Positions 1 through 64,000 of a stretch of 64,000 nt of DNA are shown in pieces. The translations under genes were made by a program, and so were the position numbers. The stretch covers positions 1,116,001 to 1,180,000 of the forward strand of contig JBBPEB010000002.1 in the NCBI GenBank assembly GCA_039096225.1, read 5' to 3'. Positions within the stretch are counted from its first letter, which is position 1. Every line of letters begins with the position of its first letter. The stretch comes from Blastocystis sp. Blastoise. Taxonomy: Eukaryota > Protista > Bigyra: Opalinata. Below the pieces are notes generated by a model. The model was not told the DNA's origin. It ran no database searches and worked only from the letters and a program-made list of their open reading frames with translations.

Positions 1-629
1 TCATATATATATACATAGATAAATGTAATTGAAGAAAAGCATGACAAAGAGACACACAAAGAGAAGAAGAAGAACCTATTCCGCTTTTACACTGTTTCTA
101 TATATATATATATATAATATGTCTTATAATATAAACAATAATATATATACTATAATATATACTATATATATTCTATATATATATACTCCTTGTTTATAAA
201 TATAATATCCTTCATTCATATATATATTAATTATTATTTTATTAAAATAGTAATAATGATTGGATATTATTAAATAATGAAGACATTCTTGTAAACAACA
301 TTCTAAATACTTATTTTCACTTTTGTTCAATCTATGAATATATATTGCTATATCAATAAAGGAGTAGTATACGAATTACAAATAAACGTTTGATCATGAT
401 TATCAACTGAATAAAGCCAATGTTCATCAAATGTTTCACTATAACAATCTATTTGACACGTTTCTGATTCGTGAGTGTATCCATCACATGTGACTGTACA
501 ACATGAGTCTAAAGCCATAGATATTCCATTAAAACCCTCAAGAATCACGTATCCACCAACAATTAATGCTTTTCCATTATGGGAAGCACTCACTGTTTTT
601 TTTATTTCTGTTTTTTTTGCTGACATCAT
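1..629 (-). CDS. Phosphomevalonate kinase, ERG8/GHMP type; 5' exons only, gene runs off the window start
   Basis: N-terminus MSAKKTEIKKTVSASHNGKALIVGGYVILE resembles the ERG8 N-terminal motif SAPGKxLxxGGYLVL; the next exon gives ENKYLECCLQ (cf. the NPFVE region). Confidence 0.7.
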
Positions 630-946
630 ATGTTCGTATGTATACGATAAATCTATGACAAAAAATACGAGATAATAATAACAAAAAAAATTTAAAAAGT
701 GAGAAAACACGATGTAAAGAGATACTATGAATAAAGAATGATTTAAATAGTATTTATATGATCTTATAAATAGCAAAATGTTTCAAATGAATAAGAAATA
801 GAAGATTATAATTAAATTGATGATTCTAAAAAACCATGGAAATAATTATTCCTTTCCCTTAAATTTGACGAATCTGCACATCTTAAAAAAAGATAAACCA
901 TCAAACAATTAAAAGTCTTTATTTCCATCATTTATTATAAATATCA

Positions 947-3367
<2,421 letters not shown>

Positions 3368-3408
3368 AAATCATAATTATTGTCTACTCAAATTTTTTAT
3401 TCATTTAT

Positions 3409-3461
<53 letters not shown>

Positions 3462-4781
3462 CTGTTCTTAATATGAAATCAAATACATTTTTTGTTAGGT
3501 TCATAAAATGAATAATTATATTAGTTTTGTTTACGAACTATGCAATAACAATACTTATATAAATAATAAGGACTATGTAATATGATAAGAAAAAATATAC
3601 TAAACGTGTATATACAATAGTATACATTACACTTCAATATACAATAGAAAGACGATAATTATGTAATTCAGGAGTAATCCTATTGAAACAAGGCCATATT
3701 CATAATATCTATAAAACATATATTTTAAAATATCTTATTTCTTTTAATATATGATTTTATTGATTATTTATAGGTATGTAATTAATAAAAAGATTATGAT
3801 AGAATACTAATATAGAGAAAAAAATTGTTTTTATAGCAGCGTCTGTTTATCCTTAAAACAATAATTATGATTATATTAAATATTCTATTCTATATTATGA
3901 ATTTCAATGAATATATATATATCATCTTCTTAATAATATGAATAATAGTATATAATATTATAATAACCCATAAAAAATCGATATAATATAATAATTACTG
4001 TATATATTATTATATCACACAAACGACGAATTAATAAAAAGTATTTAAGTATATAGATAATGTAATAATCAAGAAGAGCAAAATAATGTTTAAAATGTTC
4101 GCTATATAATTGTTTTAGTAAAGAAAGAATTTCAATTGTTCATCGATAAATAATTGATAGATAATTCATAATAAATAAAATAATTCATAACAGCATAGTT
4201 CATAATAAGCAGAATAATTCATAAAAATGGAATAATTAAAATATATAGAATGATTTATAATACTAAAATATTCCATAAACCATTTTAAAGCCAAAATGAA
4301 AAACTCATTTCTTATGAATGCGATAATCTACTATACAATTCACTTCATTTTCATGAAATCAACCACTCTAACTCATACATATTGCAATAATTGCAAGAAA
4401 ATGAAACAATAAAAAAACATCAACAGATTATATTTACAAACATTTATATCGATCTTACCAAATGTATATTTAAATGTTTATAATATCATATCATGAATCT
4501 TCAACACCATATATACAAAAAAAGAAAAAAATGATCTATAAAAGAACAGATAATAAAATTATATCAGTATATATTGTGTTCAAAATACTTCGGGTATCCA
4601 TTAAGAATTTATTAAAAGATTATTAATATGTTAATGACTTCAAAACAAAGTTAAAAGGATTTATAAAAGAATACTTTGATTATCCTTAATAATTCAAGGA
4701 GAATTATGAAAAAAACATAAAATAATTGATTTATTTATTAAGTCGTTTATTATATCATTATATTAGTTTTAAAATATTGAT

Positions 4782-5388
4782 ATGGGTAATAGTCAATCTT
4801 CTGATCAAGATTCCAGAATTCCTTTTAGTAACAATCCAACCGATGATCTTCCTGTCAAGATTTCCGACAGACTTCTTGCAAAGATCTCAGAGCAAATTCC
4901 AGATGAAAATGAAAATGACCAAGAAATCCAAGATTCAGAACCTGAAGAACCTTATGAAGATCCTAATGATATTAATGTAATAAAGCGAAAAATTGAAGAA
5001 GAACGAGTCAATCTTGAAGAAGAACTTGAGACTAGACAGTATATTTCATATTCTAATATTATATATTTACAAATATATATTTTTATACAAATATTTAGGA
5101 AGGATCGAGAAATGAAAACACAAAAAGAAAGAGATGTTGAAACAGATATTTATTCAAATATTAACCAAAAAATTCAACAATCTCAAAATTTATTATTTAT
5201 CGAGTATATTTTTGTGGTCTACTCTATATTTTAATTATCTTTTAATACTTGTATATAGTAAATTGAAAGAACATCCTTGTAAATCAATGGATGAACAATT
5301 AAAGGAATGTTTATCACAAAACAGTAATAACATTGAAAAGTGTCAAGAGTTCAAAAAATTATTTGATCAATGTTTAAAGGATTTATAA
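4782..5388 (+). CDS. Mic19/CHCHD3-like protein (N-myristoylation motif, coiled coil, twin CX9C), 2 introns
   Basis: Starts MGNSQS, has an acidic/coiled-coil middle and ends with CKSMDEQLKEC-x10-CQEFKKLFDQC; GT-AG introns at about 5039-5098 and 5204-5258. Confidence 0.6.
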
Positions 5389-7023
5389 AGAACTATTTTT
5401 ATTTATATATATTATATTATTCATTTGCAAACACTGTTTTGTTTTTATTTGGCAAACATCAAATTATTTATATTTTTTCTAATAAGAATTTATGTTTCAA
5501 ATAAAATTATATAAAAATATCAAATAAAATCATATTTAAAAATATCAAATAAAAGCAAATTAAATTAATGATTCTTGCCATTTTCTTGAGAAATTGAAGA
5601 AATTTATCATTCTATAAAGCAAAACCACTTTACAGATGACTGAATAACGAAAACACTTTTATATTTAAGACAAAAGAAAACTTCTAATCATAAAGTCAGC
5701 TGAACATATATTGAAACTGTCTGAAATGAATCAGTCTTTCTTTAAAATAAAAATATATTATTGTTGATTATATGGATATAATAAGTAAATTTTATAAAAT
5801 AACTATTGAAAGATTTCCAATGAATGTGGATGCATAGAAGTAATATAAAAACAAATGAAAAAAAAAATCATTTTTTGCGAATCTGATCATTATTTGATTT
5901 ATTTTAATTGTATATATGATTAGATACATTCAAACTAATATATCTAAGAATTGCAATAAGCTTCCAAAATAAAATAAATAGAATGAAAAGAATTTAATTA
6001 AAAATACCTACTAAAAAATATATAAATACTTATTCTTAAATTATAAAATATTGTTAAAAACGATATCAAACAATTCTTGATTTATATATATACAAAAAAG
6101 AGTCTAAACAAAACAAATGAAAGAAATTTATAATTTTAAAAACAATATAAAGATCACGGAAATGAAAAAAAACAAATTGTTTAAAAACGATTGAAATGTG
6201 ACATACAAAGAAAAAAAGCGAAGAAAAATAACGAACAAAAAATAAAATATCATAAAAAAGTGAAAAAAAGAAAAAAATAATTTGCATATATAGAAATATA
6301 TATTTATACTAACACTAAATGGAAACAACAATAAATATATGTTATTATATATATAGTAGAAAACAGAATAAAACTTAAAAGTTAAAAAAGTTAATATAGA
6401 CAGAAGAATATAGATATATTTTAATATATATTAACATAGATATACAATGGAAAAAAAGAGGAAATATATATATATATAATATGACAAATAAAAAATAAAT
6501 GAAAAAAAAGTGATATAGAATAAGAATATAATATATAGAAGCCAATAAAGATATAGATATATACACATATAACGAAAGGAATATAAAAAAAAAATAGAGG
6601 AATAGTTTTTGTTTAATATAGAAAAGATATACATGTATATATGTAAATATAATAGAAATAGGAAGAATAAAGTATAGGAAAATTTCCTCTAAAGAATAGA
6701 ATAGAGGAGATAAAAATAAAGGAAATAAAAAATATATTAAACATCTCTGTATAATCACTTTATAAACAGTATATATAGATAGAATAAATATAAATATATA
6801 TATATATATATATATACTAGAGTATTAAAAAAATACTAAAAAAAAAATGAGAATAAGACAATATATTCAAATTAAAGAATAAATAAAAATAAAATGAAAA
6901 ATATATATACATATATAAATAATACAATTTAAGCATATTATAAAAAATAATATAATAAATATAAATATAAATTAAATAGCATGTATATATATATCTATAT
7001 AGAAAATAGAGTATTCATTAATA

Positions 7024-10000
7024 TTAAACTTTGACAGCAGTAACGGGTGCATTACTAATAGTAGTATCAAATCGACTTTGTTGAATACGTTTTCCTGTTT
7101 TCTTGGGTATATGACTCATATGAACACGTTGTAATTTGGGATTTAACTTTTCATCATAAGATTTCGTACGGATCTTGATCTTCTTTGTACGGTGAACAAT
7201 ACAAGAGACGATAATTAATAGAGAAAGTACGATGATGATGCCTATAACGGCAATAATCCATGTAGGTAAATCTCCATTAGGAAGAATAGTAAGATTAATA
7301 GAAACTGTAAGTTCTCCAACTTTATTATGACAAGTCACATTATATATATTGGAATCATAGATACCACGAGGATTTCCACTAATAATACCATTTATATCCA
7401 TAGAGAGACCTGCAGGCAGAGATGGAGTAATAGAACATGAATATTCTGCAGCTTTTACTAGAGGAGCGATGTTTATAGGTCTATTATCATAACCAATAAT
7501 AGTGGAAGGAGTATATATAATTCCCGCGGGAGCTAGAAGTGCACAATACTTCGTTTCTTCTTCTAATTTCCCTTCTTTACATAATCTTTGAATCCATCCT
7601 TGATAATATATAGCACAATTCTTTAATGCATACTGACCTTCTAAAGCACCACCAAAACCATCTATAGGTAAACATACATGTGTAACTAATTTCACTCCTA
7701 AAGTTAATTCCGCTAATTGTATACCCTTTGAAGAAGATCGATCATATAAACAAAAAGTATCCGTTTCAGACGCGTCATCTATAGGATTATTATCACAATT
7801 TGTTACTATAAAACGATAATGACTAAAACTCTTATTATTAAAAAAAGAATAATCACGGGATTCACGATAGGTAGTAAATAATTCATTATCCACAACTGAA
7901 AGAACACTCCACGTGACTCCATCATTAGAACCCTCAATTCTCCATCCACTTGGATGACGTACATTACAATTTGGTCCAGTAGTAAGTGAATAAGAACTAA
8001 TATATTCTTTAATATCATTTTGATATGTATACATATAGGTAGCCCCAATACATCGTGGACCTGATAATGCTACAGTAGTTGTATCACCATCCATAAGATT
8101 CGATAGAGAAGAAGATTCAATATCACTTGATAACATACCTTCTTCCATTCGACTTGTACCATCACCTACTAATAATAAGGAAGCCATTAAACTAATAACA
8201 GATTCGAATGGATCAGATTGATGTAATTCTATACATAATACATTATTTCCTGCAGTTATAGCTCCAAATAAAATAGATATTGAATACCCATAAGTAACAG
8301 CAGTACTCTTTAATTCTATTGCAGGTATACTCTCTGTAATAATACCTTCAGGTAAATTTTCTCTTTGTATTTCTTGTCCATTAATATACATAACAAACCC
8401 AACACATGTTCTTATTCGGATAGTAACGGATGCATATTTAGATATATTATGAATATTAAATAGATGACGATAATAACTAGTAATAGCTTTAGGAGCAGGA
8501 AGAGTATCGGAAGTAATAGTAGACCATGTAGTATCTATAAAAGTGACTTGTGTCCATCCTTGAGTAGGTATACCTGCTAAATATGTTTTCCATTCACTAT
8601 AAAAAGGATGAATAGGATAAAGAAGAGATAATACCATCTCTTTCTTGGTAAATGAAATTCCTAAAGAACCTGAAAGTATTTGTGTTCCATCTTCTAATGT
8701 AACAGCATAAGATCCTCCATTCCAGCCATCATCATCTAAATCAGTTACTACAAACTTATAAATATCCATTGGATGGCAAAAAGGAAAAACATTTTGAATA
8801 TTACTATTTACTCCTTGTTTAGAATATAGAATAGTATTATTACTATTATATAAAGTAAATCCTTGTTCAGCTCCATAAATACCTCCATTAATAATAATAG
8901 TAAACATAATATTAGGAGATGTACAAGCAATAACTTCAAGAGATATTAAGACATGAGATTCAATACCTTGAGGACTTGTAGCATATATCGTATAACTTTG
9001 TTTAGATAATAATTCCACGGGAATACCACGAATAGACCCTGTAGTTGTATCAATTTCTAAGGGAGAGGGTAATTCTGGTAATATTCTAAAGTTACTATAA
9101 AGTTCTGAAGAAGGAGTAACAGTAGGAAAAGCTATACCACGATATCCAGTAAGAGAAGTAGCTGATAAACTAAATACAGGAGGTATAAACATTTTACTAT
9201 TTAATAATAATAATTCAATTTCAGCAATAGAAAGAGAATAAGGAGAAGTAGTTGGATCACTTGTTTCAGATACTTCAAATTTATAATAACGATATGATTT
9301 TAATTGTGTAGGAATATAAAAACATCGTTTTTGTTTACGTACTTCAAAATAAGCATTATTGACTTGATGAATAAGTGAATAACTAAGATTATTGGATGAA
9401 CCATATAATATCCAATCAGAAGGATCACTTCGAGGTTCATTTGAATTACTAATAACACATAATTTATTAATTAATTCAGATCGATGTGCTCCAAAATCAA
9501 TAGTAAATGCAATATTACGTTTAGAAGCGAATGTATGACGATATCCATTCGTATAACTACCATCAATTAAGGCTTCTGGATTCCCGCCATAAGGAGTGGA
9601 GGTAACACTAGGAGAGAAATAACGAGGATGAGATGTAGTTGTAGTTAAATAAAATACAACGAAATCAAAATCAAGAGATATAAGAGAAGAAGAAGAACTA
9701 ATACCAATAATAGCAAATGCAAATATATTAATAAACACTTGCATATAGGAAATAGGTAATGTAATATATCTCCAATCAACTAGTCCTTCTCCTGCAGTTG
9801 CACTAGTATTATTTGTTATTTCTCCTTCTGGAACATTATCACGATAAGCTTCTTCACCATTTATATAGAGCACGATTCCCGCGGAAAACCTTACTCTTAA
9901 TTCCATACCTGTATAATAACTATTATAAGTATAATTCACTTTATCTCTAAATAGCCAAATAAAAGAAGTTGTTTCAGGAAGAGGAGAATAAGACATACTA

Positions 10001-11645
10001 TGCCAATTTTCATCATTAAAATTAGTTGTATACCATTCAGAAGGGACATTATCTATACAATATTTCATAGAGGAACTATTTATATAATGACGATAAGTAG
10101 CATCTAAATAAAAAGTATCTGAAGATCCATCAGGTAACGTGTATATTCCCACGGGACTGTAATCACCAGAAATCATATAGGATATTGTTAAATAACTACT
10201 TTGTGACCAACCATTGTTTCCACTATCTAATAATTCAATATATGTCATTCCCGCGGGGATACATAGATTTGCAGTAAGTGTAGAATCCGATACTTGTGGG
10301 GGTGATGAATATAATATTTGTCCTCCTTGTTTTAAGGTAAAACTTTCTTCAGAAGCGTATTCAGAATATGTTTTATATAATTGTATAGAAATATTATAAG
10401 GTAATACACATCCATAAATACGTATAGTAACAGTACAAGAAGAAGTAAGTGAAGATAATATATTATGTGCAGTAATCATATATCGACTAGTACTCATGAT
10501 AATCGTGGGAATCCCAGAGATAATACCTGTATTTGGATCTAAAGATAGACCATGAGGTAATGCAGGATCAATAGTAAATTGAGTGAATCCTGTAGTAAGA
10601 GGAATATTATAAATATTAGTCACATAAGCATAGGCTTCCATAGAAGTATTTGTATATTTTAGTGTACCATCCATAGGAGAGTAATTACATGAATATACAT
10701 TGAAAGAACCAAGAGATATAGAAGTAGAAGAAGAATCTATATAAGGTATATATATATATATATAGTAGAGAGAATAGTAAATAAATATACTAAATAGTAT
10801 TAATACTACTAAAGAAAATAAATAAATAGATATATATATTAAATACTTAATTGTAGTTTAACAGCTCTAAATGATTTTAAATTATCTAATAATTTATAAT
10901 CATATCGTTGATTTCGACTTGTAAAAACAGCTTCTTTTGAATCTAATGGAATCCATGACACACCATCTTGTGACGCACTGAGGGTCCAGGACGTGGGATC
11001 TCCATATGCTGCTGTATTGGCAGATGTTATAGAATAAGCATTAAACCAATATAATCTATAATGAAATTCATAATATAGATAATATAGATATTTTTTAATA
11101 AGCATAATAATAAATATAATAATAATCAGAATAATAATAATAATAATAATATATATATAGATATACTCTGTAGAGGGTAATGTATATATGGTAGTAAATG
11201 ATCCATGATTTGGAACATAGTAATAACTAAGATCTGACTCATATATATTACTACAAGCAAAGGTATTAGAGACAGCAGCATAGGAACAGGTCGCTTGTCC
11301 CGCGGTTAATAAACTTGAACCACAAACTATAGAAGGATAATGATAAGTATAATGATAAATATAGGAAAGAAACATAAATTTAAAAAAATAATAATGATTA
11401 TAATAATAAATATAATGATAAGTATAATAATAAATATAGGAAAGAAAAATAAGTTTAACAAACATAATAAATATAACAATAATAAATACCATTTTCATTT
11501 CTAATTTGAGATCTAACAATTGCAGCGAATTGATCGAATTGACCAATGTGTGACGCATTGTAATGAATCTCTATAGCTATGACACCCAATATGTCATAAC
11601 CAAATAAATGACGAATAACAGTTGTACTATATAATAATAATAAAC

Positions 11646-11692
<47 letters not shown>

Positions 11693-12816
11693 CATAATAA
11701 TAATAAACATAATAATAATAAGTAAATCTATACGTATAATCAATAGGTTCTTCAGAATCAGGAGATGTTGTAACAGTTGAACTATTTATCACGCCACTAT
11801 AATATATATATTAAATAATAATAAACATAATAAACATAATAATAAGCATAATAATAATAATAAACATAATAAACATAATAATAATAATAAACATAATAAT
11901 AATAATAAACATAATAAACACAATAATAAACATAATAACTTCAATTTACGTTGGTAGTTTTTGTCTTGATAATTCCATGGAATCTCCGTATAAAACAAAT
12001 CCTCCCGTGGTTCTGATAGTAAATAATAATTCATAATGAGTAGTAGGTTGTGAAAATAATGTACTATATCGATAATACCGAGTAATACCTACTAAAGGAT
12101 CAAATAAATCACGATGGCCATTCATCCAATCAGAATCAACATAATTCACATTTGTCCAATCAGAGGATACTTGTATAATATCATTATATTTATAAAGAAC
12201 ACTTGAACTAATCGACACAGATACTAAATAAATCAAAATATTATTTTTATTACATTATATATATACATATAGATATTATAGAATCATAAATCATTGTATA
12301 AATAAAATAATAAATCATATAAGTAATATAATCATTATATACATATAACATAAGTCTGATCAACACAATATAACCAGAAAGGATCTGTACTAAATGGCAT
12401 AGTTGTCTTTGTAACTAAGAAATCATCAGCATAAACATATAACCATGATTCACTATTGTAACTACCCCATCCATTACAAGATCTAAAAAAAATATTATAT
12501 TTATAAAAGATCTAAAAAGATATACAAGTCATATAACTCAATCTTATATTGAGATGGAGGAAGACATAATGTCCATTCTTTAACTTGATGAGAATCAGAC
12601 TCACTTGCTTCAACAGCTATAATAAGATCTAAACTATCTCCATTAACTTGGAAAACACTGAAACGCTCTTGATCAGCATAGTCTCCATAAACTTTTTTAA
12701 ACTTAATATTTCCATTTGGTGCTAAGCATGACCCAAAAGCTAAAAATAAAAATTATATTTAAATATTTAAACTCTATACCTATAGTAATCAAAGAAATGA
12801 ATATTAATATATTCAT
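7024..12816 (-). CDS. Large type I membrane surface protein with putative Ig (He_PIG) repeats and F5/8-like / galactose-binding-like beta-sandwich repeats
   Basis: Signal-like MNILIFISLITIAFG from ATG 12816. Repeats PALPHGLSLDPNTGIISGIP, PELPSPLEIDTTTGSIRGIP and PSLPAGLSMDINGIISGNP; PxxWxLxGSxDG motifs; C-terminal TM (WIIAVIGIIIVLSLLIIVSCIV) and basic tail. Several 5' introns precede a ~3.7-kb final exon. Confidence 0.8.
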
Positions 12817-13070
12817 TGCATACATTCAAAAATAAAATTATAAATTAGACAATTGATTTCTTAAAAACAGGGGTCACCACGTAGTTACTCGTTAAGCGAA
12901 AGGACCAAAATTTTTGCGCTTAAATAACAAAGTTACTTTTTTATTACCGTGATTTTCATAGTTATTTTAAGTGATGAAAACACGGGAAAAACAAAAATAT
13001 AAGGGAAAATGTTTTGCTAAACCAAAAAGAACATTCTATATTAGATAAACTTTTTTTATTGTTTAAATAC

Positions 13071-15804
13071 ATGGAACAGTACTTTAAAAAATTACAAGTA
13101 TATTAATAGTAATATATATATATATATATAGATTGACAAGTCTACAACAGACGAAAAAAAAAAGATGATGACATAATTACAGAAGAAACGAATAATAAAC
13201 CAGATATTAATCCTAAATCCAAATATTATAGTGAAGTAAAAGAAGGAGTTAAAAGATATAATGCCAATCCAGTTGTTTATGGATTTAAAAAATTAACAAA
13301 AAACTCCTATTTTTGTTTAATCTGTGAGTCTACTCTCACGTGTAAAGGTTATGAAGCCTCAAAACTCTTCACTCATTTCAAGAATAAACATGGGTTAAGC
13401 AAATACACATATGATGACATTCAAGAACTCTTAAAAGATCATAATGAAAACACAGAATACTCAAATTCTCTCTTTAGCTTTTCAGATTTATCCAGTAAGC
13501 TTTCATATTTCATCGCCTACTCCATTTCAAAGAATGGATACAGCTACAGAACTGGAGAAAAATTAGTTAAACCTATTATTGAAGAATATGAAAGGTTAAA
13601 GAATGTCAAAGTCCTTTCTAATCTTCCGTTATCCTCAAGCAGTATCAAAAGAAAAAGTGATGAAATTGCTTTGACAATTCAACAAGAAGTAATAAATAGG
13701 ATAAGACAATCAGGATCATTTTCTATTCAGCTTGACGAGTCAACTGACATAGAAATGAAATCCTATTTACTCGTTTATGCTAGATACGAATATAATAAAA
13801 AGTTTACTGAATCATTTTTAAGTATTTTTCAGATTAGTTCCAAAACAGGTGATAATATATTTAACATGGTAGATAATTTCTTTAATAATAATAACCTTCT
13901 GTGGAATAATTGCGTATCAGCTACTTTTGACGGTGCTTCGAATATGAATGGAGACAAAAACTCCTTCAAAACACGAGTACTAGAGAAGAATAAGAATTGT
14001 ATGTTCATCCACTGTTTTCTTCATAGAGAAGAACTCTGTGTAAACTGTTTACCAAAATACTTCACTAATATATTCAAAAGTGCTGTTGAGATAATTTCAT
14101 ATATAAAGAAGTCTGCTGTTAGACAAGACGAATCCAATAATTACAATATTGATAATGAATATTCATTAACCTCTTCTATCTTCTCTCCTCAAGATAACAT
14201 ACCTGATTCCCCTAATAATATATCTTCTTTAGAGATAGAATATAATAAAGTAGTTGAATCCCTTTTAGATACATCTGATACAGATAATAATATAGATAAT
14301 AATATTCATGAAGTTTATAGTAATGATAAGAAGGAAGAAAAAAAGGAAAAAAATATTAGAAGTTATAAACTTCTCCTTTATTGCCCTACAAGATGGCTTT
14401 CATGCCATTCATCAATTAAAAGATTTAATTTACTTAGAAATGGAATAACACTAGTAATAAAAAAGGATAAAGAAAAGAAGGACTTATATAACACCATTAT
14501 TGATACTAACTTCATAGCTTCAATGTTATACCTTGAGGATGTTACCAGTTTATTCTATGATTGTAATAAATCAATGCAAGGACAGCATAGATATATATTT
14601 GGGTTAATAGACATTATGAAGGATTTATTTATAAAATTATCGTTGAGATTAGAAAGACTAATAAATAATAACGATTATTCATCATTTACGAAACTTAAGG
14701 ATTATGTATCTACAACCAAGCTTGATATTAATTCAATCATATTTTATATCAAAAATCATCTAATAACTCTTCGACGTAATTTACTGAATTATTTCCCAGA
14801 AATACTAAATTATATTGGTAGTGATGAATCGTATCTTCAAGACCTTAATGAATATTTAATAGACCAAGAAAATACACATAATACATCAAATATATCTCAT
14901 GAAGTGAATAGTAATGTTAATAACAATACATCAGTAGTATCAAACCAATTTAATATTCTTGGATCATTACAAGGTTGCGTATCTCCAAATGGAGTTGTAA
15001 ATGGCTTAATAACCTATGTTGACATAGTTACTCAGCAATTAATAGAAACTCAAGTAACGATTAGAATTGACTTTCCATATTTAGTATATGGATACACTTT
15101 AGGTAGTATTTCTGGTGTTCTTAATAATTTCCCTAATAGTAGTATTCAAGGACAATACAATGGAATCATTAGTAATATAAATATAATTCAGGCTAATATC
15201 AATTGTATAATAACTCTTGGGGCAATCATTCCAAATGAAATAAGTAATAATACAAATCAAGGAGAAGTACAAAAGAATAAAAAGCAGAAGAAAACGAATA
15301 GTAACATAAAAAAACCAAAAAATACACCAACAACTAATCTTATTGATCATTCTTTATATTGGATTACTAATCCATTTTCAAAAGTAGCTGACGAAAATAA
15401 AATGGAGTTTCATGTTAAAGAAGAGTATTTCTGTTTACTTGCTGATAAAACATGTAGAGAAGAATTTAATAACGTACCAATAGATGAGTTCTATATAAGC
15501 CATAAGAGTCGTTTTCCATTATTATATGATATAGCCAAGAAATGTTTTCTTCCCTTTGCAACTTCATATCTCTGTGAGAGCGGTTTCAGTCATCTCGTGT
15601 ATATAAAAAACAAATACAGAAACACTATTAATCCAACAACCCAAATGACAATTGGATTAACTTCTGATATCATTGATTCTTCATCACTTATAACTACTGT
15701 TTTAGAGCGTATGTATATTATAAGTATTATATTCATAATTCACATAATATAGAATCTATTCTTAATTATATATAGATAAATTAAAGAAAAAGAAACTCGA
15801 TTGA
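13071..15804 (+). CDS. hAT transposase (Buster/ZBED5-SCAND3-like) with N-terminal BED-type zinc finger
   Basis: Motifs CLIC...HFKNKH, FSIQLDESTD, ATFDGASNM, HCFLHRE, TRWLS and SYLCESGFS. Short introns at 13098-13131 and 15709-15775 (C-terminus LEHKLKKKKLD*). Exon 1 is one frame off from the main ORF across an A10 run at 13154-13163. Confidence 0.9.
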
Positions 15805-16399
15805 TAACATCTAGCAACAAAATCACTAATCTAATCCAACTACTTAATTACTGTATTTATACTACAAAGTACATTGATTTCTTTTACTATTAATATTTAT
15901 ATATTTATATTGTTTTCATTATATTAACTATTTGTATTCCATAATGTTTTATTGTTACATTATAATTTGTATTGTTTTAATTAACTCAAGAAGATATACT
16001 GTTATCTTTTAAATATAATTATAAATAGATGACATTGAATATTCCTTTATATATTTGATTATATCAATAGTATATAGTTTCTTAATTAGAATCACTATTC
16101 CTTAATAATTTTTATCTATATTTCAATTATTTTTCTAATTATATTCTTTTTCAAGTACTATTATATTCAGATCAAACGAATAACTGAGAAATATTATTAC
16201 TTATATGAAAAATAAATATTATTTTAGAAGTAATTATTTCATATATACTAATCTCTCTAGTATAATACTTTAAAACAATATCCAATACTAATAAGAATCT
16301 TTATTCAATCAAAAGTATAATATACAACTATAAAGTATACTCTTCTTAAATCAAATAGTATATCTAATCAAGAAGATTAAATATATAAATAAATAGCAA

Positions 16400-19300
16400 A
16401 ATATATTTTCAATCATAATGTATCAATAGAAAGAACCAAATAACTACTAAAATCATTTACCTGACTTATCAATCAAATATCACAAAGAGAGTGATAACAA
16501 TTGGTTCCTAAAGAATATACTATTTTCCAAAACATATATATAAAGTGGAATCTTAAATCGTTTACACCAACAATTTTATATTTATACATGAATTCAAAAG
16601 GAAAGAGCAAGATGTGTTATATCTATATTAAGTATCATATGAGGGATTATATATATCCGAAAGAGTATTAGAATATATGATATAATAGAAAGTAATGTGG
16701 ATTTTATATTATAATAGCATGAAATAAGTATTAGATTAAGATTCATGATATTATATAAAGGTTAGCATTTGAAAGATTATCAGAAGAAAAATTATTGGAA
16801 AGATTGACATAGACTTAATGAGAATATATTTATATATGTAGATCATAAAGAAGATAACTAAAAACTTGTAAATAAAATTTGAAGTTAAGAAGAAGGAAGA
16901 ATGCATATATCAACTGAATTTATAATCGGCAGTGATAAATGAGTAGAAGAGACGATAATAATTATTTTTAGTATATTTTTAAAGACAATAACATGAAGAG
17001 AGAACAATATTCGTATAAAAATATATATAAATCTATAAATAGAAATACAATAAATAAACCATAAGAAGTAATAAGAAGTTGATTTCTATATTATATCATC
17101 ATGAGTAAAAGAACAAACGGAGTAAATTGTATATAATAGTTAGACATTGTATAAATAATATGAAGTAACGGCTGATAACGGAAAAAGCAGGTGTAAATAT
17201 ATATAAGCATATTAATTATGTACATATGCACTTAAGAAGATATAATATCTAAAGTAATAGAAATGAAAATAAATTTAGAAAATAAACAATTCGAGAACTA
17301 CCTCAACCGTATTCAACAAAATAGAAGAAATACAAATAGTATTATAGTATTCATATCAGCATGAATGTAAGATGTATATAGATAATAAGTTAAAGGGAGT
17401 TGAAATGGTTTAAAGTAAATAGAGATAGTATTTTATTAAATAACAGTACGAAAGAAATATGGAGACATAGATCCTATTATATAATTATATCATTTTTGGA
17501 AAATGAGAGTAATTAGAAATGAGAAAGAATAGAAGGAATAGAAGGTGTAGATACTAGGCTTTTATAAAAAATTAAATAAGAAGAAGAGAATGTACACAAT
17601 AATAATAAATAAGAGTAGCCATATAAATATGTTTAAGTAACAAAAAGAGCAAAACCTTAGAATGAAGAGAAATAATAAAAATATCTTTTGTGGTATATAG
17701 ATAATAGTAATACAACAATGAGAACAAATCCTAACTTTGATTACTAAAATCCATGATGAGTAGTGCCAAGAGAGAAATTGTTGGAAAGAAAAAGAAAGGA
17801 AACGAACGAGAAGAATTATAAAAAACGATAGTAAGAAATAGGACTAATAAAAATATTCAAACCCATATTATTTAGACAAGAAATGGAAAATGCTTCTGAA
17901 ATAATAACTGTGTAAATAGGAAATACAATAAACATGAGCATTAAAGAATATGAAGAGAGATAATGATGAAGCAGTATTAAAATGAATAAGTCTAATAATG
18001 AGCACACAATATACACAATAGAAGCACTAGAAATAAAAGAAAAGTGGATAAAGAAATAGAGATAATGAGGAAGTATAGGATTAAAAATAGGCACAAAAAT
18101 AAGTAGACCATGGGATAATATATAGAACATGAGAAAACGAAGAAAACCATAAATGAAGGATATGAATATGTATATGAAGAGTATATTTGAATGAAATATG
18201 AAAATAAATTAATTGAGTATGTTTTCAATTATAGAAACAAATATAAAAATAAATCTGTTAGAATAATAAAACTAAGATATATAATAATATATAATAGTGA
18301 GGAATTTGTAATTATTAAAGGAAAAGAAAATCGTCATTAAATCTCATAGTATGTTTAATAGAGAAATATGAAACGACTATTAGAATAACATAAGAACATA
18401 AAGAATTCTATCATAGGAGAAAAAGGAATATCAACTAAGGATAATATAAAAGTAATATAAAAATAGCACATCTAGAAACTCTTTAATAAAGGGAAAAGAA
18501 CATGCAGGTGAAGTATTACGAATGATCACATAATAATTGAAAAGCACCAGAAGAAATGAAGAGTCTAATAAATATAAAGATACCATACGAAGAAGATAGG
18601 AAGAGACTGAAAAACCAGAAAACTAATACAATTAATGTAATGCTATAATACCTTAAAAGAACAAAAGATGAAATAAGATAAGGAAATAAGATAAGGTTTA
18701 TAACTAAAAATTCAATATATAATAGTAGACTAACGATAACATGAAGAGAAGTTGAAGAATAATTAACCAAGATGAAAATATATACAAAGAATAAAAAGAA
18801 ATTCAAAAATTTTATACAGAAAACTACAACAAAGAAATATCATATAGATACTTTCCTGTATAATAGCATATTAAAGAATTACACAATAAGATACTAAAAC
18901 ATTCAAAAACTTATAATAGTAAACTTGATAGAATAAGAGTACATGATAATATTGTAATATAGACAAAAGGATTTAAGGATGAAAAGAAATAAACATCAAT
19001 TGTTACTAATCTGCTACTATCTTCAGTAGAAACTTATGTATGTTAGTAACCATAGTAAGTATTAATCGCAGAGATGAAGTGTTTAAGTATTTATTAAATA
19101 CTAGAATAAGAATAAGAAAATTCATAATAAGTAAATCTATAAGAAAATGTCATCGTTATATATAAATACCATTATAATACAGTATGAAAAAAGGAAGTAT
19201 CAGAAAAATAAAAAACAAAAACAAAATAATTAGCACTTATAAAGTAGAACAAGCAATCAAAAGCACATTAGTCGAATAAAATCAAACATACAAACAACAT

Positions 19301-19750
19301 AAATAAAGATCTCATTAATCGCAAAGTTACAAAAAGAAAATGAGTATACTAATTCAAGAAGAGAAGTAAGGAAGTTTGGTGAGTAACCAAATCAGATGTA
19401 AATAATAAATGGAAGGCAACAAACTGTAAATATTCATAAAATTATACATTGCAAGTAATCATTCCAAGAATAAGTAACTGATAAGTATCCATCACGTAGC
19501 ACATTGTAAGATATGTGTATTGAACACTGATCATAACGAGCAAGTACGTAACAAAGCAATCAACAAACAATGGGAAATCATCATGTAGTAGATATTGACT
19601 AGTATTTAAGAGGAGTTCACAATGCAACAAAAACCAATATGAATCTTAATGATAAACCATTATTAGTTCAGAAAGCAGATAGAAAGCAAGTTTGAAAAAA
19701 TATTATAGGCAATAATCTTATTCTGATTTGAATCTTTAACAAAAGAATGA
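16400..19750 (+). other. Purine-rich, stop-riddled coding-like relic, possibly a decayed retroelement, inside the hAT element
   Basis: Strong A/G bias on the + strand, no intron-type microsatellites and no intact ORF; only weak motif echoes (IFIYVD near 16830, T*HIV near 19495). Confidence 0.25.
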
Positions 19751-19805
19751 AATTATCATTGAAATTTTTAAAGAATGACTGAAGTTTTAAAAATAATCAA
19801 ATAGT

Positions 19806-19880
19806 CAGTCCTTTCCTGACTTTGGTGACACTTGCCACCAAATTTTGTGACACTTTTTCAGCCATGCTTAATTCTGCTGA
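19806..19880 (+). mobile_element. Left end of a second hAT-type element, related to the MITE at 47004
   Basis: CAGTCCTTTCCTGACTTTGGTGACACTTGCCA...TTCAGCCATGCTTAA aligns by eye with the MITE left end CAATGTCTTCCCTGACTTTTGTGACAATTGCCA...TTCAGCCAGACTTAA. Confidence 0.65.
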
Positions 19881-20089
19881 ATTTATCAAACACATAAGGA
19901 AGTTTTTTGTAACAAAATATGATACTCATGAGTTTTGTCATCAGACTGAATGAAAGGCTTTTCACCTTATTTGTATACATGGCCATAAATCATAATATTT
20001 TTGACAAAGTTAACCTAAATATCAAAAAAATGTCTTTATAAATGAGCAAATAAAGCTATCATTTATTTGATATAAGCCATCAAACATAT

Positions 20090-26850
<6,761 letters not shown>

Positions 26851-27387
26851 TTTGTTATCAAAAATGAAATAATATTCCTTTTAAATATAAATAAGAAAAT
26901 AACGATCACTATAATAAACTAATATACAAATAAATCAATGAAATAATAATGATAAAAAGCAATTATAATATAATTAATATAAATACTAAATAAACCTTAT
27001 AGATAACGCACAATAAATACTCTTGAAAAATACTGATCATCCTGCACTATAAAATAAAGATAAATCAAATAAATATTACAAATGAAGAAACGAATTATAT
27101 ACAAAAAATATTTGTTGATCCATTTGAACCATCTGGAATGCTATAGATCCTGATTTCACAGTATAAAGAGTTGTTTAAAAGCTAAAAGCCTTGATACCTA
27201 AAGAAAGAAAGTAATTAAGTAAAGCAGATTATAAAAATTAAAATAAATACTCAAGGCGAATACTCTTGATAAACTAAGTTAATTAAATTAAACCAAAATA
27301 AATGATCGTATCAAGAGATAATCAAAATAAATATATAAAAGAACAAGTTTCATAAAAAGATGTTTTTCCAAGAAATAAAAATAAAAA

Positions 27388-27460
27388 TGCCTCTTGCGAG
27401 ATTCGATCCAGCGACAATTACCATAATAGCTACAGCGCTGGTCAACTATACCAACCGATT
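27388..27460 (-). ncRNA. tRNA-like Pol III unit (A box, B box, oligo-T) without a cloverleaf, copy 1
   Basis: Minus strand reads TTGGTATAGTTGACCAGCGC...GGATCGAATCT...TTTTT with tRNA-like spacing; the acceptor stem does not pair. Confidence 0.5.
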
Positions 27461-27751
27461 TCTCAATTTTATTTTTTCATGTGTTCTATATAATAAGTTT
27501 AAAATTATTTGATATCTTCAAATATTATATTTATGCTCTTTTATTACATTTATAACATTCTAGAAATACTTAGAATTGTTTTTAAACAATAATTACTATT
27601 TTTTGAAAAAAAAGTTTGTTGATATGTTGATTCTAAACTAAAAAGCAGATATCAATGATGTAAATAATGTTTACAGATAATAAAAATGAAACAAAGTTGA
27701 TTTTAAATAAAATCATTGTAAATAGCAGTCAAAAGAAAAAGTTTAAAAAAA

Positions 27752-27824
27752 TAGTTCCTCGTAAGATTCGATCCGTCCACTATGTAAAAATTTTATACGC
27801 ACTGACCATTTGACCAAACAACTC
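27752..27824 (-). ncRNA. tRNA-like Pol III unit, copy 2
   Basis: Minus strand reads TTGGTCAAATGGTCAGTGC...GGATCGAATCT...TTTTTT; 365 bp from copy 1, with a similar upstream flank. Confidence 0.5.
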
Positions 27825-29775
27825 CCTTATAATATTTTTCATCAAGTCATATAATAATTGCAAAGCTAGTGACTACTAACCGTTTTTTTATTTTTTTATT
27901 TTTAAACATAAAAACAATATATTTTATAATATAAATATTATAAATGTGTTGTGTGACTTATTCTACATATAAAATACATTTTAAAACCATTTTATAAGGC
28001 TATTAAAAATCATTTTGTTGGACGTATTGTTTTTTCAAATCCAGCTTTTGTTCATTGTATTGTTTTTTGTTTGATTTTTGAAAAATAATATTTTAATATG
28101 CTTTTCGTTTATTTAATTTTTATTACTTGTCAGGATGTATCTGTACAGTCCCTACAAGACTACTTCATGATATTTTATAAAAATAAAAACTTTTTAATTA
28201 CATTATTATTTTTTATAATATTTTTTAGTATTTATTGACATTATTTTTCATTATAAACATAAATAAAAGTCTTTAAAATAATATACAAAAGAATATCTTA
28301 AGCAATTGACTTTTGTCACAAAATAATTTTTATTTGTCACCCAAATTAACACAAATAGTCAAATATAGGAATCATACTTGTTGTTATTTGATGACTTATG
28401 AACTTTTAAGTCATGTATCTGTCACAACATGTGTCACAAAAATCTTCTTAGATGACTTATTTCAAAACATTTATACATTATATATCAAAATAATATGTTT
28501 TAAGTTAAAAACTGTCATGTCATAGTATAATAGTCAATGAATGAATTACTTTTTTATGTCACCCGGTCTTTTTTTCATGAAAAGTGTGTAAATTAATGCG
28601 TCTTGATGAGCTGAGTTTGAAAATTTTTTGACCACTAATAATCAGTATTTAGCCAATTTAAAAGAATTCAAAGTTTTGTAAAAATTTGAAGCATGTATTG
28701 CTATTATGATTCTACTACTACTATATTATTAAGATCTACACATAATCACGCTTTTTTCCTAATTGTTAAATACTTAAAGACAATCAATCATTATAACTAC
28801 ATGATTAACATTCTAAAAATGCTAAAAAATTCAATTTGCTCTCTAATTATAATATGTGTAAGGTTATTATTTATTCAACAACAAATCAAATTACATCAAC
28901 AAACACAAACCTCGTGTAAAATGTCAAAAACATCATTATTGAGCTTATCTCGATCCTCTAAAAATTATTAAACGTTTTATTCTATGTAGATTTATAAAAA
29001 TTAAAAGAAAAATGAAATAAAAGATTTAAGCGCAAAAACAACATCGAAAAGCGCACTTTGCGCTTAAAGCGCAGTTTTGGCACACCCTGCTTAAAAATGT
29101 GTCTTATTCTTTTGATTTCAAATCAAATCAACTGTTCTCCAAAATCAAGAGAATAACCACGGTTTTCTCCAAAATTAACATTTAGAATCACACCAACAAT
29201 AGTCAGCCAATAAATTTTCTAGGAACAGAAACGCTTAAAAATAAAAAGTGATTTTAAGAATATAAAATACATATTAATACATAATTTTCTAAATATATTA
29301 AATATTTCATGTTCAATGCTTATCATACATATGTTTGCTTTGTAAAAAGCTTGATCATACAATTCAATGTGCAGTGATGAAATTGTTTTATAAGTTCAAC
29401 AATCTCTTTTAAAATTCCATAGTCTGAATAACTAATATTTAACATTCTAATAATTCGATTAAAACAAAAAAAGAAAATTCATTAAGAAAGAGAAAACTCT
29501 TTTGATATAACTTTTGCTTTTAAAATAATGACAAATATATTAAAGGTGTATAGGAAATTAATAAGCATTCATATGAAGTAGTTTAAAGCATATTTGTTTT
29601 CAAGAACTAATCGTATAAAATATATTTTTGATCAAATACACATTTATCTAAACATTTTCAACGTTGTATGCTTAGGAAATTAATTTTATTTATATAGTAT
29701 AAGAATTGTATCAGAAATTCATTATCATACATACAACCTTATTCTCAGATAGGTAAATAAGAGATTAGCTAACAT

Positions 29776-29846
29776 GCACCAGTGGTCCAGTGGTAAGATA
29801 GTTCCCTGCCACGGAACAGACCCGGGTTCGATTCCCGGCTGGTGCA
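29776..29846 (+). tRNA. tRNA-Gly(GCC)
   Basis: Acceptor stem GCACCAG/CTGGTGC, anticodon arm GTTCC-CTGCCAC-GGAAC, T arm CCGGG-TTCGATT-CCCGG, and a downstream T run. Confidence 0.97.
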
Positions 29847-30327
29847 AATTTTTATTTTAAATATATTATTTTAAAACAAAAGTCTATTAAAATATATTAT
29901 TATAACTGTTTTTTAGCAAGTAGATTATAATGAATAATTCACAAAATTTAAAACAACTTTTAGATATGAAAAAATAATAATTATCATACTTCTGAAGCAG
30001 ACAGATAATTCAAAATTTGCTTTGAGTGGCTCTGAAAAAGCATGCTAGTGATGATGCTTATTAAATAAAATGAAAAAACAATATTATAAGAATCAAGTCA
30101 ATCTCATTTTTAAGATAAGTTTTCATCAGTGTATCCATTAAGATAAATAACTAAATTATGGCTTTCCTATAATTAGATATATATTTATAATGTTCACGAA
30201 ATAAGTAAAAAAGTAAAAAAAATTCTTTCTAAAGAATTCCCAAGAAAATGAAAATAAAAAGAAGTTTTTCTAGACTTTAAAGAAGAATCATACATTTGCT
30301 TTATTCAGAAGAGAATAATTTATAACG

Positions 30328-31706
30328 ATGTCAGTAAATATTAAAACAGATCATAGTACACTTCCTGTTAAGACAACTACAAGCCCTATTTTAACTGGTG
30401 GTTCCGTTCTTGGTATTAAATATAACGATGGCATTATGGTTGCTGCAGATACACAAGGTAATTTCTCGTTTAATTCTTTTGAATCACTATTACTATTTTT
30501 TAAAAATTATTTCTATAGGATCTTATGGTAGTATGGCTATGCACAGACGTTTACAAAGAATTCACACTTTCTCTAATGGTACAATGGTTGCTGTTTCTGG
30601 AGAAATTAGTGATTATCAAATTCTTGTTGAAGAAATCGAAGAAGAATTGTATGCTTTTTTAAATATTATTTATTATTATAATGTATATGAGATCTTGTTT
30701 TGAATTAATATTTCTTTGTGTTATATATATAATATATGTGTATAATATATATGTATTATATAAATAATATATATACTATATAGAGAAAGAGAACGTTTAG
30801 AAGAAACAAATAGTATTATGTCAACTGTTGAATTATATAATTATATTCGTACATTATTATATGACAGAAGAAATGATTTTAAGCCAAATTGGAATGATAT
30901 TATAGTTGCTGGAATTGAAGAGGGAGTTCAGTATATATATATAAATATATTATATATATATATATATATGGATAATAAAGAAGAATATAAATATAAGATT
31001 TAAATATATATTCGGTACGGTTATCCTAAATAAAATAATTATATATATATATAGTATATTGTATTTATATATTTTTAATATATTAGTTTGAGTTTGATTA
31101 TATTAATATATAATATGATAACATTGTTTCCTTATATGAAATATATATATATATATTAATGATTACTTACAATATACTATTACTTTATATATATATAATT
31201 ATATAATAGAAAAAGCTATATAAATGAATTAGTTATTTCATCTAATTGTTTCCATCTATTTACATATATATAATTATATATATAGACAATTATTTGTGAT
31301 TGATCAACTTGGCACGTGCTGGGGTGACGATTACCTTGTCACAGGATTTGGTGCTTCTTTCGCTTTACCCCTTATACGTTCTAATTGGAGACAAGACTTA
31401 ACGGAAGGTGAAGCACGTGGACTATTAGAGCAAGCCCTTCGTCTCTGTTATTATGGTGATTGTAAAGCTATTAATAGAGTATATATATATTTTATTATGT
31501 TTATTATAATAATATTTATTATAATAATATTTATTGTTATTATAATTTTTATTATTATTATTATTATGTTTATTATAATAATATTTATTTATATTATGTT
31601 TATAATAATAATCTTTATTATTATGATATAGTTCCAATTAGGAAAAGTGACTGCAAACGGTGCTGTGATATCTGAACCATTCACTTTAGAAACAAACTGG
31701 GTTTAA
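30328..31706 (+). CDS. PSMB4: 20S proteasome subunit beta 7 (PSMB4/Pre4)
   Basis: TTSPILTGGSVLGIKYNDGIMVAADTQGSYGSMA, SGEISDYQ, LYDRRNDFKPNWN, TGFGASFALPLIR and ISEPFTLETNW. Stop is either TAA 31704-31706 or, after a terminal intron, TAA 31738-31740. Confidence 0.92.
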
Positions 31707-32017
31707 ATATATATTTATATATATATATTATTTATAGTAAAAAAATATATATTTATTTATTTCATTATTCTCCTGTTTATCGTTTTTTACAATTAATATT
31801 TATATACGGTTTATATAAATTTGAAAAGAATTATTACCAAGTGTTTTATTAATATATATCAACACAATTTACTTTTTAATATATAATTATGAACAAAATG
31901 AAATAAAATAATATATATAATATTATAGAAACATATATGAAAAGAAAAAGTGAAAATTTTATAAACATAAAAAAAAAATGATTATTTAAAACTTTATATA
32001 TATATATATTAGTATGT

Positions 32018-32511
32018 TTATGGATACGTGAATTGACTATTATAATGTTTCTTCCATGTATCATAATGACTAGTATGTTTCCAATAATAATAAAAATCAA
32101 TTACTTGAGCAGTTGTTTTATTAGGTAATAATTTAGCAATAGTGTGAAATTCCTTCCCCATAACGGAAACAGCACTCTCAAATACTGCAATCTCATAAGG
32201 TGTCCAATTTTCTTTATATATAATGTTTATATTATTATATTATTATTATTATTATTATTATGTTTGTTATGATATTTATTATTATTATCTTTATTATTAT
32301 GTTTGTTATGATATTTATTATTATGTTTATTAATATAAAAGTTTAAGAAGAATAGAAGAATAAGAGTTATAAATATATATATACCAGCAGGGATCATAGG
32401 TCTCAATTTACTCACTAATGCTTTTAATGAATGAACACGACGACTAAAAAACTATATATAATAATAATAATAATAGAAAATAATAATAATAATAATAATA
32501 AATATAATACT

Positions 32512-32550
<39 letters not shown>

Positions 32551-33200
32551 CATATATACAGTATTAGCATCTTTCTTATTATTGGGTAGTGGAGTAATAG
32601 TATTATATATATCACTAACTAAACCTAAATAAGTCTCCATAACTAACTCTTTCTGACCTGTGGGTCTATGATACTTTTGAAGCCTTGATGATAAAATAGG
32701 TTCAACAGTAATTGAAGAAGAAGAAATAGAAATTGGAGAACTAACTACAGCTATATATATATATATATATAGAACACAATATAAAATGATTCCTTATAAT
32801 ACAAAATATGAATAAATATACTTGACTTCACAGAAACTGGTTTTTCCTTTTCTTGTTTCGTTTTTGATTTCACACTATCTTCTCTATATACGAATCATAA
32901 TCAGATATTTATCAAAAATAATAAGAATTAAGAAACAAATATTTACTGTTGTTTTTTAGGTAATCGCTTTCCTGGAGTAATAAAGGAGTTTTTGCGCATC
33001 AGTCTTATGAGACGGATACATTTCTCATCGGAGAGAATACTGAAAATAAAATTAATTTAGATATCTTCATATATAAATTACTTGACTGAATTCGACTTTG
33101 AAGCAACCTCCTGAAGCTTCTTCAACGTTGATACAAGTTCTAAAGTTATGAAATATATATTTCAAACAGAGAAAAACATACCACTATCTCCTTCAGACAT
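32018..33200 (-). CDS. SANT/Myb-domain protein (MIER/RCOR/MTA-type SANT), multi-exon
   Basis: Last exon ENWTPYEIAVFESAVSVMGKEFHTIAKLLPNKTTAQVIDFYYYWKHT; ATG at 33200 (MSEGDS). Confidence 0.85.
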
Positions 33201-33505
33201 CAATTAAAATACTGAAAAAAACTATATGCCAATGTTATATTTATATTAATTTGTTGTTAGAAGAGTAATTCAATGCGCTATCAACCAGTATTTCAATCAA
33301 TAAATCAATACAAAGAGACAATACAATAAATAAATAAAATGATAAACATCGAAATTTTCATCATTTTCTGTCTCTGTTTCTCTGAAAGTTTGAAGTTATT
33401 CATGATTTCTTTTCAACCACGTATTTACTACAGTTAATAGTTCATACTCAGGATAAATTTCATATTTCTGTGTTAATAGGTTTACGAAATATAAAGAACA
33501 AATAA

Positions 33506-34287
33506 ATGCTGACATCTTACTCTTTTTTTAACAATCGTCTGTTAAGCGTGATATCAAAAACGTATTAGATTATATCTTTATACATAAAAATATATAGACA
33601 TGCAACTGGCAAACGATTCTCTTCAGTTCTTGTATTTGTTTTTCAACAGTTGATTTATTGTATTAGTTATTGGCTAAACAACAAAATGGTCAAATAACAA
33701 AAGATACTCTATGTTCATTAAGTGCAGTCAAAGATCTCAAGGACGTATGATTTTCTTTTGATTCCATTTATTGTATAGATTTCTGTGTTTATAAGCGGAA
33801 AACCAGAAGAAGTCAACACTTCATTATGTCAATTATCAAATATCAATGAAATTAAATCTATCTATTCATTATCTACAACAGTATTTATATTATATTTATT
33901 ATATTTAGTTATTCATTCTATTTCTTTCTTATAGAATCCAAATCATTTATTAACTGAAAATATATGTCCATTATTAGTACAACTACAAAAGAAAAACCGT
34001 ATTTCTAATTATATATACCCATAACTATTATATATTATTATATATATATATATATATAGAATTCACTCATATATGTGGTCCTATTTCTTCTATATCGAAA
34101 ACCCTTTTCCCGCGATTATCCGCCTGTTTAAATACAGATATGCTTTCGAATATTCTTTATATTGATTGGAAAAACAATATATATACTCAACCTACCTATG
34201 CTAATAATATTCATATTCACTTAAAACATAATGGATCAATTGCTGTATTTATATATATATATAATATTATTATTATTTCTATCATTT

Positions 34288-34335
<48 letters not shown>

Positions 34336-35109
34336 TTTTCTCCCTACGTCCAACGTCTTATTCCCCTATCGTGAAAGCTTCTGAACTTCAGACTTATACG
34401 CATATCAATAAGAACAAACCTATTATCCCAATGGAAATAACTACTGTTTCACCAAGAATTCAATTTATAAATATACAAACACAATCCTCAGAACGGTATA
34501 TAGTATTACTATATATAGTATTATATATATATATACTATTCTTCTTATGATATATAGTATACTATTATTCTTATTATTTTATATAGTATTATTATATATA
34601 GTATTATTTTTGTTATTATTATATAATATCTATATATACTATTATTCTTCTTCTTATTATAGACCTGATTATTCTGTGTGTCCCGCCATTGTCGTTGGCG
34701 GGAGAGGGATGGGGTCAAAAGATGCATTTAAAGATCTATATATATTAGCAGATAAACTCAAAGGAAATGGTATATATATATTTATTTATATATATTTATG
34801 AATTTGTTTATATATATTTATATATTTATATTTTTTTTTTATATATTTATATTAAATAACATATTACTATAGACATTCATTTTCTATATATAGTATAATT
34901 ATAGCATTATATATATAGTTGGAGGAACACGTGGAGCCGTTGATAACGGTTACATTTCGAACACGTGCCAAGTCGGTCAAACAGGGAAGTATATATCTCC
35001 AGAAGTATATATAGGGGTTGGAGTTAGTGGCGCGGCACAACATTTGGCGGGAATGAAAGATAGTCACGTGATCTTTGCAGTGAATAAAGACAGTCAAGCA
35101 AATATTTTT

Positions 35110-35147
<38 letters not shown>

Positions 35148-35271
35148 TGTATACATAATCTTCTAATTCGATTAATTTTTATAATTTACTTATATATATA
35201 TATAGGTATGTGATTATGGTTTAGTTGGTGACGCGCATACTGTCATTCCTGAACTTAATAAACTCTTATAA
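33506..35271 (+). CDS. ETFA: Electron transfer flavoprotein alpha subunit with a mitochondrial-type presequence
   Basis: [30 protein letters not shown] presequence; [55 protein letters not shown] and CDYGLVGD. Confidence 0.92.
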
Positions 35272-35544
35272 AAATAATATATACATATATATATTATAAT
35301 TTTTTATTTTTTAGTTCCATTTATATCGATATAGTTGTATTATATATAATAATATTATTATTATTAGTTTATTTCTATAATATTTTTTACACAATAAAAA
35401 TACATTATGTCTGAAAATACAAAAAATAATTAAATAGAATTATTTCTTAATACATATATTTTTAGAATGAATAAGAAACAACAATAAAATATAAATAAAA
35501 ACATATTTATATATATATAGCAGAAGAAAAGATAATAAATATAT

Positions 35545-35934
35545 TTATAATTCTTCTTCGAAATACTTTTTATGCCCATCAAATAAGATATCTTCTTTAA
35601 TTTTCATTTCTTTTTCTTCTTCGGTCTTTTCTATATCAATATTCTTCTTCTTAATAATCATATAACTCAACCATTTCAATTTATTTTCAACATTAGGAGA
35701 AGGTATATATAAAGATCGAATAATCGCGGGAGTATTCTCAATATCCAGATACTTTTCAGAATAAACCGTGGAAAATTCTGGTAATTCTTCATAAGCAGGT
35801 TCAATTTGATTGGATAAATGAAGATCTATTATATAATCACATTGTTCATAAGGTATATAACGATCCATTTCTTGTTTATTCATCGTGTTCATTCCCGTAG
35901 GAATTGTGAATGTACCATTAATAGTAGCATAAGG

Positions 35935-35998
<64 letters not shown>

Positions 35999-37327
35999 CC
36001 TTTGGAAGGATGCCTTTGAATCCACTTTCAATATAAGTGACGTTGAGTGCGTCATTATTAGGAATAAAGAATGACGCAGGATAACGATGCCATTCCTTTC
36101 CAAGGCAAATATTCATAGGGGATGATACTATATATTATATATAGTACATAAAAGTAAATACATTATATTAGTAAATAAATAATATATAGTACATAAAAGT
36201 AAATACATTATATTAGTAAATAAATTATATATAGTATAAAAAAGTAAATAAATTATATATAGTATAAAAAAGTAAATAAATTATATATAGTATATAAAAG
36301 TAAATAAATTATATATAGTATATAAAAGTAAATAAATTATATAATATATATATATACCAGTAGTAGTAGCTTTAAGTTGATTGTAATAGAGATTGGTGTA
36401 TACATTAATTGGAGCATGGAAATAATAAATATAAGCATAGATACGTGAAACAGAAAGACATATATATATAGCAAATACAATGTATATACTAATAGTAGTA
36501 AGTGGAGTATATATATAACGAATATATTTATTAAGTTTGGTACCTACTGATTTTATACCACTAATAATATAATCAAGAGAGAAAGCTGCTGTCATATAAA
36601 TAAAAGGATATATTATATATAAGAATCGTTCTTCCTATGTATATATATATACATAATATTAATAATATTAATAATAATAATAATACTTTATGTTCTTGAG
36701 TGAAAAATATTCCCATAAAAATATAGCAGATTCCATAATAAATGATATTGATTCCCACGGGGGAGTTCGATTTAAAAGGTGTTTTTTGTATCCAATGATA
36801 AAGGCTAACAAGAATATAGATAATAGGGAAAATGAATGCAAGAACCGCGATTATATTGAAATTAATAAGAAGATTTTTAAGGTAATAAGACCAAGGTTCA
36901 ACACCATATAATTCTGAACCTCCTCCAACTTTAAGGACATTATAGAGAACGATATTTAAACACGGAAATGTCCATGTATGATAATAGAAGTGATTGATTA
37001 ATAAATCAGGAATAACCACGGTTATACAGATCATTATAAACCAAAAGACAACACGAAGTATACCATATTTATATAAACACTATATATACATATTAATAAT
37101 AAATAGATAAAATGTAATATAAATCTAAAATATATATATAATAAATATATAATAAATATAATATAATTCTAGTATTTCTATATATACATGTAATCCCATC
37201 GGTATATAGGCAAGGCCGCTAAAAGGCCAACCGAGGACAACACCCATGGCACCGACTAATAATCCTGGGAATTCATTATTTTGGAGCCAACAACCATAAG
37301 CAAAGAAAACACTCATCCTATATATAT

Positions 37328-37377
<50 letters not shown>

Positions 37378-37960
37378 TTAAATAGATAGATATATAAAAA
37401 TAAATAATTATATTCTAAAAAAACTATAATAAAATTTACATAGCTAGAGATGAATTCAAAAAAGCAGTTGAAGAAGCAAATTGTCCACTTGAAAAGCAAA
37501 TAATAAATAATAAATATTTTGCAATTCTTACGCTAAATAACTTTGAAACTCCTTTAATAAAAACTGTTTCACAAATGGAACACATCAAAGCAAGTAAACA
37601 ACGAATGCCATAAAATACTTTTATTTTATCACCAAGAAATACAGAATTCAATAATTTACCAAAAAGAGAAAAAGGAAGAACTGTCATATAAGAACGAAGA
37701 GGATATGTAGGACTGTATTCCCATGTTTGAAACCCTTTTCCATAAAGTAAATAATGAGTAGGTTCCCAAAAATTAAAAGTTTCATCACAGTCGGAGATAT
37801 TGTTATAAAAAACACTAGCTAGATGTGACTATATACAAATTAAAATAGAAACTAGTAATATTTATATATGATCATGAATTGGATATACAACTAAGAGTAA
37901 TAGGAATGCATAAAATGCAGAGAACTTTGTACTGGACGTTTGCTTGTTCTTCTTAGGCAT
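35545..37960 (-). CDS. ALG9: Alpha-1,2-mannosyltransferase ALG9 (GT22)
   Basis: ISDCDETFNFWEPTHYLLYGKGFQTWEYSPTYPLRSY, GWPF, NIVLYNV, LYGVEPWSYYLKNL and CLGKEWHRYPASFF. Confidence 0.93.
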
Positions 37961-38051
37961 AATAAAGAAGACTAATACAATCTAAAAGTTGAATAAAACA
38001 ACAACAAAATGATTTTCAAAATTTTTTTTTCTTTTCTAAAAGAATCATGAT

Positions 38052-43607
<5,556 letters not shown>

Positions 43608-44034
43608 TTTTTCTTTTTCTTTTGTAATTTTTTTTTTCCTTAACGGTTGAGTCATATACTTATAATTTTTTTTCTCTTTCATAATAGTCTATCTTTCAAT
43701 AGATTTCATTCAAATTGAATTGTTCAGTCATATATTTAATTACGCTTTTTAATACAATTCACCAACTTATAGTTTTGATCATGTATACTCATTCTAATAT
43801 ATGTATGAATATTAAATTGACACCTTTTAATATCAAAACTACTCAAACATACAAAATAGAATAGTTTTCATTTTTCCACAAATAAAACGAGATATGAACT
43901 GGAAAACATTATATAATACTGGAATAAAATAATTTTGTTTTTAGGTTTTATTTACGTATTTTATTACTAATTTACAACAGTTTTCTGGTATTTTCTTATT
44001 CTAGATTTAGAATCTTGTTTTAGACGTTCCTATC

Positions 44035-44595
44035 ATGAAGGATATCAATTCTATTCCAAATGACTCAAAACAGATCACTATCAAGTATTCAGAAGACAAC
44101 TTTGTTACATTCGAGCAAATGAGGAGTACAATAGAAGATGTGTTTCCACCTTTACAAGGAAAAGTCTGTGGACAATGTTATCGAGTGCCTCATTTTCTAT
44201 CACTATTGAATATGATTAGTAATATTGTGTTTTTCACTTTATGTATTCTTTACATGTTCGTTAAACCAGTACTTTTTTAAATATTTCATTTTACTCATAT
44301 CAAATGTTATTAGAACGTATCAGGCCCATTTGATCAATATATTACTCTTACATTCAAAGAATTCTTTCTAAAGTATAAACGCATCATTATGTGTGTTGCA
44401 TTCTTAGTAAGATCCCTCATCATCACATTCAAAGATACTAATGTTTTCGAAATCAAATATCAAGATAAATTGTTATATAAACTCAAAAAAACCAATTCAC
44501 CTCCTACCATAGATGAAGTATGCCTCCTTATTTCAAAAACACTCGACTATCCATACACATTAAACTCCGGCGGTTTACACAGAAAATCTTTCTAA
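44035..44595 (+). CDS. Selenoprotein T-like (Rdx family) protein lacking CxxU/CxxC, 1 intron
   Basis: ITIKY...FEQMRSTIEDVFP...VCGQCY, two hydrophobic helices, then TNVFEIKYQDKLLYKLKKTNSPPTIDEV. This parallels SelT GENY...TGAFEI...WSKLESGHLP. Intron at about 44269-44313. Confidence 0.6.
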
Positions 44596-46161
44596 ATTAA
44601 AATAAAAATTTATTCACTTATTTGTTTATTTTTAATTTTTATTCATTAAACCAATTTGAACAAAACAATCATATCCTAAAAAAAAATAAAACTAATAAAA
44701 CTTTAAAAAAACTTCCAATAAGATAAATTACAATTTAACTTCGCCATATCAAAGCATTCTTGCGACACCTGCGAATTGTAACAACCAATCAAGGCAACTA
44801 AATATATATAAAATAAATATCAGAGTAAGGAAGCAACAATAATTGATTAATTACAACAATTGTCAACTCTAAAAATACTCAACCCTTTAGCACTAAAATT
44901 ACACCGGCCTACGACATGAATCGCATAGACAGGCTCTAGCAAGTGCAATTATAAAATCAATAACATTCAGAGAATACAAACACCATCATCAGAATCAGGT
45001 ATAAAATTGTTCCTCATTACATTGATTTCATAAAAAACATCATCGAATATTTTAGACATAAGATACTCAGGGAATAATATAAGACATCAAAGACATCAGT
45101 CGAAAGATGGTGATAATTATTGATTCATCAGCGTATCGAAAAATATAAAAATAATGCTTTTCAGTGTAACTATGACTAAATCCCACATAGAAGAAGTTAC
45201 TTGATAACCAAGACTTCAGATTCGAGAGAATATAAGTTATCATCCTCAAGCATAATTTATTATACAAACATACATATACACATATACATACACTTATTTT
45301 AAAAAACTGATATATATTCTAATAAATCACAACATATCAAAAACAATTCTAAATAAAACAAAGATAAAATTAATTATGAACAACTCTACACTCTAAAGAA
45401 ATTAAGGTGTTTGTAGAGTTATCAAAGAAATATCTATATAATTTTTTATTCGCTAAATTTAGAAAAATAGCAAATGAAACTAGAGCGAGAAATTATTTTA
45501 TTGAGTAAGTAAATAAAAGACAAATAGTAATCAAGAAACAATGAATATGACATATAAAAACCATGAATTATCCAATAAAATCGAATATATTTGTCATGAA
45601 TATTGGTTGTACAAGTTCTATTGATTTTATTATAAAAACATAGATGTTAATGAATGATAACAAAAATGCGTAAAATTAAGTAAGCACGATTTAAATTGAG
45701 AAGATAAAAATTAAATAAATTTTGTATAAAAATATAATTACGGTTATTTTCATAAAATAAAAAAAAATTAAAATAATAGCGGGTAAAAAAAAATAAAATA
45801 AAGACCATAAAAATAATAAAAAAATTCATTGAATATCCAATGAGAATGGTTATAAAAAGAAAAGGGCAGGAAGAATATAGAGAATATGTATAGTGATTGA
45901 GAGAGATATGATAGAGAATATGAAAGTGAGAGTAAAAATTATGATTGAACATGTAATAAAAAAAGGTTGTTTTTCCTTTAAATGAAAATAAGAATAAATT
46001 CACTATTTTTTATTGTGTGACCTAATACATTAAATCAGTATATAAATATGAATATATAAATAGATATATGATGAGAATAGATAAAGAATAGAATATATAA
46101 TAATAAATATTGTTGATTTTATAGAGTTTAATTGTTAATTAATAAATAAATAAAAATCATA

Positions 46162-46838
46162 ATGTTCCAAAAGGAAGTCGTAATTGATTGTCGTGGACAC
46201 CTTGTCGGTCGTCTTGCCTCTATTGTTGCCAAGGAAATTCTTTCTGGTCAAAGAGTTGTTTGTGTAAGATGTGAAGAACTTAACATTTGTGGTTCTAGTA
46301 TGTATATAGAATAGATGATATATAAAAAATATAATTAAAATAATAATAATAATATATATATATTGTTTTTTAATTAATAGTAATTAATTATTATATAAAT
46401 ATAAATAAAATAATTAAATAATAATAATAATAAAATATAGTGATGAGAAATAAGGTTCGTTTTGCTGCTTTCATGAGAAAACACATGAATACTAACCCTT
46501 CTAAATATTTCTATCACTTCCGTGCTCCTTCTAAGATTTTCTACCGTGCTGTCCGTGGAATGGTTCCCCATAAGACTCCTCGTGGTGGTATGGCTCTTGC
46601 TCGTCTGAGAGTTTTTGAAGGTATTCCTGCTCCTTTTGATAAAGTAAAGCGTATGGTTGTTCCTCAAGCTCTTACTAACCTTCGTCTTCGTCCCGATAGA
46701 AAGTTTATCCGTTTAGGAGATCTTTCTTCTCAATTCGGTTGGAAGTATGATGCTGTCATCAAGAAGCTTGAAGATAAGAGAAAGACTAGAGCTCTTGAAT
46801 ATTACAAATCCAAGAAAGCTGCTGCTGCCAAGAACTAA
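46162..46838 (+). CDS. RPL13A: 60S ribosomal protein uL13 (L13a)
   Basis: [40 protein letters not shown], one intron at 46299-46440, then [21 protein letters not shown]. Confidence 0.97.
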
Positions 46839-47003
46839 ATAATATATTAACGAGAAAGATTTTATGAATTTCTTTGTTGGTCATACAAACGATAAAAAAA
46901 ATAATATTGTTTTGTTTATTAAATTTTATAATATATAAAAAAATAGAATTGAAATAATTAATAATAGATTTTTTTTTTAATTTAAAGAATATAATAATAA
47001 ATT

Positions 47004-47184
47004 CAATGTCTTCCCTGACTTTTGTGACAATTGCCATGACAATAGCTGACTGTCACTTTCAGCCAGACTTAAATTGACTTAGTCATAAAAATATAAAATT
47101 ACACTGTCAAAAATAAATATTTTGTCAGAAAATTTTGTGACAATTGCCACGTGGCAATTTTGTCCAGTGACAGGGAAGACACTG
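47004..47184. mobile_element. hAT-type MITE, 181 bp
   Basis: TIR CA(A/G)TGTCTTCCCTG; perfect 8-bp TSD AATAAATT at 46996-47003 and 47185-47192; internal TTTGTGACAATTGCCA twice. Confidence 0.92.
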
Positions 47185-47367
47185 AATAAATTATAAATAA
47201 AAATGAATTTTTTGTTATAAAAATGTTTTTTTTTTTATAGAAAATAAATAATTAGAAAAAGAATATTATATAATAATTTTTCTTTTTTTTTCTTAAAATA
47301 ATTTATAAATTAATTTATAATTAGTTAATATTTATTTTATATATTATTAAATATATATTAAAGAATA

Positions 47368-55859
<8,492 letters not shown>

Positions 55860-56477
55860 ATATATTATTATTATTATTATTATTATTTATATTTCTTTTG
55901 TTTTAGAAAGATAAATTATTTTATTTATAGACTATTTATGTTATTTTTTATTTTTCTTTTTGGCATTACATGAGTATACCCTGACAGCTATGATAGTTTA
56001 TATTTTAAATTGGAACATTTTATATGTATTTGTGAATGACGTCTTTCTACTTTTTGTTTTAAGCTGACTTAAAACCATATTTAATTTTATAAAACTTCAT
56101 TATTTTCGATGAGTAGCTATTATTTATTAATCATTAAAACTATTGATTTTTAGGAAGTGAAGAACGAGTCAGATATACCTTTTTAGAGTCGTTTTTCTCA
56201 ATCTCCTTTTCTTGGATATACGTATTATAATTGGCTTATAAATTATTTTAGCCAATAAAAATCTCAAATATTAAAGTGACAGACCCAATAGCAATTTGAG
56301 TTGATCAAAACAAAGAGAAATTAGCATAAGAACCTTTAATTTTTATACGCAAATTGATACAAACCAAATAACTGTACATGTATTTTTAAGAAAAGATTTA
56401 CAGTTCGCAAACCTGATAACATTTTGTTGTTTATATTTTTGAATATATATTTTTTAACCAAAAATTTCTCATTAAAA

Positions 56478-57633
56478 ATGGCTAAAGGTAAAGGTAAAGG
56501 TCAGAATGCTATTGATTCTTGTAAGGATGGTGTAAGCTGTTGTTGTTGTTGTGTCTTTTGTTTGATTTTCCTCCCTCCAATTCTTTTAATTATTAGCTTA
56601 TGCTTGTTGTTTGGACATAACACTCGTGTAGAAAGAATTGAAAAATATAATCAATTGGTTGTTGATTGGAATAATAAGGGAAGAGATACGTTTATGAATA
56701 ATTCTATCACTGTTGGTATTGGAAAGGATAATGTTAAATTAACAAAGATCGATAGTGCTAGTGGTTCATATTGGCCCGTTCGTGATTCTTGTAAACAAGA
56801 TGATGATCCTGCTGAAGGTTGTATTAAAACAAAGCCTTATAATCTCAGAGGTGAAAACTGGTATTCTTCTTATTCCAATGTAACACTTTATAATAACGGA
56901 ACAAAATTCTTTTCATCAACTATTGACTATAACAAATATAATATATATACAGCTAGACAACTGAGTTGTGATGATGGAAAGTATGTATATATATAGTATA
57001 ATGTTTAGTTGTTTAATAGAATGATATGTTGTTTTTTTCTTTATGTTTTTGTATTGCGTTAACAATGAATAATAATATATATAATATATTTAGAGTAAGT
57101 TGTTATGATAAATGTAAGGATAAGTCTGGTGTTTGGGATGGTTATCGATGTACTGTCACTTTATATTTATATAACATTTGCTATAGAGTTATTGATACTA
57201 AGAATGGTTATAGAATTGATACACCTGCGTATATATATATTATTATTATTATTATTATTAGGTATCATTTGTTGCTATATATTATTCGTTAATTTATCTA
57301 GTTTTTATACATCAAAATATATCAATATATATATATAGTACATTACCTCTTCATGGAGTTCAAGGAATGGGTTGTGAATATCACGATGGAGGATGGGACC
57401 CTGCTACTTATGTTCTTAACTCAAGATCTACTGTAATTGTTACTATTCGTTATTATGAAGATCCCTATATTATTGCTAGTGATTTAACCAGCGGATGTTC
57501 TTCTGATTCTTCTATTTCAACATCTTGTTTTGGTGCAACTAAGAAGGAACAACAAGGAACTGGTATTATCTTGCTAGTTATCGCTATTATTGGCCTTTGT
57601 ATTGAAATAGCTGTATATATAATAATATCTCAG

Positions 57634-57692
<59 letters not shown>

Positions 57693-57898
57693 TTATATAG
57701 ACTATTACACTTATGGTTTTCTGCTGTAAATCCAGTTTCAAAGCTATATTCCATAAGAAGGACAGTCTTATTCCTAATAAAAATTATGGTCAATATTCTA
57801 CTGCGCCTCAAGTAGTTGCTCCTCCTGTATATCAACAACAGCCCTATTATAACGCTTATAATACTCAACCTCAATATCCTACCGCTACTCTCGTTTAA
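56478..57898 (+). CDS. Hypothetical two-TM membrane protein with a Cys-rich extracellular loop and Pro/Tyr/Gln-rich tail
   Basis: Cys string CCCCC before TM1, Cys-rich exons, TM2 GIILLVIAIIGLCIEIA, tail containing APPVYQQQPYY; 3 GT-AG introns. Confidence 0.8.
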
Positions 57899-59119
57899 AT
57901 ATTATAAATACTGTTGCTTCCTTATAATTTTTTTTTATTTCTTTATATAATTTTGAAAAGAATTCTCTTCGAGTGTCATGTTTTGTTGTTTTTATATATA
58001 AGAATTTTATATATATGTGTAATATTCAAAATATAATTGTTATTTCTCATCTATTTCATTTATATAATTGTTATAGTTTATGCTATATTTATTCATTAAA
58101 ATATAATAAATAGATTAATACCTTTATAAATATGTACAAACAATATTCTTGTGAATAATTTATTGAATAATTTAATATATAAGAATAATAAAATAGCATA
58201 TATCTTTAAATGTATCATTCTATATATTCTAAATAAATATATAATTTCTAGTCTCTTATTCAACTTTAGGAGAGATAAAATTTTCAATATATACCAAAAA
58301 ATGTATTTAGATTTGTATTATATAGTTATAACGATAATCATTTTTAATAAGATTATTGAACATATATTATATATATTATCATGTTTTCGTATAACTACAA
58401 TAAAGATTCATTCAAATAAGAAAAAATCATAAAGCTAATTCAAACACACTAATGAATATATGCAGAATTCTACTAAAACACTCATTTCTTTTGTTTTCAT
58501 GATTGATTCATGTTTGTTTATATATCATTAGCATAAGAAGGGTTAAACATATTTATTATTAACCAATTAGACGCGTTCAATACCAGGACAAACAAAAGGA
58601 GATTCAATGATTTCTTATATTTTTATTATATCATAAATTTTCATACTCTCAATTCATTTGCGTAGTTATGCACTAGTCAAACATAACATTTATTATCATT
58701 ATACATCACAGAACATTATATGTGCTATAATAATTAATTCTTTTATAAATCACCAATAGCTAGATTGTAATCCAAGAATATCATGCAAATTTATTACTTT
58801 TTACAGATAAACATAACTCAATTTATAACAAGTATTTCTATAGTTTTCTTTACTACTGTTTATATCGTAGGCGCCAATCTGATCTGGGTCTATGATTATT
58901 ATAATACACCTCAATTGAAAATACTGCATTCAAAAATTAAATAATTACAAGCTAGTATTTTTAAAAAAGGACAAAAAAAGTCAGTGAGAAATACTTGAAA
59001 ATCATGGTTTTTTCTGGATATATCGAATATGACACTGAAAGCTCTCATAACTAGATTTTATTTAATTTTTTATTTTTATTTAATTTTTTTTTATTTGCAA
59101 TATAAATAGAAAACTAAAT

Positions 59120-60971
59120 ATGAGTATAATTAATTATGAAAAATTATATAAAGATGCCTATAAGTATTTCTGTGAATTTGCACTCAACCAAAGATACCAT
59201 CTAGTTGAACAGCTCAATGCTGCAATGCTAACAAATCTGATAAGAGTTGCTCAAATATTTCAAGATGACAGCAACAGTGATATGATACATATAATTTTTG
59301 ATATCTGCATTCAAAGACATGACCCTGATGCAATTCGTATAGAAATGGTAGTGTCTAAAAGCTTATATCCTGAAAAAGCTCCTTTTATTCGATTAATGCC
59401 ATATGCATCATACTTAATGAATCTTCAATATGATTGGATTAATTCTAATGGAGTTTTAAAAAAGTCTGTTATGAAAACATTTAAACCTGAATTAACAATT
59501 TCTCAAATCCGTGGATTTATAGAAATTCTTGTGAAGAAATACAATCTTTATTTGTATATATATCATTATATATATATACGTCTTACTAGTTTTTAACTAT
59601 TTCCAAATATATTTAGAAAAGGTATATATTTATAATTTGTTATTTACTGTACTATTATATAAATATTCATATATATATATAGTAAATTATCTTAATGGTG
59701 ATGTTTTTACCCCCAAAATTGTGGATCCACTTAACTATGGTCCAGATAATGTAGAAAATCCCAACTTTCTGGGAAAAGGACTATATGGAACTTACTTTAA
59801 ATCGTATGTATATATAGAGTAATGTATACTGATAATGATGTAATCATAATATAACCATGTTATGCTTTATTATTACTATAGTTGTTATAACAATCGTCCT
59901 GTTTGTATAAAACAAATTAAAAAGGATAATGGTGAGTCACAAAAATATATAAGTCGTGAAGTGGAAGCAATGACATTATTAAATAAAGGAGATAATAAAG
60001 GAATTGTTAAGTTATACGGAATAATTGAACATAAAGACAACATCCTGCTAGTAACAGAATTACCACCAAATGGCAATCTTTATACATATATGAAAAATAT
60101 AAAAAATGAGAAGAAAGATACAATGTCATTATGTGATATATTTAAACAAGTTGCAAGTGCTGTGGCTTTTATTCATGAAAACCATGTTTATCACAGAGAT
60201 ATTAAAGTATTAAATATATATATATTTTATATATATTATATATCACTTTATGACTGTTATTATAGCCTGAAAATATTTTTATGGATGAAAATAATAATCC
60301 TGTTTTGGGAGATTTTGGATTGTCACGTGTTATTGATGAAAAAGTTGATCTAACTAGCATTACTCATTGTGGCACATACCCTTTGTATATATATATATAT
60401 AATGATTATATTCTTTTTTTTTTCAATATGTTATGTAATTATTATTGTTTATTAATATTCTTGCCATTCTTATGTGTATTATATATATATATAGTGCTGC
60501 TCCAGAAATGTTTATTGAAAATAGTTTGATTACAAATAAATGTGATATATTCTCATTAGGTTTACTTGGCTATTATATTATGACTAAACATAGTTTAGCA
60601 TTAGAATTATTTAGTGATGAGGCAAAAGTATATATTTTTATATAATAATGTTATCATTGTTTATTAATATATATATATATATATATATATAGTGTAGAAC
60701 TTATAAAACAAATCCATCTTATGAAGTTCAAATAAATAGTTTTCTGAATCCAAGTATTCATCTGATTCTATATATTATCGAACTATATTAATACATTATT
60801 ATTCTTAATTCTCTTTATGATACTCATTATTACATATCTATATCTATAGTATTATATAACTTATTCCAGAAATGCTTATCTTTTAATCCTGACGAAAGAC
60901 CTTCTGCAGCTGACATTGTTAAAGAATTAGATAAATATAAAGGACCTCTATATACAAATTCTATTGAATAA
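59120..60971 (+). CDS. Protein kinase with an N-terminal UEV/UBC-like domain
   Basis: Kinase motifs LGKGLYG, VCIK, HRDIK|PENI, DFG, CGT..APE, DIFSLG and FNPDERPSA. N-terminal IRIEMVVSKSLYPEKAPFIRL...WINSNGVL resembles the Tsg101 UEV domain. Confidence 0.85.
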
Positions 60972-61760
60972 AGGACAAGAAGATAATACCTTTTCTCCTA
61001 GAGAGAGGTCATTGTTTATTCTTATATGAATATTTCTACTGTTTCTTATTGTTTAGTTTTAATTACATTTTTTACTTTCTATTCTGTGTATTTTATTCTT
61101 TTATTACTATCATTTTATTATAATATATGTCTTGTAAAACAGTCTGTTACTAATTATTATGATAATATATATTGTTACGTTTCTGTTTATTTCAGCATCT
61201 CTTTTTCTGTTATAAAGTATTAAAGTATATACTATTTATAATTCTATTTATCTGAGTATCGTAATAAAACCCAGATTATGATTTATGCACAAACAGACAA
61301 TTATCATTTTGAAATGTCATCATTTCATCTTTTTAAAATAATAATTCTATTATCACAATAATAAATACAACATTTCTAAACAAATATAGACATGAATTTC
61401 TTTAAATTTTCACAAGAATCTTAAATAAATTTGAAGACATTTCAAAGAAAAGCACACTCTGTATCCCAGAATAACTGTAAAAACCCTATAAATGTCATGA
61501 AAGAGATAATTAAATAAAAGAATCTCACGAAGAATTGTCCTAACTAAATAATTGGCTAAAATATGATCAGGTTTAATAAAAATACCTAGTAAACCATCTA
61601 GAGAATTTACAATACTATTTATTGGATAAAAATAGTCACTCATTTACTAGCTATATTTTTCTTCTGTTTGAATTTCTCCTTTTTATAGAATTTAAATCTA
61701 ATAACACATATATAAATCTTTTATTCTATAAATTTATTAATATCTCTATTCATATACAAA

Positions 61761-61928
61761 ATGAGTTGGTTAAGTAAAAATCTCAAAAAAGCTAATCGTT
61801 GGACAAATAAGCGCGTTATCCAGCCAACAATAGATGCTGTGAGAGAGGGTGTCGTTATAGGTGTTGCTGGGGCCATAGCCGGCGTTCCTGGTAGTGTATC
61901 AGCAGTTGTAAAGAAGGTTGTAAAGTAA
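61761..61928 (+). CDS. 55-aa cationic amphipathic peptide, cecropin P1-like; not in the ORF track
   Basis: MSWLSKNLKKANRWTNKRVIQPTIDAVREGVVIGVAGAIAGVPGSVSAVVKKVVK*. It forms a GC-rich island in AT-rich flanks, has an AAAATG start context, and has upstream ATTGG (CCAAT) boxes at 61551 and 61621. Confidence 0.7.
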   Translation: MSWLSKNLKKANRWTNKRVIQPTIDAVREGVVIGVAGAIAGVPGSVSAVVKKVVK

Positions 61929-62418
61929 TTCAAAAGAAATAATGTGCAATTATTATTCATTTTTATTGTAAAAAAATATTCTGTTATTATATTATATGTT
62001 TTGTTGTCTTTATTAGTATAGAAAATATAATAGACTTTATAAAATTAATAATTTATACAAAATTCTTTATGACTATATTACTTTTTTAAATACTACGATT
62101 TAAACAAAATTGAGACATATCGCGATGTTACACTAATAATATTATGGTCTTTAAATCTATTTATTATAATTATAACAGAATTTTATACAAAATATTCATA
62201 TCGATAAATTTGAATACAGCATAAAAATCAGTAAATAAATACCGAAATATATTCTATATTAAGTGTAACATTGCATATAATACATTTAGAATATATAATA
62301 TCTTAATTAAATAAGTAACTATGAATAAAATAAAAAATAACATAAATAGTCTATAAATAAAATAATTTATCTTTCTAAAACAAAAGAAATATAAATAATA
62401 ATAATAATAATAATATAT

Positions 62419-62465
62419 TTATATAAGATTATTCATTGAGAATAAATGTCGAATAGTTGGTCGAC

Positions 62466-62505
<40 letters not shown>

Positions 62506-62574
62506 TATAAAATATATATATACCCATGAGGACAATTCCAAGGCTGATTCATTTCGGATAAATGACGAACTATC

Positions 62575-62625
<51 letters not shown>

Positions 62626-62699
62626 TACTTTAACCATTTGTTTATATGTTAAACTCGTTCCTATCATTATACTATATCTATATATATATATATATATAA

Positions 62700-62730
<31 letters not shown>

Positions 62731-63626
62731 TACCTGCAAGCTTGACTAGCAAAAAGAGTAGATACTTTAGAAGGTCGAGGAAGAAGAGAAGATATATATA
62801 TAGAAGACATATTTGTAGGAATAGAAGAAGGAAGAAGAGGATGATCTTGAATTTTATGTAATAAATCATAAAAATCTATTCATAAAATATAATAATAATA
62901 ATAATAATAATAAATATAATATACCTTCTATATTAAATATATGAGATCGAATAGAAGGAACACCAATAATTTTTGCATATTCATTTATACCATATAATTG
63001 ATTATCATCTTCAATCACATGCTCATTATTCATCTCATCACGTACATAAAATAATATCTTAAATCCATTATATTCAAATATATATTTATAATTATCTAAT
63101 AATTGAATATCACTTGGAGTTAAACATAAAGAATTTGGACTATATAATAATATATAATATATAATATATATATAATACATTAATAATGGTTGAGTAGAAA
63201 TTGTAGTATTTATACAAATTGATTCATAATTATATTTTTCATCACAAGCATGTTGATCTAATATATAAAATTCATTCTTATATATACATATTATAAATCC
63301 TTTATTAAATTGACCAATTATATGCATATATTGAAAATCATCTTTATATAATATTTTACTTAATATTTTCTCTATTTCTTCTTTATCTTTATTATCTTCT
63401 TTATTTCTATATATATTTAATATTTATATATATATTTATTTTATTTATTATATATTTATTATATATTATATATATTTATATATATTTATATATATTTATT
63501 ACAATTTATTATTTTCTAATATCTTTCTATCATTCATTTCTTTATCTTCTTCTTCTTTTAATCTATATTTTATACTTCGATTTATATTCTTACATATATC
63601 TGAAATATTACATTTATAATTCTATA

Positions 63627-63658
<32 letters not shown>

Positions 63659-64000
63659 TTATTATTATATACTTTAGATTTCATTTCATTTGATTTCATT
63701 TTATTATTTATATTAATATCTAATAATTCATTTTCAAATAATTCTATATGATTCTCTTTTATAATCTCTTCTATTCTTTTATCTTCTTCATCTTCTTTTA
63801 TATCATTATTACATTCATCTATTATCATTTCATTATTATTATTATTATTAGTATTAGTATTAATAGTAGTATTATTATCAATAGTATTATTATCAATAGT
63901 AGTAGTATCAATAGTAGTAGTATCAATAGTAGTATTATTAATAGTATTATTATTATTATATTCATTATTATTATTATTATTATTAATAGTAGTAGTATCG
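62419..64000 (-). CDS. PMS2: Second PMS2 copy (3' part; continues beyond the window), inverted duplicate
   Basis: 62327-64000 is the reverse complement of 54212-55954; exons appear identical and intron microsatellites differ in length. Confidence 0.9.

Follow-up and report, generated by a model that had tools for sequence, protein, structure and literature searches.

Positions 12868–29089 of the window, a stretch of 64,000 nucleotides from contig JBBPEB010000002.1 of the Blastocystis sp. 'Blastoise' assembly GCA_039096225.1, form one copy of an autonomous DNA transposon of the hAT superfamily that is 16,222 bp long and includes UTP20-bearing passenger DNA, a reading to which we assign a probability of about 0.85. 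This 16.2-kb element is a new and unusually large autonomous variant of its superfamily, and comparison of its copies indicates that the family has been very recently active, in a burst that appears to have given rise to at least 19 nearly identical copies. Autonomy and recent activity are recognized by the combination of an intact transposase gene and multiple near-identical copies at different sites, and the element has both. Its host is a stramenopile protist from the gut of a tortoise; Blastocystis is the commonest gut eukaryote, and the Blastoise assembly was built from long reads (PMC12129017).

The ends of the element bear the marks of hAT insertion (Table 1). The 8-bp duplication CTTAAAAA described in an earlier note on this DNA is indeed perfect and, as in other hAT elements, lies directly outside both terminal repeats; judged by base composition, an 8-mer match at a fixed position has a chance of ~1.7e-4, and CTTAAAAA occurs five times on the plus strand of the 64-kb window. 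CAGGG stands at both tips (12868 and 29089), in agreement with the YARNG tips of hAT elements, and the right tip reads ...GGCACACCCTG. The terminal repeats are imperfect, as had been claimed, matching in 8 of 12 bases or in 10 of 13 alignment columns with one gap per arm, and the pattern CAGGGKNNNCCA has no third occurrence in the 64 kb, chance alone giving an expectation of 0.03. Between 12000 and 29100 there is one further occurrence of CCCTG/CAGGG, at 25141. We likewise recovered the previously reported 15-bp subterminal inverted repeat (E 4.6e-5) and the extra AAGCGC motifs at the right end, where four are clustered; one other lies at 12916–12921, and the window has two further ones elsewhere. 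The ends and the duplication of the window copy are thus far beyond chance and support a hAT element. Metagenome and prokaryote genome collections, scanned for exact matches, contained neither end.

Table 1. Features of the 16.2-kb hAT element and its target site (window coordinates)
Feature	Position	Strand	Remarks
Left target-site duplication CTTAAAAA, 8 bp	12860–12867		Fits the nTnnnnAn preference across copies
Left terminal inverted repeat CAGGGGTCACCA	12868–12879	+	Homology of all 18 other copies begins exactly here
Left subterminal repeat TTTTTGCGCTTAAAT	12911–12925	+	Contains one AAGCGC motif on the minus strand
hAT transposase gene	13072–15804	+	Short first exon, ATG at 13072; main open frame 13137–15725; small last exon ends at 15804; product annotated at 869–882 aa
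A-rich non-coding passenger DNA, ~5 kb	15805–20763		Common to all copies; site of nested inserts
UTP20 fragment	20764–22852	−	Exons with Pfam UTP20_N profile positions 3–276 of 615
Upstream many-exon gene part	22893–27400 (upper limit approximate)	−	Annotated as 619–625 aa, or as 1152–1183 aa when joined to the UTP20_N part
Right subterminal repeat, inverted copy of TTTTTGCGCTTAAAT	29024–29038	−	Exact 15-bp match
Cluster of four AAGCGC, putative transposase (BED-type finger) binding sites	29028–29072		By analogy with the AAGC/AAGT repeats of Hermes (PMC10368747)
Right terminal inverted repeat, CAGGGTGTGCCA on the minus strand	29078–29089	−	Imperfect inverted partner of CAGGGGTCACCA
Right target-site duplication CTTAAAAA, 8 bp	29090–29097		Seen in the window copy

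The proposal that the element encodes its own transposase was borne out, since its intact hAT gene has domain matches and a profile hit to Hermes. Pfam Dimer_Tnp_hAT (PF05699) scores 22.3 bits, just above its cut-off of 21.4, while DUF4371 reaches 18 bits and stays below its cut-off of 32; the domains precomputed in databases are DUF4371, FAM200-ZBED5 RNase-like and FAM200-GTF2IRD2-like. A profile built with 13 homologues matches the Hermes transposase structures in the PDB (E 1.6e-10). In the homologue alignment residues D205, D209, D270, C298, R424 and W425 are invariant and H297, H301 and E819 nearly so. The D/D/E, CxxH and RW residues are thereby conserved, and the protein has the RNase H-like DDE core and C-terminal dimerisation domain of a hAT transposase. 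As to an N-terminal BED-type zinc finger, the translation contains a CxxC...HxxxxH motif (FCLIC...HFKNKH) with H85 nearly invariant, and Pfam gives no zf-BED match. Across the copies the product is annotated at 842–882 aa, being split into two models in two of them, and these length differences trace to small indels and differing 5' splice models; the identical intact 882-aa protein is encoded at nine loci, and its 90% protein cluster holds nine sequence variants. The best match outside Blastocystis is 25% identical over 28% of the query, and the protein search returned no other hAT protein from the Blastoise genome. We infer that this protein catalyses the movement of the element.

The earlier note had proposed a search for other copies with the same cargo but different target-site duplications, and at least 18 other copies exist. 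Counting the window copy (L018), 19 loci spread over 12 contigs were fetched, and we compared the 18 others over the 12.9 kb from window position 12868 to ~25,810, the right end and the duplication being seen in the window copy only. In all 18 the homology begins at 12868, and the flanks are unrelated and each different. Fifteen of them lack large nested inserts and match the window at 99.8–99.9% identity, unbroken to ~25,810 and cargo included, with only 17 substitution columns among them over the 12.9 kb and a mean pairwise difference of 0.03%. The remaining three match the window up to nested inserts and breaks: L012 was followed to 19,312, L002 to 17,401 and L010 to 23,593, the last lacking 21,270–23,072. 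Since the same interior recurs in copies at unrelated sites, the cargo is carried along by the element and is not a later accumulation at the landing site. Of the two histories that had been offered for a giant gene-capturing hAT, movement as one unit is therefore favoured; growth after landing does not account for the basic 16.2 kb, although it occurs in individual copies as the nested inserts of L002/L012 and L010.

Sites occupied by the copies also resemble those of known hAT elements. The 8-mers at the left flanks are AATGACAA in L001 and CTATTGAG in L003, with CTTTTGTT and AGGAAAAA among the others; among 18 copies, 13 have T at position 2 (p 0.002) and 12 have A at position 7 (p 0.02), and L019, counted in addition to these, has the T without the A. 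These flanks follow nTnnnnAn, the target preference of the Hermes/Ac type (PMC10368747). An empty site (GATTTCTTAAAAATGTGTC) was not found in the DNA examined, and motif searches met the right end in none of the fetched loci (DNA to ~25,810), although the other copies presumably share the right terminus of the window copy.

Individual copies carry further insertions. L010 has a 4.1-kb nested insert at window-equivalent 16122, and L002 and L012 have in common a 6.5-kb insert at the same base (window-equivalent 17270) that is 99.89% identical between them. The flanks of L002 and L012 differ, so a unit of ~22.7 kb, the hAT element plus the nested 6.5-kb insert, has probably moved too. An apparently identical target site for L012 was an alignment artefact. 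The 6.5-kb insert has the signature of a Helitron, with 5' TC, a 3' hairpin (−19 kcal/mol, z −4.6) followed by CTRR, and insertion at A/T without duplication; it contains no Rep/helicase ORF in its 6.5 kb and would therefore be non-autonomous.

Passenger DNA fills the ~13 kb from the transposase gene to the right end, and in its A-rich part we detected no gene, RNA or transposon relic. Several contents attributed to it earlier could not be confirmed: tblastn with 19 hAT proteins found no second hAT relic where a decayed one had been suspected, no nested hAT end was recognised, the interior having neither an AAGCGC cluster nor sequence resembling either end, and in place of two Pol III-like units no tRNA, Rfam RNA or B-box was detected inside the element. 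The only tRNAs in the window lie outside the element, at 29775–29847 and 52813–52885.

The UTP20 fragment, by contrast with those contents, was recovered by profile and by translated search. Its UTP20_N match has an E-value of 1.5e-23, and in tblastn the similarity to full-length UTP20s is confined to window 22869–20781, corresponding to ~aa 750–1150; in other copies the fragment is annotated as a 611- or 642-aa gene. The gene part upstream presumably represents the N-terminal region of UTP20, which is poorly conserved, together with 5' flank. Its extent is taken from an older cargo paralogue in L002, which extends to window-equivalent 28,314, the other copies having been compared to 25,810. 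The cargo includes the 5' part of the gene for UTP20, a component of the small-subunit processome, cut off inside the UTP20_N domain, and ~7.5 kb of the element is gene-derived. The truncation and the older paralogue point to capture of this DNA from the host. We rejected purifying selection on the cargo: identity to the L002 paralogue is ~95–98% throughout, with no contrast between exons and introns. A search of a representative protein library with a 205-aa UTP20 exon returned no Blastoise protein (best match 40% identical), and a full-length genuine UTP20 gene of the Blastoise genome was not found in our searches. Profile and region-limited protein searches likewise failed to recover the 611–1183-aa products annotated for the genes of the element. 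Looked up as a called gene, a 92-aa ORF at 28693–28968 gave no match.

Four other explanations of these data deserve consideration. The last 3.3 kb (25,815–29,089) lie beyond the DNA compared between copies, which would allow the true right end of the family to fall between ~25,815 and 29,089; the terminus at 29,089 would then be peculiar to this locus, for example an isolated end left by a different element, and the 8-bp match a coincidence. We consider this unlikely given that no other CCCTG/CAGGG and no AAGCGC occur between 25,815 and 29,000, that an exact 15-bp subterminal repeat is common to both ends, that the duplication is perfect (p ~1.7e-4) and that the older cargo paralogue continues to 28,314. 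It is highly improbable that a small hAT landed and then grew in place, the 16.2 kb being a local accumulation and not a mobile unit. Nested inserts do exist in single copies (4.1 kb in L010; the 6.5-kb Helitron-like insert in L002/L012), but all 19 copies have the same interior as far as they were followed, which contradicts growth in place for the first 12.9 kb, and there are no internal ends and no second transposase relic.

The very high identity between copies would also be expected from recent segmental duplication or gene conversion in place of transposase-mediated movement. We give this origin a nearly negligible chance, however: in every copy the homology stops at one and the same base, at which a hAT terminal repeat has its tip, the copies sit in unrelated flanks on 12 contigs, the flanking 8-mers follow the hAT target preference, and the window copy has its perfect 8-bp duplication. 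Finally, the element might move as one unit without the encoded protein being its enzyme; it would then either depend on a different hAT acting in trans or have lost its mobility. The varying annotated length of the protein (842–882 aa, two copies split) would allow this, as the enzymatic role is read from sequence, but we think it very unlikely in view of the same intact 882-aa protein at nine loci, the conserved catalytic residues and a search that returned no further hAT protein from the Blastoise genome; the length differences, moreover, reflect small indels and 5' splice models.

On the preferred reading, an autonomous hAT that carries its cargo, the transposase would bind the AAGCGC-type subterminal motifs and then cut at the CAGGG termini, and the whole 16.2-kb unit would be reinserted at nTnnnnAn-like sites that are cut with an 8-bp stagger. 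The ~13 kb of passenger DNA now travels with the element, namely the 5-kb non-coding part and the opposite-strand 5' part of UTP20, and variants with a further nested element would probably still be mobilised. A more far-reaching scenario would combine a currently active hAT that moves 16–23 kb, an open and spliceable 5' half of UTP20 that has been amplified to ~19 copies and is possibly expressed and of consequence to the element or to ribosome assembly, and a possible recent horizontal transfer into this Blastocystis lineage, entertained because the search returned no relative of more than ~32% identity from any other organism; as a whole we regard it as unlikely.

The Blastoise genome paper gives bulk repeat fractions only (PMC12129017), and one young component of these can now be named, the 16.2-kb hAT family. 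An autonomous hAT some 3–4 times the usual size appears to have just multiplied to at least 19 copies, or ~0.3 Mb and ~1% of a 26–33 Mb genome. That such an element seems to tolerate a further 6.5-kb insert suggests that size is no hard limit to natural hAT transposition. A large piece of an essential gene has here been copied many times over by one element. The element is also a candidate endogenous tool for large-capacity gene delivery or mutagenesis in Blastocystis.

hAT elements normally measure 2.5–5 kb. Like Hermes of the housefly and Ac of maize, the Blastoise element has an 8-bp duplication with nTnnnnAn, short imperfect terminal repeats starting with CAG, dissimilar ends with short subterminal repeats (AAGC/AAGT in Hermes, AAGCGC here), and a DDE transposase with a C-terminal hAT dimerisation domain. 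Unlike these elements of ~2.7–4.6 kb, which contain the transposase gene only, it spans 16.2 kb with ~13 kb of passenger DNA, and its transposase has low protein identity to those of described hATs. The protein shares its domain set and the DESTD and DGASNM motifs with the ZBED5/GTF2IRD2/ZMYM1-like (DUF4371) hAT transposases; those are mostly domesticated single-copy genes or elements of animals and plants, whereas ours belongs to a multicopy mobile element of a stramenopile. In the Ac/Ds macrotransposons of maize two nearby elements move the DNA between them, a possible route for a hAT to carry many kb of host DNA. We rejected such an origin here: a macrotransposon keeps two inner ends, whereas the Blastoise element has no inner CCCTG/CAGGG with subterminal motifs, no inner AAGCGC cluster, no second transposase remnant and no interior similarity to either end. 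ToxhAT/ToxTA of fungal wheat pathogens is similarly a large (14-kb) class II element with terminal repeats and passenger genes, but it is single-copy and non-autonomous; it makes TA duplications and has been reassigned to Tc1/mariner (PMC12506042), and so offers no hAT precedent. Gene capture has been called rare in the hAT superfamily (PMC3260210). The closest parallels in cargo are the Pack-TYPE/Pack-hAT and Ds-like filler elements of maize and rice, in which host gene fragments between hAT ends have been amplified by transposition and whose described carriers are non-autonomous (PMC8903248; PMC3260210). The Blastoise element likewise holds a host gene fragment, the 5' part of UTP20, between its ends; however, Pack elements by definition lack a transposase gene and are short (Ds-l4 has a modal length of ~1 kb), whereas the element described here keeps its intact transposase along with ~7.5 kb of gene-derived DNA.

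The candidate hAT transposon is bracketed on both sides by the 8-bp duplication CTTAAAAA, an 8-mer whose chance of repeating at a fixed position is about 1.7e-4. Its tips, CAGGGGTCACCA on the left and, on the opposite strand, CAGGGTGTGCCA on the right, are of the CAGGG type; a degenerate pattern describing both occurs nowhere else in the 64 kb (0.03 occurrences expected), and no other CCCTG was found in window 12,000-29,100. We also confirmed a 15-bp subterminal inverted repeat and the AAGCGC motifs described in the earlier note, five of the window's seven being divided between the right end (four) and the left end (one). These motifs closely parallel the AAGC/AAGT subterminal repeats of Hermes, which are bound by that transposase's BED finger (PMC10368747). 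The right terminus and its duplication were seen in the window copy alone, the other copies having been compared up to a point 3.3 kb before that terminus.

Annotated transposase proteins of 869-882 aa comprise the open main frame plus a short first exon (ATG at 13072) and a last exon of 10 codons ending at 15804, and the window's frame is a 100% match to a Blastocystis sp. 'Blastoise' protein. The hAT dimerisation domain scores just over its Pfam cut-off and DUF4371 under its own, and precomputed database domains also include FAM200-ZBED5 RNase-like and GTF2IRD2-like. A profile built with 13 homologues matched Hermes transposase structures at E 1.6e-10, and at the expected catalytic and structural positions the residues vary little or not at all (D205/D209 in DESTD, D270 in DGASNM, C298/H301, R424-W425 and E819). 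The BED finger was discerned by eye only. Beyond this genome the closest relatives show only 25-32% identity, across one-fifth to one-quarter of the protein's length. Every defining hAT feature open to testing is present in the element.

The earlier note proposed that the element either moved as one unit or grew by nested insertion after landing. From the genes of the nine sequence variants in the transposase's 90% cluster we fetched 19 loci on 12 contigs, one being the window itself (JBBPEB010000002.1:1119071-1141804 of GCA_039096225.1, base-for-base window 3071-25804). In all 18 other copies similarity starts at window 12868, where the terminal repeat begins, and flanking sequence and genes are unrelated among them. 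Fifteen of the 18 continue unbroken at 99.8-99.9% identity until the fetched sequence runs out (window ~25,810). Besides the transposase gene, this stretch takes in the 5-kb spacer and the UTP20-related genes, annotated at identical offsets in each copy. Among these 15, substitutions occur in only 17 columns of 12.9 kb (mean pairwise 0.03%), and the remaining differences are short indels, chiefly in simple repeats. The left-flank 8-mers favor T at position 2 (13/18, p 0.002) and A at position 7 (12/18, p 0.02), a Hermes/Ac-type target preference (PMC10368747). Over the first 12.9 kb at least, the near-identical interior shared across copies rules out growth by nesting after landing; the common start base, unrelated flanks and target-site preference likewise rule out plain segmental duplication. 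For at least that span, movement as one unit is the part of the earlier proposal that stands.

Three copies depart from this pattern. Two of them, L002 and L012, occupy separate contigs, differ in their flanks and contain the same nested insert, 99.89% identical. This insert begins with TC and lies between A and T; at its other end a strong G+C hairpin precedes CTAG. These features mark it as a non-autonomous Helitron-like element, and no Rep/helicase ORF was found within it. Most simply, hAT and insert would have been mobilised together as a 22.7-kb composite, the alternative being gene conversion between copies. The L002 hAT copy ends at window-equivalent 17401, cut off by a (CCCTGG)n array that is telomere-like or interstitial; contig JBBPEB010000033.1 begins ~67 kb from this array. 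The third copy, L010, has a different 4.1-kb insert at window-equivalent 16122 and a 1.8-kb deletion. This 4.1-kb repeat recurs in the window at 95.6% identity, terminating in a G+C hairpin then GCTTGT; in the window it ends 35 bp away from a tRNA-Thr(AGT).

As to the passenger DNA, the UTP20 fragment of the earlier note was upheld by minus-strand exons matching Pfam UTP20_N. Full-length UTP20s of other organisms align to window 22869-20781 only, at about residues 750-1150, and their C-terminal halves have no match anywhere in the window. Upstream annotated models of 619-625 aa, or fused into 1152-1183 aa, would account for the first ~850 residues of UTP20, a poorly conserved part. Together, the exons, the limited alignment and the upstream models suggest that the passenger comprises a UTP20 gene's 5' ~45% together with the region upstream of it. 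Triplet arrays in the cargo read as 70-100 residues of poly-Asn or poly-Ile, and most inter-copy length differences sit in such tracts. An older copy of part of the cargo lies inverted in L002, 1.8 kb from the young element and lacking element ends. Overall it is ~92% identical, rising to 95-98% in the majority of 100-bp windows, and either the donor or an older element may have left it behind as a remnant. This copy is annotated as a 794-aa gene; the tip (CAGGGTGGCC) of another hAT-like element breaks into it near L002 1526-1535.

The remaining passenger features of the earlier note were not borne out: the element holds no second hAT relic, no inner end that would indicate a nested hAT or a macrotransposon origin, and, in place of two Pol III-like units, no tRNA, Rfam family or B-box. 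The sole B-box match nearby is a tRNA-Gly(GCC), 686 bp to the right and outside the element. The 5-kb spacer is A-rich non-coding DNA, nothing more.

Coordinates of features in the window and in other fetched loci (L-numbers)
Feature	Coordinates	Strand	Remarks
Target-site duplication	12860-12867; 29090-29097		
Subterminal inverted repeat	12911-12925; 29024-29038		
Transposase main frame	13137-15749		871 codons
Spacer	15,805-20,763		
UTP20_N exon	21646-22266	-	Pfam UTP20_N profile positions 3-121 of 615
UTP20_N exon	20939-21598	-	Pfam UTP20_N profile positions 177-276 of 615
AAT/TAT triplet arrays	22373-22458; 22910-23206		
Older cargo copy	L002:1402-7992		window 22,404-28,314
6.5-kb nested insert	L002:14201-20689; L012:14201-20691		window-equivalent 17270
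CCCTGG array	L002:20822-21608		~138 units
4.1-kb repeat	48666-52778; L010:13049-17182		nested insert in L010
tRNA-Thr(AGT)	52813-52885		
tRNA-Gly(GCC)	29775-29847		
He_PIG domain genes	7024-12825; L014:2960-8073; L019:5459-8246		
1.7-kb inverted repeat pair	54212-55954; 62327-64000		95% identical

No called gene spans the left end of any copy in the gene tables of the fetched loci, and several copies lie 50-350 bp or less from a gene's 5' end. Three of the 19 sit directly upstream of large genes with He_PIG (putative Ig) domains; in the window, only ~35-45 bp separate the insertion from that gene's annotated 5' end. The window, which belongs to a tortoise gut protist of the stramenopiles and not to human, has ~24% G+C as a whole and contains poly-Asn and TA/AAT microsatellites, and the region of its 1.7-kb inverted pair is very A+T-rich (14-17% G+C). 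Long-read assemblies of tortoise Blastocystis isolates are 26-33 Mb with 21-23% G+C; the genome paper gives repeats as bulk fractions only, and hAT elements are absent from its main text (PMC12129017).

Gene-fragment-carrying hATs have been described as rare and non-autonomous, with Ds-like elements of ~1 kb (PMC3260210), and Pack-hATs are likewise non-autonomous fragment carriers (PMC8903248), whereas the Blastocystis element is autonomous. The best-known '14-kb hAT with cargo', ToxhAT, is now reassigned to Tc1/mariner (PMC12506042). Since the element shows all testable hAT features yet differs from described hATs in size, cargo and autonomy, we conclude that this family is an unusually large, autonomous and very young hAT, new within a known superfamily rather than a new kind of element. 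Hermes, Ac and other typical hATs span 2.7-4.6 kb and contain only their transposase gene; the Blastocystis element is far larger and carries cargo.

Follow-up and report, generated by a model that had tools for sequence, protein, structure and literature searches.

Does the 55-codon open reading frame (ORF) at positions 61761–61928 of this 64,000-nucleotide stretch of DNA (the window) encode an antibacterial peptide? A sequence-only reading had proposed that it does, describing an unannotated, cecropin-like and leaderless membrane-active peptide of a probable gut protist, which would have arisen by convergence or by transfer. On present evidence, the product is an ordinary orphan membrane micro-protein whose resemblance to cecropin P1 is coincidental.

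The guess at the organism was right: the DNA comes from Blastocystis sp. Rus-B of the Russian tortoise (PMC10690189). An HSP70 gene without introns from this genome shows 99% identity to KAK8807325.1 of Blastocystis sp. Blastoise. The Rus-B genome comprises 33 scaffolds and 33.3 Mb at 23.1% G+C, and amino-acid identity is as low as 56% for two more tortoise isolates, Rus-S and Hermann's, and 40–42% for human subtypes (PMC10690189). In the assembly, several HSP70 genes appear as equal-scoring copies across contigs or twice on one contig (C25, C16 twice, C4, C8 and C33 twice), a pattern that points to either recent segmental duplication or haplotypes left uncollapsed.

The coding sequence runs on the forward strand from an ATG at 61761, in the start context AAAATG, through 55 codons of a single exon to a TAA at 61926–61928. 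We compared four public runs with positions 59000–62380. In one of these (X1), a 169-nt contig matches 61736–61903 with 100% identity and without splicing, defining the minimum transcribed stretch; the contig reaches back to 25 nt before the ATG, contains no earlier ATG, and is assigned to the forward strand from its coding signals. X1 represents RNA, because its 1504-nt contig of the neighbouring UEV-kinase gene has six introns removed. Since X1 left the kinase introns and the intergenic stretches 61151–61735 and 61904–62380 uncovered, contaminating DNA is an unlikely source of the contig. Contig depth was 6 over the ORF and 37 for the kinase (one study; contigs strandless). In a gut polyA metatranscriptome (X2) the ORF was absent though the kinase was present, a result that is uninformative either way. 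The sequence-only reading had looked to RNA as a check on its proposal, and the X1 contig supplies it: the 55-codon gene is transcribed, as recorded by one low-depth contig in one study.

The sequence-only reading had also allowed that the ORF might be an exon of a longer gene. The in-frame stop upstream (61716) and the ATG have no acceptor AG between them, and the 770 bp downstream of the ORF have a G+C content of 12–19% and carry no exon-like signal, so that no coding-like sequence precedes the arm of an inverted repeat that begins there. Given the missing acceptor, the unspliced contig and the barren downstream sequence, we reject the longer gene and conclude that the ORF is a stand-alone single-exon gene.

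The arm that follows these 770 bp (62704–64000) belongs to an inverted duplication whose other arm lies at 54212–55520. The two arms are 95–100% complementary, differ mainly at microsatellites, and each includes the C-terminal portion of a PMS2/MutL-type gene, which in the right arm lies on the strand opposite to the ORF. A second copy of the ORF within this duplication was considered and rejected, as the ORF sits in the unique spacer (55521–62703), together with a two-span orphan gene and the UEV-kinase gene. The latter (59115–61150) is a UEV-domain/protein-kinase fusion confirmed as one transcript by the spliced 1504-nt contig, with introns at 59553–59680, 59804–59881, 60207–60265, 60376–60494, 60628–60700 and 60754–60849 and a 3′ end at about 61150. 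A word search with its UEV exon, in which the exons are short for the length band, returned no relatives. In X2 the kinase was found at 95–99% identity, which implies that another sampled animal harboured a near relative of this strain in its gut. In one X2 contig, 59681 is linked to 60091 through 35 foreign letters, with non-canonical ends (GT..TA); this contig likely stems from a divergent strain or is a chimera, and is not an isoform. On the reverse strand, a 77-aa hydrophobic ORF (61410–61643) lies 118 bp from the 55-aa gene, in head-to-head orientation. We considered it as a divergent partner gene and rejected it: it lacks both an RNA contig and a Pfam match, its codon-usage score is near zero (−0.06 per codon), and it is probably not a gene.

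The composition of the 55-codon ORF is that of a gene. Its G+C content of 0.44, against about 0.2 in the flanks, produces a peak of 0.35 in 200-base windows and is the highest among the 112 ATG-to-stop ORFs of 45–90 aa in the window, where the remaining high scorers are recognisable exons. An informal example of a true small exon in this ranking is the short G+C-rich ORF at 46162–46314 (+), which presumably resembles the N-terminal exon of a gene for an L13a-type ribosomal protein. By codon position, G+C in the 55-codon ORF falls from 0.55 (GC1) through 0.44 (GC2) to 0.33 (GC3). A codon-usage log-odds score, trained on about 3,500 codons from the window's long ORFs and exons, reached +9.0 bits in the frame of the ORF, the best of six, with the other five negative; per codon, the value of 0.164 lies inside the range of the training genes (0.13–0.51). 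The forward strand carries more G than C over the ORF, as it does over the forward-strand kinase gene, and this skew is reversed over the reverse-strand PMS2 copy. Finally, the encoded peptide contains 20% Val, 11% Ala and 9% Gly, no Tyr or Phe, and few Asn or Ile. Non-coding AT-rich DNA would be expected to give the opposite make-up. The ORF is more than a product of chance, and it is very probably a real gene.

These data also bear on the idea that the ORF is transcribed but functionless or very young, or that the true product is antisense, from an overlapping 79-aa ORF at 61721–61960. In favour of it one may cite the lack of relatives in any database searched, the lone, low-depth and strandless contig, and the fact that the antisense frame is likewise open. 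The sense frame and the antisense ORF, however, share their third-codon positions, as follows from the coordinates, and this is the usual reason why shadow frames remain open. Codon usage and the G>C skew both favour the forward strand, and the antisense ORF, with a negative codon score (−2.6) and the opposite skew, was rejected as a real gene. A peptide so rich in Val, Ala and Gly, encoded at 44% G+C, is moreover unlikely to arise by chance from DNA of 20% G+C. We therefore regard a functionless or antisense origin as distinctly unlikely.

The peptide itself largely matches its earlier description. With seven Lys, three Arg, one Asp and one Glu, its net charge is +8, as stated for an intronless 55-aa ORF. 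Residues 2–28 (61764–61844) are polar and strongly basic (seven Lys/Arg and one Asp), include W3 and W14, and are predicted to be helical and moderately amphipathic, with a hydrophobic moment reaching 0.72 in 11-residue windows and 0.45 in 18-residue windows, in line with the basic, Trp-containing N-terminal helix that had been described. The absence of a signal peptide was likewise correct: no hydrophobic core of that kind is present, and every window in residues 1–18 has a mean hydrophobicity below 0. Residues 30–50 (61848–61910) form an uncharged run of 21 residues and a predicted membrane span, with a Kyte-Doolittle 19-residue mean of 1.93, above the usual threshold for such spans. The run is rich in Gly, Ala and Val, with Ile, Ser and Pro also present, and contains two GxxxG motifs (G30–G34 and G37–G41) and a GVPG kink; it is followed by the basic C-terminal tail KKVVK (residues 51–55, 61911–61925, charge +3), so that the reported hydrophobic helix and its basic end are both there. 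A single-sequence AlphaFold model (pLDDT 72) places a helix at residues 3–40, a break at G41-V-P-G44 and a short final helix. The proposed QP hinge survives only in part: Q21-P22 exists, but in the model the N-terminal part and the span form one continuous helix, which breaks at G41-V-P-G44 instead. By its sequence, the product is clearly predicted to be membrane-seeking.

Searches for relatives were blank. Neither a word-index protein search nor an exhaustive HMMER search of 1.84 billion representative proteins (0 matches at E ≤ 0.001) found any, and NCBIfam and PHROGs gave no match, including no bacteriocin in NCBIfam. A Pfam scan at E ≤ 10 returned only DUF3042 (E = 0.94), with no Cecropin and no small respiratory or import subunit model, and the only PDB chain that phmmer matched at E ≤ 10 was an unrelated epimerase, not a cecropin. 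Foldseek found nothing in the PDB for the AlphaFold model, and a feature-based search of the ESM Atlas gave a best score of 0.79 with no usable named cluster. Back-translated patterns revealed no relative in JGI metagenome contigs or prokaryotic genome contigs, an exact look-up of the peptide on public contigs found nothing, and in its own genome the ORF matches only itself. The paralogues and orthologues that the sequence-only reading had suggested seeking thus did not appear, the gene being single-copy in its own genome and without a relative in the protein and contig searches. At a query length of 55 residues and this library size, an orthologue needs at least about 50% identity to pass, and small ORFs are often not called in gene sets; the blank therefore means "no annotated close relative" and not "no orthologue". 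It is also consistent with the description of the ORF as unannotated, although the collections searched may omit records from this genome itself. Micro-proteins are routinely missed by standard eukaryotic annotation, and the absence of this gene from every protein collection searched suggests that it was presumably missed in the gene set published for this genome as well.

How close, then, is the likeness to cecropin P1, whose sequence as quoted by the sequence-only reading agrees with that printed in PMC10414684? BLASTP aligned the ORF with P1 at 21.6 bits, with 13 identities in 36 positions and one 8-residue gap. In Smith-Waterman comparisons, one of 20,000 shuffles reached the observed score, corresponding to a Gumbel p of ~5e-5 for one pre-chosen pair; as thousands of known peptides and very many small ORFs are in effect scanned, this value is not significant. 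The shared SWLSKxxKK...KR...EG pattern is real, and after Met removal SWLSKxxKK is in register with mature P1, but the full pattern aligns only across the 8-residue gap. [quoted passage not shown] The ORF opens directly with the P1-like motif, ends in its basic tail, and has neither signal peptide nor pro-region. Its longest uncharged run is 21 residues, compared with 10 in P1, and the 19-residue Kyte-Doolittle maximum of P1 is −0.08. One cecropin trait is thus present, the amphipathic cationic N-terminal helix with W3 (moment 0.5–0.72 over 11 residues), while the family-level match, the precursor layout and the short mature length (~31–39 aa) with a non-spanning hydrophobic half are all missing. 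With no Cecropin match in Pfam or the PDB, no precursor parts and a full bilayer-spanning segment, the label "cecropin-like" holds for architecture only, and on present evidence the SWLSKxxKK likeness is a curious coincidence, unexplained beyond chance.

The same comparison makes it highly improbable that the ORF is a true cecropin homologue transferred from an ascarid nematode or another gut donor. Such an origin would fit the SWLSKxxKK start, which is in register, and the spacing of KR...EG, as well as a GC3 of 0.33, somewhat higher than in neighbouring genes. The similarity, however, lies below any database-level significance, and descent from a cecropin would require an 8-residue insertion and a 20-residue extension in addition to the loss of the precursor parts. 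At four-fold sites, GC3 is 8/30, compared with 16% for the neighbouring genes (p = 0.09); this excess is not significant, and foreign origin on that ground was rejected. Neither the start context of the ORF nor its flanks depart from what is usual in the host genome, and no relative was found elsewhere, so the suggestion of transfer could not be upheld.

Convergence would dispense with a donor: the product could be a leaderless, cationic, cecropin-like peptide that leaves the cell by lysis, in vesicles or through unconventional export and would permeabilise gut bacteria. Its charge of +8 and its two helices, an amphipathic N-terminal one with Trp and a hydrophobic one after it, give it the build of a membrane-lytic peptide, Blastocystis lives amid dense gut bacteria, and the local similarity to P1 (21.6 bits, 1/20,000 shuffles) can be read in its favour, although the pairwise p value is lost against thousands of known peptides and many ORFs. 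No match to Cecropin (Pfam), to bacteriocins (NCBIfam) or in the PDB supports this idea, and cecropins are secretory precursors (PMC6780910), whereas the ORF offers no signal peptide, pro-region or secretion route. Moreover, an uncharged span of 21 residues at the very C-terminus would be caught by the membranes of the cell itself. Genes for effector peptides usually occur in families, and this one has no paralogues in its own genome. A search of titles and abstracts on Blastocystis and antimicrobial peptides yielded no Blastocystis-made peptide. Taken together, we would be surprised by a released antibacterial peptide. If it were one, it would be the first antimicrobial peptide from a very common gut eukaryote, with a convergent copy of the P1 N-terminus, and would offer a molecular handle on the debated question of how Blastocystis shapes gut bacteria.

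We instead favour, at a probability of about 50%, that the 55-aa product is a lineage-restricted, tail-anchored, glycine-zipper membrane micro-protein residing in the cell's own membranes. Tail-anchored proteins are defined by a single hydrophobic segment no more than about 30 residues from the C-terminus, which is inserted after release from the ribosome. Consistent with this layout, the product has a single predicted span at residues 30–50, five residues from the C-terminus, and no N-terminal signal. The genome also encodes a Get3/ArsA-type ATPase (PF02374) of predicted function, with matches above the cut-off on contigs C15 and C5. These two loci, C15:1083929–1085159 (~31 kb upstream of the window) and C5:871900–873147, are multi-exon and near-identical in score, and form an apparent pair.

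The insertion route, destination and role of a tail-anchored product can be outlined from its features. Because the span ends five residues before the stop and no signal peptide precedes it, it would emerge from the ribosome only after termination and would be inserted into the membrane post-translationally. In tail-anchored proteins, moderate hydrophobicity of the span and flanking basic residues are associated with delivery to the mitochondrial outer membrane, or otherwise to the ER. In Blastocystis, which possesses a mitochondrion-related organelle, the moderately hydrophobic Gly/Ala/Val span, flanked by R28 and KKVVK, may target the outer membrane of this organelle, or else the ER. The basic amphipathic N-terminal helix would then face the cytosol, lying on an acidic membrane surface or holding a partner, and the GxxxG motifs could let the span pack closely with a second copy of itself or with a partner helix, as happens in small membrane-complex subunits. 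Should the organelle or the ER contain the product as a small subunit or as an anchor, this would be a lineage-specific part in organelles that serve as models of reductive evolution.

The nearest variant of the tail-anchor reading places the product in the inner membrane of the organelle. The first ~20 residues would act as a presequence and the span as a stop-transfer segment, leaving a subunit of ~35 residues, for example of Complex I or of the import machinery. Positions 1–24 indeed contain no acidic residue and six Lys/Arg, are rich in Ser, Thr and Asn, and are amphipathic; Lys in preference to Arg is expected in a genome of 23% G+C; and small organellar subunits commonly have GxxxG spans. 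We nonetheless consider this variant unlikely, since no small respiratory or import subunit was matched in Pfam at E ≤ 10 and the would-be presequence is continuous with the span as one helix in the AlphaFold model.

Set beside known systems, the ORF shares with cecropin P1 the N-terminal SWLSKxxKK, KR and EG and the succession of a cationic amphipathic helix and a hydrophobic Gly/Ala/Val/Ile helix. It differs in its length (55 residues versus 31), in having no paralogues and in its 21-residue span where P1 has a 10-residue patch, and from the Cecropin family (PF00272) in lacking the family match, the signal peptide and the pro-region. Leaderless bacteriocins, to which the sequence-only reading had also likened it, are similarly translated without a leader and are small, cationic and helical. 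In contrast to them, the ORF is a eukaryotic chromosomal gene between the UEV-kinase gene and a PMS2 copy, with spliced neighbours, no bacterial relative and no adjoining immunity or transporter genes; in view of these eukaryotic neighbours, the missing NCBIfam match and the missing prokaryotic relative, the comparison fails. Mic10, Romo1/Mgr2 and the ATP synthase subunits e and g likewise carry repeated GxxxG motifs in a short membrane protein, suggesting helix packing, whereas the ORF product would have one span, not a hairpin, and matches no Pfam model of these proteins at E ≤ 10. It also resembles tail-anchored proteins of the Tom5, Sec61 beta and phospholamban type, which have about 50–60 residues, no signal peptide, a polar basic N-terminus, and one span a few residues from the C-terminus followed by a short basic tail. 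The ORF has no sequence similarity to these proteins, and its span is unusually rich in Gly, Ala and Val and kinked by Pro. What is new here is thus a real and apparently unannotated gene, whose product most likely belongs to a known kind, the small tail-anchored membrane proteins.
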